This document shows, in pieces, positions 1 to 64,000 of a stretch of DNA of 64,000 nt. The notes under the pieces were generated by a model that saw only the letters and a program-made list of their open reading frames with translations, did no database searches and was not told where the DNA came from. This stretch comes from Candidatus Micrarchaeia archaeon (GTDB lineage: Archaea; Micrarchaeota; Micrarchaeia; Burarchaeales; Fermentimicrarchaeaceae). Numbering within the stretch: position 1 is the first letter of the stretch; each line of letters opens with the position of its first letter. The DNA is taken from positions 248,212 to 312,211 of the forward strand of contig JAVZHX010000001.1 in the NCBI GenBank assembly GCA_038871515.1. Reading direction: 5' to 3'. The translations under genes were made by a program, and so were the position numbers.

Positions 1-25
1 GCTCGGCATCTTTCCTTTTCTGTGG

Positions 26-595
26 TTGCACAGCGTGGTTCTACGCTCAAATCTGCCAACGAGTCTCTTCGTCTGCGCTAATACCTCAATAGTTCTTCTT
101 ATGTCGTACATAAGTAGGAGTTTGATGAACCAGACTGCGGTTGTTGTATTCGGGTTGCTCGCATTGCTATTTTCCGCCATCAGCGCAATCTATGATAAAA
201 AAATAAAAAGCTCCGTATCATCTCTCATAGCCGCGCAGACAGCATATATGTTTGTCAGCTTCTCATTCCTCCCTCTTTTCTCACTATTCATAGCTGTCAT
301 TTCCGATTTTCTTGTGAAGTTCACCCTCCTTGCTTCTGAGGAGAGGAGAGATGATATCGCACAGATTATCGTAGCGCTTTACTTCGCAGAGATGCCTCCC
401 TTCCCGACGTTTGCTGAGGAATTTGAGATTCTTGAGAGAAGCTTCAACATAGGAATTATTTTGAACATAGCCGGTTTGCTTATGATGGTGGCTCTTCTCA
501 TGCACAGGGTGAAGGGTGGCAAGAGCCTGGGAGCCAGAATTATTGGTGCAATACTGCTGTTGCTAGGATTGATAGTTCTGATGAGGGAGATATGA
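26..595 (+). CDS. Polytopic membrane protein, possibly a small membrane subunit of the adjacent energy-converting hydrogenase/Mrp-like module (first Met may be internal)
   Basis: Long hydrophobic segments; ends 4 nt before the NuoB-like gene in the same operon. Confidence 0.3.
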   Translation: MHSVVLRSNLPTSLFVCANTSIVLLMSYISRSLMNQTAVVVFGLLALLFSAISAIYDKKIKSSVSSLIAAQTAYMFVSFSFLPLFSLFIAVISDFLVKFTLLASEERRDDIAQIIVALYFAEMPPFPTFAEEFEILERSFNIGIILNIAGLLMMVALLMHRVKGGKSLGARIIGAILLLLGLIVLMREI

Positions 596-993
596 TGATT
601 AAAAAATCACCTTGGGTGTATCTGCTCGGTTTGGCCGGCTGCAACGGCTGCGACATAGAAATAGCCGCAGCGGTTGGGCCGAGATTTGACCCAGAAAGAT
701 TGGGGATAAAAATAGTGAGCTCCCCAAGACACGCGGACATACTCCTGGTGAATGGAACAGTTAACAAGAAAATGAAAAAAATTGTGAAAGAGGTGTACAA
801 CCAAATGTCAAACCCGAAGATTGTTGTGGCAGTTGGCTCATGCGCAATCTCAAACGGCCCATTTAGGGAATGCTATAATATGGAATGCAGAGTGGATGAG
901 ATTGTGCCCGTTTCAGTTTACATCCCCGGATGCCCGCCAAGGCCGCATGCGATACTTTATGGAATTAAAAAGGCATTGGAGCTGGTAAAATGA
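592..993 (+). CDS. NuoB-like [NiFe]-hydrogenase small subunit (MbhJ/EchC/HycG family)
   Basis: Motifs GCNGCDIE, GSCAISNGPF, GCPPRP match the proximal Fe-S cluster ligands of the NuoB/hydrogenase small subunit family; overlapping start with upstream ORF. Confidence 0.8.
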   Translation: MMIKKSPWVYLLGLAGCNGCDIEIAAAVGPRFDPERLGIKIVSSPRHADILLVNGTVNKKMKKIVKEVYNQMSNPKIVVAVGSCAISNGPFRECYNMECRVDEIVPVSVYIPGCPPRPHAILYGIKKALELVK

Positions 994-1829
994 TCGCACT
1001 TCTCATCGCATTTGTTTTTGGCATATTCGCATCGTGGTTGTTGAGAAATCTTGCTGCAAGGGCAGAGGGGAGAGTTGGGCCGCCGCTTCTTCAGCCAGTT
1101 TGGGATTTGATAAAACTGTTCAGCAAAGGCTCGGTTGGAGATGTTTCAGAAGCACTTCCCTTGCTCTCACTTCTGCTTGTTGCGTTTGCCGTAATCAATC
1201 TGCCCTCACCTAGTAACTGGGGCGGGAACCTGATTGTTGTGCTCTACTCCCTAACCGCTTCTTCAATATTCACGGCAATAGCCGGCTTTGCCTCATCCTC
1301 CCCGTTCTCAAGAGTTGGAGGCTCAAGGGAGTTACAGCAGACTCTTCTTTCTGAACTTCTCTTCCTCGCGGCAGGCTTCTCAGCAGTTGTTGCCGCGAAC
1401 AGCACTTCTTTTCAAGCGATTGCTCTGCACAACCACCTTCTACTCTTCATTAATTTTTTGATGATGCTTATTGCATGCCAGGCGAAACTGAGAAAAGCTC
1501 CGTTTGATATCCCTGATGCGAACGTTGAGGTTGCCGGCGGCCCTGCAACTGAGTTCTCAGGTTACGCATTGGGAATGCACGAGCTCACATATCTACTTGA
1601 GTTGTACTGCCTGCCAATGCTCGCCTCATTCCTGTTTTTAGGGCTGGATTACACGGCTTCACTTTTGGCAAGCCTACTGGTAATTCTTGTGTTTGGCGGA
1701 ATAGCTGCGCTGAGCGCTCGTTTCAGTGTTAAAAACTCTAACAAGCTGCTCTTTTTCGCTTTTCTCCTCTCAATGCTGATAACAACAATTCTTTACATAG
1801 GAGGTAGGTTTAATGGAACTTTTATCTGA
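990..1829 (+). CDS. NuoH-like integral membrane subunit (MbhM/EchB/HycD family)
   Basis: N-terminal GRVGPPLLQPVWDLIKLFSK resembles the conserved NuoH/ND1 motif; polytopic. Confidence 0.75.
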   Translation: MIALLIAFVFGIFASWLLRNLAARAEGRVGPPLLQPVWDLIKLFSKGSVGDVSEALPLLSLLLVAFAVINLPSPSNWGGNLIVVLYSLTASSIFTAIAGFASSSPFSRVGGSRELQQTLLSELLFLAAGFSAVVAANSTSFQAIALHNHLLLFINFLMMLIACQAKLRKAPFDIPDANVEVAGGPATEFSGYALGMHELTYLLELYCLPMLASFLFLGLDYTASLLASLLVILVFGGIAALSARFSVKNSNKLLFFAFLLSMLITTILYIGGRFNGTFI

Positions 1830-2139
1830 GATAATTAAGAAAATGGTGAGGAAACCTTCTACCGAGAAATACCCCTACGCCCCATCACCCGCTCCGCAAA
1901 AAACAAGAGCACGCTTAACAAGAGACAGAAAGATATGCATAAACTGCGGGGCTTGCACTCTTGTATGCCCCTCAAAAGCATGCTACTTCGTGCAAGAGAA
2001 AGATAAAAGAAGAGTTGAGTTCAACTTAGCTTACTGCACATTCTGCGCCCAGTGCGTTGAGGTTTGCCCTGTGAAATGCTTAAAAATGGTTAATGAGTAT
2101 GAACTTGCAACAAAGGATAAAGGAGAGCTGATAATCTGA
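1813..2139 (+). CDS. NuoI-like 2x[4Fe-4S] ferredoxin subunit (MbhN/EchF/HycF family)
   Basis: Two CxxCxxCxxxCP motifs (CINCGACTLVCP, CTFCAQCVEVCP); overlaps upstream gene. Confidence 0.75.
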   Translation: MELLSEIIKKMVRKPSTEKYPYAPSPAPQKTRARLTRDRKICINCGACTLVCPSKACYFVQEKDKRRVEFNLAYCTFCAQCVEVCPVKCLKMVNEYELATKDKGELII

Positions 2140-2162
2140 AATTCATAAAAAACATTGGGGTT

Positions 2163-2678
2163 GTGCTTGTAAGTTTGTACTTCCTTTTTTACGGAGCGTA
2201 CATCACAGTATATGCAAAAACATTTCTCACTGCAGTTGGGCTCACCCAATGCTTCGGTGAGCAGTGCTTGAAAATTGGCTTCCTCAGTTTGCTTGGCTGG
2301 ATACTTGTTGGGATTGGTTTGGTTTACATAATAACCGCTGTTCTCCTCCGCTTCCACAAACTTGGTTGCTACACCGCGATGGTTATCTCATTATTCAGCA
2401 TTCTCCTCATAATTGCATACTCCCTCAAACCAGATTTAACAGCTCTCTGGCTCATTTTCATTTTTCCAGTAAAACTTGCTACGACAACAGCAGCAAACCT
2501 TCCGGTGATTGGAGGTTTATTGCAAATTTTTGTGAGTTTAACAGAAACTCTAACCATCCTCGTCAATCTGATAATTTTCATTTACTTGCTCATTCTATTT
2601 GGAAAAGGAATTTGGAATGAAAAAATTGAAATCAGCAAGGAAATTGAGGAGTTAGAAGAAGAGAATAGCCGAGCCTGA
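2163..2678 (+). CDS. Hypothetical polytopic membrane protein
   Basis: Hydrophobic helices; follows the hydrogenase-like genes. Confidence 0.35.
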   Translation: MLVSLYFLFYGAYITVYAKTFLTAVGLTQCFGEQCLKIGFLSLLGWILVGIGLVYIITAVLLRFHKLGCYTAMVISLFSILLIIAYSLKPDLTALWLIFIFPVKLATTTAANLPVIGGLLQIFVSLTETLTILVNLIIFIYLLILFGKGIWNEKIEISKEIEELEEENSRA

Positions 2679-3047
2679 GTGGGTGGTGGATTAGAATTAG
2701 AAGGCCCGGCCATTCGAACATGAAAAGCCGTGAGTTTTGGAGATGCTACAGCTCCTTTTAGCAAGTGCAGAGAAAGGCTTTTAGTAGTGGACGGGCTCAC
2801 GGATCGCTTGCGCTTTCCGCTTACACCCCCACCCTATCAACAGGATCTGCTATCCTGGCCTTGGACTGCCTCGTTTTGAGAATGGCTTCGACCTTAGATG
2901 CTTTCAGGTCTTATCCACTGGCGCGTGGCTGCCCGGCAGTGCTTTTCACAACCGGTAAACTAGAGGCGCCGATTCCCTGTTCCTCTCGTACTCAGGGAAT
3001 CCTGCTCTCAGGCAGTCAGCACTCCTAGGAGATACTACCGAACTGTC

Positions 3048-3098
3048 TTTGTCGCCCCAGATGGCAAGAAAATTAATAGTGAAATTTGCCATCGGGGG
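3048..3098 (-). mobile_element. 51-nt ORF-less mini-intron in 23S (between consensus GTCGCGA and GACAGTTCGG)
   Basis: Insertion inside a universally conserved 23S sequence; contains internal hairpin GATGGCAA...TTGCCATC. Confidence 0.5.
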
Positions 3099-3109
3099 TC
3101 GCGACGTTC

Positions 3110-3144
3110 TTTAGGCTAGAAGGGGTTATGGATAACCACTCCTA
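3110..3144 (-). mobile_element. 35-nt ORF-less mini-intron in 23S (between GCTGGGTTCA and GAACGTCG)
   Basis: Insertion interrupting conserved GAGCTGGGTTTAGAACGTCG; leaves an 11-nt exon (3099-3109) between two introns. Confidence 0.5.
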
Positions 3145-3465
3145 TGAACCCAGCTCGTGTAGGTCTTTAATGGATGAACAACCCAACCCTTGGCGGCTCC
3201 TGCACCGCCAGGATGACCTAGGCCGACAGCGATGTACCAAACCGCGAGGTCGATGTGTACTCTCGCCCGCGACGAGCCTGTTACCCCCGGGGTAGCTTGT
3301 CTGACAGCTTGGACCCTCAACAAAAGGGATACCAAGGTTCGTTAAGCCCCTCTTTCGAGCCTGAATCCCACGCTTTTAAGGATTCAGTCAGCCCTGCATT
3401 TGTCTTTGACCCTTACCGGCGGATTTTCAGCCCCATAGCTAAGGCTATAGTGGATTCTGACCCGC

Positions 3466-4374
3466 CTAAGCAGAGCATTCCCCGGTTTTTAAACCCCGAC
3501 CTATAATTTTTTCCAAATCAGCAAGATCCGCGGTTACTGTTATTGGTAAATCAGAAAATTTATCTAATAAATTTTTATAAGTGTAGATGACAACATTGTA
3601 GCCAATACCAGTAAACACATGGACTTTTTCTTTAGTTCTTTTTATGTGCGGTTCCCAGTCAAATCCTACCACTTCTATTATCAAGTTTTTATTGGGTATG
3701 AGAAAGTCCGGGTAGTACCTAGTGACTTTTTTCTCGTATATAAAATTGATTCTTTTTTCTGTCAAAAATTTTGCTAACTCTATTTCCTTTAGACTTCTAT
3801 ACTGCTTTTCATCGAAAGATATTTTCTTTCTGAAAGATTTTCTGAATATTTTTTCAAGTCGTTTTTGTAACTGGGATTCAGACAACTTGGCAATTGAATT
3901 TCTTCCGCCAAGCCTGCCAATTTCTCTGTAAGGGTTTTCTCCATATTTTTTTGTTAATGCCGCTTTAGCTAGGATGCGTCTTTTTATCTCTATATTTTTA
4001 TTCCTCCTGGTTAATTCATCCAATTTAATTTTGCCTTTTTTACCTAACACACTATGTAAGTTTCTCCCATATTTTTTTCTTAACTTATTAATCCCCTTCT
4101 TGCTAGCAACCCTAAGAATATCCGAAATGCTTGTTTTTTTATAGCCGAAGTCATCAATATTGATTGAAAATTCATCGGCCCATTTTTTTACTAGCATTGC
4201 TGGCATTGTTCTCTCCCCTCTCCAGTACATTTTAAGACAACCATAGGGTAGTGCTAGTTTTTCTGTTAACTCCCTAAGCGTCGTAGAATTAGTTCTTAAA
4301 CTAAGCTCTAGAAAAAATCTCCGTCGCTCACTTTTTGATCTAAATTTTATTCTCTCATTCAATTCAATGTCCAT
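3466..4374 (-). CDS. Intron-encoded protein: N-terminal HTH region plus C-terminal putative PD-(D/E)xK (DUF559/Vsr-like) nuclease; putative homing endonuclease
   Basis: No LAGLIDADG motif; C-terminal YYPDFLIPNKNLIIEVVGFDWEPH resembles restriction-endonuclease-like core; paralogous to ORF 9862-10617 in the 16S intron. Confidence 0.45.
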   Translation of the reverse strand: MDIELNERIKFRSKSERRRFFLELSLRTNSTTLRELTEKLALPYGCLKMYWRGERTMPAMLVKKWADEFSINIDDFGYKKTSISDILRVASKKGINKLRKKYGRNLHSVLGKKGKIKLDELTRRNKNIEIKRRILAKAALTKKYGENPYREIGRLGGRNSIAKLSESQLQKRLEKIFRKSFRKKISFDEKQYRSLKEIELAKFLTEKRINFIYEKKVTRYYPDFLIPNKNLIIEVVGFDWEPHIKRTKEKVHVFTGIGYNVVIYTYKNLLDKFSDLPITVTADLADLEKIIGRGLKTGECSA

Positions 4375-4385
4375 GTTTTGTTATA
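3480..4385 (-). mobile_element. 23S rRNA intron (domain V) carrying a non-LAGLIDADG ORF; boundaries approximate
   Basis: 23S consensus resumes at about 4386 (GGCGGTACGCCCTCGATAAGG) and below about 3480; AT-rich insert with ORF. Confidence 0.55.
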
Positions 4386-5872
4386 GGCTTCCGGGTTTAA
4401 AATCCTTTGGGCGCCCTTGTTTCCTTATCGAGGGCGTACCGCCCCAGCCAAACTATCCATCTGCCGGTGTCCCCTTTCAGGTTAGGAACACAGCAGCTGT
4501 AGAGCGGTGTTTCACTTTCGCATTCACACCCCCCGCAAGAGGTGTTTCGACGCTCCCGCTTACGCTGTGCAACAACCACCGTATCCCAACGACAGACTAT
4601 AGTAAAGCTCCACGGGGTCTTCGTTTCCCCCTAGAAGTCCTCGGCATCTTCACCGAGTAGTGAGTTCACCAGGTCCCAGATAGGGACAGCGGGACGCTCG
4701 TTATGCCCTTCATGCAAGCCACCAATTAAGCGGCGAGGTATTACGCTACCTTAAGAGGGTCAGAGTTACCCCCGCTCTTTGCCGGCGCTTTGCTCCATTG
4801 GACTGGAGTTTGACGTACCGGTAGTGAGCAGGCATCGCCCCCTATACTAAGCCTTTCGGCTTTGCAGGGAGCTGTGTTTTTGGTAAACAGTCGACGTCCC
4901 CTTGTCACTGCGACCTGCGGTTGCAGCTTGCGCCACAACTGCAGGCATGGCTTCTCCCGAAGTTACGCCACTGGATTGCCGAGTTCCCTTACCTGGGTTC
5001 TCCTGACACGCCTTGGCTTCCTCTGCCAGCAGCACCTGTACGAGTTCTAGGTACGAGCTCGTGGAATCGCTGCCAGCTTCCTTTTCACGGGCTCAAGGAA
5101 TCAGCGGAACCACCTTGCGATGGCCTTCCCAGAGTTAGACTGCTTCTCCTCATAACGAGTCTCTGCAGTCTTGCAGAGGTTAGATGAGCTCTCGCTCACT
5201 CCACCTATCCCCAAGCGTCAGAAGCTGGCCTTGTGTCGCCACGTCTACCCACGAGGCACTGGAATCTTAACCAGTTTCCCTTTTGCTCCCGAGTAATTAG
5301 CTGGGAGCTTAGGATCGGCTTACTCTTAACTGACGAACATTGTTAAGAAAACCGTGTGCTATCCGGCGTCCAGGATTCTCACCTGGATTTGCTGTTACTA
5401 ACACCAAGATATTTGTTTCTGACAGGTCCATTGGAACTCACGCCCCAACTTCTGCCCTGCCAGAACACCCCCCTACCAGATGATGCTTGCGGCATCCTCC
5501 GGGGTATCGGCACCTGGCTTAGCCCCGGTAATCTTCAGAGCCTGCACTCTCGACTGGTCCGCTGTTACGCGTTGTTTAAAGGATGGCTGCTTCTGAGCCT
5601 ACCTTCCAGCTGTTTTAGAGTGGAGACTCCTTTGAGATTAGCACTTAGCCAGGATTTAGGGGCCTTAACCTCGGTCTCGGTCGTTCCCGTCCCGGCATGC
5701 TAGCTTACCCAGCACGCCCGACTCCCATCTTCTACGGTGATTGTGAATTCGGAGTTTGAAAAGACAGTAGAGCCTTTCGGCTCCGTTCTGCCTGATCAGT
5801 GCTCTACCTCACAATCCACCTCCAATGGGGCTATCCTAAGGGATACTTCGGGGGGAACCCGCTTTAGCGAGT

Positions 5873-6745
5873 TTAAAGGGCAGCATACAAAGATTCCATA
5901 TCTTTCTTTTTTCTTATAATTGGAAAATCTTTAAATTTGTAAAAATTGTTTATTCCATAAATGTAAAGAGCAAATTTGTTTTTGTATGAATAGATATGGG
6001 AAGTTCGGATACCAACCTCCTTTAAGATTTTTTTGATAAATTGTAGAGATTCTAGATTACTTTGGTAGAAAGCTAATTTTATCTTTCTTATTTTTTTATA
6101 GGTCTGTTTGCTTGTGACGTAGCCTTCTGCATCGAAAAATCCAGCCAGATAATACTTCCAACATTTTGGATTTTCTTTTATTATTCTTGGTGTTTTCCAG
6201 TATTTCTGATCCATCGGCATTTCAAAGATATTTTCAAAGAAGAGGACGATTGGTTTTGAATTTACACGAAGACGGTATGAATTTTTGTCCATGTCTATTT
6301 TTGCTTCAACCAAGAAAATCTCATTGAAAATATCTCGCATTAACTGGATCCACTGCAATGCACCATTACCTGACTGGGTTAAGGCAATTGTATATCGATC
6401 CCCTTCTAATTTTGAAACGGAACCATCTCTCAACACTCCGACAAGATAAGCAAGTTTTGAATCCAGAAATTGGGGGAGTCTGACCCCCTTTTTACTTCTG
6501 GATTTAAATTCAGAAATGTTTTGGAACACTTCATCATAATTTTTCTTGCGTTCGTCTAAGAGGTCAAGTAGATAGTCGAGAGGAGTAACTCCGCTACTCA
6601 AGCGATAATATTTAGTCGATTTTTTGAGTAGAGGAAACTCATCTCCGAACTGTCTTAGTATCTGAGGGTCTACTTTTACGTAGAGATTTTGGTTTTTCAG
6701 ACAACTTAGGTAATTTGGTATTGGTATCTTCCATTTTTCCCACAT
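5873..6745 (-). CDS. LAGLIDADG homing endonuclease (double-motif)
   Basis: Motifs LAYLVGVLRDGSV and YYLAGFFDAEGYV. Confidence 0.8.
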   Translation of the reverse strand: MWEKWKIPIPNYLSCLKNQNLYVKVDPQILRQFGDEFPLLKKSTKYYRLSSGVTPLDYLLDLLDERKKNYDEVFQNISEFKSRSKKGVRLPQFLDSKLAYLVGVLRDGSVSKLEGDRYTIALTQSGNGALQWIQLMRDIFNEIFLVEAKIDMDKNSYRLRVNSKPIVLFFENIFEMPMDQKYWKTPRIIKENPKCWKYYLAGFFDAEGYVTSKQTYKKIRKIKLAFYQSNLESLQFIKKILKEVGIRTSHIYSYKNKFALYIYGINNFYKFKDFPIIRKKKDMESLYAAL

Positions 6746-6800
6746 GTCACTAGATTTATTTGCTGCCCTTATAAACTTATCGCCAAGTTCGATAGGACTA
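5875..6800 (-). mobile_element. 23S rRNA intron (domain II region) with LAGLIDADG ORF; boundaries approximate
   Basis: Flanked by 23S sequences GGTAGAGCACTGATCAGG...GGTTAAGGCCCCTAAAT below and GGTGACCTGCGTGTAGGGG above. Confidence 0.55.
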
Positions 6801-7551
6801 TCACCCCTACACGCAGGTCACCCGAGCGGATATACCAGCACCGGTTGCGGGCCTCCACCAATCTGAGGATTGGCTTCGCCCTGCCCGCGTGTAGATCACA
6901 TTGGCTTCGGGTCTGATGAAAGTGATTTATGGCACTTTCGTACCACCTGCCTCGCCCTTTCGGGTTGCGCAGTCTCGCTTTCGCTCCGCCTTTCGGCTCA
7001 CCACTTCCATCAACTCCTTGGCTCTTGCTTCAAGAAGAACGATGCAACCCTGCTCAATCTCCCGTCGCTCTACATATTTCTACATATCGCTTCCAGGAGA
7101 CCGCATTCCTTTCGGGCCGCACCTTCTGTAGCCACTCAGTTTCAGGCTCTTTTAACTCCCCTTTCGGGGTGCTTTTCAGCGTTCGCTCGCGCTACTTGTG
7201 CGCTATCGGTCTCAGGTTATATTTAGAGTTGGAAGTTGATGCTCCCATGTTCGCGCCCAATACTCAATGGACGCTACTCCGCGCATCCCCTCCCCTCCTG
7301 TTTTTCGCTTACGAGGCTTTCACTCTCTTTGGCAGCGCTTTCCAGCGCACTTCAGCTAGACAGAAGGAGAATGGAATGCATCACATCTCCCACAAGTTGC
7401 CCTGAGGGATTCGAATTGCCTCTGTGTGGCTTTCAGTCGCCCTTACTCACCACATCCCATTTGGTTTCTTTTCCTGCGGGTACTAAGATGTTTCAATTCC
7501 CCGCGTGCTCCTTCACCTCTTTTGGAGGTGAATGATTCGGCAATCCCAGGT

Positions 7552-8469
7552 TCAAGGGCTGCCTGCGCCTATCAGGCTGCCGCAAAGAGATTTTTTAAAG
7601 AGCAAAGAATTTGGGTGGGAAACAGGTATCAATTTTAAAAATTTTAAAATATTCACGCGCGGTCTTTTATTCACATACAATCTAAATGCAAATGAATTTT
7701 TTCTAGGAAGCGACTTGTGTAGAGTCGATATTATTTCTTGCTTTTGAAGTATTTTTCTAATGTCCTCCAAAGGTGGACAGGCAGATTTATCGGACCATGC
7801 CTGATATAAACCTACCCTACCACTTTTCAAACTTTTATCCCCTTCCGCATCATAAAAACCTGCTATGTAATATTTCTGAAATTTGAATGGAGCGTTCAAA
7901 ATTATTTGAGGTGTTGGTTTGAATTTATTTTTGAATTGACCTACCACATCAAGAAAAGCATAGAGCGGCTTTGAATTTAAAGAGAATTCATGGGTGCCTT
8001 TTCTGAATCCTCTATAATGGAGCTTTAGAGCAAATGTTTTTTCTAATAATGGGTTAATTGTGTCAGTTATCCATCGTCTGTCTTTTTGGGATATGTGAAT
8101 CTGGTATTTGTGCGATGACATACCTCCATCTCTGAAAGCACCTAAAATATAACAAAGTTCTGGTGTTAGTTTTTTTACTAATTTCATTGGCTTGTCTGAT
8201 CTTTCACCTCGGATATACCCTATCTCTCTAAAAGTGAAATTCCATAGAGAAGTTTCTAGTTTTGCCAATTTTGAAATCAAATCTAAAGAGGGGTACCTAG
8301 ACTTGCATAGTATACATCTTAGTGTGCTTTCTTTGTAGTTAAGGTCAATCTCGTTTGTTTTTGCCGTTTTTATCAAAACTCTTAATTTTTTTATATATTC
8401 TCGTGTTGGTACTAATCTAAGAGTTGGATACTCCTGCGCCATCGAGGTTAAATAATTGGGTAGTAACAC
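7552..8469 (-). CDS. LAGLIDADG homing endonuclease (double-motif)
   Basis: Motifs LCYILGAFRDGGMS and YYIAGFYDAEGDKS. Confidence 0.8.
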   Translation of the reverse strand: MLLPNYLTSMAQEYPTLRLVPTREYIKKLRVLIKTAKTNEIDLNYKESTLRCILCKSRYPSLDLISKLAKLETSLWNFTFREIGYIRGERSDKPMKLVKKLTPELCYILGAFRDGGMSSHKYQIHISQKDRRWITDTINPLLEKTFALKLHYRGFRKGTHEFSLNSKPLYAFLDVVGQFKNKFKPTPQIILNAPFKFQKYYIAGFYDAEGDKSLKSGRVGLYQAWSDKSACPPLEDIRKILQKQEIISTLHKSLPRKNSFAFRLYVNKRPRVNILKFLKLIPVSHPNSLLFKKSLCGSLIGAGSP

Positions 8470-8500
8470 TATCCAATTTTGGATCCACCGTAATTTAAAG
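7570..8500 (-). mobile_element. 23S rRNA intron near the 5-prime end (about position 110-150) with LAGLIDADG ORF; boundaries approximate
   Basis: Exon TTGAACCTGGGATTGCCGAAT...GGGAATTGAAACATCTTAGTACCCGCAGGAAAAGAAA resumes below about 7556; upstream exon GCTGCGATAAGCCCAGGG at about 8520. Confidence 0.55.
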
Positions 8501-8709
8501 GTTTCATTTCCAATACTCTTCGCAGCAGAACCCTGGGCTTATCGCAGCTTGCCACGGCCTTCCTCGCTACCTGAGCCAAGCCATCCCCTGAGCGGCATGA
8601 CTCACTGCACTCGTTGATGCCAGGAACTGTAGCTTCTTCTCCTCTCACGGCTTCATGAACATCAGCCACTTCATTCAGAAAAACTTTCTGAATTGCATAC
8701 ATGTGCGGA

Positions 8710-8801
8710 TGGACTCGGCGAGATGTTCAGCAGTTTATCTGCTTTTGAACTCGCGGCCTCCTCCTCGCAAAGGAGGCGCTCTACCGCTGAGCTACGAGCC
8801 C
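8710..8801 (-). tRNA. tRNA-Ala(TGC) in the 16S-23S spacer, with an about 20-nt insertion in or next to the T-loop (possible non-canonical intron)
   Basis: Acceptor GGGCTCG/CGAGTCC with G3:U70, D-arm GCTC AGCGGTA GAGC, anticodon arm CCTCC TTTGCGA GGAGG; T-stem GCGAG/CTCGC encloses 27 nt (TTCAAAAGCAGATAAACTGCTGAACAT) instead of 7. Confidence 0.75.
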
Positions 8802-8947
8802 ATAAGAGGCTTCAAGAACATTAAGAGTGAGCTTTCGCCTTACGCTCGCCTTGCACTCACTTCCTCGTTCTCATTTCATAGAACGATTTAAGGAGGTGAT
8901 CTATCCGCAGGTTCCCCTACGGATACCTTGTTACGACTTAGCCCCTC

Positions 8948-9601
8948 TCATGAAGAATTAGCTCGACGAGACCCTTTCGAATCTCGCCTCACTAAAACCT
9001 CACTTGAGTGACTTGACGGGCGGTGTGTGCAAGGAGCGGGGACGTATTCATTGAGCTGAAGAGACACCAAACTTTTAGTTGGGACTGTCATGAAAAACTT
9101 TCTTACCTCTTGTCTACCATTTATATCCAGGCAGACACGTTTCCCACTCGTGAAAGTGGTCACTCGAATGCCGACACTTCGCAACAAAGTTGCGAGAAAA
9201 TCTCTTATTTCCCTAGAAACAACAGCGAACCTGATTCTTGGATATGGTGGTTTGCGCCTCTGGTCTTTCTCAAGCCAACCCTCACTATCAAACCAACCGG
9301 CTGCATAGGCGAGTTGCTCTTCCAGAGAACCACGCCGAATTGCTTGAGGCACAGAAAGTAAATATGACTTTCTTCCGCGAGGAATTTCATACTTCATAGT
9401 GAGCATATTAACTATGTTTATGGACACTAATCTCACTCGGCAGTTCCTCACATCTTCATGGGCTCCATCACTGCGGAACATTAATGCCACCTTTCTACGA
9501 AAGGATGGATTGAAAATACGAATATCAACCCGATTCCTCCTAGTTTCGATATGACCGTCTCCACTCACAAGACCCGCGAGATAAGCTTCTCTGGTACTCA
9601 A
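8948..9601 (-). CDS. LAGLIDADG homing endonuclease (double-motif); the last 35 codons of the ORF track are read-through into the 16S 3-prime exon
   Basis: Motifs LAGLVSGDGHI and LAYAAGWFDSEGWL; tail NEYVPAPCTHRPS... is a translation of conserved 16S exon sequence. Confidence 0.75.
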   Translation of the reverse strand: MSTREAYLAGLVSGDGHIETRRNRVDIRIFNPSFRRKVALMFRSDGAHEDVRNCRVRLVSINIVNMLTMKYEIPRGRKSYLLSVPQAIRRGSLEEQLAYAAGWFDSEGWLEKDQRRKPPYPRIRFAVVSREIRDFLATLLRSVGIRVTTFTSGKRVCLDINGRQEVRKFFMTVPTKSLVSLQLNEYVPAPCTHRPSSHSSEVLVRRDSKGSRRANSS

Positions 9602-9681
9602 ATAATCACCTCTGGTGTCTCCTCATCCGCTCGAGTTCACTCAGAATAGTTCAACTAGTGGACTATTCCGATTGGTGACAA
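9053..9681 (-). mobile_element. 16S rRNA intron (between AGTAATCGC and TGAATACGTCCC) with LAGLIDADG ORF; boundaries approximate
   Basis: 16S consensus AGTAATCGC ends at 9682 and TGAATACGTCCCCGCTCCTTGCACACACCGCCCGTCA resumes at 9052. Confidence 0.55.
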
Positions 9682-9837
9682 GCGATTACTAGGGATTCCA
9701 GCTTCATGAGGGCGAGTTTCAGCCCTCAATCCGAACCTGGGCCGAGTTTGGGGATTAGCTCCTCCTCTCGGAGTGGCAACCCATTGTCTCGACCATTGTA
9801 TGCCACGTGTAGCCCGGGAGATTCAGGGCATACTGAC

Positions 9838-10662
9838 TTCGGCTGAACAATTGGCGTAAGATTAGAAAATATTCTTGAGTTCATGTACTTTCGTACAGAT
9901 ATAATCGTAAGGTCCTTTCAACTCCTCATAATCGCTATGTTGAAGCGGTAGTTCTGTTTCGATAACTGCGATTAATTTAATCTTATTATTTAAGAATTTT
10001 GTTTTATATCCTTGATACGCCAGCTCTCTGATTCTTTCCGTTTGTTTTCTCCTGTTGATGGTGTGCAAACGTTTGCATTGAATACCGATATTAAATTTTT
10101 TTATGTATATATCGACAATTGATTTATTATTTATTGGATAATTTATCTTACATTCTATCCCTTTGTTTTTCAGAAAATCGGCTACTTCTTTTTCCTGAGT
10201 GCTAAATCTTTTTGCTAAGGATCTCTGCGCTCCTAGCTGCCTTGCTTTAGAAGCTTTCTCTGAAAGAGCATTTGCTTTGAACCATCCCTTGGATTCTTGT
10301 TCGGATTTTTTGAAATTATCTCTTATCCTATTTTCAGATATTCGTATGTTTCCGAGTTTTGCTAAGAAATTCTCTGCAGTTCTGATTTGCATTTTCTTTA
10401 CCTTTCCGGATTCGTATTTGTGCACATTCTTGCTGATGCCTAAAAATTTTTCAAATTGTGGTTGCGACATGCTTAGATTTAGTCTTAGTAAAAGAATATA
10501 CCTGGGGTTGTTGGAAAGAGTTTCCGCACTTATTTTTGTGTAATTCTTAGAATCACGTCTGAAATTCGCAATTAAATTTTCTAGTCCATATTTTGTTGTT
10601 GAAATTGCTGGCATAGTTATATTACGGAGCAAGGATATTTTAATCTTACGGACCAATTGTTC
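9838..10662 (-). mobile_element. 16S rRNA intron (between GGGCGACGGTAG and GTCAGTATGCCC), 825 nt, with non-LAGLIDADG ORF
   Basis: Exon ends map precisely to 16S consensus; intron termini are reverse-complementary (TGAACAATTGG / CCAATTGTTCA) as expected for a bulge-helix-bulge splice motif. Confidence 0.7.
9862..10617 (-). CDS. Intron-encoded protein: XRE-like HTH plus putative PD-(D/E)xK (DUF559/Vsr-like) nuclease; putative homing endonuclease
   Basis: HTH-like LSMSQPQFEKFLGISKNVHKYESG; C-terminal VADFLKNKGIECKINYPINNKSIVDIYIKKFNIGIQCK parallels ORF 3466-4374; ORF-track start at 10710 lies in the exon, first in-intron Met at 10617. Confidence 0.45.
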   Translation of the reverse strand, partial: TMPAISTTKYGLENLIANFRRDSKNYTKISAETLSNNPRYILLLRLNLSMSQPQFEKFLGISKNVHKYESGKVKKMQIRTAENFLAKLGNIRISENRIRDNFKKSEQESKGWFKANALSEKASKARQLGAQRSLAKRFSTQEKEVADFLKNKGIECKINYPINNKSIVDIYIKKFNIGIQCKRLHTINRRKQTERIRELAYQGYKTKFLNNKIKLIAVIETELPLQHSDYEELKGPYDYICTKVHELKNIF

Positions 10663-10747
10663 ATCTACCGTCGCCCTCTCCTTCCTCCTACTTAACGTAG
10701 GCAGTCCCAACAGAGTGCTTCATCTCCGGAGAGATGAATCGCAACTG

Positions 10748-11275
10748 TCAGCAAGGGTCTCGCTCGTTTCCGGACCGCATGAGTGCTTTTTGGGAGTGCT
10801 TGAGAAATTTTTTAACAAATGCAAAAAACTCTTTTGGAGTAAGAATTGCAAGCTTTCCTTCTATGAACCTTGCTCTGAACCCCAAAAGCTCCAGAAGCAT
10901 CTGCTCCTTTTCTGATGCTCTTGCGAGGTAAGGAGTATTTCCTTTTACTCCGCCGCAGGAGTCAAACAAACCTGCTAGGTATGAAGCAGAGTAGTCGTTC
11001 TTCTTCCTGAAAACATCAAGCTGATTTCTCTCAGCTTCCTCAAAGAATTTTCTGTATGCTGAATGGTAAAAGTAAATTTCATTTTCATTCAGCTGAATTT
11101 TCTGAGGAGGAATTTTGAGAGTTTTCAGCGCTTCTTTCAGGAAAATCTCGCGTATCTCTCCGCTTCCTCTTATTCCAACTCCTCTGGAAGCTTTCCTTCC
11201 TTTCCATAAACCAATCACATACGCCAGTTCAGGCGTCATTTTTATTTTCATCTCTCTCACTCCGGATGCACCCAT
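10748..11275 (-). CDS. LAGLIDADG homing endonuclease (small, double-motif)
   Basis: Motifs LAYVIGLWKG and YLAGLFDSCGGV; ORF reads about 20 nt into the downstream exon. Confidence 0.75.
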   Translation of the reverse strand: MGASGVREMKIKMTPELAYVIGLWKGRKASRGVGIRGSGEIREIFLKEALKTLKIPPQKIQLNENEIYFYHSAYRKFFEEAERNQLDVFRKKNDYSASYLAGLFDSCGGVKGNTPYLARASEKEQMLLELLGFRARFIEGKLAILTPKEFFAFVKKFLKHSQKALMRSGNERDPC

Positions 11276-11283
11276 GCGGTTTA
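10769..11283 (-). mobile_element. 16S rRNA intron (between GTTAAGTCCGGTAAAC and GAGCGAGACCC), about 515 nt, LAGLIDADG ORF
   Basis: Exon consensus on both sides; repeated CCGGTAAAC / CCGGAAAC at the junctions. Confidence 0.65.
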
Positions 11284-11326
11284 CCGGACTTAACCGGACA
11301 CTTCACAGCACGAGCTGACGATGGCC

Positions 11327-11432
11327 TTGTGCGAGAACGTCGCTTCTCCTTATAATCATAAATTGACGAGTGTCTGAGGACATTCAGAACAATATTCTTT
11401 ATATTTGTGTCTAATTAAGAGCGGCGTTCTCT
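11327..11432 (-). mobile_element. 16S mini-intron, about 106 nt, ORF-less (between GGTGGTGCAT and GGCCATCGTCAGCTCGTG)
   Basis: Insertion inside universally conserved GGTGGTGCATGGCCGTCGTCAGCTCGTG; AT-rich. Confidence 0.6.
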
Positions 11433-11535
11433 ATGCACCACCTCTCGGCTCGTCAGGCAAGATCTTCAGTCTGGCCTTCATACTGCCGTCGCTCCCGGTG
11501 ATATTCCCGGCGTTGAATCCAATTGAACCGCAGCT

Positions 11536-11608
11536 TGTGGAACTCCAACCCCTCGTTTACACTAACCGACATATACGCGTCGGAATTGGGTCAAGGGTTT
11601 GGAATTAA
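11536..11608 (-). mobile_element. 16S mini-intron, about 73 nt (between GGGGTGGA and AGCTGCGGTTCAATTGG)
   Basis: Interrupts conserved GGGGTGGAGCCTGCGGTTTAATTGGA. Confidence 0.55.
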
Positions 11609-11622
11609 TCCACCCCTTGTGG

Positions 11623-11651
11623 TATGGGAAACAATAAGAATACTTATTGTT
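11623..11651 (-). mobile_element. 16S mini-intron, about 29 nt (between GGGGGAGCA and CCACAAGGGG)
   Basis: Interrupts conserved GGCGGGGGAGCACCACAAGGGGTGGA; palindromic AACAATAAGTATTCTTATTGTT. Confidence 0.55.
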
Positions 11652-11667
11652 TGCTCCCCCGCCAATT

Positions 11668-11698
11668 CAGGAAGAACTAGCAATTGCTAATTCTTTTT
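11668..11698 (-). mobile_element. 16S mini-intron, about 31 nt (between AAAGG and AATTGGCGGGGG)
   Basis: Interrupts conserved AAACTTAAAGGAATTGGCGGGGGAGCAC; near-palindrome AAGAATTAGCAATTGCTAGTTCTT; only a 16-nt exon (11652-11667) separates it from the previous intron. Confidence 0.55.
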
Positions 11699-11724
11699 CC
11701 TTTAAGTTTCAACCTTGCGGCCGT

Positions 11725-11765
11725 AATTGGGGAAGCCCGCGCCGATAAATTTCGGTTAGGCTTCT
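11725..11765 (-). mobile_element. 16S mini-intron, about 41 nt (between CTGGGGAG and ACGGCCGCAAGG)
   Basis: Interrupts conserved GCCGCCTGGGGAGTACGGCCGCAAGG. Confidence 0.5.
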
Positions 11766-11792
11766 CTCCCCAGGCGGCAGACTTAACACCTA

Positions 11793-11833
11793 CGCTACGG
11801 CACTGCCGTAACCCTAAGTTACGGCAACACCAC
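11793..11833 (-). mobile_element. 16S mini-intron, about 41 nt (between GCAGACT and TAGGTGTT)
   Basis: Interrupts conserved GATGCGGACTAGGTGTTGGG; internal hairpin TGCCGTAAC...GTTACGGCA. Confidence 0.5.
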
Positions 11834-11866
11834 AGTCTGCATAATTTACTGCTAGGGCTACTCGGG

Positions 11867-11897
11867 TGTTTAGTAACTCGAGAAGGTGCTCGAATCA
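11867..11897 (-). mobile_element. 16S mini-intron, about 31 nt (between GGATTAGATA and CCCGAGTAGCC)
   Basis: Interrupts the universally conserved 790-loop sequence GGATTAGATACCCGGGTAGTCC; internal hairpin TCGAG...CTCGA. Confidence 0.55.
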
Positions 11898-12873
11898 TAT
11901 CTAATCCGATTCGTTCTCCTAGCCTTCGTCCCTCACTGTCGGACGCGTTTTGGCCAAGCGCCTTCGCCACTGGGAGTCCTCACAGGATTAACGGATTTTA
12001 CCCCTACCCCGTGAGTACTCTTGGCCTCCCCCGCTCCCAAGCCCGCCAGTATTCTCTGCACTCCTTCGAGTTGAGCCCGAAGATTTCACAGAGAACTTAG
12101 CAGGCCAGCTACGGACTCTTTAGGCCCAATATACGTGGATACCACTCGAGCTGCCGGTGTTACCGCGGCGGCTGTCACCGGTCTTACCCAGCTCTTATTC
12201 CACAAGCTCCTTAAGCTTGTGAAAAGATGCTCGCGTGGAGCATCACTCAGAATCCCCTCGTCACGCTTGCGCGCATTGCGAAGGTTTCGCGCCTGCTGCA
12301 TCCCGTAGGACTGGAGCCCTTGTCTCAGTGCTCCTCTGGGGGCGCCAACTCCCATTGCCCCCACCGATTATCGGCTTGGTGGGCCGTTACCCCACCAACT
12401 ACCTAATCGGAAGCAGTCTCATCCTAAGGCGGAAATGGCTGCATTTCGCCATTCCTTTTGGGCTATGAAGCGTTCCAGCATCCATAGCCTATGTGGTATT
12501 AGCCTCAGTTTCCCGAGGTTATCCCCCTCCTTAGGGTAGATTGACTACTCGCTACTCAGCCGTACGCCACCCCTCCTAGCAGAAGGGGTAGACTTGCATG
12601 GCTTAGTCGGATTCTGATAGCAGTACCCTCCAGCAGGATCAACTGGAGTTTTTCACGTTTAGAGCACACTTCCGCAAGTTCGGCGTAAGCACCACTAATC
12701 GCTCACTTCTCCTGTTCTTGAAGCCTCAGTCAAACCCAAACCTGCTTGGATTTCCATCAGATTGTGTGCTATAGAGGAAAGGTATCTATCACAGCACGAA
12801 ATGAGAATTCGCGCTCCATTTACGCCGGAGTCTATAGCGTCCGCACGGCGAATAAAGATTATACACACTCTTA

Positions 12874-12881
12874 TTTAAATA
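12874..12881 (-). promoter_or_regulatory. Candidate archaeal TATA box (TTTAAATA) for the rRNA operon
   Basis: AT-rich 8-mer about 225 nt upstream of the mapped 16S 5-prime end on the minus strand. Confidence 0.25.
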
Positions 12882-12929
12882 CTTTACGGTAGAAAAACCG
12901 TCGTGAAAGTTTTGGAATTTCTTTTTTAT

Positions 12930-13313
12930 TTATAAACATCTATCGCCGAGAAGAATGTATCTGAATTCCTCTCCCCTGCTGCATTTGTATGCCCCGTATA
13001 ATGCGTATAATGAAAGCAGTGAGTAAACAACAAATTCAATGCTCTTCACAAGCACCTCATCAACTTTCTGCGCTCTTCCATTTGGGGAGGGAAGCAGCAT
13101 TATCAACTCTGCGGAGAAGGAGATGAGTAGAAGAAGAAGCAAAGAAAAAATTTGGTAGTATGCTGCTTGCTTTGCCTGAAATTCAGAGTATTTTGTGTGT
13201 TTGACTGTTTTCCAAATTAGCAAAGGAAAAAGAAATGAGTAGCGAAAGAAAAAGCCAAACAGCATGCTTGCGTGTGCAAGGACTGCAATTCTCACTGAGC
13301 GCCTGTCCATCAA
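12930..13313 (-). CDS. Hypothetical small membrane protein
   Basis: Three predicted hydrophobic helices. Confidence 0.35.
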   Translation of the reverse strand: MMDRRSVRIAVLAHASMLFGFFFRYSFLFPLLIWKTVKHTKYSEFQAKQAAYYQIFSLLLLLLISFSAELIMLLPSPNGRAQKVDEVLVKSIEFVVYSLLSLYALYGAYKCSRGEEFRYILLGDRCL

Positions 13314-13318
13314 ATCAG

Positions 13319-13705
13319 CTAAAGATAATCTTTCAATAATTCAGCTGCTTTCTCTGGTTTATTCACCTTCACTGCAAAAACTCCCTTGTTATCCTCCTTC
13401 CTCAAAAAAAGAACACTCCTTATGTTTATTCCTGCTTCTGCAAGAGTTAAAGCAACCTTTGCAAGCTCCCCTGGCTGATCCTCTATTTTCAAAAGTAGTG
13501 TATCTGAAACAGTAACCTTGAAGCCTGCCTTCTCAAGCAGCTGTATAGCTTCATTTTCTTTTGATGCAACCAGATGAATCACTGCGTTCTTTCCAACTGT
13601 TTCCACTCCAACTGAATCAATGTTTATGTTGCTGTCGCCAAGAATTTTTGAAATCTGCGCGAGCAAGCCAACTCTGTCCTTTGCAACAATTATCAACTCT
13701 CTCAT
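13319..13705 (-). CDS. ACT-domain protein (tandem ACT-like small regulatory protein)
   Basis: Two repeats of a beta-alpha-beta-beta-alpha-beta-like pattern with conserved Gly (ILGDSNINIDSVGV / LAEAGINIRSV). Confidence 0.55.
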   Translation of the reverse strand: MRELIIVAKDRVGLLAQISKILGDSNINIDSVGVETVGKNAVIHLVASKENEAIQLLEKAGFKVTVSDTLLLKIEDQPGELAKVALTLAEAGINIRSVLFLRKEDNKGVFAVKVNKPEKAAELLKDYL

Positions 13706-13753
13706 TTTTTCACCAAAAGGGAATTGGGGAGGATATGTTTATAAGAATATCCA

Positions 13754-13825
13754 AGCCCCAGGCGAGGATTGAACTCGCGACCTTTTGCTTACCACGCAAA
13801 CGCTCTACCACTGAGCTACTGGGGC
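13754..13825 (-). tRNA. tRNA-Thr(GGT)
   Basis: Minus-strand cloverleaf GCCCCAG-TA-GCTC AGTGGTA GAGC-G-TTTGC GTGGTAA GCAAA-AGGTC-GCGAG TTCAATC CTCGC-CTGGGGC-T. Confidence 0.85.
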
Positions 13826-13831
13826 GGTGTT

Positions 13832-15142
<1,311 letters not shown>

Positions 15143-15197
15143 TTACTCCTTTTAAATTAATAATATTGTTAAGTGTGGTTAAGTGCATGCGCATTTA

Positions 15198-15521
15198 TTA
15201 GTAGTTCAACGGGCAGTCGAGCGATTCTAATTGTGGTAACAATCCAAGCTGCAATATGTAATAGATTACGATGGGGGCAAAAACTGCACTCACTATTGCA
15301 ATTATTCCTGCAATAAGAAGTGACAACATCCAGAATGAAATTTTAGCTTTTGTTTGAGAGTTGAATTTGAGGCTGATAGAGTATAGTAAGGCTGCAAGGA
15401 GCCAGTGCACCAGAGCGAGATTCACGATGCCTCCAAGTAGTAATATAAGACACGGAATTTTGAATCCATTTGAGATCCAGTCGAATACAACTTTGAGTAT
15501 ATAGCTAAACAGGAAGAGCAT
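15198..15521 (-). CDS. Hypothetical small membrane protein
   Basis: Hydrophobic ORF without recognisable motifs. Confidence 0.3.
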   Translation of the reverse strand: MLFLFSYILKVVFDWISNGFKIPCLILLLGGIVNLALVHWLLAALLYSISLKFNSQTKAKISFWMLSLLIAGIIAIVSAVFAPIVIYYILQLGLLPQLESLDCPLNY

Positions 15522-15664
15522 AAAGCTTGTGAGTAAGATTTTTATGTCTTCTATAATCCTCTTGTTGATAGGACCACCAGTTTACATTTTGATGATGCGG
15601 TATTTAAAGAATTAGGATAATAATTAATTGTTCTGTGGGTGGTTGCTTGAGGTTTCCTCCAATA

Positions 15665-16207
15665 ATGAGAAACTTGAAGAGAGGCCCGCAGGTTGTGCTT
15701 CCGAAGGATTTTGGGGTGGTGGTTGCTTTCACAGGAGTTGGAAGGAGAAGTGTTGTTGTTGATGCGGGAGCTGGAAGTGGTTTTCTTGCAGTTGCGCTTG
15801 GAAACGTGGCAAAAAAAGTAATCACTTACGAGAGAAGAAAGGAGTTTGCTGAGCTTGCTGAGAGGAATATAAAGAGAAGTGGTTTGAGGAATGTGAAGCT
15901 GAAGAGGAAGGATGTTTTCAAGGGAATTGATGAAAGGGAAGTTGATTTGGTAACACTTGACTTGGCGGATGCGGAAAAAGCTGTGAAGCACGCAAAGAAA
16001 GCATTGAGGGAAGGCGGTTATGTAGTTGGTTTTCTGCCAAACATGGAGCAGGTTAAATCATTTGTCAAAGAGTTGGAGAGAAATAATTTTTCAGAAATTT
16101 TTACTTTGGAGTGCATAACAAGGGAAATTCTTGTGAGGGAGCAGGGGATGAGACCGGAGAACACTGGGCTGATGCACACTGTGTATTTAACTTTTGGGAG
16201 GAAGTAG
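15665..16207 (+). CDS. SAM-dependent methyltransferase, TrmI/Gcd14-like (tRNA m1A methyltransferase family)
   Basis: VVDAGAGSGFLAVAL motif I after an N-terminal beta-rich region; size and order typical of TrmI. Confidence 0.55.
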   Translation: MRNLKRGPQVVLPKDFGVVVAFTGVGRRSVVVDAGAGSGFLAVALGNVAKKVITYERRKEFAELAERNIKRSGLRNVKLKRKDVFKGIDEREVDLVTLDLADAEKAVKHAKKALREGGYVVGFLPNMEQVKSFVKELERNNFSEIFTLECITREILVREQGMRPENTGLMHTVYLTFGRK

Positions 16208-16741
16208 TTAAGGAAACTTCACCTCATGAACATTCTCATAAATCGGCCCTTCTGGAGTTAAAGTGCTTTTCTTCAATATTATTCTATCAACTATGCACTC
16301 CCCAAATTCACTTTGGGAGTTTTCTTCCAAAAATTCATTAAGCGCCCCTTTATCTTTCAGAAATTTCACCCTTGCAAGCGTTATGTGAGGTGAAAACTCC
16401 TCCTTCTTAAAACCAAGCTGGGAAAGTTCCTTTCCAAGCTCTGAGTGTATTTTTTTAAGCTCGGGCGCTTCAACACCAACCCAGATAACTCTTATGTAGT
16501 TTCTGCTTGGAAATGCACCAACTCCCCTGCAACTAACCTCAAACTTGCCGAAGTTCATTTTGTTCATTGCTTGAATAACCCTCTCTTTCATTCTCTCATC
16601 AATTTCCCCAAGGAAGAAAAGAGTTAGATGTAAATTTTCTTTTTCAACAAGCTTCACCCCTTCAATTGAGAGATTCTTCTGAAGTGTTGCGATTTTTTCC
16701 CTTAACTCATCGCTCACCTCAACTGCAATGAAAGCACGCAT
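16208..16741 (-). CDS. 2H phosphoesterase / RNA 2-prime,3-prime-cyclic phosphodiesterase (LigT/ThpR family)
   Basis: Two HxT/S motifs (HLTLFFLG and HITLARV). Confidence 0.8.
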   Translation of the reverse strand: MRAFIAVEVSDELREKIATLQKNLSIEGVKLVEKENLHLTLFFLGEIDERMKERVIQAMNKMNFGKFEVSCRGVGAFPSRNYIRVIWVGVEAPELKKIHSELGKELSQLGFKKEEFSPHITLARVKFLKDKGALNEFLEENSQSEFGECIVDRIILKKSTLTPEGPIYENVHEVKFP

Positions 16742-16752
16742 AGTATTTTTAA

Positions 16753-17325
16753 ATGAAGCACAAATATAAGAGGGTTATGATTGTGATTGGAGTTGCTGGT
16801 TTGCGTGCTGCCGGAAAGAGCATAGTGAACGAAGTTGCAAAGGAGTTCGGAGTTAACTCTGTTGAGATGAGAAGCGTTGTTGTTGAGATGATGAAGGAGA
16901 AGGGAATTGAGATAACGAACAGGAGTTTAAGGGAGTTTGCAGATGAGCTTCGGAGGAAGGAGGGGTATGACGTTGTTGCTAGGAAGATGATTGAGAGAAT
17001 TAGAAAAATGAAAGAAAAAGCAATTGTTGTGAATGGGATAAGGGGGTATGAGGAGGTGAGGAGGTTTAAGGAGGCGTTTGGAGATAATTTTGTTCTGATT
17101 GGAGTTTTTGCTCCTCAAAAGATGAGGTTTGAAAGGGTGATTAAAAGAAATCTGCCAGAGGATCCGAAGAGCTGGGAGGAGTTTGTATGGGCTGATGAGA
17201 AGGAGCTTGGGTGGGGGACGGCAGATTCGTTTGCGTTTTCGGATTACATGGTTGTTAATATAGGGACAAGGGAGGAGATGGGGGAGCAGGTGAGAGGAAT
17301 TTTTAAGAGAATTATCAGGGGATAG
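16753..17325 (+). CDS. P-loop nucleotide kinase (archaeal UPF0200 / dephospho-CoA-kinase-like)
   Basis: Walker A-like GVAGLRAAGKS at N-terminus; about 180 aa. Confidence 0.5.
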   Translation: MKHKYKRVMIVIGVAGLRAAGKSIVNEVAKEFGVNSVEMRSVVVEMMKEKGIEITNRSLREFADELRRKEGYDVVARKMIERIRKMKEKAIVVNGIRGYEEVRRFKEAFGDNFVLIGVFAPQKMRFERVIKRNLPEDPKSWEEFVWADEKELGWGTADSFAFSDYMVVNIGTREEMGEQVRGIFKRIIRG

Positions 17326-17357
17326 GTTTTTATTGAACTTTTGAGATATGTGGTTAT

Positions 17358-18191
17358 ATGAGAAAAGAATTGTTGGTAATTTTAGTTTTGATGCTTGCGG
17401 TGAATGCAACCTATCTTAATATTAGGGAGCCGGTTATTTCAAGTGGTATGAGCGATGGAAGCAGTTTGTATATAGGAATTGCTGCTCCTGGCCAGACTGT
17501 TTACGTTGTTGCTGAAAGGGCAACGATAGACGCAGCAGGTGAGAGTATAAATTATATGGGGTGGGATAAGCTTGCTGTTGAGGGTTTGCCTCCTGGTTGG
17601 GTTGGTGAGGATAGCCCATGGTATGAAACTCCAATGAAAGCAAAAATAAGGATAGCACCTGATGCAGCAGATGGGAGGTATGTTTTCAAAATAAAAGCGG
17701 TTGATGAAGGAAACTATGATGGGTTAGGTGAGTTAACAATAAATGTTTCTGTTGCTGTGAGCAAGGAAGTTTTCAATATAGATGTTACTCCTTTAACTGT
17801 TGAGACTGGTGTTGGGCAACCCGGTGTTTATTACATAGATATAGAGAATATGGGGGCTGCAAGCGATACGTTCAGAATAAAATCGTCTGGGGTTCCTGCA
17901 TGGAGGTTCAGCAAGGATGTGCTTGTTCCGCATGCGGTTGACCCAAGTTTGGCTGCGAAGAAAACTGTTCCGTATGAGGTTGTTTTGAATGAGCAGAGCG
18001 AGGTGGATGTTCACATAAATGTCACTTCACTCTCAAGCGAGCAGATAAGCAGAGAGATGAGAGTGAGGTTGATTGCAAAGCCGTCTTTAATTTCGGATTA
18101 TAGGGCAACTGGGCATGGTTTGCTGGTTTTCCCGCTTGTGGAAAGCCCAATTTACTCATTAATGGCTTTCTTCTCAAAACTGCTGCTTTAG
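17358..18191 (+). CDS. Secreted/surface protein with N-terminal signal peptide and C-terminal hydrophobic anchor
   Basis: MRKELLVILVLMLAVNA signal; beta-rich; C-terminal hydrophobic tail. Confidence 0.4.
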   Translation: MRKELLVILVLMLAVNATYLNIREPVISSGMSDGSSLYIGIAAPGQTVYVVAERATIDAAGESINYMGWDKLAVEGLPPGWVGEDSPWYETPMKAKIRIAPDAADGRYVFKIKAVDEGNYDGLGELTINVSVAVSKEVFNIDVTPLTVETGVGQPGVYYIDIENMGAASDTFRIKSSGVPAWRFSKDVLVPHAVDPSLAAKKTVPYEVVLNEQSEVDVHINVTSLSSEQISREMRVRLIAKPSLISDYRATGHGLLVFPLVESPIYSLMAFFSKLLL

Positions 18192-19790
18192 GTGGGTTGG
18201 ATGAGTTTTTATAATGAGGAGGGGAGTGTTGAGAAGGCAGGCAGAGAGGTTGCAGAGCTTTTGCTTGCTGGAAAGATAAAAAATAAAGGTGAGCTTTGGG
18301 AGGCGAAGGTTAAAGCAAGCGAGAAGCATGGTGTTGCTGGCGTGATAAAAAACTCAGAGATAATTAAATGGATACCTGCTGAGAGGAGGAAGGAGTTTGC
18401 TGAGCTGGTTAGAATAAGGGCGGTGAGAACAATCTCTGGGGTGAATGTTATAGCAGTTATGACAAGAGGTGAGTGCCCCGGAAAATGCATTTACTGTCCA
18501 AGGGGGGAGAATGCACCGAAAAGCTATACGGGGAGGGAGCCTGCTGCAATGAGGGCAATTCAAAACGAATATGACCCGTTCAAGCAGGTTGTTTCAAGGG
18601 TGAAACAGCTTGAGGAGATTGGGCACAGGGTGAGCAAATGCGAGCTGATTATAATGGGTGGAACTTTCAATTCAATGCCGAAGGAGTATCAGGAGTGGTT
18701 TGTTAAGAGATGTTTTGATGCGATGAATGGGTTTGATTCAGAAAGTTTGGAGGAAGCAAAAGAAAGGAATGAGAACGCTGAGAGGAGGGTTGTTGGTTTA
18801 ACAATTGAGACAAGGCCGGATTGGGCAGGCGAGAGAGAGGTTGATGAACTGCTTCGCTACGGCACAACGAGAGTTGAGCTGGGAGTGCAGACGCTGGATG
18901 AGGAGGTTTATAAAAAGGTTAACAGAGGGCATGGTTTAAAGGAGGTTGTTGAGGCAACAAGGGTATGTAAAGACTCGCTTCTGAAAGTTCTTTACCACAT
19001 GATGCCTGGCTTGTTTTCTGATAAAGAGAGTGATTTGAGAAATTTCAGAGCTATTTTTGAGGATGAGAGGTTCAAGCCAGATATGCTGAAAATATATCCT
19101 TGTTTGGTGATGGAAGGAACTGAGTTATATGAGATGTGGAGGAGGGGGGAGTTCAAACCATATTCCCTTGAGGAGGCTGCGGATGTGATTGCAGAGGTTA
19201 TGAGAAGCATACCTCGCTACGTAAGGGTGATGAGGGTGCAGAGGGATATTCCTTCTTATTTGATTGCGGATGGAGTGAAAAAAAGCAATTTGAGGCAGAT
19301 TGTTGAGAGGAAGCTTGCTGAGCAAGGGATGCGGTGCAACTGCATAAGGTGCAGGGAGATAGGTTATAAAATTATGAAAGAGGGTATAGAGCCGGAGTTG
19401 GAAAGTGTTAAGTTGAACAGAATTGATTATGATGCTTCTGGAGGTAAGGAGATTTTTCTGAGTTTTGATGAGATGAAGCATGATGCGCTTGTTGGTTTTT
19501 TGAGGTTGAGGATTTTGTCTGAAAAGGCGCATAGAAAGGAGCTGAGGGGAGCTGCGGGAGTGAGGGAGCTTCATGTTTATGGGGAGATGCTTCCTGTCGG
19601 AGAGAAAAGAGTTAGTGAGTTTCAGCACATGGGGTTTGGGGAGAGGTTGCTTGAGGAAGCTGAGAGAGTTGCGAGGGAGGAGTTTGACTGCAGGAAGCTT
19701 GCGGTGATAAGCGGTGTTGGCGCTAGGGAGTATTACTTTAAGTTGGGTTATAAAAGAGATGGGGTGTATGTTTCAAAGGAGCTGGGGTAA
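18192..19790 (+). CDS. elp3: Elp3-like radical SAM plus GNAT tRNA modification enzyme
   Basis: CPGKCIYCP radical-SAM cluster motif, C-terminal acetyltransferase domain. Confidence 0.9.
   Translation: MGWMSFYNEEGSVEKAGREVAELLLAGKIKNKGELWEAKVKASEKHGVAGVIKNSEIIKWIPAERRKEFAELVRIRAVRTISGVNVIAVMTRGECPGKCIYCPRGENAPKSYTGREPAAMRAIQNEYDPFKQVVSRVKQLEEIGHRVSKCELIIMGGTFNSMPKEYQEWFVKRCFDAMNGFDSESLEEAKERNENAERRVVGLTIETRPDWAGEREVDELLRYGTTRVELGVQTLDEEVYKKVNRGHGLKEVVEATRVCKDSLLKVLYHMMPGLFSDKESDLRNFRAIFEDERFKPDMLKIYPCLVMEGTELYEMWRRGEFKPYSLEEAADVIAEVMRSIPRYVRVMRVQRDIPSYLIADGVKKSNLRQIVERKLAEQGMRCNCIRCREIGYKIMKEGIEPELESVKLNRIDYDASGGKEIFLSFDEMKHDALVGFLRLRILSEKAHRKELRGAAGVRELHVYGEMLPVGEKRVSEFQHMGFGERLLEEAERVAREEFDCRKLAVISGVGAREYYFKLGYKRDGVYVSKELG
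19488..19507 (+). repeat. 20-bp direct repeat copy 1 (CTTGTTGGTTTTTTGAGGTT) inside the elp3 3-prime region; putative att core
   Basis: Identical 20-mer recurs at 21143-21162, followed by about 85 percent identity for 50 further nt. Confidence 0.6.
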
Positions 19791-19836
19791 AAGGACAGTT
19801 CTTCAATCTAGAGGATAGAAATGGATATAAACATAT

Positions 19837-19867
19837 GCTAACAAAAATTTGTTAGCAATTGTTAGCA
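19837..19867. promoter_or_regulatory. Perfect palindrome GCTAACAAAAATTTGTTAGC plus an extra TTGTTAGC half-site directly upstream of the ATPase gene; candidate operator
   Basis: Seen directly; the same GCTAACAAA half-site recurs at the gene 3-prime end. Confidence 0.5.
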
Positions 19868-19876
19868 GGTTTTGAT

Positions 19877-21040
19877 ATGGTAAATCCCTTTACACCTGGT
19901 AACGGTATAGAGCCTCGATACTTGGCTGGCAGAGAGAGGCATATCGGTGAATTCATAAAATCTCTCCAAGCATCTGAAGATGGTTTACCAAGAAATATGG
20001 TTCTCTACGGTTTGCGTGGGACTGGAAAAACAGTGCTTTTAAGGCATTATGGGATAATTGCAGAAACAAAAAACTGGGTTTTTGTGGATAGAGAGTTTAA
20101 TGAAAGATACTGTGACGAAGCAGAGTTTGCCCAGATGTTTGGAAAAGATTTGGTGACATTAGCTTCAGAAGTTTCAATAAAAAAGAGGATAACGGAAACT
20201 GGGAAAAAGATTCTGGATTTCCTAAAACCAGAGGAGCTGAGTGCTTATGGCATTAGATATAGGCCATATTACGAGGATCGCGAAGGGATTCTGGAGGATT
20301 ATATAAGGGAGATGCTCCAATCGAACTGGTCTATTTTTGAAAAAGCGGACAAGAAAGGCGTGGTGTTTTTTTATGATGAATTCCACTCAATAAAAGACAG
20401 AAAAGAAGAGAAGCAGTACGTTCTATCCAGCCTTCTAGGTGCGTTATCCAGAGTTCAAAGAGAAGGGTATAGGTATTACCTGTGCCTTTCTGGTCTCCCA
20501 GCTATAAAAACGAATTTAAAAGAGGCCAAAACATATTCGGAGAGAATGTTTATTTTTCAGGATGTGGGAAACCTAAACCGCGAGGAATCAAGAAAAGCCT
20601 TGCTCGAACCGCTTAGTAAAACTCATTATAGTTTTGAGAATGAACTGGTAGATAGAATAATTGATGAAACAAAAGGCTATCCGTACTTTATCCAGTTTTA
20701 TGGCTACTTCCTGGTTGATGCTGTTGGTAGGAAGAGTATAAAACTTGGGGATTTGGAAACAAACAAAAATAAACTACTTGAGATGCTTGATAAAAGCTTT
20801 TTTGAGGATAGGTTTAACCTGGCTTCAGAAACTGAAAAAAAGGTTCTTGTATCTATGGCAAAATGTGGGGGTGATAAGGTAAGCGCAGCCCAACTTAAGA
20901 AAAAGGTGAGGATGAGCTATAAGTCTCTTCAGCAATACCTGTTTAGATTAATAGATAAGGGTTTAATTTATAGGGCTCAGAGGGGCTTCTATTCGTTTTC
21001 CATACCTTTATTTAGGGATTATCTTCTAAGACAAAGCTAA
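19877..21040 (+). CDS. Archaeal ATPase family protein (Arch_ATPase-type P-loop NTPase with C-terminal DUF234-like winged helix)
   Basis: N-terminal FTPGNGIEPRYLAGRERHIGEF, Walker A GLRGTGKT, Walker B VVFFYDEFH, C-terminal wHTH-like; probable ATG start at 19877. Confidence 0.65.
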   Translation: MVNPFTPGNGIEPRYLAGRERHIGEFIKSLQASEDGLPRNMVLYGLRGTGKTVLLRHYGIIAETKNWVFVDREFNERYCDEAEFAQMFGKDLVTLASEVSIKKRITETGKKILDFLKPEELSAYGIRYRPYYEDREGILEDYIREMLQSNWSIFEKADKKGVVFFYDEFHSIKDRKEEKQYVLSSLLGALSRVQREGYRYYLCLSGLPAIKTNLKEAKTYSERMFIFQDVGNLNREESRKALLEPLSKTHYSFENELVDRIIDETKGYPYFIQFYGYFLVDAVGRKSIKLGDLETNKNKLLEMLDKSFFEDRFNLASETEKKVLVSMAKCGGDKVSAAQLKKKVRMSYKSLQQYLFRLIDKGLIYRAQRGFYSFSIPLFRDYLLRQS

Positions 21041-21076
21041 CAAATACTAACATGCTCTTGTTATTCTTTGTTAGCT
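21035..21076. repeat. Inverted repeat AGCTAACAAA ... TTTGTTAGCT (22-nt spacer) overlapping the ATPase stop codon
   Basis: Seen directly; shares the half-site with the upstream palindrome. Confidence 0.5.
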
Positions 21077-21142
21077 TCAAGTTTTTTATCACCTGAACAC
21101 GCTGCTCAATACTGGGGTGGTTTATTAAAGGAGAGTGTCAAG

Positions 21143-21235
21143 CTTGTTGGTTTTTTGAGGTTAAGAATTCTTTCTGAAGAGGCGCATAGGGAGGAGCTGA
21201 AGGAAGCTGGGGTAATTAATTTATTTAAAGTGTAA
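21143..21235 (+). pseudogene. Displaced fragment of the elp3 3-prime end (begins with direct-repeat copy 2)
   Basis: Nucleotide-level homology to 19488-19560 (20/20 then about 85 percent); translates to LVGFLRLRILSEEAHREELKEAG, matching Elp3 residues LVGFLRLRILSEKAHRKELRGAAG. Confidence 0.6.
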
Positions 21236-21242
21236 AAGAATT

Positions 21243-21731
21243 ATGGAGTACGGAAGTTATAAGCTGCCTTGGAATAAGAGAAAGGTTGTTGTTCCTTTGC
21301 TGTTTACCGCTCTGCTCATTCTCTTTACTCTGGGTGCTCCTAACGAATTGCGAACGAAGGAAGTTGCAGTTCTTGGGTTGCTCTTTCTTCTACTTCTTGT
21401 CTCTCTCTTCTATTGTTCTCAGAGGGTAAAGGATTATGTGTATGAGGAAAGCTATGAGTGGATTAAAAGAAATATAAACTGCCCTGTTTGTGGAGGGAAG
21501 ATAACGAGATGTGAGAACGTATGGGGAGGCAGAGGTGGAGATATCTATGAGTTGCAGTGCGGGAATTGTAGGAAGGAGTTTATACTTACTCCTAAATTTG
21601 GTCGCTCTGGGCTTGTGCTTCAGGATAAAGCACCTGGAGCTTCTGCGAAAGTCTTGACACTGATATTTTTGATATCGATCGTGGTGATTGCAGTTATTGT
21701 TGTTTACTTTTTATTAAAAGGTAAGTGGTGA
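21243..21731 (+). CDS. Membrane protein with central Cys4 zinc ribbon (CPVCGGK...QCGNCRKEF), hypothetical
   Basis: N- and C-terminal TM helices flank a CxxC...CxxC module; paralog of 27538-28113. Confidence 0.45.
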   Translation: MEYGSYKLPWNKRKVVVPLLFTALLILFTLGAPNELRTKEVAVLGLLFLLLLVSLFYCSQRVKDYVYEESYEWIKRNINCPVCGGKITRCENVWGGRGGDIYELQCGNCRKEFILTPKFGRSGLVLQDKAPGASAKVLTLIFLISIVVIAVIVVYFLLKGKW

Positions 21732-21909
21732 GCGCTTTATGGTTGGGATGTAACCATGGTTACAAATGAAAGAGAGTTGATGTGGTGAATGGTGAATTTT
21801 CAATAAAGGCGTTTGCACAGATAAGCGAGGATAAAGTTTCGATAGTTGGGGGGTTCTACGCAAATTTAGATATGGGGTATAATAATAAGGAAGATGAAAA
21901 GGTGATAAT

Positions 21910-23226
21910 ATGTATTCCAAAAAAATTCAGGATAGGTTGAAATCACTTGGTGTTGAAGTTGGAGACACAGTTAAAGTGAAAAGAGGGGAGGAGGTTTATG
22001 AGGGAATATTGATGCCTAAAACCGAGCTTGGCGACCCAAACACAATTGTTATAAAACTCCAAAACGGCTACTCAATAGGTTTAAGCTTTGAGGGATTGGA
22101 AATTGAAAAGCTCGGGGGACATAGGAAAATAGGCTTCAAAAGCAGCGAGGAAAAAATGAAGCATGAGGCTGGAAAGCCAATTCTTTCAATAATAAGCACA
22201 GGCGGAACAGTTGCCTCTAGAGTTGATTACACAACAGGAGGTGTTTACGCATCTTATACTGCAGCTGATTTGGTTGCAACTGTCCCTGAGCTGAAGCAGT
22301 TCAACATTGACTCAAAGCTGCTTTTTAGCATAATGAGCGAGGATATGACTCCGCAGCACTGGAGAGAGATGGCAAAGGAAGTTTATAAACAATTAAAAGG
22401 TGAGGCAAGCGGTGTTGTTGTAACACACGGAACAGACACGATGCACTTCTCAACAGCTGCTCTTAGCTTCATGCTGAAAAATTTGAACAAGCCAGTTGTT
22501 TTCACTGGAGCGCAAAGATCAAGCGACAGGGGTTCAAGCGATTCTTTCATGAATCTGCTTTGTGCTGCCCACTTTGCAGCAAGAAGCGATGTTGCGGAAG
22601 TTTCCCTTGTTATGCACGGCTCCTCCAATGATGACTTCTGCTATGCGCACAGAGGAACAAAGGTGAGAAAGCTGCACACTTCAAAGAGAGATGCGTTCAA
22701 AAGTGTGAATGATGAGCCAATTGCAAAAGTTTTTCCAAACGGAAGAATTGAGGTGATTAACAAAAACTACAGAAGAAGAAGCGACTCAGAGGTTTCTCTT
22801 GATGACAAGCTTGAGGAGAAAGTTGCCTTAATTAAAGTTTACCCTGGAATTAACCCAGAGATATTTGATTTTTATCTTGAAAGAAAGTTTAAGGGAATTG
22901 TGATTGAGGGAACTGGCTTGGGGCATGTGCCAACAACAATTGAAAAGTATTCACTAATACCAAAAATAAAAGAAGCGACAAAAAATGGAATTCCTGTCTG
23001 CATAACCTCCCAGTGCATATTTGGAAGGGTGCATGAGTTCGTTTACGCAAATCTTAGGAAGGAGTATGAGGCAGGAGCAGTTTTCTGCGGTGACATGCTT
23101 CCAGAGGTTGCATATGTTAAGTTGATGTACGTTTTAGCTCATACAAAGGAATTGGAGGAAGTTAAGAAAATGATGTTAACCAACCTTGCTGGAGAGCTTA
23201 ATGAAAAAACTCCGGTGTTTGAGTGA
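21910..23226 (+). CDS. gatD: Glu-tRNA(Gln) amidotransferase subunit D
   Basis: Asparaginase-like domain with SIISTGGTVAS; followed by overlapping gatE. Confidence 0.9.
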   Translation: MYSKKIQDRLKSLGVEVGDTVKVKRGEEVYEGILMPKTELGDPNTIVIKLQNGYSIGLSFEGLEIEKLGGHRKIGFKSSEEKMKHEAGKPILSIISTGGTVASRVDYTTGGVYASYTAADLVATVPELKQFNIDSKLLFSIMSEDMTPQHWREMAKEVYKQLKGEASGVVVTHGTDTMHFSTAALSFMLKNLNKPVVFTGAQRSSDRGSSDSFMNLLCAAHFAARSDVAEVSLVMHGSSNDDFCYAHRGTKVRKLHTSKRDAFKSVNDEPIAKVFPNGRIEVINKNYRRRSDSEVSLDDKLEEKVALIKVYPGINPEIFDFYLERKFKGIVIEGTGLGHVPTTIEKYSLIPKIKEATKNGIPVCITSQCIFGRVHEFVYANLRKEYEAGAVFCGDMLPEVAYVKLMYVLAHTKELEEVKKMMLTNLAGELNEKTPVFE

Positions 23227-25040
23227 AATGCGGGATTGAGATTCACCAGAGGCTTGCAACAGAGAAGAAGCTTTTCTGCAGCTGCTCAGCTCAGCCAAGC
23301 GAGGAGAAGCCGGCTGGGGAGGTTGTGAGAAAACAGATAGCGGTTGCAGGTGAGCTTGGGGAGGTTGACTTGGCTGCTCTGCACGAGTACTCCCGTGACA
23401 GAACCTACCACTACCAACTATTCCCTGGAGCAACCTGCTTGGTTGAGCTTGATGAGGAGCCGCCTCATGAGATGAATAAGGAGGCTTTGGAAACCGCAAT
23501 TGAGGTTTGCCTTCTTCTCAACTCAAAAGTGGTTGATGAAGTGCAGGTGATGAGGAAAACAGTTATAGATGGAAGCAATACCTCTGGCTTCCAGAGAACT
23601 GCGATAATTGGAATTGGTGGTTTTATTGAGACAAGCAAAGGAAAAGTTTGTATACAAACAGTTTGTCTTGAGGAGGAAAGCGCAGGGATAGTTGCGGAGA
23701 GCAACGGACACATCACTTATAGATTAGACAGGCTGGGTATTCCTCTCATTGAAATTGCAACAGCTGCTGAGATAAAGGATGGGAAGCACGCAAGGGAAGT
23801 TGCTGAGAGAATAGGGATGCTTCTCAGGATGACAGGCAAGGTGCAGAGGGGAATTGGAACGATAAGGCAGGATATAAACATATCAATACCTGATGGAGCA
23901 AGGGTTGAGGTGAAGGGAGCGCAGGAGCTTGGGTTGATAGAGAAAATAATTGAGAAGGAAGTTGAGAGGCAGAGGAAACTTTTGGAGATAAAGGAGGAGT
24001 TGAAAAGAAGGTTTGGAGAGATGAAACTTGAAAAACCTCATTTCATTGATTTGACTGAACTATTCAAAAATACGGACTGCAGGTTCGTAAGGAAAGCAGT
24101 TGATGAAGGAGGGGTTGTGCTTGCGATGAAGCTTGAAAAATTTGGCGGGTTGCTTGGGGAGGAGCTTTATGAGAACAGAAGGTTTGGAACAGAATTAAGT
24201 GATTACGCTGTTGCAAAAGCAGGAGTTGGTGGGATAATTCACAGCGATGAGAAGCTTGAGAGGTATGGAATACGCGAAGAGGATGAAAAGAAGTTGAGAG
24301 GTAAGTTGAAAGCAGGGAAGGAAGATTCTTTTGTGATTGTTGTTGGGAAAAAGGAAATTTGTGAGAAAGCGCTTGAAGCAGTTTATGAAAGAGCGCTGAA
24401 TGCATTTGAGGGACCACAGAAGGAGGTTAGAAAGGTTCTCCCAGATGGAGGGACTGCCTACATGAGGCCAATGCCCGGAAGCGCAAGGTTATACCCTGAG
24501 ACAGATGTTCCCCCAATAAAAATAGAAAGGAAGTTAATTGAGAAAATAAAAGGAGAGCTTCCTGAAACTCCTGAGGAAAGAGAAAAGAAGCTTATGAAAA
24601 TTCTGAACCCAGAGCTTGCAAGAAAGATAATTGTTTCTGAGAATTATCATTTATTTGAGAAAATTGTGAATGAGCTGAAAGTTGAGCCAAAGTTGGTTGC
24701 AATGACGCTGGAGGAAACAATTGTGAGCTTGAGAAGGGAGGGAGCACCTGTTGAGAATTTGAATGAGAATAAGTTGATGGAGCTGTTCATTGAGTATAAA
24801 TGCGGCAGATTTGTGAAAGCAGCAATACCAGAAATTTTGAGGTATATTTCAAAAAACTCAACTGAAAGTGTTTCATACGCAGTTGGAAAGTTGAAGCTTG
24901 AAAAGATGAGTGAGGAGGAGTTAAAAGGAATTATAGAGAAGAAGAAAAAGGAAGGGAAGAAAGGAAAGGAGTTGGTTGAGGAGATAATGAGGGAATACAG
25001 GTTAAGGGTTGATGCAGGGGAAGTTTCTAGATATATTTAA
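23223..25040 (+). CDS. gatE: Glu-tRNA(Gln) amidotransferase subunit E
   Basis: N-terminal MKCGIEIHQRL...LFCSC GatE signature, GatB/YqeY-like C-terminus. Confidence 0.9.
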   Translation: MKCGIEIHQRLATEKKLFCSCSAQPSEEKPAGEVVRKQIAVAGELGEVDLAALHEYSRDRTYHYQLFPGATCLVELDEEPPHEMNKEALETAIEVCLLLNSKVVDEVQVMRKTVIDGSNTSGFQRTAIIGIGGFIETSKGKVCIQTVCLEEESAGIVAESNGHITYRLDRLGIPLIEIATAAEIKDGKHAREVAERIGMLLRMTGKVQRGIGTIRQDINISIPDGARVEVKGAQELGLIEKIIEKEVERQRKLLEIKEELKRRFGEMKLEKPHFIDLTELFKNTDCRFVRKAVDEGGVVLAMKLEKFGGLLGEELYENRRFGTELSDYAVAKAGVGGIIHSDEKLERYGIREEDEKKLRGKLKAGKEDSFVIVVGKKEICEKALEAVYERALNAFEGPQKEVRKVLPDGGTAYMRPMPGSARLYPETDVPPIKIERKLIEKIKGELPETPEEREKKLMKILNPELARKIIVSENYHLFEKIVNELKVEPKLVAMTLEETIVSLRREGAPVENLNENKLMELFIEYKCGRFVKAAIPEILRYISKNSTESVSYAVGKLKLEKMSEEELKGIIEKKKKEGKKGKELVEEIMREYRLRVDAGEVSRYI

Positions 25041-25706
25041 TCACTCCACTGCTTTCAGAAACTCAACTGCTATTTTTCTAACTTCTTCTGTGCTCTTTAT
25101 TCCCTTCCACGGGTCATCTGGCTCAACCACATTGACAACAACTATATCCGCCCCATTGAAAACAGCACTCTGAGCTTCTCTTAAATCAACTCCCCCAGCC
25201 GCAGATATCAAAACATCAAACTTGCTCTTTATCCTCCTTATGTGTCTGTACTGTATCACTTTTCCTCTCACCGTCTCCTCATCCCTCCCCAGGTGCAGTA
25301 TAACAACGTCTGGCGGTTGCCTTAGCTGCATAAGCACTTTCAACGGATCAACCACATTCAGCATGTCTATCATTGAGATTAAACCATACTGCTTGCACGT
25401 TTTTATGAAAAGCTCAATTGTTTCTTTGGAAGCTGCGCCGAGCACTGTTGCTCCCTTTGCCCCTGCGCTCGCAACCTCCTGAACTTCCTCCAGAGCGCCA
25501 TCCATTGTCTTTATATCCGCAACCACTATGCCTGGCCACCTGCTCACAATATAATAAATTCCCTCCTGCCCCTCCCTTTTTATGAAAGGAGTTCCAGCTT
25601 CAATTATTATTCTTTCATTAAAAGGAATTTGAGGGAGAATTCTGTTCACATCACGCACATTATCGTTGAACGCTATCTGCAAGTAGCGTTTCCCTTTTTC
25701 AAGCAT
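25041..25706 (-). CDS. Orotidine-5-phosphate-decarboxylase-fold enzyme, 3-hexulose-6-phosphate synthase-like (HPS/KGPDC family)
   Basis: LQIAFND..., IIEAGTPFI, VADIKTMD, ISAAGGV... pattern typical of HPS. Confidence 0.55.
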   Translation of the reverse strand: MLEKGKRYLQIAFNDNVRDVNRILPQIPFNERIIIEAGTPFIKREGQEGIYYIVSRWPGIVVADIKTMDGALEEVQEVASAGAKGATVLGAASKETIELFIKTCKQYGLISMIDMLNVVDPLKVLMQLRQPPDVVILHLGRDEETVRGKVIQYRHIRRIKSKFDVLISAAGGVDLREAQSAVFNGADIVVVNVVEPDDPWKGIKSTEEVRKIAVEFLKAVE

Positions 25707-25719
25707 GCTACCAACTGCG

Positions 25720-26475
25720 TTATTTCAGCTTCTCTATAAGCCCCTTCAGCTCGGTTGGAAGGAAAATCACTATTTTTTCAGATGGGTCTGCAGCTATCTC
25801 CGCAATCGTCTGCAGTGTTCTCAGATGCAACGCTCCCTCGCTCTTTGAAAGGTTTTCTGCTGCTTTCATAAGGTTCTTTGAGGCAGCCAGCTCTCCCTCT
25901 GACTTGATAACAGTTGCCCTCCTATCTCTCTCTGCCTCTGCCTGCTTTGCCATCGCCCTCTTCATTTCAGCAGGAAGCTCAATCTCCTGTATCTTTATTG
26001 CAGAAATATCCACTCCCCACTCAGAAGTTTCTGCATCAACAATCTTCTTTATGCTCTCCGCTATCTGCTCCCTCTGCGTGAGAACAACGTCAAGCTCGCT
26101 GTTACCAACAACATCTCTTAACGCAGCTTGCGTGTACTGGGAAACTGCAAAGTGGTAATCCTCTATTTTAATCACCGCATCCTCTGGCTTCTCAACCCTG
26201 AAGTAGACAACTGTGTTTGCCATTATTGGCACATTATCCTTCGTAATTATCTCCTGCTTCGGCACATCTGTTGTGGTTATTCTCATATCCACTATGCGTA
26301 TTTCCTGTATTATTGGTATAATCACGGTTAAACCGGGCTCTCTGACTCCGCTGAACTTACCCAAAGTGAAAACAACCCCTCGCTGGTACTCATATATCAC
26401 TCTCACAGCGGTGATGAGAAACACCGCAACCAGGAATATGCCACCGCATATTATCCCAAACAAGTCTGCTGCCAT
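25720..26475 (-). CDS. SPFH/band-7 (stomatin/prohibitin-like) membrane protein
   Basis: N-terminal TM, RVIYEYQRGVVFTLGKF and coiled-coil AKQAEAERD region. Confidence 0.8.
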   Translation of the reverse strand: MAADLFGIICGGIFLVAVFLITAVRVIYEYQRGVVFTLGKFSGVREPGLTVIIPIIQEIRIVDMRITTTDVPKQEIITKDNVPIMANTVVYFRVEKPEDAVIKIEDYHFAVSQYTQAALRDVVGNSELDVVLTQREQIAESIKKIVDAETSEWGVDISAIKIQEIELPAEMKRAMAKQAEAERDRRATVIKSEGELAASKNLMKAAENLSKSEGALHLRTLQTIAEIAADPSEKIVIFLPTELKGLIEKLK

Positions 26476-26565
26476 GCTTCACAATAACGCAGTTCGTATA
26501 TTAAAAAATATCGTTCAAAAGGAAAATAATGTATGTAAGATAAAGGAAATGCATTGGGTGATTGA

Positions 26566-27495
26566 GTGAATTTTAAAAGTATTATAAAAACTTCATTAAT
26601 ACCATTCGGGGTGCTAATTGGTCTTTATCTTATAGATTCTTTTTTGGGGTTGATTATAAAAGATAAACAAGGTGCTTTAGTTGACTCCCTAGATTTTGTG
26701 AGTATGGTAATAGCCATAGGCATCTACCCAATTACGGGTTATATAGTAGTTAAGAAATTTAGGTTGGACATTGCGAGCGCAGCATTAGGTGTTGCGATAG
26801 GTGCGTTTCTGGGAATTTCAGTTAGCACCGTAATTCACCTTATCCTCACTCTTGGGTTGGGCATACCGGCAGTTGGCTTGAAACCATCTGCCTATGCACT
26901 ATACCCCAATGCTGGAGTTAAGGAAATAACTGACTATGTCCTATTTGAAGCGCTGGACACGGCTTTTACAACAGTAGTCGGGGCGGTATTGGCAGCGATA
27001 GGAGCGGCTGTTGCAAAGGCTCTGGGAGCTAGCACTTCAGAAAAAAGCTTCGTTTTTGGTGCTGCAATACTCCCAATTTGCGCATTGGTGGTTGTTTTCA
27101 CAATAAAGGAACTCTTTAGCCTGCTTTTTCACAAATTCGCAATTCTGCTGTGTTTCGGAGAGATTGCGATGTGGTGGATAAACATTGTAGTTTATGTATG
27201 GACAGGTTATAACGCAGCCAAGAAATTTGGAGCGAATATTATTTCGGCAGCGTTTACTGGAACGGTGGTTGGTTTCATCGCAACTTCAATTGACGGGATA
27301 ATCCGTCTTGTGTTGATTTACGCCCTTCTGGTGATGATGGGGCCTTCGCCATTTGCGCAAGAGGTCGTTGGGATTACTGGAGAGATGACGCTGTTCTTCT
27401 TTGTTGGGGTTTCGATAGCAGTGATTATAATGTCTGCAGTAGGAACCGTGCTTGCTGCCATAGGTGGAGTGCTAGGTGGCGCAATGAGAAAATAA
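26566..27495 (+). CDS. Hypothetical polytopic membrane protein (Gly/Ala-rich helices)
   Basis: Multiple hydrophobic segments; no motif recognised. Confidence 0.35.
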   Translation: MNFKSIIKTSLIPFGVLIGLYLIDSFLGLIIKDKQGALVDSLDFVSMVIAIGIYPITGYIVVKKFRLDIASAALGVAIGAFLGISVSTVIHLILTLGLGIPAVGLKPSAYALYPNAGVKEITDYVLFEALDTAFTTVVGAVLAAIGAAVAKALGASTSEKSFVFGAAILPICALVVVFTIKELFSLLFHKFAILLCFGEIAMWWINIVVYVWTGYNAAKKFGANIISAAFTGTVVGFIATSIDGIIRLVLIYALLVMMGPSPFAQEVVGITGEMTLFFFVGVSIAVIIMSAVGTVLAAIGGVLGGAMRK

Positions 27496-27537
27496 TGTGT
27501 TCAAAAGTCGTTTTAAAGAAACAAATTAATACTCCGG

Positions 27538-28113
27538 ATGAGTTTTACTTGTATGGGATATGAGGAAACAGAGTGGCAGCCACCCCTCAGCGTCCTTCTT
27601 AAGGACCCTTCTGGCTTGCTGCAAGCTCTGATTGGTGTGGCAGTTGTTATCATGTTACTGGACACTGCATTTCCAAGCGATGTTTGGCGGGGGTACATGT
27701 GGTGGCTCCTTCCACCCCTTATATTACTTTTTGTTTTCTGTCTTCTGAGGCAGTATTTGTTTAGGGGAATTGGAAGTCCAATTGGCGCTTGGATTTTGGA
27801 GAATATCAGATGCCCAGCGTGCAATGGAAAGTTGGGAAGCTATGTGCTTGGTGAACCAGCATACATGTCTTCTAGACAGTCCGGTACTAGATACACGGCA
27901 CAATGCGGAAACTGCAAGAAGAAATTTGTATTTGGCTGGACGTTGATTGCACCAAATATTTATCTAATTGGAGAGGTTGACGAGAAAATGGAGAGGGAGT
28001 ATGTTGAGGAGATGAAGAAGGCAAGAAATGTTGGGTTGATTATTATACTGATATTTCTCGGGCTGATTATAATTGCATTCGTGTATTTTGTTCTAAGATA
28101 CTTGATTACTTGA
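27538..28113 (+). CDS. Membrane protein with central Cys4 zinc ribbon (CPACNGK...QCGNCKKKF); paralog of 21243-21731
   Basis: Same TM - Zn ribbon - TM architecture and conserved QCGNC(R/K)K(E/K)F motif. Confidence 0.45.
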   Translation: MSFTCMGYEETEWQPPLSVLLKDPSGLLQALIGVAVVIMLLDTAFPSDVWRGYMWWLLPPLILLFVFCLLRQYLFRGIGSPIGAWILENIRCPACNGKLGSYVLGEPAYMSSRQSGTRYTAQCGNCKKKFVFGWTLIAPNIYLIGEVDEKMEREYVEEMKKARNVGLIIILIFLGLIIIAFVYFVLRYLIT

Positions 28114-28119
28114 TAAGGA

Positions 28120-28193
28120 CGCCCCCACTGGGATTCGAACCCAGGACTCCGGCTCCGCAAGCCAGCATTTTATCCAGGCTAGACTATGGGGGC
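28120..28193 (-). tRNA. tRNA-Arg(GCG), atypical D-arm
   Basis: Acceptor GCCCCCA/TGGGGGC, anticodon arm CTGGC TTGCGGA GCCGG, T-arm CTGGG TTCGAAT CCCAG; D region GTCT AGCCTGGAT AAAATG does not form a standard stem-loop. Confidence 0.6.
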
Positions 28194-28246
28194 TTGAAAA
28201 TGGGTTATTTATACTTTACCCCATAAAACAATTAAAAGTGATGCAT

Positions 28247-28402
28247 ATGATGAAAATTTGCAGTTCGTGCGGCAAGCAAACCCGAGTGTATGCCGAGTTT
28301 CCCTGCCCGCACTGCGGAGAAGGGATAATAGTGAGGTGCCCCCACTGCAGGGAAGTGAGCAACACATATAGATGCGATAAGTGCGGCAAGGAAGGGCCGT
28401 AG
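28247..28402 (+). CDS. Small Zn-ribbon protein (51 aa, two CxxC pairs), COG2888-like, upstream of EF-1beta
   Basis: MMKICSSCGKQ...CPHCGEG...CPHCRE...CDKCGKEG; conserved archaeal neighbour of EF-1beta; not in ORF track (under 60 aa). Confidence 0.5.
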   Translation: MMKICSSCGKQTRVYAEFPCPHCGEGIIVRCPHCREVSNTYRCDKCGKEGP

Positions 28403-28410
28403 GTGATTGG

Positions 28411-28656
28411 ATGGGAGAGGTTGCAGTTGTTGCAAAAGTATTTCCGGATTCTATGGAAGTTTTTGATGAGCTGAAAGAGAATATAAAGAAAAAAGTAAAC
28501 CCATACAAACTTGAGGAGGAGGAAATTGCTTTCGGAATGAAAGCGCTGAGAGTAACTGTTATTGTTAAGGATGCTGGCGGAGAAGACGTTGAGGAAAAGC
28601 TGAAAAGTTTAAAAGGAGTCAGCGAGGTTCAAATTGAGGAAGTTGGAAGAATCTAG
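28411..28656 (+). CDS. Translation elongation factor aEF-1 beta
   Basis: About 82 aa; GEVAVVAKVFPDS...AFGMKALRVTVIVKDAGG..VEEKL typical EF1B fold. Confidence 0.75.
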   Translation: MGEVAVVAKVFPDSMEVFDELKENIKKKVNPYKLEEEEIAFGMKALRVTVIVKDAGGEDVEEKLKSLKGVSEVQIEEVGRI

Positions 28657-29123
28657 CGCTTCACCATCTCCCTTATAACTTCCAATTTTCTGTTTATTTT
28701 CTCCCAGTGAGAGCCCTCCCAAAAAACCTTCTTGCACTCCCTGCACATCCAGAAAACCTCATGCTTTGCAACTATCTCCTCAGGAACTGTTTTTTTAACC
28801 TCCTTCCTTCCAACCTGTTTTAGCGTTCCATTGCACAGAGGGCAGAAAACAGTTGATGGTGCGTTTGACAAATTTATTTTGAACCTTCTGACAAGAAGCG
28901 CAAGCTGCTCATCTGTTTCCCTTCGTGGCATGAGAAAAACTCTCACCCCCTGCTTCCTTGCTCGCTTGCACAAATCAGAATCCATTGTAAGCAGAATTTT
29001 GTTTTTTTCCTTTGCAAACTCAATTATTTTATCATCATCAACAGAAGGAGGGTAAAGAACCTCCACTCCAAGCAATCTTAACCACCTTGCAAGCTTCTTC
29101 AGCATCACATCCGCAACGAACAT
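28653..29123 (-). CDS. Mut7-C RNase-like (PIN-like) domain protein with C-terminal zinc ribbon
   Basis: N-terminal MFVADVMLKKLARWLRLLG... and CPLCNG...CRECKK pair. Confidence 0.65.
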   Translation of the reverse strand: MFVADVMLKKLARWLRLLGVEVLYPPSVDDDKIIEFAKEKNKILLTMDSDLCKRARKQGVRVFLMPRRETDEQLALLVRRFKINLSNAPSTVFCPLCNGTLKQVGRKEVKKTVPEEIVAKHEVFWMCRECKKVFWEGSHWEKINRKLEVIREMVKR

Positions 29124-29158
29124 ACATTCTTTTTAGTGTTAGTATTAAAAATAAATAC

Positions 29159-31426
29159 ATGATAGAAAAGCTCTGGCTGCGCAACTGGAAGTCGCACCAG
29201 GAAAGCTATTTTGAGTTTGGAAAGGGCACCAACCTGCTTGTTGGGCCGATGGGAAGCGGGAAAAGCACAGTGCTTGACGCTTTATGCTTTGCGCTTTTTG
29301 GAAGCTTCCCTGCTTTACAGCACAAGAGAGTTAAATTATCTGAAATTATAATGAGCAGGCCTGTTAAGGAGAAGGAAGCAGAGGTGAAGGTGGAGCTTGT
29401 TTGGGATGGGGTGAGGTATAGAATTGAGAGGAAAATCAGCTTGGATGGAAAAACAGAAGCAAGGATAAGCAGGGATGGAAAGCTTATTCAGGGACCACAG
29501 CCACAGAGGGTGAATGAGGAAGTTGAAAGGCTGCTTGGAGTTGACTATGATGTTTTCACAAGAGTTGTTTACTCAGAGCAGAACAGAATAGATTACTTTT
29601 TAACTTTGGGAAAAGGAGATAGAAAAACTCAAATTGATGAGCTTCTTGGGATAAGCAAGTTTGAAAACATGAGAACCAACCTCAGCACAATGCTCAACAA
29701 ACTGAGAGATATGAAAGAGAGCAGAAGCGAGCTTCTGAAAAATATGGATATTGAGAGAATAAAGAAGGAAGAAGCAGATGCGGAGGAGGAAGCTGAGAAA
29801 ATGAAAAGAGAGCTGAGTGAACTGGAAAGCAGGGAGAGGGAGCTTGAAAAAACAAAAGAGGAGGCGGAGAAGGAGCTTGAAAAATTTGAGGAGCTGGAGA
29901 GGGAGCACACGGCTCTCAGTGAAAAAAGAAGTGGGTTGACAAGAACAATTAGTGAGCTTGAGAGAGATGTTGAGAGGAAAACTGAGCTACTCAAAACAGA
30001 GAAAATTGAATTTGAAGAGAAGGAGTTAAGGAATTTGGAGAGGTTGTTGGAGGAGAAGAGGAAGGTTGTTGCGCGTTACACAAAGGAGATTGGTTCGTTG
30101 AGCGAAAGATTGAAAGTTGTTGAGGAGGAGGTTGAGGAGAGAAAGGAACTGGAGGAAAAATTGAGCAAAGAGAGAAGAGAGGGAGTTGAAAAGAAAAAAG
30201 AGAGTATTGAGAGGGAGTTGAGCGAAGTTAAGGGAAGTTTGAATTTTTCAAAGAGAAGAATTTCTGAGCTTGATGAAGTTATTGGTGAGTTAAGCAAAAA
30301 GTTAACCAAATGCCCTGTTTGTGAAACTCTTTTGAGTGAGGAGAGAAGAGTGGAGCTGCTGAGGAGAAGGGAGAAGGAGAGGGAGGAGGAGTTATCAAAA
30401 ATATCTGAGCTGGAAGCGAAAATTCAGGAGGGAAGCAAGGAGCTTGAAGAAGTTGCAAAGAAGTTGAAAATGTTAATTGAAGTTGAGGAGAGGTTGGGCA
30501 AGCTTAGGGATGAGAGGGAGCTTGAGAAACTGAAAGTTGTTTTGAGGGAGAGCGAGGAGAAGTTAAGAAAAGAGGAGGACGAGTTAAAGGAGCTTGAGAG
30601 AAAGGAGAAGATGATGAGAACGGCAAGCGAGGTAAATGATACAAAAAGGCGGATAAATGAATTGAAGAAGGAAGTTGAGGAAATTGAGGATAAAATTGAG
30701 AAGCTTGGGTTTGACAGAAAAGCTATGGAGGAGAGAAGGGAAATTGTTAAGAAGCTCAGCGTGGAGCACAGCAGAATTGCTGAGAGAGTTGAGGGAGTGA
30801 GGAAGGAGTTGAAGAGAGTTGAGGAAATGGTGAAAGTGAAAAAGGAGGAGAGGGAGAGGTATGAGAAGCTTGAGATGGAAGTGAAGAAGTACGATGAAAT
30901 TTATGGTAAGCTAGTTGTTTTTCAGAATGCAGTTCAAGAAACTCAGAAGGAGCTGAGGGAGGAGCTTGTTGAGGCAATAAACTCAGTTATGGGAAGCATA
31001 TGGAGCATAATCTACCCATACGGTGATTATAAAGGAGTAAGACTGAGCATAGAAGAAAACGACTATGAGTTGCAGCTTAACGCAGATGGGGTTTGGGTGA
31101 GCGTTGACGGAGTTGCAAGCGGTGGTGAGAGGACAAGCGCAACCATTGCGATGAGAATTGCGTTTGCGATGGTGCTTGTTCCAAATTTGGGATGGCTGAT
31201 ACTTGATGAGCCAACGCATAATTTAGATGAGGAGGGGAGAAAAGCGCTTGGGGCAGTTTTAAGCGAGCATGCGCCGAAAATAGTTGGGCAGATTTTTGTT
31301 ATAACTCATGATGAGGGTTTGAAGGATGCGATGAGCGGAAGGGTATACCGCCTGTGGAGGGATAAGGAGAGAAGTGGGCCTACCCAAATTGAGGAGGTAA
31401 ATATTTTAAATACCACGCAACAATAA
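29159..31426 (+). CDS. rad50: Rad50-like SMC-family ATPase with central CxxC zinc hook
   Basis: Walker A GPMGSGKST, central KCPVCETLL hook within long coiled coils, signature SGGERTSA, Walker B LILDEPT, H-loop VITHD. Confidence 0.8.
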   Translation: MIEKLWLRNWKSHQESYFEFGKGTNLLVGPMGSGKSTVLDALCFALFGSFPALQHKRVKLSEIIMSRPVKEKEAEVKVELVWDGVRYRIERKISLDGKTEARISRDGKLIQGPQPQRVNEEVERLLGVDYDVFTRVVYSEQNRIDYFLTLGKGDRKTQIDELLGISKFENMRTNLSTMLNKLRDMKESRSELLKNMDIERIKKEEADAEEEAEKMKRELSELESRERELEKTKEEAEKELEKFEELEREHTALSEKRSGLTRTISELERDVERKTELLKTEKIEFEEKELRNLERLLEEKRKVVARYTKEIGSLSERLKVVEEEVEERKELEEKLSKERREGVEKKKESIERELSEVKGSLNFSKRRISELDEVIGELSKKLTKCPVCETLLSEERRVELLRRREKEREEELSKISELEAKIQEGSKELEEVAKKLKMLIEVEERLGKLRDERELEKLKVVLRESEEKLRKEEDELKELERKEKMMRTASEVNDTKRRINELKKEVEEIEDKIEKLGFDRKAMEERREIVKKLSVEHSRIAERVEGVRKELKRVEEMVKVKKEERERYEKLEMEVKKYDEIYGKLVVFQNAVQETQKELREELVEAINSVMGSIWSIIYPYGDYKGVRLSIEENDYELQLNADGVWVSVDGVASGGERTSATIAMRIAFAMVLVPNLGWLILDEPTHNLDEEGRKALGAVLSEHAPKIVGQIFVITHDEGLKDAMSGRVYRLWRDKERSGPTQIEEVNILNTTQQ

Positions 31427-31453
31427 CTTTTCATTAAAAAATGGTGGGGAAGA

Positions 31454-31750
31454 ATGGAGGAAGAAAAGCAGTTGGAGCTTCTGAAAAACTCGGGAATTCT
31501 GTCTGAATTCGTGCAGAGCACTGGTGGGAACTGGAAGCATGAGGATTGGGAGAAGCTACTTGAGAGAGTGAGAGGGGAGAATATAACCCTCCCGCCGGAA
31601 GTGATTGGAACGCTGCTGGAAGCTGAGAGAGTTGCGTATATGGAGAAGTTAAGCAAGAGTGAGGGTGAAACTGCGGTGAATTTTGAGAAACTGACACTCA
31701 GAAAAAGAAGGAGGTATTTTGAGGAGGAAATTAAGAGGAGGATGAGGTGA
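31454..31750 (+). CDS. Hypothetical small charged protein, translationally coupled to the downstream MinD-like gene
   Basis: 98 aa, no motif; 4-nt gap to the next gene. Confidence 0.35.
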   Translation: MEEEKQLELLKNSGILSEFVQSTGGNWKHEDWEKLLERVRGENITLPPEVIGTLLEAERVAYMEKLSKSEGETAVNFEKLTLRKRRRYFEEEIKRRMR

Positions 31751-31754
31751 GGGA

Positions 31755-32489
31755 GTGATTATAACTGTTGCTTCTGGAAAGGGAGGAGTTGGGAAGAGCA
31801 ATTTGGTTGCAAACCTGGGTTTGTGCCTTGCTGACTTTGGAGTGGATACGCTTATTTTTGACGGCAATCTAACCAACGGAGATTTATCATGCATCCTCGG
31901 CCCTCCGTTCCCAGAGAGAACAATACAGGATGTTTTTTCAGATGGGATTAACTTCAACGATGTTATTTTCACCCACCCTGCAGGAGTTAAAATGATTGCA
32001 TCAAGCCTTTCGCTGGATGACATTGAAGCAGTCTCACCGCAGAACTTATGGAGGATACGCACCCAGCTGAGCAGGTCTGCGGACATTGTGCTTGTTGATG
32101 CGCCAGGAACGCTTGGAGGAAACACGCTTGAAGCGCTCAGAATAGCTGACAGAGTTATACTTATAACAACTCCTGAAATTACCTCTTTTTCAAACACGCT
32201 GAAAACAAAAATGGTTGCTGAGAGGAATGGAATAGAGATTTTTGGAACAGTGCTGAACAAAGTGAGGAAAAATGAGAAGGGAGTGAGAAGGCTTGCGAAG
32301 GAGTGGCTTGGAACGACTTTGCTGTGCAGCCTTCCTTATGACAACAATGTGATAAAATCATCTGAATACGGAAGGCCGGTTCTAAGACACAAGCCAAGAA
32401 GCCCGTACAGCATTGGGATAAGGAAGTTTGGAGCGAAGCTTGCAAACGTAACCTACAAACCAGGCAGAAAATCAAGGAAGCGCCGCTAG
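31755..32489 (+). CDS. MinD/ParA-family P-loop ATPase
   Basis: Deviant Walker A SGKGGVGKS. Confidence 0.8.
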   Translation: MIITVASGKGGVGKSNLVANLGLCLADFGVDTLIFDGNLTNGDLSCILGPPFPERTIQDVFSDGINFNDVIFTHPAGVKMIASSLSLDDIEAVSPQNLWRIRTQLSRSADIVLVDAPGTLGGNTLEALRIADRVILITTPEITSFSNTLKTKMVAERNGIEIFGTVLNKVRKNEKGVRRLAKEWLGTTLLCSLPYDNNVIKSSEYGRPVLRHKPRSPYSIGIRKFGAKLANVTYKPGRKSRKRR

Positions 32490-33449
32490 CTCGCTTGCTG
32501 CTTTTTCTGGCGGAAAAGTGTTGATTATTATATCGCTCCCTAGCTCAAAACCCGCAAGCTTTGCCAAACGAGGGCATATCTCAATATGAAAGTGATAATC
32601 CTGCAAGTGGGAGAGGTGCAGGTAATAATTATACGGTGGGTTGTTGAGCAACCTGTGAAGCTTGCTCAAAACTCTTTTCAATGCGTCTGCCATTGAATTT
32701 TTTTCCTCATCACTCAGCTCCGTTATGTTTTTCACGTGCTTCTTTGGGATAAGCCAAACTTCAAATGGAAAACGAGAGGCAAAAGGTGCAAAGCAGACAA
32801 AGTGGCTGTTTTCAAAAACCTTTCTTTCAGATTCAAGCTCCATTGCAATCACATCGCAGAAAATACACCTCTTATACTTTTCGTAATACTCCTTATACGC
32901 CTTCATCTCCTCCTCAACCAAAGAAGGTATTCTCGGAAGAGCAATTATCTGGCTGTGCTCATGAACAAGCGAGGTTCCTGCTTCCTCCCCATGATTCTTG
33001 AAAACCAGCACATATTCTATTCCTTTTATTTTTCTTATTTCATCAACGCGCATGCAATACATATCAATAACCTTTCTTATTCCCTCAGCTGGAAGCTCGT
33101 GAAGATTTAGTTTGTGCTGGTTTGTTTCCACAACAACCTCATGCTTACCAAATGCTTTTGGAAAGTTTGTTGAGGTTGCTGGGTACATATTTTCAAAGCA
33201 CCTCACCTCCCATTCCTTTTCGCCAATTCTTGCTATCTCCGGGGGAGTGAGCTTCTCATTCCCAGGGCAGAAAGGGCATGTTCCCTCCTTCAGAGGAGGA
33301 GCTGCTTTCGCGTATTCATGCGGTCTCCTGCTTCTGTTCTCTGCAATTATCACCCATCTATCCAGAATGCAATCCTTTCTTAATTCATTCATAAAATCAC
33401 TATAAGAATGCTTCAACCTCATTTTTCTTTTTTTCACCCAACTCCTCAA
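32472..33449 (-). CDS. Galactose-1-phosphate uridylyltransferase-like HIT-family nucleotidyltransferase (GalT / Ap4A phosphorylase family)
   Basis: CPFCPGNE zinc motif and HxHxQ-like VHEHSQ. Confidence 0.65.
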   Translation of the reverse strand: MRSWVKKRKMRLKHSYSDFMNELRKDCILDRWVIIAENRSRRPHEYAKAAPPLKEGTCPFCPGNEKLTPPEIARIGEKEWEVRCFENMYPATSTNFPKAFGKHEVVVETNQHKLNLHELPAEGIRKVIDMYCMRVDEIRKIKGIEYVLVFKNHGEEAGTSLVHEHSQIIALPRIPSLVEEEMKAYKEYYEKYKRCIFCDVIAMELESERKVFENSHFVCFAPFASRFPFEVWLIPKKHVKNITELSDEEKNSMADALKRVLSKLHRLLNNPPYNYYLHLSHLQDYHFHIEICPRLAKLAGFELGSDIIINTFPPEKAASELAALP

Positions 33450-34905
33450 ACCTCCTTGCTAAAACATCTATCTGCTCCCCTTTTAATGATTTTTTTGATT
33501 TTCTCTTCCTTATTTTAACAAACACTGGGAAGTTAAGCGCTTCCCCAACAATAAGCGCTTCCCCAACTCTCAGCGTTGTTATGTTTTTCAGCATGGACTC
33601 ATCAAGCGCCTCGCATCCCTCTCCAATATGTTTAATATCATTTGGGTTGGTTACCCTCATTATTATATGCGTGTTTGCCTGGGCAAGCGCAGTTGTGCTC
33701 AGCTGAACAGGCCTCTGGCTTATCAACCCAATGGATGCGCCGAACTTTCTCCCCTCCCTTGCTATTTTTTCTATTATACTTTTTGAAATCATATCCTCCT
33801 TTGACGCTTTCTCCTTCGCAAAGTTATGGGATTCCTCAACAAGCAGCACAAACGGGGGGATGCGTTCTTTTTTTCTTGCAGCAAAAAGCTTCCTCGCAAA
33901 GTATGCGACGATGAACTGCTTCTTCCTTAGTTCATTTATCTCGCTTAAATCTATCACTGAAAGCTTCCCTGGCTGAGCAAGCTCGTGCACGCTTGGCGAG
34001 TCATTCCTCCCAAACAACCTCATTGATTTTAAAGAGTAGAGAGTTGCAGCAAGCGATGCTTTTGTTGTTTCCTTTGTATCGCTCTCCTGAACTCTTTGAA
34101 TTACATCATCCAAGTCAAAAAGCTCTCCCTTGGTTTTCTTTTCCTGCTTAAGCTCAATCAAAATATTTTCAATATCCCTTTTCTGCGCAGAGCTGAGCTG
34201 CGGAAGGAACTCCCTCAGCATCTGCGGGGAAATCCTGCTCACTCCTATGCGCACCTTTCTTCCATCAAAAACATTTGTTTTGCTTGCATACTCCGGAGTG
34301 CTTTTGAAACCTCCATATTCTCCGTGGACGTCAACAATTATCACGGCAACCCTCCCCTGCTCAGGAGTTCTGTCAAGCAGCTCCTCAATTATCACGCTTG
34401 CCAGGTATGACTTTCCAGCCCCGCTCATCGCAAGTATTGCAAAATGCTTCTGAAGCAACCTGTTCAAATTCAGTTTCACATCAATTTTGTGATGCTCAAC
34501 TTCACCAATAAACAAACCTGCTGGGTCAAACCCAAGTATCCTTGTGAGTATATTCTCGTCTGCCAAGCTGACCTTGCTTCCAGGGGCGGGAGGGAATGCG
34601 TTGCGGAAAAGGTTTTCCTCCCTGTACGTGCCAAGAATTCTCACATCCGCAACTGTGTATTCCCACTCTGTTGTTGGGAAGTTCTTCAAGAGAGGCTCCC
34701 CTCCCCTTTCGTACTCGGCCACGCTCTCTGCCCTCTCAAAGTATCTATTCGCCCTTGTTATATCTGTTACAAAGCCAATGAGCAACCCATCCTCTGCTTC
34801 AATCTGCACATAGTGCCCTTTCCTAACTTTGCTGTTGTTAACAACAAATGAGAACTCGGTTGTTGAAGGACCATCAAACGTTGTTATCACAGTTCCAAGT
34901 TCCAT
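33400..34905 (-). CDS. herA: HerA-like (FtsK/HerA family, DUF87) hexameric ATPase/helicase
   Basis: Walker A AILAMSGAGKSY, Walker B VLLVEESHNF, about 500 aa, NurA gene upstream. Confidence 0.7.
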   Translation of the reverse strand: MELGTVITTFDGPSTTEFSFVVNNSKVRKGHYVQIEAEDGLLIGFVTDITRANRYFERAESVAEYERGGEPLLKNFPTTEWEYTVADVRILGTYREENLFRNAFPPAPGSKVSLADENILTRILGFDPAGLFIGEVEHHKIDVKLNLNRLLQKHFAILAMSGAGKSYLASVIIEELLDRTPEQGRVAVIIVDVHGEYGGFKSTPEYASKTNVFDGRKVRIGVSRISPQMLREFLPQLSSAQKRDIENILIELKQEKKTKGELFDLDDVIQRVQESDTKETTKASLAATLYSLKSMRLFGRNDSPSVHELAQPGKLSVIDLSEINELRKKQFIVAYFARKLFAARKKERIPPFVLLVEESHNFAKEKASKEDMISKSIIEKIAREGRKFGASIGLISQRPVQLSTTALAQANTHIIMRVTNPNDIKHIGEGCEALDESMLKNITTLRVGEALIVGEALNFPVFVKIRKRKSKKSLKGEQIDVLARRFEELGEKKKNEVEAFL

Positions 34906-34937
34906 AAACTCACTTATTCTCCTCTGTATTTAAATTA

Positions 34938-35663
34938 CTATAGAGAGGGTAACTTTCCAGTGATTAGGAAAATTAAAAGAACTGCAGAGATGATTGTTAA
35001 GAGAATGTGAATGAGGAATGAAATTGAGAAGGAGAGAACTGCGATTAATGGGTTGAAAGAGTGAATTTCCTTTATTGTTACGAGAGTTAGGAAAATTCCG
35101 TATAATGAAATTATCACAAACCCAATCAGGGAGAGGATGAAACCGAAGTATGGAATTGTTATAAGTATAGCTGCAAATATGTAGAATGGAGCAAGCGCCA
35201 ATGCAACATATGAGAGCAGGCATGCCTGCTCAACAAACGTTCCTTTTCCACCAAGCATTTTCGCTGGCAGGTATAGAATTGCTGATGAAACTAACCACGA
35301 TATAACTGCAATCCCAAACCCATAGATTGTTGTTATGAGCAAGCTGAATAGAGTTGATGGTTGCAACATAACTTCAGGAAGTCTCAACAGAAAGAGAACT
35401 GCAAGCATCACAAGGATTCGGAACGCAGTTGCAATTAAATACAGCAGAGAAACATTCATAAATCCTCTCAGAAGCGAGGAATGGTATTTGAGTTTTTTTA
35501 CAGCACGCAGCGGTTCAATGTATAGCGAAATTACTGCGTCAGTTATTTTTGGCGCGCTTTCCTCTTTGTAAAACTCCTCGGCGCTTCTGTCAAACGACAT
35601 AACTTCTTTAGGTGATGTGAGAAGGTTCCCACAAACAGGGCATTTTCCATTCAAGGAGAGCAC
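34938..35663 (-). CDS. Polytopic membrane protein (Yip1-like) with N-terminal CxxC zinc ribbon
   Basis: N-terminal GKCPVCGNLL then five or more TM helices; located between nurA and herA. Confidence 0.4.
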   Translation of the reverse strand: MLSLNGKCPVCGNLLTSPKEVMSFDRSAEEFYKEESAPKITDAVISLYIEPLRAVKKLKYHSSLLRGFMNVSLLYLIATAFRILVMLAVLFLLRLPEVMLQPSTLFSLLITTIYGFGIAVISWLVSSAILYLPAKMLGGKGTFVEQACLLSYVALALAPFYIFAAILITIPYFGFILSLIGFVIISLYGIFLTLVTIKEIHSFNPLIAVLSFSISFLIHILLTIISAVLLIFLITGKLPSL

Positions 35664-35745
35664 ACAGCCACCGCAGTAGTATAATTTGCACCTCTCGCAA
35701 ACTCCAACCGCATCCTTATCTGGATGATTTGAGCATTTTATAATA

Positions 35746-36792
35746 TCACCTGAAAGGCCTGCTGTTGCTTCTCAAAGGAAGGAATGAAACTCTTCTCCCA
35801 GCTCTGAGCAGAAGGTTCTGGCAAACTCTTTCAACCTCCTCTCTTTCCAACGCAGCCCTCATATCAGCTTCTATCAGCACTGCGGGGTATGCATACTTCT
35901 GGTTAATTCTGCTTAAGGAGTATATTAAAGATGCTACCTCAGAAGCCGTTCTCTCTGCTTTTAGAAACTCAACGCGCAGCGGTCTATCGTTTTTAACTGG
36001 TTTCACGTAAAATGCATGAACGCTCGCTCCCCACTTCCCCAAATCCTTCAGCACCTGGTGCTCCCTCTCAGGGCTTGAGTAGTGAAACTCAAAAACCCTC
36101 TCCCCTTCGTTTAGAAGAAAATGCAGGAAGGAGGTGTCGTTGGATGTTTTCAGAATCTCCCCCTCCGCAATAGTTTTTTCAACTATCTCTATAAACCTCT
36201 TCCCCCTGCTGTCCTTTATCACTCCTATCAACTGGCAGTTATTCTCTTTGCAGTAAGAATAAAGGGAGTTGTACAATTCAAGCAGTGAATTATAAAGCGG
36301 GCGCACCGATGAGTTTTCTGATGGTTTGTCAGAAATCTGAGGAACAATTGAGCCGTCAAGCAGAAGGTAATCTGGCTTGAATTTCTTTACTGTTTCACAA
36401 GCAGTTTCAACCTCCTTCTTCAACCTTGCAAGCGATTTATGCCATGTGAACTCGTGCGAGTCAAGCGCTGTGAGCGCGCTTGGCTCTGCTTCAGGAGCGC
36501 GGGATGGGTGGTAGCTGTGTGAAATTCTTTTTGAGTTTTTGTATTCAAATATCACCGAAACTGCTCTTGTTAAAACTAAATCAAACCCGTGAAACTCCTG
36601 CGCGCCCAACCCCCCATCAACAGCTGCAACCCTGCAGTTCAGCTCAACAGGTTCAACTTTGTGAATTAAACCTTTCTCAAGCGCTTCTGGATAAACCTCT
36701 CTCCCTTCCTCGCGAAGTTTCTCCGCCAACTCCGCCCTTTTCCTCTCAAGCTCATCCATTCTATTTATAAGCTCAGCCAGCTTTTCATGCAT
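35746..36792 (-). CDS. nurA: NurA-like 5-prime to 3-prime nuclease
   Basis: VAAVDGGLG motif (NurA catalytic Asp region), size about 350 aa, adjacent herA. Confidence 0.6.
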   Translation of the reverse strand: MHEKLAELINRMDELERKRAELAEKLREEGREVYPEALEKGLIHKVEPVELNCRVAAVDGGLGAQEFHGFDLVLTRAVSVIFEYKNSKRISHSYHPSRAPEAEPSALTALDSHEFTWHKSLARLKKEVETACETVKKFKPDYLLLDGSIVPQISDKPSENSSVRPLYNSLLELYNSLYSYCKENNCQLIGVIKDSRGKRFIEIVEKTIAEGEILKTSNDTSFLHFLLNEGERVFEFHYSSPEREHQVLKDLGKWGASVHAFYVKPVKNDRPLRVEFLKAERTASEVASLIYSLSRINQKYAYPAVLIEADMRAALEREEVERVCQNLLLRAGRRVSFLPLRSNSRPFR

Positions 36793-36833
36793 ATGTTTAT
36801 TTAATTTCAGGTGAATTTATAAATTAGATTGAG

Positions 36834-37178
36834 ATGAAGCAGGTGATAGTTGTCAGAAGTGATTTGAAGCTAGGCAAGGGGAAGCTGGCAGCCCACGTTT
36901 CGCATGCTTCCCTCGCAGGTTATAAGCTTGTCAAAAATAAGAAACCGGAGTTTGTTGGGGAGTGGGAGAAGGAAGGTGAGAAGAAGATAGTTGTGAAAGT
37001 TGAAAGCGAGAAAGAGTTAGTTGAGCTTTACGAGAGAGTTAAAAAAGAAATTCCTTCTGTGCTGATTAAGGATGCTGGTTTAACTCAAATTCCACCAGGA
37101 ACAGTTACCTGCCTTGTGATTGGCCCATGGAAGGATGAGGAAGTTGATGAATTTACTAGAAATTTGAAACTGCTTTAA
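36834..37178 (+). CDS. pth2: Peptidyl-tRNA hydrolase, archaeal/eukaryotic PTH2 type
   Basis: MKQVIVVRSDLKLGKGKLAAHVSHAS signature. Confidence 0.85.
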   Translation: MKQVIVVRSDLKLGKGKLAAHVSHASLAGYKLVKNKKPEFVGEWEKEGEKKIVVKVESEKELVELYERVKKEIPSVLIKDAGLTQIPPGTVTCLVIGPWKDEEVDEFTRNLKLL

Positions 37179-38089
37179 TAAGCGAACTCAAGCCATTCAT
37201 GATAACGCTCATCCTTTCCCTGCACAATCTCAAAGAACTTCTTCTGTATTTTTTCAGTTATCTTCCCTCTTCTCCCATCTCCTATTTTTCTGTCATCAAC
37301 CTCGACTATTGGAGTTACCTCCGCAGCTGTGCCTGTGAAGAAAGCCTCATCCGCAATGTACAGTTCCTCCCTCGGTATATCCCTTATTATAACCTCTATT
37401 CCCATATCCTTTGCAATTCTCATCACAGAATCCCTTGTCACCCCGATAAGTATTCCTGCGTGCACGGGAGGGGTGATGAGCTTGCCCTGCCTTACAATGA
37501 ATACGTTTTCACCAGAACCTTCCGCAACATAACCGCTTATATTCTGCATTATCGCCTCATCATACCCGCTTCTCAGCGCTTCAATTTTTGCAAGCAGAGA
37601 GTTTGCATAGTTTCCCGAACATTTTGCCTGCGGTGGAACAATCAATGGGTTTATTCTGCACCAGGAGGAAATTTTCACTCTAACTCCCTTCTCAATTTTA
37701 TCCTTGAAATAACGCCCAAAAACAACAGGTATTATTGCAACGTTAACGCTCAACCCCTCAGTTTCCAACCCAATGTGCTCGCTTCCGTAAAAAGCAATTG
37801 GGCGTATGTAACATTCCTTTATTTTATTAACTTTTATCAAATCAAGCGTTGCCTTTCTCAATTCTTCTTTTGAGTATGGAATGTTCATCATGTATGCTTT
37901 TGCGCTGTTGAAAAATCTGTTCAGGTGCTCCCTCAACCTGAAAACAGCAGACCCCTTCTCCGTATTATAACATCGTATCCCCTCAAATATCGCATTTCCG
38001 TAATGCAGAGAATGGCAGAGCAGATGAACCTTTGCATCGGCAAACATCACAAACTTCCCATTCATCCAAACTTTTGGGAAATGCTTCAT
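37175..38089 (-). CDS. ilvE: Branched-chain amino acid aminotransferase (PLP fold type IV)
   Basis: FEGIRCY, class IV aminotransferase pattern; likely start at Met 38089. Confidence 0.8.
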   Translation of the reverse strand: MKHFPKVWMNGKFVMFADAKVHLLCHSLHYGNAIFEGIRCYNTEKGSAVFRLREHLNRFFNSAKAYMMNIPYSKEELRKATLDLIKVNKIKECYIRPIAFYGSEHIGLETEGLSVNVAIIPVVFGRYFKDKIEKGVRVKISSWCRINPLIVPPQAKCSGNYANSLLAKIEALRSGYDEAIMQNISGYVAEGSGENVFIVRQGKLITPPVHAGILIGVTRDSVMRIAKDMGIEVIIRDIPREELYIADEAFFTGTAAEVTPIVEVDDRKIGDGRRGKITEKIQKKFFEIVQGKDERYHEWLEFAY

Positions 38090-38130
38090 AAAACCACCGA
38101 AATTATAAATTGGTTGAAGTTTATAACAAT

Positions 38131-38734
38131 TTGTATGGGATGGCAGGAGACTTTTGAGAAAGTTGCAAGCGAGCTTATGAAGAACCCAACGCATGACTTT
38201 GAGCATGCAAAGAGAGTATGCTCAATCTCATTAAAGCTTGCGAAGGAGGAGAATGCTGATGAGGAGGTTGTGGTTGCCGCTGCGCTGCTCCACGATGTTG
38301 GTTATTCTATTGATGAAAGGGAGCACGAGGAGAAAAGCCTTGAAATTGCAGCAACCCTTCTTGGGATGACTGACTTTCCAAAGGAGAAGAGAGAAAGGGT
38401 TATTGAATGCATAAAACACCACAGATTCAGCAAGGGAAGTGAAGCAGTCAGCTTGGAAGCAAAAATACTTCAGGATGCGGACAGGATTGATGCGATTGGC
38501 GCTGTGGGAATTGCGCGCTGTTTTCTTTGGAGCGGTGAGCACAGAAGAGTTTTGAAGGAAGCTGTGAAGCACTTCAGCGAGAAGCTGCTTAAACTGAGGG
38601 ATGAGATGAACACGGAAAGTGGAAGAAGAATGGCTGAGGAGAGACATAGATTTATGCTTGAATTCCTTCAGAAGCTTGAGGATGAGGGAGGGATTACTCC
38701 TCAAACCTCTTCCAAAGAGCCCTCTTATGGCTGA
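38131..38734 (+). CDS. HD-domain metal-dependent phosphohydrolase
   Basis: H...HD motif (AALLHDVGYS) and downstream D (DADRIDA). Confidence 0.7.
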
Positions 38735-38975
38735 GCTGCTCCTTTGCAACTGAAAGCAACTGAGTGCTTAACCTCAGCGCCTCGTCTGGAGAAAGCTTTA
38801 TCGCCTGAGCACTTGCTGAATTCATTATCCTCAGCGTAATCACCCCATCTCTTGGAAAACCATTCACCAGCTGAGGTTCCTCGCTCTCCACTCTAAGAGC
38901 ATTTCTGTGGCTCTCCCCTTTCTCATCCTTCCACCAATGCACAATTTCCTCTTCTATAGGCATATCGGTCGCCAA
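38694..38975 (-). CDS. Hypothetical protein (93 aa)
   Basis: ORF only. Confidence 0.25.
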   Translation of the reverse strand: MATDMPIEEEIVHWWKDEKGESHRNALRVESEEPQLVNGFPRDGVITLRIMNSASAQAIKLSPDEALRLSTQLLSVAKEQLSHKRALWKRFEE

Positions 38976-39040
38976 CTACCAAGTGGTTTGTGTTATTTAT
39001 AAAGCTTGGGAGGGGGTAACTTTCCAGTGAAGTATATAAA

Positions 39041-39478
39041 TTGTGGATGAGCAATTCTATGGGTGTTTTTATGAGGATACTCAGACCAGAAAGATCTGTG
39101 TTTTTCAACCCAGAAATGCAGGCTGCTTTGGAAAGGGAGAGAAATAGAAGGGCTGTGGAAATGCTGACAAGCAACAAAAGTGAGGAGCGCATGGAGGCTG
39201 CGGAGAGACTGCTTAAAGTTGTTAAAGACAGCTCAGTGAGAAAGGAGCTTGAGCTTGTGCGTGACATTGCAAAGGAGAGCAGAATAATTGAAAAAATAGA
39301 GAAAGAGGAGGGGAAGATTGATGCAATGCCAAAGGAGAAAGCTGCAAAATACGCTTCATACATAAAAGATTATACAGAGAGAAAGGAGGAAGCAGCAGAG
39401 AATATTGCAAGGTTTATATCTGAAAGAAAGATGAGCGATGTGGAGCTGCAGGAGAATTTGAAAAAAGTGCTAGCCTGA
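39041..39478 (+). CDS. Hypothetical coiled-coil protein (145 aa)
   Basis: Charged, heptad-like E/K/R-rich sequence. Confidence 0.3.
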   Translation: MWMSNSMGVFMRILRPERSVFFNPEMQAALERERNRRAVEMLTSNKSEERMEAAERLLKVVKDSSVRKELELVRDIAKESRIIEKIEKEEGKIDAMPKEKAAKYASYIKDYTERKEEAAENIARFISERKMSDVELQENLKKVLA

Positions 39479-40195
39479 TTTATAATAATCGCAGAGTTTA
39501 TTCAGCACACATAAGTTACATTCTGGATTCCTTGCTCTGCATATCTTTCTTCCGTGAAGTATGAAGTTTATGTGAAGGGTTTTCTTCTCATCAGAAGGGA
39601 TAAGTTCATTCATAATTTTATGGGCTTTCTCAGAGCTTGCTTCTTCTGGTATCAACCCCAACCTCTTGGCAATTCGCATATTATGTGTGTCCAGAGGCAT
39701 TGTTGGCTTGTTGAAGCAGAAAAGCAGAAGCACGCTTGCGGTTTTTGGCCCAATTCCGTCAATTGAGCGAAGGAATTCAAATGCATCATCAGCAGACATT
39801 TTACTTAGAAAATCCAGGCTCAGCTTCCCTCTTCTCCTCCTTATCTCGCTAAGCGCCTTTTTTATTCTACGCGCTTTTATTTTTGACAAACCACCTGGGC
39901 GAATTGCTTTCTGAATTTTTCCTAAATCTGCATCAAGAACAAGCTCCCATTTTGGAAACTTCCGTTTGAGACTGAAAAAAGCAGCTTGGGAGTTCCTGTC
40001 GCTTGTATTCTGAGATAAAATTGTTCCAACTAAAACGTCAAGGGGGTTGCTCCTTTCGTCTATGGAGTGAACCCCGTACTCCCGCTTCAAAATTTCTATA
40101 ACTTCTTTCAGCTTTTTCACGCATTTATTTAAAGCACGAAATAATAAATGACTACATGAAAGGAATTTGTTCAATTTGTGGAAGGGAAACCGCAA
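39470..40195 (-). CDS. nth: Endonuclease III (HhH-GPD DNA glycosylase with [4Fe-4S] cluster loop)
   Basis: LVGTILSQNTSD HhH-GPD region and C-terminal CxxxxxxCxxCxxxxxC (CRARNPECNLCVLNKLC). Confidence 0.8.
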   Translation of the reverse strand: MRFPFHKLNKFLSCSHLLFRALNKCVKKLKEVIEILKREYGVHSIDERSNPLDVLVGTILSQNTSDRNSQAAFFSLKRKFPKWELVLDADLGKIQKAIRPGGLSKIKARRIKKALSEIRRRRGKLSLDFLSKMSADDAFEFLRSIDGIGPKTASVLLLFCFNKPTMPLDTHNMRIAKRLGLIPEEASSEKAHKIMNELIPSDEKKTLHINFILHGRKICRARNPECNLCVLNKLCDYYKSG

Positions 40196-40295
40196 GCTTT
40201 ACGTGCAGTTTATGTGGTGCGCTTGTTGGGGTGAACTGCTACGACCCTGTGGGAAAGGTTTGCATACGCTGCAAGGCAGGAAGGATGATTAGATG
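40157..40295 (+). CDS. Small Zn-ribbon protein (45 aa; CSICGRE...CSLCGA...CIRCK)
   Basis: Cys pairs; overlaps start of the downstream primase-polymerase-like gene; not in ORF track. Confidence 0.35.
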
Positions 40296-41198
40296 AGCTT
40301 AGCTGAGCTTGCGAAGAATAAAGATGTAGTGAAACCATTTGGAGAAGTTGACGTTCTGCTTTACTATGGAATTGTGGGAAGCAAGCTTGTTGGTTTTTTG
40401 AAGGGAAAGGAGCTTGCAGCGAAAAACTGGTTCCCTCCAAAAGGTGGTTTGCCAACAGTTCTTAAAAGAGGTTCAAAGGAGGAGCCGCTTTACATAGATG
40501 AATTTGTTGATGCGATAACACCTGGGTTTCTCTCATTGAGAGGGAAGCACCTTGAGGAAGTTAGAGATAAACTCGCTCCTTCCCAGCAGAAAGTGTGGCG
40601 CTACTTTGTCCCAAGGAAGCTCTCTGATTTGTTTTATGCGACAAACAATGAGGGGGAAGGTAAATCTATCGACAGAATTTTCTTTGATTTGGATAGGGGG
40701 GAGGGAGTTACTTCTGAATATGCACAGCAGGTAGCAAGGGAGTTCCTTGCTGTTATGGAGGATGATTTGAGGGAGTTGAACTGCGAAAAAAGATTTGTGA
40801 TGTGGACTGGGAGCTCCTTTCATGTTTATCTATTTCTCAAGAAGAGAATGCCTCCCTCCTTTTACGAGGAAAACTTTCAGGTCAGCACAAAAGGTGGACT
40901 TCAAACAGCAGCGCAGAAGTGGGTTGATGAGTTGAAGAAAAAAGGGTTGAAGGTGAGCGGGAGCCATGAAAAAATTGCGGGAGTTGTTGCAATAGACCCA
41001 TCTCAAACTCCCTCAGGGAAATTGGCAAGAGCTCCCTTCTCGCTGCACATGCAGGATTATAAAACAATCAATGGGGTTGCAATTCCGCTTGATTTGAACA
41101 TGCTTGATGATAAGAAATTGGTAGAGGAGCTGAAGCAGTATACGCCAAACAGAGTCGTTGAGGAGCTGAACTCTCTTTCAAAAAGACTGCCATTGTGA
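40293..41198 (+). CDS. Archaeo-eukaryotic primase (AEP) superfamily protein resembling the LigD polymerase/primase domain (NHEJ PolDom-like)
   Basis: Motif I FFDLDRGE, motif II WTGSSFHVYLFL, motif III region VAIDPSQTPSGKLARAPFSLH (compare LigD aPYSlR). Confidence 0.6.
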   Translation: MSLAELAKNKDVVKPFGEVDVLLYYGIVGSKLVGFLKGKELAAKNWFPPKGGLPTVLKRGSKEEPLYIDEFVDAITPGFLSLRGKHLEEVRDKLAPSQQKVWRYFVPRKLSDLFYATNNEGEGKSIDRIFFDLDRGEGVTSEYAQQVAREFLAVMEDDLRELNCEKRFVMWTGSSFHVYLFLKKRMPPSFYEENFQVSTKGGLQTAAQKWVDELKKKGLKVSGSHEKIAGVVAIDPSQTPSGKLARAPFSLHMQDYKTINGVAIPLDLNMLDDKKLVEELKQYTPNRVVEELNSLSKRLPL

Positions 41199-41202
41199 TT
41201 TT

Positions 41203-41634
41203 ATGAAGTTTGAAAAACTAGTTAGGGGAAGGGTTGTTTTCATTGGAGTTGGAAACGAGCTGAGGGGTGATGATGGAGTTGGTGTTTACATTGCAAGAAA
41301 ACTGAGAAAGAAGAATGTAATTAATGCGGGAGTTGCACCTGAGAATTTTATTGGAAAAATAAAGAGGATGCAACCTGAAAGAATAGTAATTTTTGATGCG
41401 CTTGATTTTGGAGGGAAACCTGGAGAAGTGAGGGTGGTTGATGCAAGGAAAACTGAGGGAATAAAAATTTCAACTCACTCCCTACCCCTTTCATTTTTCT
41501 GCAAGCTTTTTGATGGAGTTGAAGTTTATTTGGTTGGGATACAGCCAAAAGAAAGGGAGTTTGGTGCTTCACTCAGCAAGGAAGTTGTGAGAAGCGCAGA
41601 CAGGTTAATTGCTGAGCTAGCGGTGTCTTCTTAG
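41203..41634 (+). CDS. [NiFe]-hydrogenase maturation endopeptidase (HycI/HybD family)
   Basis: GVGNELRGDDGVGVYIA signature and downstream STHSLPL. Confidence 0.85.
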   Translation: MKFEKLVRGRVVFIGVGNELRGDDGVGVYIARKLRKKNVINAGVAPENFIGKIKRMQPERIVIFDALDFGGKPGEVRVVDARKTEGIKISTHSLPLSFFCKLFDGVEVYLVGIQPKEREFGASLSKEVVRSADRLIAELAVSS

Positions 41635-42882
41635 GAGAGCTTCGTCTACGTAGTAGAGCGCTACGCCTGCTAACAGAGCAACTGCAGTAATCAACCACGT
41701 TTCCAGAAGAAGATAATATGCAAGCGCTGCAAAAGTTATAATACCAAGCAAAGGTGGTATTGGGTAAAATGGAATTTTGAATGGTGGTTTCACTCTCCTG
41801 TTCACCACAATTGCAGCATAGTTCACAAGTATATGGCTCAGTATCATAAGCACAGTTGCAAGGGAAGCAATTTCCTTTAAATCGCCAATAAAGGCAAGAA
41901 AAGCCATTGGTATTCCTGTGAGAAGTATTGAAACATACGGGGTGCCAAAAGTTGGGTGTATGTGGCTGATGAACCTTGCAGTTTGGTGGTTCCTTGACAT
42001 TGAGAAAATTATTCTTGAAACTGATAGGATAAGGGTGTGGAGAACTGTGGCAGTTGCGAAGATTGCTGCAAGCGAAACTAACCACGCAGCCATCTCATTT
42101 CCAGTCGCCTCCATCACATCCGCAAGCGGAGAGCCTGATTTTGCAAGCACATTGTAATCAACAACTCCAACTGCTGTGAAGCTAACGAGCAGATACAACA
42201 AAGCGGATATTGCTAGGGAGAGCAGTATTGCAAGAGGAAGGGTTCTCTGTGGGTTAATGATTTCCTCTGAGATTGTTGTGACATTGCAGTAGCCAAGGTA
42301 GGCGAACATCATAAGCGCAGCTCCACCTATCAAACCATTCAAACCATTTGGAAGCACATTCTGAAAATTCGCTGGTTTTATATGAGGTGCACCAAGCAAC
42401 ACAAAAAGAAGCAGCATGAGAATTTTAAGAATTACAAGCGCATCATTCACAATCTTTGACTGCTTTGCTCCCACAAGGTTAACCAAAGTGAAAAGAATGC
42501 ATGCTCCAACAGCAAGCAGGTTTGCTGGGAAAACCATAAGCACTGCAAGGTAATCCGCCAAACCAAGGCTGACTGCCGCACCTCCTACAATGCTGCCGAG
42601 TATGAGCATCCATCCTGTCAAAAAACCCCAGAAAGGAGAAACAACTTTAAAAACATACTCATACCCTCCCCCTTCTTTTGGTATAACTGAGGAAAGCTCC
42701 GCAAAGCTCAGAGCAGTGAAAAGAGAAACAACTCCCGCAAGAATCACTGAATAAATAACACCTGGGCCAGCCATCCCTGCAGCTATCCCAACAACTACAA
42801 AGATACCTGCTCCGATTATTGCTCCTAAACCTATAGAGATAGCGTCAAATAGGTTAAGTGCTCTTTTCAACCTGGTTGCCAT
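41617..42882 (-). CDS. Amino acid permease (APC superfamily transporter)
   Basis: 12-TM pattern with N-terminal FDAISIGLGAIIGAGIF motif. Confidence 0.85.
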   Translation of the reverse strand: MATRLKRALNLFDAISIGLGAIIGAGIFVVVGIAAGMAGPGVIYSVILAGVVSLFTALSFAELSSVIPKEGGGYEYVFKVVSPFWGFLTGWMLILGSIVGGAAVSLGLADYLAVLMVFPANLLAVGACILFTLVNLVGAKQSKIVNDALVILKILMLLLFVLLGAPHIKPANFQNVLPNGLNGLIGGAALMMFAYLGYCNVTTISEEIINPQRTLPLAILLSLAISALLYLLVSFTAVGVVDYNVLAKSGSPLADVMEATGNEMAAWLVSLAAIFATATVLHTLILSVSRIIFSMSRNHQTARFISHIHPTFGTPYVSILLTGIPMAFLAFIGDLKEIASLATVLMILSHILVNYAAIVVNRRVKPPFKIPFYPIPPLLGIITFAALAYYLLLETWLITAVALLAGVALYYVDEALLRRHR

Positions 42883-42970
42883 ATTGTTTGGTATTGCTCA
42901 CGCCTATATAAAATAGTTGGTTTGAATTTTTTTAGCAAGGAATTTAAAGAAAGCAAACCATAATTTTAGC

Positions 42971-43840
42971 ATGACGTACAGAATAGCAAAACCAGGTGAA
43001 ATAATTGTTGAAGCGCAGGAGAGGTATCCTGGCTCTTTTTACGATAAAGTTTCAAGCAGCAAGTACATGGATGAGTTCTATAAGAAAGCAGTTGAAGCAT
43101 CTGGTGTTGTGAAGCTGATTGAGAGCAGAGAGGATACGGTAAGGGTTGTTGATGTGGCCGGTGGAAGAGGCAGAGTTGGGGAGATGATAAGGAAGATGAC
43201 GGATAAGAATTTTGAATACATTGTAGTTGACATAAGCAGAAAGGAGATGGGAGATGATAAGGATAAAGTGAAAATTGTTGGCGACATGGCGCACATTCCC
43301 CTGAAGAATTCAAGTGCAGATGTTGTATTTTTCCTCAACATGCCAGTTCCAATTTCACTTATTAAAAGAAAGGCTGAGACGATGACTCCTGGAAGCTTGG
43401 TTGAGGTTGAGGAACTTTGGAGCATAAAAATGTATCTTGGCAATTCAATAGATGCAGCTTTCAGAAGCAATATGCTTGAGGGGCTTAGGGTGCTCAAGCC
43501 AGATGGAGTTCTTGTAACCGGTGCGAAGCATGTTGGGCAGTCCAAAGAAGTGGCAGAAGAGGCGTTTAGGGAGTTTCCGCTTAGGGTTGAGAAACAGGAG
43601 GTTGTTGAGCTTGACAGCAAAGTTATACCGCTGTGGAGAAAGTACGGTTTGGGGTTGGAGGATCCAAAGTTTGTTATCACGACTTACAGGAGAGTTGAAG
43701 GGAATGTTGAGAGCCTTATTGAGCATGAAAAAGAGAGATTGGAAAGGAATTTGGGAAAAGCGATGGAGATGGAGACTTTTTGGAAAGTTATGGAGGAGTT
43801 CAGGAAGGAGAAGTGGGTGCCGGAGGAATTTTCTGAATGA
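42971..43840 (+). CDS. Class I SAM-dependent methyltransferase-like protein, uncharacterised family (paralog A of tandem triplet)
   Basis: VVDVAGGRGRVG (motif I-like), acidic VVDISRKE, DVVFFLNMP; conserved C-terminal VIPLWRKYG. Confidence 0.55.
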   Translation: MTYRIAKPGEIIVEAQERYPGSFYDKVSSSKYMDEFYKKAVEASGVVKLIESREDTVRVVDVAGGRGRVGEMIRKMTDKNFEYIVVDISRKEMGDDKDKVKIVGDMAHIPLKNSSADVVFFLNMPVPISLIKRKAETMTPGSLVEVEELWSIKMYLGNSIDAAFRSNMLEGLRVLKPDGVLVTGAKHVGQSKEVAEEAFREFPLRVEKQEVVELDSKVIPLWRKYGLGLEDPKFVITTYRRVEGNVESLIEHEKERLERNLGKAMEMETFWKVMEEFRKEKWVPEEFSE

Positions 43841-43873
43841 AGCAATTAAATATGTTGGATGCGTAATTAAAGT

Positions 43874-44722
43874 ATGATTCATAAGATATCTAAACCGGAA
43901 GACATCCTTCTTGAAGCTCAGAAGCTCTACCCAACAAAGTTTCACGAAGTTTCCGAGAGCACTTACATGGATGAGGTTTACAGAAAAGCCGCTGCTCTTT
44001 CTGGAATTAAGGAGTATGTTGGAAAAACAAAGAGGGAAGTGAACGTTGCTGATATTGCTGGCGGGAGCGGAAGGCAGGGACATATAATCAGAAGCATGCT
44101 GAAAGATGAAGCGCGGAGAGTGACGATACATAATATAGATATAAGCAAGGAGGAGCTGAGCAAAAGAAAAGTGGATGAGAGAATTGTTGGCGAGATTATG
44201 CATCTCCCATTTGTGGATAGAAGTATGGATTTTGTTTTTATGAATAACATACCAATTCCAATTTCGCATGTGAGGAATTACGTTGCTTTTATGAAGGATG
44301 AGAGCGGAAGAAAAGGCATGATGCTGGAGATGCTTGAGCTTGCTGTTGACTCTGTTTATAAATTGAACACGCTTGAAGGTGCTAGGGTGCTTAAGGATAA
44401 TGGAGTTATGGTTGTCAGTGGTAAGTACACTGGACAGAGCAGCGAAAGCATTCAGAAAGGACTTGGCGAGCTTCCCCTAAAAGTTGAGAAATTTGAGGTT
44501 GTGGAGCTTGAGGAAGGAGTAATTCCTCTTTGGAGGAAGTATGGTATAGAGATAGAGAAGCCAACTTTTATGGTTGCCTCCTTTAGAAAAACATCTTCGG
44601 ATTTAAAGGAGCATTTTGAGCTGTATGAGCAGATGCTTTACACAAGCTTGGAGCAGTTGATGAGAATTGAGGGGTTTGAGGATGTTTTGAAAGAGATGCA
44701 CAGAAAAAATTTGAAATGGTAA
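43874..44722 (+). CDS. Class I SAM-dependent methyltransferase-like protein (paralog B)
   Basis: VADIAGGSGRQG, IHNIDISKEE, DFVFMNNIP, VIPLWRKYG. Confidence 0.55.
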   Translation: MIHKISKPEDILLEAQKLYPTKFHEVSESTYMDEVYRKAAALSGIKEYVGKTKREVNVADIAGGSGRQGHIIRSMLKDEARRVTIHNIDISKEELSKRKVDERIVGEIMHLPFVDRSMDFVFMNNIPIPISHVRNYVAFMKDESGRKGMMLEMLELAVDSVYKLNTLEGARVLKDNGVMVVSGKYTGQSSESIQKGLGELPLKVEKFEVVELEEGVIPLWRKYGIEIEKPTFMVASFRKTSSDLKEHFELYEQMLYTSLEQLMRIEGFEDVLKEMHRKNLKW

Positions 44723-44753
44723 AGTAATAAATCCGAAACTTCATAATTTATGC

Positions 44754-45664
44754 ATGGTGGAGAAGTTTGCAGAAGAAGAGAATCTTTTAAGAAAAGTGCA
44801 AATTCTCTATCCCGACTCCTTTTACGATAAAGTTTCAAGCAGCAAATTGATGGGCAAGTTCTATGAAAAAGCAATTGAGCTTTCGGGAGTTGTTGGGCTT
44901 ATTGAAAAGAGCACGCCAGGAAAAGTGAGCGTGGTTGACATATGTGGGGCAGAGGGATTGTTGGCGATAGAATAAAAAGTATGACGAATAAGGAGTTCAA
45001 CTATATAGTTGTTGATATAAGCAGAAGGGAGCTTGGAAGCGAGCAGTGGAAGAATAGAGTGATGGGAGATATGCTGCACATTCCTCTTAAAAATGAAACT
45101 GCGGATGTTGTGTTCTGTCTCAATATGCCGGTTCCACTTGCGCAGGTGAAGGAGCATGCAAAAGTGACGAAAGCAGATAATTTGAGTGAGGAGTGGGATA
45201 GGGAGAAAGTGATGAATATTTTGAATGACGCAGTGGATAACATATGTGAGCTGAACCTTCTTAACGCAGCAAGAATTCTCAAAAACAACGGTGTGCTTGT
45301 GCTCGGAAACTCATTTGCTGGGCAGACTGAGGAGGATGCAAGAAGACAGGTGAAAGAAATTCCAATGAAGCTTGAAAGATATGCGAGAGTGAAGCTGAGC
45401 AACCGAGTTATACCACTTTGGAAGGAATATGGAAGTGAGGTGAGTTCACCTGTTTTTGTGCTTGTGTGTTTCAGAAAAGTTGAAGGGAGTGTTGAGGAGA
45501 GCATTAAATTCAGGGAAGCTGCGCTCAGAGATGATTTTCAAGAGCTTGAGAGAAGCGAATTCTTCAAAAAAATTATAAAAGAAATGGAGAGGGGAGCTTC
45601 GGCGAAGAAAGGGGAAACGTTTGCAATTGATAAGAGTTTGTTTGAAAGTATAAAATGGGAGTAG
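44754..45664 (+). pseudogene. Paralog C of the methyltransferase-like triplet, reading frame broken by a 1-nt loss in a G-run at about 44949-44955 (pseudogene or homopolymer sequencing error)
   Basis: Frame 1 gives ...VVDICGAEGLLAIE*, while +2 frame continues GRGIVGDRIKSMT... matching paralog A GGRGRVGEMIRKMT. Confidence 0.5.
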
Positions 45665-45665
45665 T

Positions 45666-47858
45666 TTATTTTATGAGTTTTTCAAGAATCTCCTTTGCTG
45701 CTTTTTTATTCAAATTCCTGTTATTATTCCCGCACTGCGGATCCAGAATGCAGGAGGGGCAACCACTTCTGCACTTGCACTTCATCAATCTTTCATACGC
45801 CATCTTTTCAACTCTCTCAAACTTTTCAAAAATTATTTTTGACAATCCAGCTCCGTGAGGAGTTGAATCGTAAACATACATCCTCCCAGCAGGATAGCTC
45901 ACCCCTCCCAACTCAGATGGATCTGCTCCAGTTAAAGCAGGCATCATCGCAATTGAAACATGCTCAACTGCATGCAACCCAGATGGAAAATCATCTACGG
46001 AAAAAACAATTTTCTCAGGAAAATCAAACCAAACTGCAAGAGTGTCAAACTCATAATGCAACGGCTCATCAAGCGGAATTCTGCTGCTTATCCTCTCTTT
46101 CAAATAATCCTTCACAACATAACCGTAAACCTCATCTGAAATGTGAACTCTACCGTATGAAAGCTCCCCTCCCAAACACTCCCTTTCTCCAAGCAACTCA
46201 GTCACTTCGGCTTCTCTGTTGCGCAGAGCAACTGTATACTCAGATGTTTCATAACTGAGCTTTCTCACAAATGCAATTTTTCTCACCAAATCCAGCTTCT
46301 CAGAAACAAACTTCTCCCCTCCATGTAAGTAGATTGCACCGGGGAATAGCTCGCTGTACGCCATCGCCTCCTCCCTTTCACCTATGAACTTCTCTCTCTC
46401 CACATCATATATCCTTATTGACGAGCCAGCCGTCCTTATGCTCATCTCCCTCACAACCCTCAGCCCTCTCCTTGTAGGAATCCAGCAACCTGCAAACTCC
46501 TTGCACAGCTCCTCAGCTTTCAGCTGAGAGAAAAGCTTCTCCCCCATTGGAAATGAGTTGATTTCGTCAATGCTTGCTGGGTAATCCCGCATCATTGAGA
46601 GAAGGTGGGGTTTTAGTATAAACTCATTCTGGGGGTTTACGTAACAGCTCTCCGGCTCCCCTTTCAAATACTCATGTGGATTTTCAAAATAATACTGGTC
46701 AAGCGGGTTGTCTCGAGCGATGAAAACAGCTGTTGCCTCCCTTCCCCTCCTTCCTGCCCTTCCAATTCTCTGCCTCACCCTTGTAACCGTTCCTGGGAAG
46801 CCAGCAAGAATTACTAAGTCAACGGCACCTATATCCATCCCAAGCTCCAAAGCAGATGTTGCGACAAGCGCATCCGTACTGCCTGACTTGAACTCCTGCT
46901 CCAACTTCCTTCTCTCCTCCCTCTCCAATCCAGCCCGGTATATTTTTATTTCATGTAAATTCGTTTCCTTTGCAACTATCCCAATTCTCTCAACAACAGA
47001 GTGGCTGTTCCCAAATATCAGCAGCTTCCTTCCTTTTCCAATAAGCTGCCTTGCAACTTTCAAGGCAAGCGTTGTATAGCTCTCCCTCCCCTCCTCTGTT
47101 AAAGGAGGGTTCAGCAGTATGTGCTTAACCGTGCTTCTTGGAGCATAGCGCGCATCCACCAAAGAGAAAGGCACCCCTGCAAGCTGCTCGGCAAACTCCA
47201 ATGCATTCCCAACAGTTGCTGAACAGCAGATGAACTGCAGTTTATTTTTGGAGTATTTCAAGTGAACTCTCTTCAACCTTTTTATTATATTTGAGGAGTG
47301 GCTTCCAAACGTTCCCGTGTATGTATGTATTTCATCAATTACAACAAACTTCAAGTAAGAAAGAAACTTTTTGAACAGATGCGAGTTAAGGAGAATGAAG
47401 TGAAGCATATCCATATTTGTTATCAAAATATGCGGTGGCTCCTTCCTTATTCTTTCCCTAATATGCGCAGATGTATCACCATCATAAACCTCGCTTTTCA
47501 CACCAAGCAGAGCAAACTCCCTAAATCTTGCTAGCTGATCCCGCGAAAGCGCTTTTGTTGGGTAGATAACAATGCTCCTCTCTCCTTTCAACGCGGACTC
47601 AATAACTGGAATCATATATATTTCAGTTTTGCCAGAGGCAGTTGGAGCAGTTACAACAACATTCTCCCCTTCTCTCACTTTTTTGATTCCGTCTGCCTGA
47701 TGCTTGTAAAACTTCTCAATTCCTCTCCCATGCAGAATATGCATTATTTCCTCTGAAACTTCAACCTCCCCGAACTTCGCAGAATCTCCTTTCTCCAGAA
47801 ACTCCTTTACTTCCCCTTCTATAAGCACGAATATATTTCGTAAGAAAGCAATAAACAA
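45666..47858 (-). CDS. DEXH-box helicase with C-terminal DUF1998 (MZB) zinc-binding domain, YprA/MrfA-like
   Basis: Walker A APTASGKT, DEIH box, helicase-C, C-terminal four-Cys cluster CKCRSGCPSC...C. Confidence 0.75.
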   Translation of the reverse strand: MFIAFLRNIFVLIEGEVKEFLEKGDSAKFGEVEVSEEIMHILHGRGIEKFYKHQADGIKKVREGENVVVTAPTASGKTEIYMIPVIESALKGERSIVIYPTKALSRDQLARFREFALLGVKSEVYDGDTSAHIRERIRKEPPHILITNMDMLHFILLNSHLFKKFLSYLKFVVIDEIHTYTGTFGSHSSNIIKRLKRVHLKYSKNKLQFICCSATVGNALEFAEQLAGVPFSLVDARYAPRSTVKHILLNPPLTEEGRESYTTLALKVARQLIGKGRKLLIFGNSHSVVERIGIVAKETNLHEIKIYRAGLEREERRKLEQEFKSGSTDALVATSALELGMDIGAVDLVILAGFPGTVTRVRQRIGRAGRRGREATAVFIARDNPLDQYYFENPHEYLKGEPESCYVNPQNEFILKPHLLSMMRDYPASIDEINSFPMGEKLFSQLKAEELCKEFAGCWIPTRRGLRVVREMSIRTAGSSIRIYDVEREKFIGEREEAMAYSELFPGAIYLHGGEKFVSEKLDLVRKIAFVRKLSYETSEYTVALRNREAEVTELLGERECLGGELSYGRVHISDEVYGYVVKDYLKERISSRIPLDEPLHYEFDTLAVWFDFPEKIVFSVDDFPSGLHAVEHVSIAMMPALTGADPSELGGVSYPAGRMYVYDSTPHGAGLSKIIFEKFERVEKMAYERLMKCKCRSGCPSCILDPQCGNNNRNLNKKAAKEILEKLIK

Positions 47859-47878
47859 GCTTCGGTTATACGGAGTTA

Positions 47879-48142
47879 TTACAAACCAGCAAAATCCTTT
47901 GAGGTTTTTCCCTTTGGAAAAACAGTTCCATTTTTTGCTGAAATTGGAAGCTGATACTCCTCAGCTAACCTGATAAGCTCACTCATATCTATGAATTTAT
48001 CAATAGAAAGCACTGGGTATGCTCCAACAGGGGAGGGAATTCTCTTAACCACAAACTCCTGAAACTGCAAAGTGCCAGAGCGCATCACCTTTATATCCAC
48101 TTTTCCTTTTTTCAACGCATCCCTTGCAATTTTCGGCAACAT
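47879..48142 (-). CDS. Hypothetical small protein (87 aa), likely co-transcribed with the aminotransferase and helicase
   Basis: Adjacent stop/start with 48143 gene; 20-nt gap to the helicase. Confidence 0.3.
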   Translation of the reverse strand: MLPKIARDALKKGKVDIKVMRSGTLQFQEFVVKRIPSPVGAYPVLSIDKFIDMSELIRLAEEYQLPISAKNGTVFPKGKTSKDFAGL

Positions 48143-49366
48143 TTAACCCCTCATCAAATTCTCAATTCCCTGAGCAACTTTCTCCAAAACTTCAATTGGT
48201 GGAAGCACCGTTGTCCTCAGGTGGCCATCCAAACCAAAACCGCTCCCTCTTGTCACCCACACATGCTCCCTTCTGAGCAACTCTGTGCAAAACTCCTTAT
48301 CGTTTTTGAATTTTGTTTTTGAAAAATCAACTCTCGGAAACAAGTAGAAAGCTCCTTTTGCTTTCTGACAGCTCACCCCATCAATTTCATTCAACCTCTT
48401 CTGCATAAACTCGGCTCTCTCCTTTATGTTTTTCACCATATACTTCAGAAACTTCTTATGTGCTTTCACATTGCTCAGCGCTTCAACAGCTGCAACCTGT
48501 GCAGGTGTGCTCGCGCATAACCTCATCGTTGCAAGGTTGTTAATTCCTTCCCTTAACTTTTTTGAACCCTCATCCTCCTCAGGTATAATCACCCACCCAA
48601 TTCTCACGCCAGTGCAACCCCAGTTCTTTGACAAACCGTTCATTATCACATGCGGCACTCCCTTTGCAACCTCCCCAATGCACGTCATCCTCTCCTTCAC
48701 AAGTATCATCTCATCATATATTTCATCTGAAATAATAAGCAAATCATTGTTTTTCGCAACCTCAACAACATCCTCCAAATTCTTTCTGCTGCACATTGAA
48801 CCTGTTGGGTTGTTTGGGTTGATTATTAAAATAAACTTCAAGTCAACTCCCTCTGCTTTTGCTTTCCTCACCTTCTCCTCCAAATCCTCCTTTGAAGGAG
48901 CCCACCCGCTCTCTTCATTTAAGCTGCTCAGCACAACTGCTCCGCCAAATAGCCTAATCATAGGTGCATAAACTGGGTAGTATGGGTTGAAAAGAACTGC
49001 CCCCTTCCCATGTTCAATGAGGGATTCCGCAAGAAATGCAACCGCCTCACTCAAACCCTGGGTGACAGATATTTTTGATGAATCAAAATCAAGGTTATAC
49101 AATCTTTTATACCTCTTTGCAATCTCTTCAAGAAGCTCAAAAATTCCAGGTGAACGTGAGTAGTAAACCTTTCCTTCCTTCAATGCTTTGCAGTATGCTT
49201 TCATTATATACTTCGCAACTCCCAAGTAAGGAACAGGGTCTCCTATGCTCGCGTTATAAATTTCCGCCCCTGTTTTCTTTATCTCCTCAGCAATTGGAAA
49301 AAGCTCCCTTATTGGGTAGTGAGCATACTCCATTCTTCCAGCAAGCGTGCTGTTTGAAAATGACAT
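48143..49366 (-). CDS. PLP-dependent aminotransferase class I/II (aspartate/alanine aminotransferase-like)
   Basis: GLSKNWGCTGVRIGWVI (PLP-Lys region SK...G.R.G). Confidence 0.85.
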   Translation of the reverse strand: MSFSNSTLAGRMEYAHYPIRELFPIAEEIKKTGAEIYNASIGDPVPYLGVAKYIMKAYCKALKEGKVYYSRSPGIFELLEEIAKRYKRLYNLDFDSSKISVTQGLSEAVAFLAESLIEHGKGAVLFNPYYPVYAPMIRLFGGAVVLSSLNEESGWAPSKEDLEEKVRKAKAEGVDLKFILIINPNNPTGSMCSRKNLEDVVEVAKNNDLLIISDEIYDEMILVKERMTCIGEVAKGVPHVIMNGLSKNWGCTGVRIGWVIIPEEDEGSKKLREGINNLATMRLCASTPAQVAAVEALSNVKAHKKFLKYMVKNIKERAEFMQKRLNEIDGVSCQKAKGAFYLFPRVDFSKTKFKNDKEFCTELLRREHVWVTRGSGFGLDGHLRTTVLPPIEVLEKVAQGIENLMRG

Positions 49367-49465
49367 TTTACCTCCGAGTTAGTTTAAGAGGGCAAATTAT
49401 TAAAAAATATCAGCTTGTATGGACAGTAATAAATATTTTCCTTGCAAATAGATAATGGGGAGTGA

Positions 49466-51382
49466 ATGGAAAAGTTTGATTACAAAACTACCGAGGAGAT
49501 TAAAGTTCCTGAGAAACTGATAGACCAAGTTATAGGACAGGATAGGGCAGTTGCGATAATAAAGAAAGCTGCGAAACAGAGGAGAAACATTCTTTTGATG
49601 GGTTCCCCTGGAACCGGAAAGTCAATGCTTGCCCAGGCGATGGCAGAGCTTATGCCAGCAGAGGAGTTAGAGGATGTGCTTGTCTACCCAAACCCAATTG
49701 ATGAAAACATGCCTCTTGTAAGAGTTGTGAAAACATACCCAAAGGATAGAAAGCTTCCCCCAGGAGCGCCAGACATTGGGGAGGGGAGGAGAATAATTGA
49801 GGAAGTTAGGATGAGGAGGGTTACTGGTGGAGGTGGTTTATCCCCATCCTTCCTCATACTCAGCATACTTGTTCTTTTACTTATTTACCTTGCATTCTCA
49901 GGAGTGATTGAGGGTGAGAATAAATGGATTATTGCGGCTGCGGTGCTCGGTTTGTTTGTTTTTGGGGCTGCGATGGTTCTTGCCTCAGGCGTTTCAAGAA
50001 GAGTTGGAGTGTTTGAAAGCACCGAGCCGAAGTTGATAGTTGATAACTCCGGGAAGAAAACTGCCCCTTTTGTTGATGCAACAGGCGCGAAAGCAGGCGC
50101 GCTTTTTGGAGACGTGAAGCACGATCCTTTGCAGTCCGGGGGGCTCGGTACTCCTCCTCATTTAAGGGTGGAAGCAGGGGCGATTCACAGAAGCAACAAA
50201 GGAGTTTTGTTCGTTGATGAAATATCTTCTCTGGGACCGAAATCGCAGCAGGAGCTTCTCACAGCAATGCAAGAGAAGAAATACCCAATAACTGGGCAGA
50301 GCGAGCTGAGCAGTGGCGCAATTGTGAAAACAGAGCCAGTTCCAGCTGACTTCGTGCTTGTTGCGGCTGGCAATCTAATTGATATTCAGAAAATGCATCC
50401 AGCGCTGCGCTCAAGGATACGCGGTTACGGTTATGAGATATATATGGACGACACAATGCCTGATAATGAGGAGAACAGATGGAAGCTTGTGAGGTTTGTT
50501 GCACAGGAAGTTAAGAAGGATGGCAAAATACCTCACTTCACAAAAGAAGCTGTAGATGAAATTATAGAGGAGGCAAGAAGGAAAGCTGGGAGAAAAAACA
50601 GGTTGAGTTTGAGGTTCAGGGAGCTTGGCGGTTTGGTGAGGGCTGCAGGAGATATTGCAAGGGAGCAAGGAGCAAAATACGTTGAACTTAAACACGTGCT
50701 TGAAGCAAAAGGAGTTGCAAGAACTCTTGAGCAGCAGGTTTCCCAGCAGGTGATTGACTTAAGGAAGGATTACAGGGTTTTTCTGAACAGAGGTTACGCA
50801 GTTGGAAAGGTGAATGGGCTTGCGGTTATGGGAGACGGTTCCTCTGGAATAATAATGCCAATAGTTGCGGAGGTTACTCCTGCTTCATCAAAAAGTGAGG
50901 GAAAGTTAATTGCAACAGGCAAGCTTGGCAAGATAGCGAAGGAGGCTGTTGAAAACGTAAGCGCGATAATAAAGAAGCACATCGGCAAAGATGTATCGCA
51001 GTATGATATTCACGTGCAGTTCCTTCAAACCTATGAGGGAGTTGAGGGGGACAGCGCCAGCATATCAATCGCGCTTGCTGTCATGTCTGCAATGGAGGGA
51101 GTTGCTGTTGACCAGAGCGTTGCAATGACTGGCTCATTAAGTGTGAGGGGTGAGGTGCTTCCAGTTGGAGGGGTGACTGCAAAGATAGAGGCAGCTATAG
51201 ATGCAGGAATGAAAAAAGTGATAATCCCAAAGGCAAATGAGGAGGATGTTTACCTTGGAAAAAGAAGGGGAAAAATAAAAATTGTCACAGCAAACAACAT
51301 AATTGATGTCCTCCAGGAATCGCTGAAGAGAGGAAGTAAAAAAGAAAAGTTGATTGAGAAGGTGAGGGGAATTATAAGCTGA
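49466..51382 (+). CDS. lonB: Archaeal membrane-bound ATP-dependent Lon protease LonB
   Basis: AAA+ Walker A GSPGTGKS, two TM helices inserted in the ATPase domain, C-terminal Lon protease domain GDSASISIA (Ser-Lys dyad). Confidence 0.9.
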
Positions 51383-52603
51383 TTATTTTATAAGAACCCT
51401 GTCACCAAGCTCAGATATTCTATCAAAATCAAAATCAATTCTATGCCCAAACGGAGTTTGAACAACAATTAGACTTCTTTTCCTATCAACGCCAACTATC
51501 TTTCCGATATACGCGCCAAGCTCGGTGAGCACTTCTCTGTTTTCAAGCTTCATTGATGCAACCAAATCAATCTTTATTCTCTCCATTATTTTCAAAGAGA
51601 GGAATGCGATGACTGTTCCGAAGATGAGAACGGTTACAAAATCAGAGAAATAAACCCTTGCAAGTATCCACTGGCAGGCAACTGTGAAAACCGCCCAGAG
51701 AATGAACGTTGCAACTCCGTATAAACCATACTTCACAACTGCATACTTTCTCTTCTCATGCAGTAAATCAATTATTCTTCCAACAAGTATTAATGAAACT
51801 GCCCAGGGAAGCAGGAGAAGCATCCTCAACAAAACATAAGCACCAAGCTTCAGCATCTCTGGCGTTTCATTCAAGCGTGTCAGAAACTCCTGGTATCCAA
51901 GCGCAAATGATATGAGGGTGAGGGGTAGCGCAGAGAGGTATAATATGAAGCTTATCTTCTCAACGGAGAAGCGCAAACCTGAGAAGGAGCGCACTATCGT
52001 TTCTTCAAGCCCAAACGCAAATGCAAGCAAACCCAACCCAACAACTATTCCTGCAAGCTTCCAACCGTAGCCAAGCGCCTCGCTTATCACAAAAGTTAAT
52101 ATGAGCAAGGCAGGTATTCCAAAAATTATTCTCGCGTAGTGTGGCTCCTTTAACTTTTCAAGAAGCACAAAGTAGGTTTTCTCAAGCTCCTTTGCCTGCT
52201 TCATAACAACAAGCCTGACGGAGTCAATTTTAACTCTTGACTGAATTACTGGGATTATCTGCTCGTCGCTTGCCCCATCTGAAACGAATATGCAGGAATC
52301 TGCATGAAAGCTCCTCAACACCGAATCAAGCTGCTTTGCTATCTCCCTGTCAGCAAAATAACCCAGAGATTTATCACCTGTTAAAGTGACAATTTCCGCA
52401 TTGCTTTCCTTTGAGATTGAATCGTAAACTCTGACTGCTTCAAATATTGTGTTGGAGTCTGTTTCCTCCGGATCCTTTAAAGCAAGCTTTGTGGCTGCCT
52501 CTATGTTTGCTTCCTTCCCTATCACGGGACCGGTGATTTTTACTTTTTCGTACAAATCATTATCCCTGTCCACTGCGAGCACGAGCACTCTTTTCTTTGC
52601 CAT
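51383..52603 (-). CDS. Membrane protein with N-terminal soluble domain (DUF373-like)
   Basis: KRVLVLAVDRDNDL N-terminal region then 6-7 TM helices; start inferred at Met 52603. Confidence 0.4.
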   Translation of the reverse strand: MAKKRVLVLAVDRDNDLYEKVKITGPVIGKEANIEAATKLALKDPEETDSNTIFEAVRVYDSISKESNAEIVTLTGDKSLGYFADREIAKQLDSVLRSFHADSCIFVSDGASDEQIIPVIQSRVKIDSVRLVVMKQAKELEKTYFVLLEKLKEPHYARIIFGIPALLILTFVISEALGYGWKLAGIVVGLGLLAFAFGLEETIVRSFSGLRFSVEKISFILYLSALPLTLISFALGYQEFLTRLNETPEMLKLGAYVLLRMLLLLPWAVSLILVGRIIDLLHEKRKYAVVKYGLYGVATFILWAVFTVACQWILARVYFSDFVTVLIFGTVIAFLSLKIMERIKIDLVASMKLENREVLTELGAYIGKIVGVDRKRSLIVVQTPFGHRIDFDFDRISELGDRVLIK

Positions 52604-52722
52604 CAAACCACAAAAATGATATGGGGGAGGGGGTATTATAATATTTGCCCAAAAACTTCTTAGGGGAATAGATTTAAAAATAAGTAACAATATTAGTAGT
52701 AGGTGATTAATGAGGTGGTTGA

Positions 52723-53184
52723 ATGAGGAGAGCGCAGGCTGCAATTGAGTATTTGATTATTTTGGCAGTAGTTGTCATAATTGCCCTTATCGTCATTGGG
52801 GTGATTGGTGGTTTCCCTGGCATGACGAGGGGAATTAGCGAGAGGGATAGCGCAGCATACTGGGCGGGAGCGGATATTGGGATAACTAGGTATTATTTGT
52901 CTAAAACTGCTGCGGCAAGTCAGCTCGTAATTAGGAATAACAGGTTGTTCCAGATAAATCTCACAAGTATAAAATTTGATGGCGGTAGCAACATACTCAA
53001 TTACACAGATGGTGTTTTGATATCGCCAGGTTCCGCAGTGCTAGTTAACCTAACGGGCACCTCATGCGCGAATATTGGAGAAACAGTTACGAAGAACGTT
53101 GAGATACAATACAAGGATGCAACGTATGGAGTGACGTATACGTTCACTGGCGAGAAACCGCTTGTTGGAACCTGCCAGGACTGA
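52723..53184 (+). CDS. Type IV pilin-like protein with class III signal peptide (archaeal pilin/DUF361-like)
   Basis: MRRAQAAIEYLIILAVVVIIAL - charged start, conserved E at +5, hydrophobic helix. Confidence 0.5.
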   Translation: MRRAQAAIEYLIILAVVVIIALIVIGVIGGFPGMTRGISERDSAAYWAGADIGITRYYLSKTAAASQLVIRNNRLFQINLTSIKFDGGSNILNYTDGVLISPGSAVLVNLTGTSCANIGETVTKNVEIQYKDATYGVTYTFTGEKPLVGTCQD

Positions 53185-53268
53185 TTTCTTTTTTTAATTT
53201 TTCATTTTTAAACGAATGTATTTAAAGATTTGATGAGAAATCATTCTGCTCATTTTGAGAGTGATAGG

Positions 53269-53823
53269 ATGGAGTTTGCAACGCCAGGCAAGTTTCTTGG
53301 CACGGAGGAGGAGTTTGTTGGGGGAGATGGAGTATACAGCGAGGGAGGAAAACTTCACGCCTTCTATGCGGGAGATATAATCCTGGATAAACAAAGGAGA
53401 ATTTCAGTAAAAACAAAGTCAGTTCCAAGAATGGTGGAGCCAGGGATGATAGTTTACGGAAGAATTGAGGATATATTTGACCCAATTGCATTGGTTAAGC
53501 TTGAGCTTGTTGAGGGGGTTGGGATGAGGCAGGCTCAGGGAGATTACTTCTGCGTGCTTCACGTATCAAACGTTAAAAGAGGTTATGTTAAGGAGTTAAG
53601 GGATGAGGTGAGAATTGGGGATATAATAAAGGCAGTTGTTTGCGAGGTGAAAAGGGGAGAAGCATACCTTGATATGAGGGGTGCAGATTTGGGAGTGATA
53701 AAAGCATTCTGCAGCAACTGCAGAAACCCGCTGCGCCTGAAAGATAGGCTGCTTGTCTGCGATGCATGTGGTAATAAAGAGAGCAGAAAGCTTTCAACTG
53801 AGTACTCCCTGAGGGAGAGGTGA
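53269..53823 (+). CDS. csl4: Exosome subunit Csl4 (S1 domain plus C-terminal Zn ribbon)
   Basis: S1-like core and C-terminal CSNC...CDAC ribbon; conserved position upstream of rpoL. Confidence 0.8.
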   Translation: MEFATPGKFLGTEEEFVGGDGVYSEGGKLHAFYAGDIILDKQRRISVKTKSVPRMVEPGMIVYGRIEDIFDPIALVKLELVEGVGMRQAQGDYFCVLHVSNVKRGYVKELRDEVRIGDIIKAVVCEVKRGEAYLDMRGADLGVIKAFCSNCRNPLRLKDRLLVCDACGNKESRKLSTEYSLRER

Positions 53824-53827
53824 TTGT

Positions 53828-54094
53828 TTGAAAGTTAGAGTTTTGAAAAAGGAAAAAAACTTCATTGAGTTGGTGCTTGAGGGGGAGGAGCACAGCTTCC
53901 CAAACCTTCTGAGAGAAACGCTTCTTGAGGATGAGGATGTTGAGTTCGCTTCCTATGTTATTGACCACCCCCAGCTTGGCAACCCTCGCCTGATTGTGAG
54001 AACGAAGAAGAAAACACCTGAAGCAGCAATAAAGAACGCAGTTAAAAAAATTGAGAAGAAAGTAAGTGAGTTTGAGAAACTTTTGAAGAAATGA
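53828..54094 (+). CDS. rpoL: DNA-directed RNA polymerase subunit L (Rpb11 homolog)
   Basis: EHSFPNLLRE...FASYVIDHPQLGNPRLIVRT pattern. Confidence 0.8.
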   Translation: MKVRVLKKEKNFIELVLEGEEHSFPNLLRETLLEDEDVEFASYVIDHPQLGNPRLIVRTKKKTPEAAIKNAVKKIEKKVSEFEKLLKK

Positions 54095-54098
54095 TTAA

Positions 54099-54647
54099 AT
54101 GAAAGCTGGAGCAAGAGTGCTTGGAATTGATGACTCGCCGTTCACAGGAAAAACCACTAGAGTTCTTGTTATCGGAGTGGTTTGGAGGGAGGGAGTGATT
54201 GAGGGAGTTCTGAGCACATATATTAAAAAGGATGGGTTGGATAGCACAAAGAGGATTATTGAGATGGTAAAGAACTCTAAATTCTCCCAGCAGATAAGGT
54301 TGATTCTGCTGCACGGTGCAACGCTTGGTGGGTTCAATGTTGTTGATTTAAATGAACTGAACCGCGCGCTTTCAATTCCAGTAATTGCAGTTACAAGAAA
54401 GAAGCCGGATATGAGGAGGGTGAAAAGCGCTTTGAAAAATCTACCTTCGTGGGAGAGGAGAATAAGAATTCTTGAGTCTGCTGGCAAAGCGGTGAGATGC
54501 GGTAAGGTATACTGCCAAATTGCCGGGATAGAGGAGGGAGAGGTGAGGAAGTTGATTCTTTCTTTCAAAGGAATTCCTGAACCAGTTAGGCTTGCTCATC
54601 TAATAGGCTCTGGAGTTGTGAGAGGGGAATCTCATGGCAGAGTTTAA
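54099..54647 (+). CDS. DUF99/UPF0215 family protein
   Basis: RVLGIDDSPF...VIGVVWR N-terminus; conserved neighbour of rpoL in archaea. Confidence 0.65.
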   Translation: MKAGARVLGIDDSPFTGKTTRVLVIGVVWREGVIEGVLSTYIKKDGLDSTKRIIEMVKNSKFSQQIRLILLHGATLGGFNVVDLNELNRALSIPVIAVTRKKPDMRRVKSALKNLPSWERRIRILESAGKAVRCGKVYCQIAGIEEGEVRKLILSFKGIPEPVRLAHLIGSGVVRGESHGRV

Positions 54648-55626
54648 GAAAATTGTAAGGGAGAATGCGGGTTATTTGGTAATTGCGGCCCTTCTCATTT
54701 TATACGTGTTAACGCACCTTTCCGTCGTTGCAGTGCTGTGCGCACTGGCGATAGTTGGTTTTTTCGTTTATGAAACTGTGGAGGGAGCAAGAAAAAGGGG
54801 GTGGAAGAAGGAGCTTGAGGAGATAGTTGTTGCAGTGCTTGTTGGCGTGCTCATCTGGTTTGGAGCTGGTTTCATACTCAATACCTCCTCGCCTCTTGAC
54901 GCAGTTGTTTCTTGCAGCATGCTTCCCCACCTTGAAAGAGGCGATATGGTGGTGCTGAGAGGGAGTGAGGTAAAAGCCCCTAGCATTGAATTAACTTCTT
55001 CTGAGTGGGAGGAAGTTAAAGGGAGAATGCACACCACATTTACATGTGGCCCGTGCGTAAAGCAAGGTGATTACACCCCGTATAACTTCTCCCTCTGCAG
55101 AAGCTGTGGCAACTCCTGCCTGATAGCAATTGATGGAAAACCTGTTTTCTCAGAGCAGAACGACACTCTTTTCAGCTATAACTACGGGCTGTGCACCCTG
55201 AAAGGAAAGGAGGAAGTTTTAAATTCAGTATGCGTGCGCTCTGTTACTATAAAGGGGGAGGAGTTTGAGGAGAATTTTGGGAATGATGTGATTGTTTACG
55301 AGCCTGAGCAGAACAGCGTTTTCCAGAGTTTAACGATACACCGAGTGCTTGTGAGGGTTTCTGTGGAGAGGAAGGAATACTATCTTACAAAGGGGGATAA
55401 TAATGAAATTCTTGACGTGCAGGCACCCGGGTATGTGGTTAAAAGCGGAAATGAATGCAGGTTTTTCTCTGATTCAAGGAAGGAGAACAAGCCTGTTGAG
55501 AAGGGGAGGATACATGGAAGCGTGATTGCAAGAATTCCTTATTTGGGTTACTTGAAGCTGTTTCTGTGGGGTTACGTTGAGGTTCCACAAGGATGTGGGA
55601 CGGTTATTGAAAAACACAACGCATAA
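54634..55626 (+). CDS. Signal peptidase I (S26B/Sec11-type) with a long Cys-rich C-terminal extension
   Basis: Catalytic region VVSCSMLPHLERGDMVVL and TKGDNNEILD; insert with CGPC/CRSCGNSC. Confidence 0.65.
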   Translation: MAEFKKIVRENAGYLVIAALLILYVLTHLSVVAVLCALAIVGFFVYETVEGARKRGWKKELEEIVVAVLVGVLIWFGAGFILNTSSPLDAVVSCSMLPHLERGDMVVLRGSEVKAPSIELTSSEWEEVKGRMHTTFTCGPCVKQGDYTPYNFSLCRSCGNSCLIAIDGKPVFSEQNDTLFSYNYGLCTLKGKEEVLNSVCVRSVTIKGEEFEENFGNDVIVYEPEQNSVFQSLTIHRVLVRVSVERKEYYLTKGDNNEILDVQAPGYVVKSGNECRFFSDSRKENKPVEKGRIHGSVIARIPYLGYLKLFLWGYVEVPQGCGTVIEKHNA

Positions 55627-55655
55627 AAATGTAGAGGTGAAAACATATTCTAGAG

Positions 55656-56408
55656 GTGAAGTTGATGGTGGAGATAGAAATTGAGGATGCTAAGTATTGG
55701 AAGAGCTGTGTTGATTCAATAGTTAACCTGATTGATGAGGGGAACTTTGAAATTGATGCTGATAAAATATCACTCCGGGCGATGGATCCTTCCCAGATAG
55801 CGATGGTGTGCTTCTCCATTCCAAAAAGCGCATTCAGCAAGTACAAGGTTGCTGGAGCAACAAGGATAGGGGTTAACTTTGACAGCATGAGCAAAATTCT
55901 TTCAAGGAGCAGGGGGCAGGAGAAGCTGAGGATGAGCGTTGAGGAGAATAAATTGGTTTTGGAGTTTGTTGGGGAGGGAAAGAGGAGTTTCAAGCTTCCA
56001 CTTCTTGAGCTTCAGGAGGGAGTTCAAAAGGAGCCAAAAATAGATTTTGACTCGGTTGTTAAAATAAAAGCAGGCCAGTTCAAGGAAATACTTGGAGATG
56101 CAGCGTTGTTGAGTTCTCACGTTGTGCTTGAGGCAACTGGCAAGGGATTTTTTGTTGAGGTGCACGGTGATTCAGGAGATTTGAGGGTGGAGAGGGAGAA
56201 AACTGGTGAAGCAACTTTAAGCGTTGAGGTGAAGAAGGATTCAAGAGCGACATTCCCACTCCAATTCCTTGGTGATATGGTTAAAGCATGCCCTGATAAT
56301 GAAACTGTTTCCCTTCATTTAAAAACAAATTCACCAATAAAAGTGGAGTATAGCATTGGGGAGGCGAAGCTTGTTTACTACCTAGCTCCAAGAATAGAGA
56401 CAATCTAG
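55656..56408 (+). CDS. pcn: DNA polymerase sliding clamp PCNA
   Basis: About 245 aa, IGEAKLVYYLAPRIE C-terminus. Confidence 0.9.
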   Translation: MKLMVEIEIEDAKYWKSCVDSIVNLIDEGNFEIDADKISLRAMDPSQIAMVCFSIPKSAFSKYKVAGATRIGVNFDSMSKILSRSRGQEKLRMSVEENKLVLEFVGEGKRSFKLPLLELQEGVQKEPKIDFDSVVKIKAGQFKEILGDAALLSSHVVLEATGKGFFVEVHGDSGDLRVEREKTGEATLSVEVKKDSRATFPLQFLGDMVKACPDNETVSLHLKTNSPIKVEYSIGEAKLVYYLAPRIETI

Positions 56409-56465
56409 TTAAGAACTATTTTATATTTTAGCTGAGAAATCCATCCTACTGCAAATGCTATTTGA

Positions 56466-57428
56466 GTGATTAGGATGGAGCTTGCATTCTGCAGCAAATA
56501 CCCATTCACTAAGGAGGCGAAGGAGTTGGTTAGCTCCGCAAAGGTGAGCGATGAGTTCAGGCTTGTTGAGATGGGAAAAGAGAGAGTTGCGCGAGCAATA
56601 AAGGACGGGGTTATACCAACAGTGAATTTTGAGCTTGATGAATCACAGATTCTTCTTCAGGTTACTTCATATGCGATAAGCAGAATGATTGTTTCCATAC
56701 TTGGAAGCAGGTATTACATAAACAGATACTCGGTTGCAGAGGCGAAGAGAGCAGGAAGGTATTTGGAGGGGGACACTGATGAGAATGTGCTGAGGGTGGC
56801 ACGCGAGCTTGGAATTGAGTGCGAGATTGATGGCGACTACTCGGTGGGGTTTGAGAAGTATCTAAAATATGCGCCAAAATCTGTTGATTACAAGCTTGTC
56901 AACAGAAAGTTGAAGGGAGGGGTGGTGAAGCTGAAGAGAAGCGAGTTCATCAGGTTGATTGAAGAGGCGGTGAAGATGAAAATTGAGTCGGAGCTGCCCC
57001 TCAGAGTTGAGAATGTGCCAGCGAATATAAGGAAAGCAGCTGAATCTGTTAGGGCAAGCATCCCAAAGGAGCCAGTTCCGGCAAAAATCGCTCAAAAAGG
57101 CGATTTTCCACCATGCATAAAAAAACTGCTGGATGATTTGAAAACTGTTGAGAATTTGGGGCATACTGCGAGGTGGGCTTTGGCAGTCTATCTTCTCAAC
57201 AGCGGGATGAGTGTTGATGAGGTGGTGAGAATTTTCTCAACGTCTCCTGATTTTGATGAGAGAGTCACGCGGTATCAGGTTGAGCATGCGCAGAAAAGAG
57301 GTTATAAAATGCCAAGCTGCGCAAGCATGGATTCAAATGGGTTGTGCGTTGCAAACTGCGGGGTGAAAAACCCACTTAGCTATAGGAGGGGAGTTGTTGG
57401 AGTTACAGCTGAGGGTGAAAAACCCTGA
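56466..57428 (+). CDS. priL: DNA primase large subunit PriL (Fe-S domain)
   Basis: C-terminal Cys cluster PPCIKKL...MPSCASMDSNGLCVANCG. Confidence 0.8.
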   Translation: MIRMELAFCSKYPFTKEAKELVSSAKVSDEFRLVEMGKERVARAIKDGVIPTVNFELDESQILLQVTSYAISRMIVSILGSRYYINRYSVAEAKRAGRYLEGDTDENVLRVARELGIECEIDGDYSVGFEKYLKYAPKSVDYKLVNRKLKGGVVKLKRSEFIRLIEEAVKMKIESELPLRVENVPANIRKAAESVRASIPKEPVPAKIAQKGDFPPCIKKLLDDLKTVENLGHTARWALAVYLLNSGMSVDEVVRIFSTSPDFDERVTRYQVEHAQKRGYKMPSCASMDSNGLCVANCGVKNPLSYRRGVVGVTAEGEKP

Positions 57429-58563
57429 AGAGGATTATGCAAGAAGTAAATTCAGGCAGTATTACGAGAGGAATGAGATTAAACCTCCAGAGCAGATTGA
57501 GAAAAGGGAGTGGGGTTTTGGTGGGTGGGAGAAGAAAATAGAGGTGAGGCACCTTCAGATAGCCAGTAAGGATGAGCTTAAGAGCAGGCTTGTGAGGGAT
57601 GCTCCTCTCTTTGTCTCGTATTCAACTGCGTATTACGAGTTTCCTGACATGCGCCCAATGGAAAAGAAGAATTGGCAAGGTGCGGATTTGGTTTTTGATT
57701 TGGATTCGGATCATTTGGAAGTGCCGTGCAAGAAAACTCACGGAAGCAAGTGGGTATGCGATAGCTGTCTTGAAAAGGTAAAGGAGGAAACGGTTAGGTT
57801 GATTGAGCAGTTTTTAATTCCTGACTTTGGCTTCTCAAAGAAGGAAATTGAGGTGAACTTCTCTGGGAATAGGGGGTATCATGTGCACGTGAAAAAGGAA
57901 TCCGTCAGGGAGCTTGGGGGGTATGCGAGAAGGGAGATTGTGGATTATTTGAGTGGCACGGGAGTGGATTTTGAAGCAGTTGGCTTCACTTACGAAATGG
58001 TATCTGAGAGAAGGGAGAGAAAACTTGTTGGGCCAAAACCAAGCGATGCTGGTTGGGCAGGGAGAATTGCAAGGTTTGTTAGGGAGGCTGCTGTGGAGGG
58101 AAAGCTTGGGGAGGTTGGGGTGGAGGAGAGGGATGCGAGAAAAATTTACAAAAGAGTTGGGGAGTTCGCGCGTTTAATTGAGCAGGGGAATTGGGATGCG
58201 GTGAAAATTCAGAATAAGGATAAGTTTTGGAGAGGAGTTGTTGGAAGGTTGGGGGTGAAGCTGGGTGATAGAATAGATCAGAACGTTACTGCGGATGCGA
58301 CAAAGCTGATACGCCTTCCAGACAGCCTGCACGGGGAAAGTGGGCTTGTTGCGAGGAGAGTTGGAAGTATTGATTCCTTCGATCCTTTGAAGGATGCAGT
58401 TGTTTTCGGTGAGCAACCAGTAAGGATTAAAATTAGGAATGCACCTGAATTTAGGTTGGGTGAACAAACCTTCGGCCCATTCAGGAATGAGGAGAGGGAG
58501 CTGCCGGAGAGAGCAGCTTTATTCCTGATTTGCAAGAAGGAGGCAGTTTTATGGAAGAGCTGA
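57394..58563 (+). CDS. priS: DNA primase small catalytic subunit PriS (AEP)
   Basis: LVFDLDSDH (DxD) and FSGNRGYHVHV motifs. Confidence 0.85.
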   Translation: MLELQLRVKNPEEDYARSKFRQYYERNEIKPPEQIEKREWGFGGWEKKIEVRHLQIASKDELKSRLVRDAPLFVSYSTAYYEFPDMRPMEKKNWQGADLVFDLDSDHLEVPCKKTHGSKWVCDSCLEKVKEETVRLIEQFLIPDFGFSKKEIEVNFSGNRGYHVHVKKESVRELGGYARREIVDYLSGTGVDFEAVGFTYEMVSERRERKLVGPKPSDAGWAGRIARFVREAAVEGKLGEVGVEERDARKIYKRVGEFARLIEQGNWDAVKIQNKDKFWRGVVGRLGVKLGDRIDQNVTADATKLIRLPDSLHGESGLVARRVGSIDSFDPLKDAVVFGEQPVRIKIRNAPEFRLGEQTFGPFRNEERELPERAALFLICKKEAVLWKS

Positions 58564-59093
58564 CGTATGAGGAATTGAGAAGAATTCAGGCTAGGGAGAG
58601 GGCGAGCCCAGTTCTTCAGAGCTTGCCTCAGGGTTTTTACAAAGCTGTGGGGAAGTTGATTGAAAAAAAGAACAGCTCCCTTAAAAGTAACTTCAGTTTA
58701 ACAGAAGCAAAGGAATATGAAAATATACTAAAAGTTATTGAGGATATTTATGAGAGGAGGAAGCAGAAGATAGTGATGAAAGCGATGAGGAGCGGGGAGG
58801 AGGGCGCTTTGGCTGAGGAGGAGAAGGAGTTCTTCAGCAAGATTCGCAAGGTGATTGAGGAGGAAGCTGAGAGTTTTAAAAAGAATATTGGAGTTGTTGA
58901 GGGGGAGAGGGAAAGTATTAAAAGAATTAAAATTTTAAAACACCTTCCCAAGTTCGTTGGAAGCGATTTGAAGGTTTATGGTCCTTTTGAGGAGGGGGCA
59001 AGCGTTGAGCTGCCTGAGAGAGAGGCGCAGCTTCTTGTGAGGAGAGGAGTTGCGGAGTATACAGGAGGTGTCAAGGATGAAGTTCCCAAATGA
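58530..59093 (+). CDS. GINS subunit Gins51-like
   Basis: About 180 aa helical protein immediately after priS, the conserved position of archaeal gins51. Confidence 0.55.
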   Translation: MQEGGSFMEELTYEELRRIQARERASPVLQSLPQGFYKAVGKLIEKKNSSLKSNFSLTEAKEYENILKVIEDIYERRKQKIVMKAMRSGEEGALAEEEKEFFSKIRKVIEEEAESFKKNIGVVEGERESIKRIKILKHLPKFVGSDLKVYGPFEEGASVELPEREAQLLVRRGVAEYTGGVKDEVPK

Positions 59094-59358
59094 AATAAAC
59101 ACATACTGCCCAAAGTGCAGAAAGAAAACGAAGCATAAGGTAAAAGTTGCTTCAAAAGGAAGAGCAAGGAGCATGGCTTGGGGTAACAGACAGCACGAGA
59201 GAAAGATAAAGGGGTATGTTGGAAAGGTTGCTGGTGAGAAGCCAGTTAGAAAGCAGGGGAAGAAGCAGAAATTAATTTTGGAGTGCACTGTCTGCAAGAA
59301 GAAGCAGGAGAGAATTGTTGGGAAGAGGACAAAGAAGAAAATTGAAGTTAAGGCTTGA
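59077..59358 (+). CDS. rpl44e: Ribosomal protein L44e
   Basis: MKFPNEINTYCPKCRKKTKHKV...C..CKKK zinc ribbon; AGGAGGTG Shine-Dalgarno 6 nt upstream. Confidence 0.85.
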   Translation: MKFPNEINTYCPKCRKKTKHKVKVASKGRARSMAWGNRQHERKIKGYVGKVAGEKPVRKQGKKQKLILECTVCKKKQERIVGKRTKKKIEVKA

Positions 59359-59367
59359 GGTGTTTCC

Positions 59368-59529
59368 ATGAGCAAATTTTTAAGGGTGAAGTGCGAGTGC
59401 GGAAATGAGCAGAATATTTTTGGGAATGCAAGCAGCGTTATTAAATGCCTTGTGTGCAACAGAACGCTGGCTGAGCCAACTGGCTCAAGGGTGAAGGTGC
59501 ACGGAAAAGTTGTGAAAGTGATGGGTTGA
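59368..59529 (+). CDS. rps27e: Ribosomal protein S27e
   Basis: 53 aa, FLRVKCECGNEQNIFGNASSVIKCLVCNR C4 ribbon; not in ORF track. Confidence 0.8.
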   Translation: MSKFLRVKCECGNEQNIFGNASSVIKCLVCNRTLAEPTGSRVKVHGKVVKVMG

Positions 59530-59533
59530 GCGC

Positions 59534-60313
59534 ATGAGTTTGAAAGGAGAGCCAGAGCTGGATGAGTTCGTGATTGCTACTGTTAAGAAGATTTTTCCGT
59601 ACGGTGCTTTCTGCACCCTTGATGAGTATGATGGAAGGGAAGCATTCCTTCATGTTTCTGAGGTTGCTCCGCGTTGGATAAAGAACATACACGAGTTTCT
59701 GAAGGAGGATCAGAAAATTGTTGCAAGAATTTTGAGAATTGTCCCTGAAAAGAATCAGATTGACCTTTCCCTGAAAAGAGTCAGCGAGGCGGATAGGAGG
59801 AGGAAGATTGAGGATTATAGGAGGGAGAAGAGAGCAGTGAAGCTGTTTGAGATTGTGGAGTCAAGAATTGGCAAACCGCATGAGGAAGTTTGGAAGGGGA
59901 TGGGGGAGGAGCTTGTTGAAAAATTTGGAAACCTTTACTCCGCGTTTGAAGAAATTGTGCGCGATAAAAGATGTGTTGATTCATTGAAAGCACCGGAGGA
60001 ATGGAAGAGGGTGCTTGTTGAAGTTGTTTGCGATAGTATAAAAATACCACAAGTTAAAGTGAGTGGAACTCTTAATCTTACGTGCAGGGAGCCTGATGGA
60101 GTTGAAGTTATTAAGAAAGCATTATCGGAAGCAAAAGAAAGTGGAGGAAAGAATGCTGAGATAATCTACCTTGGCGCTCCGAGGTATAAGCTAAGCGTTA
60201 CTGCGCTGGATTACAAGAAAGCTGAGAAAGTTATTGATGAGATGGTTGAGAAAGTTAAGGAGTGCATGAAAGGAAAAGAAGGAGCTGTTAAGTTCGAGAG
60301 GGATGAAGTGTAA
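59534..60313 (+). CDS. Translation initiation factor aIF-2 alpha subunit
   Basis: N-terminal S1 domain (GEPELDEFVIATVKKI...AFLHVSEVA) and alpha-helical/C-terminal domains. Confidence 0.9.
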   Translation: MSLKGEPELDEFVIATVKKIFPYGAFCTLDEYDGREAFLHVSEVAPRWIKNIHEFLKEDQKIVARILRIVPEKNQIDLSLKRVSEADRRRKIEDYRREKRAVKLFEIVESRIGKPHEEVWKGMGEELVEKFGNLYSAFEEIVRDKRCVDSLKAPEEWKRVLVEVVCDSIKIPQVKVSGTLNLTCREPDGVEVIKKALSEAKESGGKNAEIIYLGAPRYKLSVTALDYKKAEKVIDEMVEKVKECMKGKEGAVKFERDEV

Positions 60314-60475
60314 ATGGAAAAGCTGAAAAAATGTGAGAGGTGTGGCTTGTACACAATGAAGGAGCAATGCCCGAAGTGTGGTGAGAGAACTAGAAGCGCA
60401 CATCCACCAAAGTTTTCCCCAGAGGATAAATACGGGAAATACAGGAGGATGGCGAGGTTTGGTGGTGTTGTATGA
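60314..60475 (+). CDS. nop10: H/ACA RNP protein Nop10
   Basis: 53 aa, KCERCGLYTMKEQCPKCGE...; classical position after aIF2alpha. Confidence 0.8.
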   Translation: MEKLKKCERCGLYTMKEQCPKCGERTRSAHPPKFSPEDKYGKYRRMARFGGVV

Positions 60476-61245
60476 AAGGGACTTTTATAATTTCAAAAAA
60501 AGGAGTTAAGCTGAAAAACCCAATTCTGATAGAGGGGCTGCCAGGCATTGGCTTGGTTGGAAAGCTTGCAACTGAGCATTTGATAAAGGAGCTGAAAGCA
60601 GAGAAGGTTGCTGAGCTGTATTCGGAGCACTTCCCGCATCAGGTGCTTATGCTGAAGAAAGGGACGTTGAGGATGCTGAAGAATAAATTCTATGCTTGGA
60701 AAAACCCAAAGAGGAATGAGAATGACCTTCTTCTGCTTGTCGGAGACGTGCAGGCGGTAACACCTGAAGCCCAGTTCAGAGTTTGCAATGCAATACTGGA
60801 TTATTTTGAGAAGATGAAGGGAAAAACAATATACACTTTAGGCGGTTATGGAGTTGGAAAGATTGTTGAAACGCCAAGAGTTTTTGGCTCAGCAACTCAT
60901 CCAGAAGTTGTTGAGGAGCTTAAAAAATATGGGGTTGTTTTTGGGGAAGCAAACGGCTCAATTATTGGAGCTGCTGGGCTTCTGCTTGGTTTGGGGAAAA
61001 TAAGAAGAATGAGGGGAGCATGCCTTATGGGGGAAACCCACGGCGGTTATGTTGATGCAAAATCAGCAAAAAGCGTTTTGAGCGTGCTCACAAAAATAAT
61101 TGGTGTGCAGGTTGATTTGAACAAGCTTGAGGAGAGGGCTAAGGAAACTGAAAAGTTTATGAAGAGGATGGAGGCAGAAATTGAAAAGCAGAAAAGCGGC
61201 AGGGAGGGAGTGCTGAAAGGGGATGAGCTGAGTTACATAAGATGA
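60472..61245 (+). CDS. PAC2-family protein (proteasome assembly chaperone-like)
   Basis: N-terminal ILIEGLPGIGLVGKLA motif. Confidence 0.6.
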   Translation: MKGTFIISKKGVKLKNPILIEGLPGIGLVGKLATEHLIKELKAEKVAELYSEHFPHQVLMLKKGTLRMLKNKFYAWKNPKRNENDLLLLVGDVQAVTPEAQFRVCNAILDYFEKMKGKTIYTLGGYGVGKIVETPRVFGSATHPEVVEELKKYGVVFGEANGSIIGAAGLLLGLGKIRRMRGACLMGETHGGYVDAKSAKSVLSVLTKIIGVQVDLNKLEERAKETEKFMKRMEAEIEKQKSGREGVLKGDELSYIR

Positions 61246-61246
61246 A

Positions 61247-61379
61247 GCGGCCGTCATCTAGAGGCACCCAGCGTGCGCTGGTGCTGGATAACCTGGTGGG
61301 CTTGAGGAATGCTCAAGCTCGGGCAGTAGGATCTGAGCTTCCCAAGCTCAATGCCCGGGTTCAAATCCCGGCGGCCGCA
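61247..61379 (+). tRNA. tRNA-Gly(CCC) with an about 60-nt intron in the D-loop
   Basis: Acceptor GCGGCCG/CGGCCGC, D-stem ATCT/GGAT enclosing 69 nt, anticodon arm TGAGC TTCCCAA GCTCA, T-arm CCGGG TTCAAAT CCCGG; closely parallels the adjacent tRNA-Gly(TCC). Confidence 0.65.
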
Positions 61380-61382
61380 TAT

Positions 61383-61455
61383 GCGACCGTAGTCTAGCCT
61401 GGTAGGACTTTGGCCTTCCAAGCCAACGACCCGGGTTCAAATCCCGGCGGTCGCA
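61383..61455 (+). tRNA. tRNA-Gly(TCC)
   Basis: GCGACCG-TA-GTCT AGCCTGGTA GGAC-T-TTGGC CTTCCAA GCCAA-CGAC-CCGGG TTCAAAT CCCGG-CGGTCGC-A. Confidence 0.9.
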
Positions 61456-61456
61456 C

Positions 61457-62638
61457 TCATTTTAATAAAAAGTAACCAACAGAAAAACAATCGCCAAGCC
61501 CAACTGTTATTTTCGGTTGAGGGATGAGCAGGGCGGGCGCAAAGGATGCATCGTTTTTGAATTTTGTTTTTTTGAATTCCTGATATTTTTTAACTCCCTT
61601 CCTATTCACCTTTGCTTCTTTTAAAAACCTCTCAAGCTCTGCAAATGAAGCATTCCTCCCTGTTGCCGCTTTGTATGCCGCAAGAAGAGAGCCGAAAAGC
61701 AAACCTTCCTGGCTGGGTTTGCCAACGTCAAATGAAAATGAAGGGGAATGGAATACAATGCTGTTGAATCTTTCGCACAATTCATCGCACGCTTCCAATA
61801 AGTTTCTATTTATCCGAAGCGCTTGCTTCAGCTGTTTCAACTCATACTCATCAAACCCAACGCTGCTGGAAAGAGGGAGGATGTTTGATGCAACCTCGCG
61901 GAGTATTTTCGAACTTTGGAAGTTTCCAAGCTCAACATGAATTTTTATTTTTCTGTTAATCCTCCTCCACTCCTCAAGCTGATTTGCCACTTCCTCTATT
62001 CTATGTTTAAATCTATCCTTCAAAGTCAAATTGTGAAAACCAGATATGAAAACGTGGTTGAGTTTTTTGATTATCTCTTTGCTGCACCTTGCAAATTCCT
62101 CATCAATTTTCATAACTGAGTTGCGAGGGTTCCATGAAAGGATGAGGCGGTTGGAAGATGGTGCAACAAATCTGCCAAGCCTATAACCTTTTTTGAATTC
62201 AAGCACAAGGTGAATTGGCACCTCACAGCTCACGGAAACTCTGTCAGCTGTTTTGAAACAATTCCTTGCAACAAAAATATTTTCTGGTTTTTCAAATAAT
62301 TTCATCTGCTTTCTGTCTTTTAATAAAACATGCACATAGGAGCGCACGCCGAGCATTGAGGCAGCATTCGCCATATTGCCCGCCTGCCCACCCATCCTCT
62401 CCTCATCAAAACCAAGCTTCTTAATAAGAGTTTTAATGGTTTTTTTGCTTGTTTGAATTTCCCTCTGCTTCCCTTCTTTAACACACGTGAGGAGAACACG
62501 TGATATTTGCTTTGGTGGTGTTTCATTTGTCAGGTGCTTTACAACATCCACATTAACATTATACGCAAACATTGCGTTTTTTGCAATTCCCTTTCTTGCA
62601 TGCTCAAGCGCACGCGCGTATAAGTCAACCCATTCCAT
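61457..62638 (-). CDS. ADP-dependent sugar kinase (ADP-PFK/ADP-GK family)
   Basis: GGQAGNMAN (GGNA-type) and C-terminal GLGDCFSVG (GxGD catalytic Asp) motifs. Confidence 0.7.
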   Translation of the reverse strand: MEWVDLYARALEHARKGIAKNAMFAYNVNVDVVKHLTNETPPKQISRVLLTCVKEGKQREIQTSKKTIKTLIKKLGFDEERMGGQAGNMANAASMLGVRSYVHVLLKDRKQMKLFEKPENIFVARNCFKTADRVSVSCEVPIHLVLEFKKGYRLGRFVAPSSNRLILSWNPRNSVMKIDEEFARCSKEIIKKLNHVFISGFHNLTLKDRFKHRIEEVANQLEEWRRINRKIKIHVELGNFQSSKILREVASNILPLSSSVGFDEYELKQLKQALRINRNLLEACDELCERFNSIVFHSPSFSFDVGKPSQEGLLFGSLLAAYKAATGRNASFAELERFLKEAKVNRKGVKKYQEFKKTKFKNDASFAPALLIPQPKITVGLGDCFSVGYFLLK

Positions 62639-62659
62639 AATCAGTATGAGAAAGAGGAG

Positions 62660-63541
62660 TTATTTAAATTGATTGAATATGTGGCTTAGGAATTTGTAAA
62701 TTAACTTTGCTGCAAGAAAATCGGAATGCGTTTCTCCAGGTATGGGGCAGAGCTCAACAACATCAAACCCAACAACGTTTCTTTTTGAGGCAACCTGCTT
62801 GAGAAGTGATAGCACTTCATACCAGTGAAGCCCACCTGGCTCCGGAGTTCCAACAGCCGGCACCTCGGACGGATCAAACACATCTAAATCAATTGTTACA
62901 TAGACATTCTTTTTCAGCTGAGGAATTATTTTTTCTTGTTTGAAATCCCTTGCATAGAAGATTTGAAGTTTTTTTCTCCTTGCAAACTCGGCTTCCCCCT
63001 TGCTTATGCTTCGTATTCCAACCTGAACAGTATGAGTTATTTCGGAAATTCTTCTCATAACTGAGGTGTGCCCGAATTTTGTTCCCTCAAACTCATCCCT
63101 CAAATCAGCATGAGCATCAAGCTGCAATACAGTTAATTCGCGGTGAATTTTTGAGAATGCTTTCACAACTCCAACTGAAATAGAGTGCTCCCCACCAAGA
63201 ACGACTGGAAATTTTTTGTTTTCCAATATCTCCTGAACTGCTCTTTCAACTCTGTTCATTGTTTCTTGAGGTGAATTTCTTGACGGCTCAAGCTCATCAA
63301 GAGTATGTATTCCAATTGTTGCTGGTTCCCATCCCATCTCCTCATCATACAGCTCCATCTGCCTGGAAGCAGTGATGATTGCATGCGGTCCATTTCTCGT
63401 TCCAGCGGTGTAGCAAACTGTTGAGTCGTATGGAACAGGAAGCACAACAACTTTTGCTTTATTAAAATCAGCATGCTCAGGCTCCAAACCAGCGAAGTTA
63501 TATGGAGGTAGCGAGTGAAGCAATCTCATAGAATCACTCAA
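62660..63541 (-). CDS. speB: Agmatinase/ureohydrolase (arginase family)
   Basis: GGEHSISVG, DAHADL, TIDLDVFDPS metal-binding motifs. Confidence 0.85.
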   Translation of the reverse strand: MSDSMRLLHSLPPYNFAGLEPEHADFNKAKVVVLPVPYDSTVCYTAGTRNGPHAIITASRQMELYDEEMGWEPATIGIHTLDELEPSRNSPQETMNRVERAVQEILENKKFPVVLGGEHSISVGVVKAFSKIHRELTVLQLDAHADLRDEFEGTKFGHTSVMRRISEITHTVQVGIRSISKGEAEFARRKKLQIFYARDFKQEKIIPQLKKNVYVTIDLDVFDPSEVPAVGTPEPGGLHWYEVLSLLKQVASKRNVVGFDVVELCPIPGETHSDFLAAKLIYKFLSHIFNQFK

Positions 63542-64000
63542 ACTTCAATTTAAATTCACCAGGCTCCCACCTGAAAACCGGCTTCTTCCTTCTCTCAGCA
63601 ATCCTCTCTGCTCTCTGCATAAGCGCATGCGCAACGATGGGAAGGGCAATTGTTGCATCGCAGTAGCACGTCACCATTTTAGCATTCGCATCGTATTTTC
63701 CCCAGCTCTGAGACTCCTCAAGAGTGCAACCGCTCAAACCACCCCACTGCGGCGAATCCATCGTTATCTGCAATCCATAGTTATGGCTTCTGTTGTGCTT
63801 CGTCTGGTATGTTGCAATAACAGCAGCTTGCTGTATGTAGTTTTTGGGAACTCCTCCACCAATGTAGATGCCTGCTGTCACTTTTGCTTTTTCACATATT
63901 TTTGAAATTTCATCAACATCCTTTAGACAATCAATAATCACCCTCTTCTGAACTCTCCCTTTCTTAATTTGAGTGGCAGTGGGCTTTCTGTTGGCGAACA
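63534..64000 (-). CDS. dys: Deoxyhypusine synthase, C-terminal part (gene continues beyond the window end)
   Basis: IGGGVPKNYIQQ region and Trp/Glu-rich C-terminus typical of DHS; overlaps the agmatinase start by 8 nt. Confidence 0.75.
   Translation of the reverse strand, partial: FANRKPTATQIKKGRVQKRVIIDCLKDVDEISKICEKAKVTAGIYIGGGVPKNYIQQAAVIATYQTKHNRSHNYGLQITMDSPQWGGLSGCTLEESQSWGKYDANAKMVTCYCDATIALPIVAHALMQRAERIAERRKKPVFRWEPGEFKLKFE

Follow-up and report, generated by a model that had tools for sequence, protein, structure and literature searches.

How does a 23S rRNA gene come to occupy 5860 nt of an archaeal genome, and how could its transcript be reduced to a functional RNA? We examined such a gene in a 64,000-nt stretch of contig JAVZHX010000001.1 from a Candidatus Micrarchaeia archaeon (the window, to which all positions refer). 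Very probably it is the single-operon 23S rRNA gene of an archaeon of the Micrarchaeota (DPANN), a gene interrupted by six archaeal bulge-helix-bulge (BHB) introns that sum to 2919 nt and whose removal would leave 2941 nt (Table 1).

Six inserts with exact junctions interrupt the 23S rRNA gene

Removal of the six inserts restores the global 23S alignment, and at 6/6 exon-exon junctions the joined sequence agrees base for base with the continuous gene in up to 14 relatives. On the minus strand, the archaeal LSU model of Rfam matched positions 7636 to 2761 over model positions 1-2987 with 2074 bits, and BLAST comparison with the 23S of E. coli and Halomicrobium located the 5' exon upstream of the first intron at 8597-8536. 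The spliced sequence is 80-81% identical to the 23S of five Micrarchaeota, Ca. Burarchaeum among them. GC content is about 0.55 in the exons vs 0.34-0.35 in the three large introns I1, I2 and I3, in an organism whose genome has 44% GC.

The original prediction of three introns of about 0.9 kb, each with an ORF, was borne out, with lengths of 959, 915 and 929 nt and with precise junctions in intron-less relatives, and both the covariance model and pairwise alignments left large unaligned inserts at the claimed places. The first intron, which had been put near 23S position 120, actually lies at E. coli 83/84. Two mini-introns had been given exactly their correct sizes of 51 and 35 nt (mC and mB, flanking GAGCTGGGTT / GACAGTTCGG); of their assignment to domain V/VI, the peptidyl-transferase region of domain V stands and domain VI does not. 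Additional mini-introns had been suspected, and one was found, mA, in the loop of helix 84; comparison of the spliced 23S with nine relatives gave no further inserts of 15 nt or more. To that earlier reading we add the minus strand and the class of the introns, which is BHB and not self-splicing.

Table 1. Features of the 23S rRNA locus, in the direction of transcription. Positions are those of the window; in the BHB motifs a slash marks the splice site.
Feature	Positions	Strand	Location or type	BHB motif, basis or remark
23S processing stem, 5' strand	8617..8651	-		gccgtgag...ctacagttcc TGGC at/c; complementary to 2727-2756
Whole 23S rRNA gene with six introns	2757..8616	-		Rfam RF02540, E. 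coli and Halomicrobium 23S alignment, processing-stem BHB
Exon 1	8530..8616	-	to E. coli position 83	
Intron I1, 959 nt	7571..8529	-	E. coli 83/84	gcc CAGG gt/t CTGCTGCGAA...TTTGCGGCAG CCTG at/a ggc
I1 ORF, 305 aa as listed	7552..8469	-	LAGLIDADG	Pfam PF14528
Exon 2	6779..7570	-	E. coli 84-803	
Intron I2, 915 nt	5864..6778	-	E. coli 803/804	GGCG at/a AGTTTA...TAAACT CGCT aa/a
I2 ORF, 290 aa	5873..6745	-	LAGLIDADG	Pfam PF14528
Exon 3	4407..5863	-	E. coli 804-2287	
Intron I3, 929 nt	3478..4406	-	E. coli 2287/2288	agggc GCCC aa/a GG(a)TTTTAAACCC...GGGTTTAAAA(a)CC GGGG aa/t gctct
I3 ORF, 302 aa	3466..4374	-		XRE-like HTH (N-terminal), helical linker, Vsr-like nuclease domain (C-terminal)
Exon 4, 23 nt	3455..3477	-		
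Mini-intron mA, 30 nt	3425..3454	-	E. coli 2310/2311, helix 84 loop	ggcggg TCAG aa/t CC...GG CTGA aa/a tccgcc
Exon 5, 279 nt	3146..3424	-	E. coli 2311-2586	lineage-typical C at 2503
Mini-intron mB, 35 nt	3111..3145	-	E. coli 2586/2587, peptidyl-transferase loop	GGGT tc/a TAGGAG...CTTCTA GCCT aa/a
Exon 6, 11-nt micro-exon	3100..3110	-		AGAACGTCGCG
Mini-intron mC, 51 nt	3049..3099	-	E. coli 2597/2598, helix 93 region	GTCG cg/a CCCC...GGGG CGAC aa/a
Exon 7	2757..3048	-	E. coli 2598 to 3' end	
23S processing stem, 3' strand	2727..2756	-		a ggagctgtag ... ctcacggc

BHB motifs mark all six junctions

We took as a BHB motif two 3-nt bulges on opposite strands with a 4-bp helix between them and the splice sites within the bulges. 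The motif was present at 6/6 junctions, these having been set by homology alone, and it was the top-ranked candidate locally at 4/6 in a motif scan; MFE folds reproduced the motifs. For each motif, at most 0.08% of position pairs picked at random in the gene scored as high, and for the top-ranked I1 motif 0.005%. I1 and mA have complete central helices (4/4 pairs) and outer helices of 3-6 bp, mA being a textbook hBHBh' motif. In I3, whose register was set by intron-less relatives reading GCGCCCAATGCTCT, an outer helix of 5 bp accompanies a central helix of three pairs and one G.G mismatch, while I2, mB and mC possess central and inner helices with an outer exon-exon helix that is almost absent (A=1-2). 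The minimal outer helices of these three and the mismatch of I3 therefore make four of the motifs relaxed ones, which would need a broad-specificity EndA. The epsilon2 EndA of ARMAN-2, another member of the Micrarchaeota, has such broad specificity and accepts relaxed BHB motifs (PMC5829648).

The helices covary with introns at the same sites of other genomes in five of the six cases (I1, I2, mA, mB and mC). The I1 homologue shows compensatory changes in the inner helix, and in two genomes the orthologues of I2 have a central helix of GGCA/TGCC vs GGCG/CGCT here, so that a compensatory change falls in the exon-intron helix itself, with the inner helix covarying as well. ORF-bearing counterparts of I3 occupy the same site in two genomes (L123 and L125). 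In all likelihood, to judge from the DNA, the six introns are of the protein-spliced archaeal BHB type.

Retained or self-splicing inserts and a decaying gene are poor alternatives

An improbable alternative is that the inserts are excised and the 23S is left fragmented, as in the case of bacterial intervening sequences, or that some of them, such as mA, are retained as expansion segments. Ligation has no proof in DNA itself, and extra RNA would be tolerable in the surface hairpin loop that contains mA; however, this insert keeps an exact BHB geometry, which would be pointless for an expansion hairpin, and the insert at the same site in genome L076 keeps a relaxed version of it. The fragmented 23S is also difficult to reconcile with mB and mC, which interrupt the peptidyl-transferase loop beside U2585 and flank an 11-nt exon that would scarcely stay in position without ligation. 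To our knowledge, RtcB has joined the archaeal BHB cleavage products in every case studied, which counts against an unligated 23S.

It is very improbable, too, that the large inserts splice themselves as group I (or group II) introns. The ORFs leave only 32-60 nt of non-coding intron sequence on their 5' side and 0-9 nt on their 3' side, too little for a ribozyme core, and group I and group II models gave no match at the gathering threshold, nor any in I1, I2 and I3 at E<=10. BHB motifs, which covary in I1 and I2, moreover sit exactly at the junctions. Endonuclease-encoding group I introns do exist in Micrarchaeota 23S, one example being a 731-nt insert at position ~2593 in MNVE01000016, but 83/84, 803/804 and 2287/88 are absent from the group I site list of the same study (PMC6125680); it is the mC site, 2597/98, that adjoins the group I hot spot at 2593.

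Finally, a decaying rRNA pseudogene or an assembly chimera, with C2503 and A2499 of the catalytic centre as damage, is an extremely improbable reading of the locus: the exons are just 65-68% identical to haloarchaeal 23S and several near-universal PTC bases are altered, but the same PTC changes occur in >100 DPANN genomes and in all close relatives aligned (C2503 is a signature almost confined to DPANN genomes), the exons follow the archaeal LSU model from one end to the other with all junctions exact, the flanking processing stems and spacer tRNA are intact, and mis-assembly is unlikely because independent Logan contigs repeat the intron-exon arrangement, with I3 and mA at 100% DNA identity and the I1 and I2 ORF proteins as identical copies over 97-100% of their length.

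The large introns carry two LAGLIDADG genes and one Vsr-like gene

The ORF of I1, whose stop codon lies 19 nt inside exon 2, probably starts with the ATG at 8442 and would then encode 296 aa. It matched PF14528 (LAGLIDADG_3) with 29 bits (cut-off 22.5) and contains two LAGLIDADG motifs, LGAFRDGG and IAGFYDAEGD; the I2 ORF matched the same family above the Pfam cut-off (E=1.7e-11) and contains LVGVLRDGS and LAGFFDAEGY. The two proteins share 26% identity and, by their motifs, are both double-motif LAGLIDADG homing endonucleases with predicted site-specific cleavage. Homologues of each at 43-53% identity occupy the same 23S sites, and one at 35% identity is found at a different site. Considering the three intron-encoded ORFs together, each has homologues of 41-53% identity that share its 23S site, although the exons of their hosts are far more diverged.

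The I3 ORF, with its stop codon 12 nt inside exon 4, is a putative homing endonuclease of the Vsr-like kind, closest to I-Bth0305I. The best PDB profile match was this enzyme (3r3p, E=4.8e-4), and an AlphaFold model (pLDDT 77, and 83-92 across the nuclease domain) retrieved it first in Foldseek (probability 1.00, TM 0.71 on target), followed by Vsr itself (1cw0, 1vsr), so that the nuclease domain is predicted to have a Vsr-type fold; in Pfam, the Vsr-like family DUF559 scored 18.8 bits, below its cut-off of 20.6. Only 3 homologues were found among 5.8 billion proteins, and the two whose rRNA context is readable occupy the same 23S site.

The EDxHD reference residues are E170, D196, H213 and D222 of I-Bth0305I (PMC3239194). 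In a HMMER alignment, E197 and D223 of the I3 ORF correspond to E170 and D196, and E234 corresponds to an extra conserved acid, whereas for the His and the final Asp alignment or conservation is lacking: H213 aligns with E/K in the I3 family, with a His two residues on in 3/4 members, and D222 aligns with Thr. The activity of the I3 ORF is uncertain because the catalytic motif is only partly kept. Like I-Bth0305I, the protein is bipartite, a DNA-binding region at the N-terminus being followed by a nuclease at the C-terminus, and it is equally intron-encoded and site-faithful. The N-terminal part, however, looks like an XRE-type HTH where the I-Bth0305I family has NUMOD repeats, and the known EDxHD members reside in phage and bacterial group I introns and inteins, in contrast to an archaeal 23S rRNA BHB intron.

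Mini-introns in helix 84 and the peptidyl-transferase loop

At the mB site, two relatives have LAGLIDADG-encoding introns of 968 and 942 nt in identical position; the GCCY-AA 3' end is conserved between these and mB, and the inner helices covary. By this comparison, mB is the ORF-less form of the ~950-nt introns of its relatives. At the mC site, L076 has a homologue of 38 nt in which CCCC/GGGG is replaced by CCCT/AGGG, a compensatory change, and at the mA site it has a 46-nt insert that covaries and has a relaxed BHB with a central helix of 3/4 bp; L123 apparently has a ~31-nt mini-intron there. No long introns that document ORF loss were found at the mA and mC sites, and a scan of metagenomes for further mC-type introns gave spurious matches only. 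The 23S of L076 has 12 mini-introns in total, four of which, at different sites, have a near-identical core.

A proposed splicing pathway within the rRNA operon

The use of BHB motifs extends along the operon. Both the 16S and the 23S processing stems contain canonical BHBs (for 23S, A=10 and C=4, with predicted cuts at 8616 and 2757), and the spacer tRNA-Ala has a 20-nt intron at 59/60 with a perfect BHB. The intron of ARMAN-2 tRNA-Cys is likewise at 59/60 (PMC5829648). We also observed about five more introns in the 16S of the same operon.

We propose that in the primary transcript the intron-exon boundaries pair as a 4-bp helix with a 3-nt bulge on either side, that EndA (the tRNA/rRNA splicing endonuclease) cleaves both bulges and that an RtcB-type ligase joins the exons; archaeal introns excised in this way are often circular. 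The same pair of enzymes would release pre-16S and pre-23S at the stem BHBs and remove the tRNA-Ala intron; of 10 neighbouring ORFs that were scanned, none was identified as EndA or RtcB. The three 0.9-kb introns would be mobile elements, each nearly filled by its homing endonuclease gene (two LAGLIDADG, one Vsr-like), whose product would be expected to cleave intron-less 23S rDNA at its own site, so that repair copies the intron into it. The gene-less BHB hairpins mA, mB and mC are best read as remnants after ORF loss, and they may have spread or persisted through co-conversion with an adjoining endonuclease-bearing intron.

Relation to known rRNA introns

BHB rRNA introns are familiar from crenarchaea, in which they encode I-DmoI (Desulfurococcus), I-PorI (Pyrobaculum) and I-ApeI (Aeropyrum). 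As in the present gene, they are BHB-defined and protein-spliced, LAGLIDADG genes fill the long ones and ORF-less hairpins occur at some loci. Their hosts are hyperthermophilic, whereas the present one is a DPANN Micrarchaeota with a genome of 44% GC; the present locus also differs in having six introns in one 23S and about five in the 16S, one non-LAGLIDADG endonuclease and two mini-introns only 11 nt apart inside the peptidyl-transferase loop. Hairpin introns of <50 nt, co-converted with a neighbouring endonuclease intron, have been described in Thermoproteales 16S (Jay and Inskeep 2015, PMC4496867). The DPANN LSU rRNA introns characterised by Nawrocki, Jones and Eddy (2018) come from the same superphylum and partly the same phylum (MNVE/MNVF/MNVH records), again with several introns per 23S, but they are group I introns at L1923, L1931, L2500 and L2593, while the six described here are BHB introns at other positions, the large ones lacking a group I model match (PMC6125680). 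Relaxed BHB motifs in unusual places likewise occur in ARMAN-2 and Mia14, which also belong to this phylum, though in tRNA introns (PMC5829648), whereas in the rRNA genes here a like motif serves at least eleven times. Because publications already exist on BHB introns in rRNA, on hairpin mini-introns and on DPANN rRNA genes laden with introns, we regard the locus as a very intron-rich case of a known phenomenon.

Two further ideas go beyond this. We know of no enzymes other than LAGLIDADG ones described from BHB introns so far, and a distinct Vsr-like homing endonuclease lineage fitted to archaeal BHB introns may be represented by the I3 ORF together with its three relatives. The ORF-less mini-introns of this Micrarchaeota clade could be more than decay products and colonise new rRNA sites, possibly through reverse splicing or co-conversion; mA, mB and mC would then belong to a self-propagating mini-intron population, of which the mini-introns of L076 may be another part. 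Both ideas, the separate Vsr-like lineage and the self-propagating mini-introns, are speculations that we think rather doubtful.

The locus illustrates the extent of intron load that is possible in a reduced-genome archaeon: ribosome production would need about a dozen protein-catalysed splicing events per operon, two of them in the peptidyl-transferase loop, besides two stem cleavages. Such genes are truncated or missed by rRNA callers, and Rfam dropped 23S exon 1 and the 16S 3' exon here; the introns also break conserved rRNA stretches such as those chosen for 'universal' primers, and so help to account for the under-detection of DPANN lineages. The gene further supplies three candidate homing endonucleases whose target sites are known, including one of the rare Vsr-like type, and natural minimal BHB substrates for probing the substrate range of DPANN splicing endonucleases.

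The 23S rRNA gene is interrupted by six introns

[quoted passage not shown] Its suspicion that more mini-introns may exist was borne out by one addition, the 30-nt mA, and the analysis further supplies precise borders, an intron class and the lineage of the host. Alignment with the full Rfam model, the type of LSU alignment originally proposed as a check, placed an archaeal LSU rRNA at 7636..2761 on the minus strand (2074 bits), with the 16S gene located upstream, and the GC profile showed three blocks of ~0.9 kb at 0.31-0.36 GC within a gene that is otherwise at 0.52-0.57. BLAST exon blocks were colinear with the 23S of E. coli and Halomicrobium (the haloarchaeal reference was taken from plasmid records) and were broken at 8536-7502, 6787-5759, 4404-3303 and 3147-2992. 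The block at 8597-8536 identifies the true 5' exon, which lies ahead of the first insert and is missing from the Rfam alignment.

To place the borders, we scanned for BHB motifs, defined as two 3-nt bulges separated by a 4-bp helix, with each strand cut behind its second bulge base. An unrestricted scan of the whole operon returned 1681 candidates and was uninformative, the method being usable only once limited to the homology-defined borders, at every one of which it found a candidate; an unexpected perfect motif surrounded the insert mA. Candidate introns were removed in silico and the spliced 23S was then compared with relatives. At all six junctions the predicted ligated sequence and its register agree exactly with the intron-less genes of as many as 14 relatives, and comparison with nine relatives left no further inserts of at least 15 nt in the spliced gene. 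Between the predicted processing-stem cuts the locus spans 5860 nt, of which introns make up 2919 nt. An 11-nt micro-exon, AGAACGTCGCG, at 3100-3110 separates mB from mC and must contribute to both BHB motifs.

Positions of predicted introns, ORFs and processing elements in the rRNA operon (vertical bar, predicted ligation point)
Feature	Position	Strand	Description	Ligated junction
I1	8529..7571	minus	959 nt; E. coli 83/84	CCCAGGGT|AGGCGC
I2	6778..5864	minus	915 nt; E. coli 803/804	GGCGAT|AGCGGG
I3	4406..3478	minus	929 nt; E. coli 2287/88	GCCCAA|TGCTCT
mA	3454..3425	minus	30 nt; E. coli 2310/11	TCAGAA|ATCCGC
mB	3145..3111	minus	35 nt; E. coli 2586/87	GGGTTC|AGAACG
mC	3099..3049	minus	51 nt; E. 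coli 2597/98	GTCGCG|AGACAG
23S processing-stem repeats	8617-8651 / 2727-2756	minus	cuts predicted at 8616 and 2757; canonical BHB	
16S gene	8821-12707	minus	3.7 kb	
16S insert 1	~11765-11535	minus	approximate borders	
16S insert 2	11432..11327	minus	106 nt; clear BHB	
16S insert 3	11281..10768	minus	514 nt; clear BHB	
16S insert 4	10664..9838	minus	827 nt; clear BHB	
16S insert 5	~9672-9051	minus	approximate borders	
16S-intron ORF	8948-9601	minus	217 aa; LAGLIDADG protein	
16S-intron ORF	9862-10710	minus	282 aa; weak restriction-endonuclease-like match	
16S-intron ORF	10748-11275	minus	175 aa; no match	
16S processing-stem repeats	12708-12720 / 8808-8820		cuts predicted at 12707 and 8821; canonical BHB	
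tRNA-Ala(UGC)	8710-8801	minus	20-nt T-loop intron at 8724-8743	

For I3, the registers 4389..3493 and 4405..3479 were preferred at first and are excluded by the sequence of the relatives, which read GCGCCCAATGCTCT at this junction and thereby fix the tabulated borders. Inside I3 (3493-4389) lies a second BHB-like pairing, CCCG ga|a GCCTATAA...TTATAGGT CGGG gt|t, where a cut at 4389/3493 would leave ~32 nt in the rRNA; this pairing may have arisen by chance, may reflect an alternative fold or may be left over from a nested intron.

The introns belong to the BHB class

For each homology-defined junction, no more than 0.08% of position pairs drawn at random from the gene had a BHB score as high, and the motifs were recovered in minimum-free-energy folds. 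The mA motif is canonical; that of I1 has a short outer helix of 3 bp, the central helix of I3 contains one G.G mismatch, and I2, mB and mC show relaxed forms in which the outer helix is nearly absent. Comparison with introns at the same sites in other genomes revealed compensatory changes that keep the pairing for I1 (against locus L130), for mA (against L076) and for mB (against L114 and L118). In I2, the central exon-intron helix GGCG/CGCT becomes GGCA/TGCC in L132 and L133, with an inner helix that is different throughout, and the CCCC/GGGG of mC becomes CCCT/AGGG in L076.

Self-splicing had to be considered: DPANN 23S genes, those of Micrarchaeota among them, are known to carry group I introns at positions 1923, 1931 and 2593 (PMC6125680), and insertions at these group I positions are also present among the 23S loci surveyed here. 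Group I and group II models gave no match to I1, I2 or I3, even at E<=10, and the large-intron ORFs are preceded by 32-60 nt of untranslated intron and followed by 0-9 nt. We infer that the six 23S introns are spliced out with ligation of the exons, and that the proteins of the three large introns would have endonuclease activity.

The large introns encode LAGLIDADG and Vsr-like proteins

I1 and I2 each contain an ORF for a double-motif LAGLIDADG protein; both proteins score above the Pfam cut-off, and they are 26% identical to each other. For the I3 protein (302 aa), a set of 5.8 billion sequences contains only three relatives, of which JGI names one a very-short-patch-repair endonuclease. 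[quoted passage not shown] Within the EDxHD motif, the E, the first D and an extra conserved acid align, but the His and the last D do not align cleanly. For this reason the label Vsr-like is used here, without assignment to the EDxHD family. An NCBIfam search returned nothing useful for any of the intron ORFs.

Both I3 homologues with readable rRNA context (loci L123 and L125) occupy the same 23S site, within host exons 64-83% identical to those of the window. The I1 homologue and the I2 homologues likewise lie at the sites of I1 and I2, and a more distant I1 relative (35% identity) lies at another site. Such site fidelity is the signature expected of homing endonucleases. The frames of I1 and I3 cross the 3' splice site and terminate within the following exon, after 19 and 12 nt (7552-7570 and 3466-3477). 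Translated from an excised or circular intron, they would run on for 14 and 12 further codons, so the C-terminus of each protein would depend on which RNA is translated.

Mini-intron sites are also occupied in relatives

mB lies at the exact site of the 942- and 968-nt LAGLIDADG introns of Micrarchaeota loci L114 and L118, respectively, and the three introns end alike on the 3' side, in GCCY-AA, whose pairing partner is exon GGGT; from the identical site and the common end, we read mB as the ORF-less form of that intron. mA is placed 23 nt downstream of I3, and L123, which has an I3-type intron, likewise has a short insertion where mA lies. These paired inserts fit co-conversion, described in Pyrobaculum for a hairpin intron beside an endonuclease intron (PMC4496867).

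No similarity was found among mA, mB and mC, or between them and anything else in the window, and a metagenome pattern scan for further mC-type mini-introns gave three matches, none in rRNA. The 23S gene of L076 (JBFMAP010000002.1, Micrarchaeota MAG141, ~2000-5600) contains 12 inserts of 33-108 nt, each BHB-like, three of them at the I1, mA and mC sites of the window. A GC-rich hairpin core, CAGCGCGTCGCGTNTTTTTCAGCGCGCGCTG, recurs in near-identical form in four of the 12, which lie at different sites, a hint that mini-introns may have multiplied within this gene and spread to new sites in the clade.

Published precedents exist for LAGLIDADG-bearing BHB introns in rRNA genes, for hairpin mini-introns and for DPANN rRNA genes rich in introns, and the window locus is therefore an unusually dense example of a known phenomenon. 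The Vsr-like endonuclease in a BHB intron and the mini-intron population of L076 go beyond that picture. The open-access literature yielded no systematic account of such introns in DPANN rRNA genes; one may nevertheless exist.

The host belongs to Micrarchaeota

DNA of the host organism is present in sequencing run SRR27170999. The spliced 23S shares 80-81% identity with 23S genes of Micrarchaeota, among them that of a Ca. Burarchaeum MAG. It has C at E. coli position 2503, near-universally A, and a pattern scan of 185,579 species genomes for this peptidyl-transferase centre variant found it in more than 119 loci, nearly all from DPANN (Micrarchaeota, Woese-, Pace- and Nanoarchaeota) and some from CPR bacteria. 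Its recurrence across DPANN marks C2503 as a trait of the lineage, not as damage. The near-universal bases of this centre that are changed here, at window 3225-3236, 3146 and 3102, are A2503->C, C2499->A, C2496->U, U2586->C and U2596->C; C2586 and C2596 are common to all aligned Micrarchaeota.

Introns extend to the rest of the operon

The 16S gene is also split, with about five inserts around a ~1.48-kb rRNA; Rfam divided it and gave its 3' exon to a microsporidian model. 16S introns are known from ARMAN-2 group Micrarchaeota (PMC5498576). The 282-aa intron ORF gave a sub-threshold match to REase_MTES_1575, no sequence relative in PDB and no detectable kinship to the I3 ORF.

The spacer tRNA-Ala was missed by ARAGORN and covered by Rfam in its 5' part only. 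Its intron, between positions 59/60, forms a perfect BHB (gcgag TTCA aa|a GCAG...CTGC TGAA ca|t ctcgc) and shares its position with a tRNA-Cys intron reported for ARMAN-2, a micrarchaeote with a broad-specificity epsilon2 splicing endonuclease (PMC5829648).

The 16S and 23S genes are each flanked by a processing stem formed from long inverted repeats. Flanking BHB stems of this kind are the pattern of archaea that circularise their pre-rRNAs. Rfam gathering scans detected no 5S rRNA gene near the operon or elsewhere in the 64-kb window. Around the operon lie ordinary housekeeping genes of archaea, those for adenylosuccinate synthetase, Elp3, GatD/GatE and NADH dehydrogenase subunit H.

Follow-up and report, generated by a model that had tools for sequence, protein, structure and literature searches.

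Non-canonical introns and spacer tRNAs in Archaea

BHB introns at position 59/60 have been described in two tRNA precursors of ARMAN-2 (Ca. Micrarchaeum acidiphilum), pre-tRNA-Cys(GCA) and pre-tRNA-Pro(GGG), the motif of the former being relaxed and that of the latter a strict hBHBh', and the EndA of this organism has a broad specificity (Fujishima et al. 2011, PMC3239211). The 64-kb stretch of DNA analysed here (the window), originating from an archaeon of the Micrarchaeota (DPANN), contains a single-transcript rRNA operon whose spacer tRNA-Ala(UGC) gene very probably carries a BHB intron at the same site. This putative intron resembles those of ARMAN-2 in the phylum of its host, its T-loop position, and its motif class, the tRNA-Pro intron being strict like that of tRNA-Ala. 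The host genes differ, tRNA-Cys and tRNA-Pro of ARMAN-2 not being described as rRNA-spacer genes, and the intron reported here is fixed in a Fermentimicrarchaeum-like clade, with further occurrences in genomes that bear the names Woesearchaeota and Nanoarchaeota.

Position 59/60 is among the known non-canonical tRNA intron positions, and in Thermoproteales and other Crenarchaeota BHB introns are found at such sites, including 53/54, 56/57, and 59/60, where they escape standard tRNA finders (PMC4090602). The crenarchaeal introns are similar to the tRNA-Ala intron in their dependence on a BHB, their non-canonical positions, and their evasion of the finders, but they belong to another superphylum and many of their motifs are relaxed, whereas that of tRNA-Ala is strict. 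Introns of this crenarchaeal type were reportedly also the subject of work by Marck and Grosjean in 2003 and by Sugahara et al. in 2008. To our knowledge, crenarchaeal rRNA operons generally have no spacer tRNA.

In Euryarchaeota such as Haloferax volcanii and Methanococcus maripaludis, a spacer tRNA-Ala is located between BHB-containing 16S and 23S stems (PMC7714728, PMC7038931, PMC10515664). The layout 16S - tRNA-Ala(UGC) - 23S, with stem BHBs cut by EndA and the tRNA released by RNase P and RNase Z, is common to these operons and to the one in the window. The difference is that the tRNA-Ala presented here has a BHB of its own, so that EndA would have to act within the tRNA and not only on its flanks. 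As far as we know, the spacer tRNA-Ala of neither Haloferax volcanii nor Methanococcus maripaludis is interrupted.

Archaeal rRNA genes also contain BHB introns, which in Thermoproteales are accompanied by LAGLIDADG homing endonuclease genes (PMC4496867) and in DPANN co-occur with group I introns (PMC6125680). The rRNA introns share the splicing chemistry and the motif with the tRNA-Ala intron, and at least four of them are present on the same transcript; they are, however, 100-1000 nt long, often mobile, and ORF-bearing, while the tRNA intron has 20 nt, is noncoding, and bears no sign of mobility. In the literature searched, no report was found of an intron interrupting a spacer tRNA-Ala gene in Micrarchaeota or other DPANN, nor of one fixed in a Fermentimicrarchaeum-like clade or recurring in the 45 genomes discussed below. 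The kind of element and its mechanism are already known; the host gene and the distribution are an annotation and comparative addition and involve no new mechanism. A specialist would regard the finding as tidy rather than surprising, this kind of element being well described.

The spacer tRNA-Ala gene and its host

The host is archaeal, a member of Micrarchaeia by its PurA (adenylosuccinate synthetase), which is 100% identical to that of a MAG named "Candidatus Micrarchaeia archaeon" and shares 75% identity with its counterpart in Ca. Fermentimicrarchaeum limneticum; its rRNAs are also archaeal by Rfam. The tRNA-Ala gene has the setting of a spacer tRNA: it is located between the 3' end of the 16S gene (8891) and the true 5' end of the 23S gene (~8612), all three on one strand in the order 16S-tRNA-23S, with a BHB-bearing processing stem on either side (Table 1). 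Read on the minus strand from 8801 to 8710, its sequence is GGGCUCG UA GCUC AGCGGUA GAGC G CCUCC UUUGCGA GGAGG AGGCC GCGAG UUCAAAAGCAGAUAAACUGCUGAACAU CUCGC CGAGUCC A. All four stems are perfectly paired, and alanine identity is evident by direct read from the G3:U70 pair within the 7-bp acceptor stem, the UGC anticodon, and the discriminator A73; the CCA end is absent from the gene. Between the two strands of the T stem, GCGAG/CUCGC, lie 27 nt as against the usual 7, and GCAG-AUAAA-CUGC within this T-arm insert forms a hairpin. The fold of the whole 92-mer has an energy of -45.5 kcal/mol (z = -5.3 against 200 shuffles).

An earlier note on this DNA had described a canonical cloverleaf with G3:U70, a T stem GCGAG/CTCGC around 27 nt, and 20 extra nucleotides with a small hairpin GCAG-ATAAA-CTGC. 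The cloverleaf and the identity pair agree exactly with the direct read, the T stem is as described, sequence and coordinates of the gene are exact, the strand being minus, and the presence of the hairpin is confirmed.

Table 1. Features of the tRNA-Ala gene, its putative intron, and the surrounding rRNA operon in the 64-kb window (a slash marks the predicted cut)
Feature	Position	Strand	Basis or detail
pre-tRNA-Ala(UGC), 92 nt, rRNA-operon spacer tRNA	8710..8801	minus	direct read, cloverleaf, partial Rfam tRNA match
5' exon, 58 nt (tRNA positions 1-59), ends ...GCGAG UUCAAA	8744..8801	minus	BHB geometry; ARAGORN on joined exons
Putative 20-nt BHB intron, position 59/60: A GCAG AUAAA CUGC UGAA CA	8724..8743	minus	BHB register; site filled in relatives
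3' exon, 14 nt: U60, CUCGC (T-stem 3' strand), CGAGUCC (acceptor 3' strand), discriminator A	8710..8723	minus	
Central BHB helix, exon strand U54 U55 C56 A57	8746..8749	minus	partner 8726..8729
Central BHB helix, intron strand UGAA	8726..8729	minus	
Bulge 1, A58 A59 / A	8743..8745	minus	5' splice site after 2nd bulge nt
Bulge 2, C A / U60	8723..8725	minus	3' splice site after 2nd bulge nt
Inner helix h' and loop, GCAG AUAAA CUGC	8730..8742	minus	
16S rRNA gene, ~3.76 kb owing to several insertions	8891..12649	minus	Rfam; alignment to relatives
23S rRNA gene, true 5' end ~8612, first exon 83 nt (8612..8530), then 959-nt intron	2761..8612	minus	alignment
959-nt 23S BHB intron, LAGLIDADG ORF 7552..8469 (Pfam LAGLIDADG_3)	7571..8529	minus	strict BHB at homology-defined junction, inner helix 12 bp
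827-nt 16S BHB intron, ORF 9862..10710 with weak restriction-endonuclease-like match	9838..10664	minus	strict BHB at homology-defined junction, inner helix 12 bp
915-nt 23S BHB intron, LAGLIDADG ORF 5873..6745	5864..6778	minus	strict BHB at alignment-defined borders
106-nt 16S BHB intron	11327..11432	minus	strict BHB at alignment-defined borders
pre-16S stem BHB, 5' half	12706..12727	minus	outer strand 12727..12713, central GGAG, bulge AA/G, cut after 12707
pre-16S stem BHB, 3' half	8806..8823	minus	bulge UA/A, cut after 8822, 15-nt outer strand 8820..8806
pre-23S stem BHB, 5' half	8616..8633	minus	outer strand 8633..8623, central UGGC, bulge AU/C, cut after 8617
pre-23S stem BHB, 3' half	2745..2762	minus	central GCUA, bulge AA/A, cut after 2757, outer strand 2755..2745

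The putative intron at position 59/60

The T arm fits the strict hBHBh' form, with an outer helix h of 5 bp corresponding to the T stem (GCGAG/CUCGC), a central helix UUCA/UGAA with 4/4 pairs, an inner helix h' of 4 bp (GCAG/CUGC), and two 3-nt bulges, AA/A and CA/U, which are located on opposite strands on either side of the central helix and contain the predicted splice sites. The sites were placed by the rule that cleavage occurs after the second nucleotide of each bulge, and this rule matches, to the nucleotide, the four homology-defined rRNA intron junctions in the same operon (4/4), which had been set independently by alignment to intron-poor relatives.

Removal of the 20 nt restores a canonical cloverleaf with a 7-nt T loop: after deletion of 8743..8724, ARAGORN, a check named in the earlier note, calls tRNA-Ala(tgc) with a length of 72 nt and the T loop UUCAAAU, whereas it misses the gene on the unspliced sequence and finds no tRNA there with its intron options (-i, -i116) either. 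The intron model of ARAGORN covers the anticodon loop only. Rfam gives one partial tRNA match of 56 nt (8746..8801, 40 bits), mis-paired in that the acceptor 5' strand is falsely aligned with CGAGUUC of the T arm, a pairing forced by the insert. The tRNA-Ala gene only looks absent or broken; it is very probably interrupted by an intron of a type known to escape standard finders.

The BHB motif alone is weak evidence because BHB-shaped patterns are not rare in the window, where 45 of them are present on the two strands with G.U allowed, compared with ~16 in shuffles; as a stand-alone proof it was rejected. Among 2,000,000 random 20-mers placed at the insertion site, 612 gave both the central and the inner helix. 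Thermodynamic folding does not include the 4-bp central helix in the minimum-energy structure, the BHB conformer of the T arm being located 2.3 kcal/mol above the T-arm minimum free energy; absence of the BHB central helix from minimum-energy folds is usual. It is the exact register, together with the conservation in relatives, that makes the motif more than chance, as far as sequences can tell. The proposal of a non-canonical T-loop intron in the earlier note is supported by the complete set of strict BHB elements at 59/60 and by the conservation of the site with covariation, both being properties of the sequence. The hairpin that it pointed to is real, but the defining feature is the full hBHBh', the pairing of U54-A57 with UGAA of the intron having been overlooked.

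Conservation in the Fermentimicrarchaeum-like clade

The gene order purA - tRNA-Thr - ACT - DUF4870 - 16S - tRNA-Ala - 23S is preserved in relatives whose PurA proteins are 84%, 75%, and 73% identical to that of the window, and all three have the same partial Rfam tRNA match in the spacer. Their inserts of 20, 23, and 25 nt are located at the identical site, with the border sequences UUCAAA/A and UGAACA/U unchanged. Around purA at four more distant Micrarchaeota loci the synteny is gone, and no rRNA operon is adjacent.

A scan of metagenomes with the exact flanks of the clade, permitting 0-30 nt at the intron site, yielded 12 contigs, each with 20-25 nt at this site and none without an intron. 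In total, the relatives recovered in the clade comprise 16 contigs with nine intron variants and no intron-less member. Across the nine variants the exons differ at two positions only, the four stems and G3:U70 being perfect. Neither bulge varies, and the only change in the central helix is one U.G wobble, while the inner helix drifts in length and sequence with its pairing kept, the fifth pair, for instance, being U-A three times and C-G three times. The identical 20-nt insert is present in four independent assemblies from other samples, and variants of it are found in many more from different sources.

Distribution in other DPANN lineages

The species genomes of GTDB were scanned for tRNA-Ala(UGC) genes of archaeal type whose T arm is enlarged by 5-35 nt in its 3' half. 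The scan gave 57 matches, 45 of them with full acceptor-stem and T-stem pairing; the remaining 12 were dropped as ordinary tRNAs followed by a chance downstream CNNGTCCA, with the acceptor or T stems unpaired. The 45 genomes are mostly named Woesearchaeota or Nanoarchaeota, three of them being Micrarchaeota. In every one of them (45/45) the tRNA-Ala(UGC) with the enlarged T loop follows the 3' end of a 16S gene at a distance of 17-220 nt, and these genes are accordingly all spacer tRNAs. The best register is 59/60 in 41 of the 45, including 36 with a 4/4 central helix. The insert length ranges from 11 to 35 nt across DPANN and from 20 to 25 nt in the clade.

The pairing of nucleotide 57 with its intron partner is A-U in 27 of the 45 tRNAs, G-C in ten, and G.U in one, and is absent in seven; among the 43 distinct BHB cores, A-U is present in 27 and G-C in eight. 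When pairs were counted in these 43 cores in the fixed register, 90.2% of the cells were paired versus 75.1% in shuffles, and covariation reached 0.432 versus 0.159, a value attained by none of 500 shuffles. Slid controls, with the partners shifted by one to three columns, were 25-62% paired, and in the inner helix both-side changes are present at all four positions. The T-stem pairs served as a selection filter for the 45-genome set and are not independent evidence, whereas the central and inner helices were unfiltered. The nine clade variants and the 43 cores together indicate that conservation, with covariation, applies to the motif and not to the sequence of the intron. The recurrence of this intron site in the spacer tRNA-Ala genes of 45 genomes, which span several DPANN lineages, could be placed on a phylogeny to separate inheritance from repeated gain.

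The rRNA operon

The spacer between the tRNA-Ala and 23S genes has only ~100 nt. The Rfam start of 23S at 7636 is misleading, ~1 kb too far downstream, because an intron sits 83 nt into the gene; a 5.8S-like match at 8464..8599 agrees with a start near 8612. Strict BHB motifs are present in both processing stems. The outer helix of the pre-16S stem has 15 bp, its 3' strand ending 4 nt before the 5' end of the tRNA, and that of the pre-23S stem has 11 bp and starts ~75 nt beyond the 3' end of the tRNA. The earlier note had suggested processing of the tRNA together with the rRNA transcript, and this proximity to the 16S stem, with a BHB in both stems, lends support to such a prediction.

Counting the two processing stems, at least four rRNA introns, and the one in the tRNA, at least seven predicted BHB sites are located on one transcript. 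The 959-nt 23S intron, by its junction and strict motif, shows BHB splicing to be presumably at work on the tRNA's own transcript. For six rRNA insertions (~40, 133, 665, 622, 959, and 86 nt) no convincing strict or relaxed BHB was found at the alignment-defined borders. A group I intron was also considered for the tRNA insert and rejected, the insert having only 20 nt and Rfam giving no group I match in the operon at permissive E-value thresholds; group I introns, which occur in bacterial tRNA genes, have a conserved catalytic core P3-P9 and are typically longer than 200 nt.

Alternative explanations

The excision of the insert is deduced from sequence, and its fixation in all clade members would also fit a functional element retained in the mature molecule, i.e., a tRNA-Ala that keeps the 27-nt T loop with its extra hairpin and works without splicing. 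Such retention is very unlikely, as the conserved parts of the insert are those recognized by EndA (the UGAA strand and the bulges), while the distal hairpin varies in its sequence as well as in its length (clade, 20-25 nt; DPANN, 11-35 nt). Moreover, the sequestration of U54-A57 in the precursor fold is incompatible with the T-loop/D-loop elbow, which is universal in tRNAs, and removal of exactly 20 nt gives the canonical UUCAAAU. Introns at 59/60 are, in addition, documented in the phylum (PMC3239211). The failure of ARAGORN on the gene and the partial, mis-paired Rfam match could also point to a decaying pseudogene or an insertion scar, with a working tRNA-Ala(UGC) gene elsewhere, and a second copy could sit in the genome beyond the DNA examined. 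A pseudogene would be expected to change its exons no more slowly than the insert, but the exons are invariant except for two positions across nine intron variants on 16 contigs, the stems and G3:U70 are perfect, and the arrangement is kept in 45 species genomes, which makes decay highly improbable.

A different register was found in the BHB scan, with the central helix GUUC/GAAC (4/4), an outer helix of 4 and an inner helix of 5 pairs, G53 being able to pair with a C of the intron; it would define a 22-nt intron (8744..8723) and a 70-nt tRNA. This register is hardly credible, since the T loop would be reduced to 5 nt (UUCAA) and the register is not conserved: the first base of bulge 2, the C pairing with G53, is A, U, or C in other DPANN, whereas 59/60 is conserved. 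We know of no canonical tRNA with a T loop of 5 nt. The window derives from a metagenome-assembled genome, and a chimeric or duplicated stretch produced by assembly or sequencing might be suspected, but the recurrence of the same 20-nt insert in four independent assemblies, and of its variants in many others, leaves an artefact effectively refuted. The preferred explanation is accordingly a BHB intron at position 59/60.

Proposed processing pathway and its implications

Processing of the 59/60 intron would follow established archaeal RNA maturation (PMC4090602, PMC7714728, PMC3239211). In the precursor, U54-A57 of the T loop pair with UGAA of the intron, forming the 4-bp central helix; EndA would cleave at each bulge to give 2',3'-cyclic phosphate and 5'-OH termini, and an RtcB-type ligase would join A59 to U60, generating the 7-nt T loop UUCAAAU. 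The expected sequence at the A59-U60 junction is ...GAGUUCAAA joined to UCUCGCC. The pairing of U54-A57 in the precursor means that the T-loop/D-loop elbow could form only after splicing, ligation freeing U54, U55, and C56 for it. RNase P, RNase Z, and the CCA-adding enzyme would then finish the 72-nt body, and AlaRS would read G3:U70 of the finished tRNA. Cleavage by EndA would likewise be expected at the BHB motifs of the flanking 16S and 23S stems and at the BHB-bounded rRNA introns, and the single transcript would thus undergo at least seven BHB events, the maturation of tRNA-Ala among them.

In Haloferax, the processing of BHB motifs in rRNA by EndA has been shown both in vivo and in vitro (PMC7714728), and non-canonical introns are cleaved by EndAs of the (alpha-beta)2 and epsilon2 types, the latter being present in ARMAN-2 and Mancarchaeum (PMC5829648). 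No EndA or RtcB gene was found in the 64-kb window or in the loci of relatives examined, and tblastn with the EndA of M. jannaschii (PDB 1A79) against the same sequences gave no match. With the catalytic unit of the ARMAN-2 EndA as a query, 47 members of PF01974, the Pfam family to which the catalytic domain of EndA belongs, were retrieved; a few are named Micrarchaeia or Micrarchaeota, and none of the 47 is attributable to the host genome or to Fermentimicrarchaeum.

A further, doubtful possibility is that the 59/60 intron is an ancient and selectively maintained feature of the spacer tRNA-Ala in several DPANN lineages, making the maturation of this tRNA dependent on EndA, and that the U54-A57 lock delays the elbow and so couples or orders the release of the tRNA by RNase P and RNase Z with the excision of pre-16S and pre-23S. 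Dependence on EndA and such coupling would be compatible with the data because the intron is fixed in every recovered clade member, at one site and in the spacer copy only, and because in the window operon and in close relatives the intron-bearing tRNA directly adjoins the processing stems. That the delayed elbow orders the processing steps is speculation.

The spacer tRNA-Ala is missed or truncated by ARAGORN and Rfam, and genomes of Micrarchaeota and other DPANN consequently seem to be without an intact tRNA-Ala(UGC). This apparent absence affects the tRNA counts used as quality criteria for MAGs. With at least seven predicted BHB sites per transcript, a host with a reduced genome must lean heavily on the EndA/RtcB pathway.

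Processing stems and insertion blocks of the rRNA operon

The bulge-helix-bulge (BHB) motifs of both the 16S and the 23S processing stems have the textbook form (see the table), and since both rRNAs are flanked by such stems, circular pre-rRNA intermediates are predicted here, like those of other archaea. Compared with Candidatus Fermentimicrarchaeum limneticum, the operon (2761..12649, minus strand) contains approximately nine additional blocks, and one further block of about 665 nt is common to both. Strict BHB junctions were found at four blocks; in six (about 40, 133, 665, 622, 959, and 86 nt) neither a convincing strict or relaxed BHB nor a group I signature was detected.

The true 5' end of the 23S rRNA is located at about 8612 on the minus strand, versus the Rfam start at 7636, and the detached 5' exon is marked by a weak 5.8S-like match (8464..8599, minus strand). 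The LAGLIDADG open reading frame (ORF) that at first sight appears to lie in the 16S-23S spacer belongs to the 959-nt 23S intron. A strict BHB-shaped element of 38 nt is present within the 16S gene (9635..9673, minus strand); its 5' cut falls exactly at 9673, the 5' border of the ca. 622-nt 16S insertion as defined by alignment. This element could be a chance occurrence or a piece of a nested or stepwise intron.

Features of the rRNA operon and its vicinity
Feature	Position	Strand
16S processing stem with BHB, 15-bp outer helix	12706..12727 + 8806..8823	-
23S processing stem with BHB, 11-bp outer helix	8616..8633 + 2745..2762	-
23S first exon, 83 nt	8612..8530	-
23S strict-BHB intron, 959 nt, after the first exon; contains LAGLIDADG ORF 7552..8469	within 7571..8612	-
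LAGLIDADG ORFs inside blocks (three)	5873..6745, 7552..8469, 8948..9601	-
Block ORF, weak nuclease-like match, DUF559-like	3466..4374	-
Block ORF, weak nuclease-like match, REase-like	9862..10710	-
Block ORF without family, common to window and relatives	10748..11275	-
LigT-like 2H phosphoesterase / 2'-5' RNA ligase family protein	16208..16741	-

Every close relative (L001, L003, L005) retains the LigT-like gene in the equivalent neighbourhood. The substrates of this enzyme family are RNA ends with a 2',3'-cyclic phosphate, and such ends are left by EndA cleavage. In another relative, L004, an IS605 OrfB/TnpB (Cas12f-like) gene (8857..9984) lies immediately upstream of purA; it is absent from the equivalent position of the window.

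tRNA genes and taxon labels in related contigs

The 83-nt tRNA-Ala(tgc) called by ARAGORN in Ca. F. limneticum (L003, 14626..14708), which ends within the 23-nt intron, is a mis-modelled gene; the mistake may also be present wherever this genome has been annotated automatically. A 169-nt Rfam tRNA match downstream of the L005 rRNA operon (20397..20565), with no counterpart within the window, is presumably another intron-containing tRNA missed by ARAGORN.

Two sets of contigs, L022, L028, L042 and L008, L011, L012, L036, come from metagenome-assembled genomes that bear either a bacterial label (unclassified bacterium, Gammaproteobacteria, Parcubacteria) or the label "uncultured Methanosarcinales". 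Their rRNA spacers match the archaeal 16S 3' end of the window, and their tRNA-Ala genes are of the intron-bearing type that characterizes the set's DPANN genomes; these labels may reflect mis-binning or mislabelling. A genuine member of the Methanosarcinales with an intron-bearing spacer tRNA-Ala would, if true, be notable.

Follow-up and report, generated by a model that had tools for sequence, protein, structure and literature searches.

Behind the elp3 gene of a Micrarchaeota chromosome stands a gene for an ATPase, and behind that gene the end of elp3 appears a second time. This arrangement raises the question of how the ATPase gene came to lie there, and how elp3 kept its full length. In the stretch of DNA analysed here (64 kb in its whole length, referred to below as the window), an earlier note had proposed site-specific integration by a mobile mini-element. 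Foreign DNA of about 1,655 bp (1.65 kb) is indeed inserted at the 3' end of elp3. The inserted part, at 19508-21141, contains one gene, that of the ATPase, together with a functional elp3 3' end. The features of the locus are collected in Table 1.

Table 1. Features of the elp3 locus, ordered by position in the window
Feature	Position	Strand	Basis or remark
elp3, intact and chimeric, 529 aa (ATG 18201)	18201..19790	+	native up to the 21-nt block, insert-supplied from 19508
left junction repeat, 21 nt, exact (attL-like); crossover probably within it	19487..19507	+	repeat search; mismatch count against adjacent homology
replacement elp3 3' end, 94 codons and stop	19508..19790	+	post-stop sequence without counterpart in empty-site relatives
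insert left spacer with TATA-like box ATATAAA (19825-19831) for the ATPase gene	19791..19836	+	matches neither relatives nor the rest of the window
upstream composite site, three half-sites: GCTAACAAA-AA-TTTGTTAGC-AA-TTGTTAGC	19837..19866	+	repeat search, word count; equivalents upstream of homologs
cargo gene, 387-aa AAA+ ATPase, predicted C-terminal winged helix and Orc1/Cdc6-like fold	19877..21040	+	Pfam AAA_16, AF2 model, Foldseek
downstream composite site over the stop codon, nested inverted repeat AAGCTAACAAATACTAACA / TGTTATTCTTTGTTAGCTT	21034..21077	+	I3: 19-nt arms, 89% complementary
insert right spacer	21078..21141	+	resembles neither elp3 nor any fetched sequence
right 21-nt exact junction repeat (attR-like)	21142..21162	+	repeat search
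relic of the native elp3 3' end, TAA stop 21213-21215	21142..21215	+	repeat families D1, D19; alignment to relatives
native 27-nt spacer between elp3 and TM gene	21216..21242	+	aligns to post-elp3-stop position in L091, L092, L093
native downstream gene, 162-aa membrane protein with CxxC zinc ribbon (TM162)	21243..21731	+	ortholog of the gene directly after elp3 in empty-site relatives

A displaced gene end and an empty site

The gene at the centre of the locus, elp3, is a tRNA-modification gene. Its product carries the Pfam domains ELP3_N, Radical_SAM, Radical_SAM_C and GNAT, and reaches 743 bits with the NCBIfam model TIGR01211 ELP3. The 20-mer that had been reported at 19488 and again at 21143 is a real repeat, and its exact length is 21 nt (GCTTGTTGGTTTTTTGAGGTT). 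In a mismatch search of the 64-kb window, these two were the only exact copies of the 20-mer, while none of 100 shuffles contained at least three matches at up to three mismatches. The third match listed, at 40386, carries three mismatches and was treated as chance.

With 86% identity, the repeat can be followed over 71 nt without a gap, and by alignment 54 of the 63 positions of 21142-21204 agree with 19487-19549. Beyond the roughly 85% identity over 50 nt described in the earlier note, the sequence is not plainly divergent. The final 16 nt of the relic (21200-21215) agree with the terminal 16 nt of elp3, TAA included, at 14 of 16 positions, and 21205-21215 corresponds to 19780-19790. Between the two parts, a frame-shifting internal deletion of 230 nt lies between GGAGCTG microhomologies. 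The stop codon that stands in frame at 21233-21235 is incidental.

The closest relatives (L091, L092 and L093), with Elp3 proteins 87-89% identical in amino acids, all have the order hyp277-elp3-27 nt-TM161-gatD-gatE and lack the ATPase, and so provide the empty site for which a comparison of related genomes had been proposed. TM161 is a 161-aa membrane-protein gene, and TM162 of the window was aligned with the products of L091 (161 aa) and L093. Window positions 21196-21262 align to the relatives' elp3 end, spacer and TM gene start; the native spacer is 89-93% identical to theirs across all 27 nt. Positions 21213-21262 match the elp3 stop of the relatives, their spacer and the beginning of the gene that follows, which identifies 21142-21215 as the displaced native end of elp3, whereas 19508-21141 supplies the working one, just as the earlier note had held. 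Neither a repeat-free colinear arrangement in relatives nor an origin of the downstream similarity in another gene was found. Exact-protein look-ups with Elp3, the ATPase and TM162 returned only the contig of the same organism, and thus no same-species polymorphism.

The replacement end is 87.2% identical to L091 in nucleotides and 91.5% in amino acids, which is as close as the 5' part. Relatives rank identically for the N-terminal and the replaced C-terminal parts of Elp3 (for P0122, 87.5% and 91.4%), and sliding identity between elp3 and its relatives revealed no discontinuity at 19487, so that donor and host lineages are not separable. Through the insert, the reading frame of elp3 runs on in register, by which a long target-site duplication was ruled out. 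The preserved register also indicates that the insertion was guided by homology. Both spacers of the insert lack a match in the fetched sequences; for the right one, blastn-short gave chance hits only, and its local alignment with elp3 (tested over 21076-21141) was no better than those of shuffles. Rfam had no match over 19400-21900.

Since the DNA comes from a metagenome-assembled genome and contains a 21-nt repeat, a chimeric assembly join at this short repeat might be suspected. Such an artefact is scarcely credible, however. A separate Logan assembly (run SRR27170999) shows no difference from the window over 17 kb, in which the whole region is contained; the relic adjoins the native spacer expected there; and elp3 remains intact, with its frame unbroken through the junction.

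An origin in place, in which the elp3 3' end was tandemly duplicated, a cassette was independently inserted between the copies and the distal copy decayed, is very improbable. The ATPase cassette does occur as a discrete unit at other loci, and two K-to-E changes and the frame-shifting deletion in the distal copy are consistent with decay. Yet two rare events would be required at one spot, and the sequence after the stop of the current elp3, for which the empty-site relatives have no equivalent, bears no relation to the native spacer. Moreover, a divergence of 0% in the 21-mer against 21% beyond it is hard to obtain by uniform decay, and synonymous changes in the functional copy are derived at sites where the relic still shows the state of the relatives.

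The cargo ATPase and its flanking repeats

The AF2 model of the ATPase (pLDDT 84.7) predicts an AAA+ base, a lid and a C-terminal winged helix as in Orc1/Cdc6, and its top Foldseek matches are 2qby_A (E 6.5e-10), 2qen, 2v1u and 1w5s/t. The earlier label of an Arch_ATPase/DUF234-like protein holds to the extent that 2qen is a fold neighbour, but ATPase_2 (Arch_ATPase, PF01637) fails with 19.6 bits against a gathering threshold of 33.2, and DUF234 has no match. The only Pfam family to pass is AAA_16, with 43.7 bits against a threshold of 32.6 (5.4e-11). The Orc1/Cdc6 model TIGR02928 of NCBIfam scored 23.6 bits, in the P-loop region only, against a cut-off of 181.3. By sequence, the PDB contained no relative, and among the PHROGs the ATPase matches only phrog_6841 (4.9e-22), a family without assigned function. 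A recognised defence protein was also considered and set aside, PADLOC and NCBIfam offering no convincing match.

The gene has a GC content of 0.387 and a GC3 of 0.374, against 0.436 for the window. The distribution of the family is patchy and accessory, with defence-island-like neighbours, T4SS-like clusters and plasmids. Close homologs adjoin T4SS-like genes, while distant ones are found on bacterial plasmids and viral contigs. The plasmid homologs, at about 30% identity, are solitary accessory genes without flanking repeats; in the viral contigs, the 21-mer and the palindrome are absent and the ATPase homologs are distant ones only.

On both sides of the ATPase gene lie inverted repeats. 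What had been described upstream as a perfect 20-bp palindrome is in fact a 9+2+9 arrangement (GCTAACAAA-AA-TTTGTTAGC) with a third half-site at 19859-19866, and the composite site sits between the TATA-like box and the ATPase ATG. The downstream composite site is followed on its 3' side by a T6 run (21082-21087), and its arrangement is also present in ATPase homologs. Across the 64 kb, GCTAACAAA occurs four times (0.97 expected), always flanking the ATPase gene. Nucleotide homology to the ATPase-homolog loci starts at about 19823-19826 and spans about 19826-21073; the GCTAACAAA palindromes thus belong to a conserved cassette of about 1.24 kb. Matching upstream and downstream composite sites are present at 14 of the 18 homolog loci with at least 55% identity and at none of 13 distant ones. 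The half-sites are lineage-specific, homology between the loci breaks at the outer edges of the composite sites, and in L102, L103, L107 and L108 the cassette ends are reverse complements of about 40 nt. No transposase domain was found in the cassette, nor a target-site duplication at its edges in L102-L108 and the window.

The palindromes are therefore not the borders of the integrated element; the borders of the insertion in the window lie elsewhere. The alternative given in the earlier note, in which they are cognate sites of the winged-helix ATPase, fares better, given the same architecture at the close homolog loci: judged from sequence, the GCTAACAAA repeats are most likely the predicted binding sites of the ATPase itself. 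The recognition helix covaries with the half-site, a relation confounded by phylogeny. The position of one set of sites over the ATPase promoter suggests that the protein may regulate its own gene through it. An integron cassette was dropped as an explanation, the motif also lying upstream in the promoter and no attI/IntI context being seen.

A further, speculative and rather doubtful proposal is that the ATPase and its cognate end repeats of about 40 bp form an undescribed single-gene mobile or self-replicating archaeal module, whose protein would act on its own terminal sites. Circles of this module with a captured host gene end might then insert without an integrase, and the window and the locus L080, considered below, would be two footprints of a gene-end-targeting cassette system of DPANN archaea.

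Routes of insertion at the elp3 end

The course of the insertion is best read from the junction repeat. The copies differ at none of the 21 positions inside the block, as compared with 9 of 42 in the adjoining homologous stretch (P about 0.006, computed post hoc with the data already seen). Between elp3 ends with about 85% identity, stretches of 20-31 identical nt are present; the 21-nt run itself is therefore not rare, and only its location at the edge of homology is telling. To the left of the downstream 21-mer, elp3 homology was looked for and none was found. A single crossover at the edge of the donor's homology would leave this pattern.

The favoured explanation, considered probable, is that the cassette arrived on a small circular DNA, together with a fragment of an elp3 3' end, through one crossover within the 21-bp block. 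The circle would have carried a segment homologous to the last 304 nt of elp3, a 46-nt spacer, the ATPase cassette and 66 more nt, and would have recombined once with the chromosome within the identity block, as a Campbell-type single crossover. As a result, the native 5' part of elp3 would be joined by way of the 21-mer to the incoming 3' end and the gene would keep its full length, while the native end would be shifted 1,655 bp downstream, beside the native spacer and the TM162 gene. The displaced end, useless there, would then have lost 230 nt by deletion between the GGAGCTG microhomologies. The incoming elp3 segment belongs to the same narrow clade, which makes a related Micrarchaeon, or a circle derived from one, the probable donor, with the cassette lying just after its elp3. 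The crossover was presumably carried out by the recombination machinery of the host or by a recombinase acting in trans.

From topology alone, we infer a circular intermediate, whose predicted junction reads ...GAGTGTCAA/GCTTGTTGGTTTTTTGAGGTT/GAGGATTTTG. Protein look-ups and viral contigs revealed no circle, donor genome or same-species empty site. The unit appears to be non-autonomous rather than a self-mobile integrative element, and its mobility is unproven.

A dedicated site-specific mini-element would have the 21-mer as its att core and the elp3 end as part of attP, with a tyrosine or serine recombinase lost or acting in trans. Direct repeats, a replacement gene end and an empty site are all present, close ATPase homologs lie beside T4SS-like genes and distant ones on plasmids or viral contigs, and archaeal elements that integrate in 3'-distal parts of protein genes are documented (PMC6563490). 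In addition, the perfect identity stands exactly at the edge of homology with none leftward, as in classical attP/attB. A crossover at that edge fits a dedicated site-specific recombinase, which counts against the circle model and favours the earlier note.

This mini-element is nevertheless judged unlikely. As the earlier note had already stated, integrase is absent: Pfam found no such domain in the insert, whose sole gene is the AAA+ ATPase, and a crude motif screen detected no tyrosine-recombinase signature among the ORFs of the window. At 1.65 kb, the unit also falls short of the 2.6 kb of the smallest archaeal cryptic integrated element described, and all of those elements encode an integrase (PMC6563490). 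The search for further copies that had been suggested gave none, with GCTAACAAA confined, within the 64 kb, to the surroundings of the ATPase gene: the ATPase and the 21-nt repeat are absent from all 83 other Elp3 loci, elp3 is not a neighbour at any of about 30 loci with ATPase homologs, and viral contigs hold neither core nor unit. The only other elp3-end duplications are those of L080, a distant archaeon, in which two cargo units without integrase each stand behind their own elp3 end; a 406-aa protein encoded there has no Pfam or PHROG match. The elp3-end copies start at -84 and -59 in L080 and at -304 in the window, and these different positions argue that no conserved att site exists.

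Related Micrarchaeon DNA could also have entered in linear form by homology-facilitated illegitimate recombination, with a homologous crossover in or upstream of elp3 and an illegitimate join at the equivalent of 19487. One homologous and one illegitimate join would yield the same product if the 21-nt identity were coincidental, an observation that counts against the circle model. The donor end comes from the same clade, a recombinase is unnecessary, and identity runs of that length are common between such sequences. Likewise, the variable junctions of L080 fit joins that are not site-specific, and the stretch between elp3 and gatD varies within this clade, holding AsnA-like and Lrp genes, TnpB, or nothing. 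However, the illegitimate join would have to hit the start of the 21-nt identity run exactly (P about 0.006-0.04), copy 2 of L080 also opens with 16 identical nt, and no identity discontinuity is visible further upstream in elp3, where resolution is poor. Entry as linear DNA is accordingly regarded as quite unlikely.

Mobile DNA and gene gain are poorly understood in DPANN archaea such as Micrarchaeota, and this locus offers a base-resolved record of one acquisition: the donor gene end, the displaced end, the empty site and the later decay. It illustrates that the 3' end of a conserved gene can receive accessory, defence-like genes without an element-encoded integrase, with a second, independent example at elp3 in the distant archaeon L080. 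It also reveals a widespread, uncharacterised archaeal cassette, in which an ATPase of predicted Orc1/Cdc6-like fold stands between lineage-specific repeats with a predicted protein-DNA pairing.

Comparison with known systems

Small cassettes bounded by inverted sites include IS-like elements with terminal inverted repeats and the dif modules of Acinetobacter plasmids. The unit of about 1.25 kb in the relatives of the cassette resembles them, with a composite inverted repeat of about 40 nt on either side at whose outer edge homology ends. Unlike IS-like elements, the cassette has no transposase and no target-site duplication was seen, and its independent movement is putative. With Orc1/Cdc6 initiators and their origin recognition boxes (2qby, 2v1u), as well as the Arch_ATPase PABY2304 (2qen), the ATPase shares a predicted three-part fold, and the inverted repeated sites that adjoin its gene and flank an A/T run may be likened to those of the initiators. 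Its sequence, in contrast, scores far under the family cut-offs, the A/T run of only 5-7 nt is unlikely to be a duplex-unwinding element, and the sites lie at both ends of the gene.

Gene-end integrative elements such as lambdoid phage 21 and e14, both in E. coli icd, bring with them a substitute for the end of the gene. In Thaumarchaeota, 14 of 68 integrated elements insert in the 3'-distal part of protein-coding genes (PMC6563490). The smallest thaumarchaeal cryptic integrated element measures 2.6 kb, and all encode an integrase (PMC6563490). Like such elements, the window has repeats at both junctions, a restored frame, a displaced native end and an empty site. It differs from them in that its unit of 1.65 kb and one gene has no integrase, its att site is not recurrent, and its 283-nt replacement end is only about 80% identical beyond the 21-nt core.

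In Campbell-type single crossover, a circle inserts via a cloned or captured homologous fragment, and homology-facilitated illegitimate recombination was reportedly described by de Vries and Wackernagel in 2002 in naturally transformable bacteria. To our knowledge, neither type of insertion is documented for Micrarchaeota. A crossover at the extreme edge of homology, such as that of the window, is not expected from ordinary homologous recombination. Nevertheless, the locus shares the main features of Campbell-type or homology-facilitated insertion: a foreign gene stands beside a conserved anchor, a segment of the anchor is duplicated, and a recombinase of the element is unneeded.

The empty site and the inserted DNA

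The gene order hyp277–elp3–gatD–gatE is kept throughout the Micrarchaeota phylum, in which an Elp3 scan at one genome per species places the window organism. At loci L007, L009–L011 and L016, elp3 directly adjoins gatD, with a gap of 22 nt in L007. In close relatives, the gap between the two genes holds different genes, namely a minus-strand AsnA-like class-II aaRS paralog with an Lrp/AsnC regulator in four genomes of a Fermentimicrarchaeum-like clade, and a TnpB-like gene at another locus, which makes this junction a variable spot. The ATPase gene was found at none of the 80 elp3 loci of the species-level scan. The nearest Elp3 relatives in a large protein collection are P0122 and P0123, with 89% and 87% identity, respectively.

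An empty site, sought as the earlier note had proposed, is present at the loci of the closest relatives (L091, L092 and L093), which read hyp277, elp3, 27 nt, a gene for a 161-aa transmembrane protein, gatD and gatE, without the ATPase. The 27-nt spacer of the window aligns over its full length, at 89–93% identity, immediately 3′ of the relatives' elp3 stop codons. No match was found for the sequence 3′ of the window's current elp3 stop, nor for the 66 nt preceding the downstream copy of a 21-mer junction repeat. Together, these results indicate that 21142–21215 is the native elp3 3′ end in its native downstream context, that 19508–21141 is inserted DNA, and that the working elp3 3′ end (19508–19790) was brought by the insert. 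The anatomy first read from the sequence, with a replacement elp3 end and the original one displaced, is thus right, and the empty site is its proof.

Features of the elp3 locus and of the compared loci
Feature	Location	Remarks
Elp3, complete	18201–19790	Radical_SAM and GNAT domains; TIGR01211, 743 bits
P-loop ATPase, 387 aa	19877–21040	Pfam AAA_16 the only family above threshold
Membrane protein with zinc ribbon, 162 aa	21243–21731	
gatD, gatE	next after the 21243–21731 gene	
Base-level alignment, window	21196–21262	GCTGAAGGAAGCTGGGGTAA TTAATTTATTTAAAGTGTAAAAGAATT ATGGAGTACGGAAGTTATAA
Base-level alignment, L093	aligned to window 21196–21262	...AAGGAGTTAAGGTAA TTAATTTATTTGAGTGTAAAAGAATT ATGGAGTATGGAAGTTATAAA
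Base-level alignment, L091	aligned to window 21196–21262	...AAAGGAGCTGGGGTGA TTAATTTATTTAAGTTGTAAAATAATT GTGGAATACGGAAGTTAC
AsnA-like and Lrp/AsnC genes in elp3–gatD gap	L003:7570–9181, L005:7588–9174, L006:4893–6520, L008:2727–5084	
TnpB-like gene in elp3–gatD gap	L004:7449–8751	382 aa
Cassette, ~1.25 kb	L102:4952–6199, L103:221–1470, L107:4945–6193, L108:4951–6200	82–95% identity
TIR-domain protein flanking cassette	L107:3041–4429	Soil metagenome contig
OLD-family ATPase–TOPRIM nuclease flanking cassette	L102:6304–8295	Soil metagenome contig
T4SS-like genes and cassette	L086:1–7200, L087:160–7250	DPANN contigs; L086 named Diapherotrites

The membrane protein encoded downstream has two predicted membrane segments, a CxxC...CxxC zinc ribbon and a weak, sub-threshold match to the DpnI/methyl-directed REase N-terminal domain; the placement of its gene directly after elp3 is conserved in the closest relatives only (L091–L093). 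A 52-aa open reading frame at 21782–21940 overlaps the start of gatD and is a gene call in the Logan annotation as well.

Junction repeat and mode of insertion

The 20-mer pair reported in the earlier note occurs exactly twice in the window, at 19488 and 21143, and the exact repeat extends to 21 nt (GCTTGTTGGTTTTTTGAGGTT, 19487–19507 and 21142–21162). Ungapped extension brings it to 71 nt (86% identity), and 54 of 63 positions agree in a second alignment. Beyond this pair, a near-copy that has three mismatches to the 20-mer (CTTGTTGGTTTTTTGAAGGG) lies at 40386–40405 and is taken as chance. The downstream copy does resemble elp3 as claimed, but it does not simply diverge and run into a stop, as 21200–21215 corresponds to the final 16 nt of elp3 including the TAA stop (14/16 matching). 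Because of this match, the copy is recognised as an elp3 3′ end from which an internal stretch has been deleted. Its equivalents in elp3 are 19487–19549 and 19780–19790; the missing 230 nt lay between GGAGCTG microhomologies, and their loss is frame-shifting. An assembly artefact as the source of this arrangement is very unlikely, to the point of being negligible, because a separate Logan assembly, made from run SRR27170999, shows no difference from the window over 17 kb including the locus.

The two elp3 ends show no differences within the 21-mer and 9 in the 42 positions beyond it (P ~0.006 if differences were uniform, a post hoc value worked out once the data were known). Since elp3 ends of this kind commonly share identity runs of 20–31 nt, the 21-mer is informative only through its placement at the edge of homology; to the left of its downstream copy there is no similarity to elp3. 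The best account, and in our judgement a probable one, is a non-autonomous insertion in which a small circle and the chromosome underwent one crossover at the 21-bp block of identity. Such a circle would comprise 1,655 bp, made up of an elp3 3′ segment, a 46-nt spacer, the ATPase cassette and a 66-nt spacer, with a predicted junction reading ...AAAGGAGAGTGTCAA-GCTTGTTGGTTTTTTGAGGTT-GAGGATTTTGTCTG... A single reciprocal crossover within the block would be the simplest topology, and the displaced native end would have decayed after insertion. Insertion from linear DNA, with an illegitimate join at one end, is considered rather unlikely.

At sites where the two elp3 ends differ, each holds some states found in relatives: the displaced end has ATT CTT, where relatives have ATT CCT or ATT CTT, and the current copy has AGAAAG. 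The copies therefore come from different, related sequences and not from a recent duplication, which renders in-situ duplication followed by a separate insertion improbable. Identity to L091 is 87.2% for the replaced C-terminal part versus 85.3% for the native part at the nucleotide level (91.5% versus 87.9% in amino acids), and the relatives rank in the same order of similarity for both parts of Elp3. The donor thus belonged to the same narrow clade.

When each of 84 Elp3 loci (the window and 83 others) was compared with itself, no more than two proved to have duplicated elp3 ends, namely the window and L080, which belongs to a distant archaeon (54% Elp3 identity). In L080:7380–12000, the elp3 3′ end is present three times. 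The order is elp3; a first cargo unit with PIN, a 406-aa unknown protein and MNT with HEPN; ~80 nt of a second elp3 end, reading to a stop; a second cargo unit with a lone AAA_14/DUF4143 ATPase; and a third elp3 end that has lost an internal stretch. Neither cargo unit yielded an integrase domain. The elp3 copies start at −84 and −59 in L080 versus −304 in the window, a pattern which argues against a single conserved att site and favours what may be homology-guided capture of cargo at the elp3 gene end.

The ATPase cassette and its repeats

The earlier label of the ATPase as Arch_ATPase/DUF234-like fits loosely by fold, but not by family, since ATPase_2 stays below the Pfam threshold and DUF234 is absent. 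The nearest folds to its AlphaFold model (25 homologs, pLDDT 84.7) are archaeal Orc1/Cdc6 (2qby_A, 2v1u, 1w5s/t) and the Pyrococcus Arch_ATPase 2qen, all of which combine an AAA+ base with a lid and a C-terminal winged helix. The ATPase had no match as a recognised defence protein, PADLOC and NCBIfam giving no convincing result, and phrog_6841, whose function is unknown, was its one hit in PHROGs.

Four copies of the sequence GCTAACAAA are present in the 64 kb, against 0.97 expected, and every copy flanks the ATPase gene; the upstream site reads GCTAACAAA-AA-TTTGTTAGC-AA-TTGTTAGC. Nucleotide homology with homolog loci runs from ~19826 to 21045–21073, a span bounded by a TATA-like box and the inverted repeat downstream. 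In the homologs, a composite site of ~40 nt, formed by two direct half-sites (10-nt period), an A/T run of 5–7 nt and two inverted half-sites, lies upstream between the TATA-like box and the ATG, and downstream overlaps the stop codon or comes after it. Half-sites vary by lineage: GCTAACA in the window, GATAACA in L094 and L096, TTAACA in L088, ATGATAG in L087, GTAAACA in L102–L108 and GTGTAGTA in L116. The winged-helix recognition region differs across half-site groups, a difference confounded with phylogeny. In L087, the gene lies between the two site copies, which are direct repeats of each other over 45 nt (91%). Similarity between upstream and downstream flanks exceeds that of shuffles (z > 4) at 14 of 18 non-redundant loci with at least 55% identity; among 13 distant homologs of bacterial or viral origin, none shows this.

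Cassettes at L102, L103, L107 and L108 are bounded by ~40-nt reverse-complementary composite repeats, and their flanks come in three combinations. L102 and L108 have the unit alone in common (92% identity from −49 to +35), as is the case for L103; L102 and L107 share the downstream flank besides, and L107 and L108 the upstream one. Homology stops precisely where the repeats end (GTAAACAAATGTAAACA... and ...TGTTTACATTTGTTTAC), where no target-site duplication was seen in these cassettes. In the window, the palindromes are part of the cassette and the insertion borders lie elsewhere, and the cassette is therefore a passenger on a larger 1,655-bp piece. The alternative offered in the earlier note, that the palindromes are putative operators of the ATPase, agrees with the same bracketing architecture in homologs and its lineage-specific half-sites. 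Most simply, the repeats would be the cassette's own predicted protein-binding sites, the promoter-proximal set having the position expected of an archaeal repressor's target.

The TIR and OLD neighbours of the cassette give its surroundings what looks like a defence-island appearance. In two DPANN contigs it stands directly 3′ of T4SS-like genes (TrbC-type pilin, PrgI and a TraC/VirB4-like DUF87 ATPase), a setting suggestive of carriage by elements of the conjugative or integrated kind; distant ATPase homologs occur on 109 bacterial plasmids and some viral contigs. At L083:5771–7200, a cassette 68% identical starts ~90 nt 3′ of a tRNA-Ser(CGA) gene, with no tRNA-fragment repeat within 1.3 kb downstream. 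Judged by its gene neighbourhoods, the cassette is an accessory unit of variable, defence-island-like regions. How it is built, and the parallel in L080, are what merit most attention in this case.

Relation to site-specifically integrated elements

Of the proposed site-specific integration by a mobile mini-element, the integration scar stands, given the empty site, but site-specificity and mobility are not supported, as neither a recombinase in the insert nor recurrence of the unit was found. The reported lack of an integrase is upheld by a crude motif screen, in which the tyrosine-recombinase signature was absent from the window. Homologs of the ATPase were not seen beside elp3 among the closest ones (L094–L096, 70–72% identity) or at ~25 further loci, and the 21-mer is absent from viral contigs. 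A true site-specific element, its recombinase lost or supplied in trans, is a lesser possibility. The second elp3 copy of L080 likewise opens with 16 identical nt, which leaves some probability to a trans-acting recombinase; against such an element stand the ATPase as sole gene of the insert, the lack of recurrence of the unit and the different elp3 junction positions in L080 and the window.

Phage 21 and e14, found in icd, are elements integrated into the 3′-distal part of a protein gene. Among thaumarchaeal integrated elements, 14 of 68 lie in 3′-distal parts of protein genes (PMC6563490). Cryptic integrated elements described from archaea start at 2.6 kb in size, and all of them encode an integrase (PMC6563490), in contrast to the insert described here. 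With phage 21, e14 and the thaumarchaeal elements, the insert shares the form of its scar.
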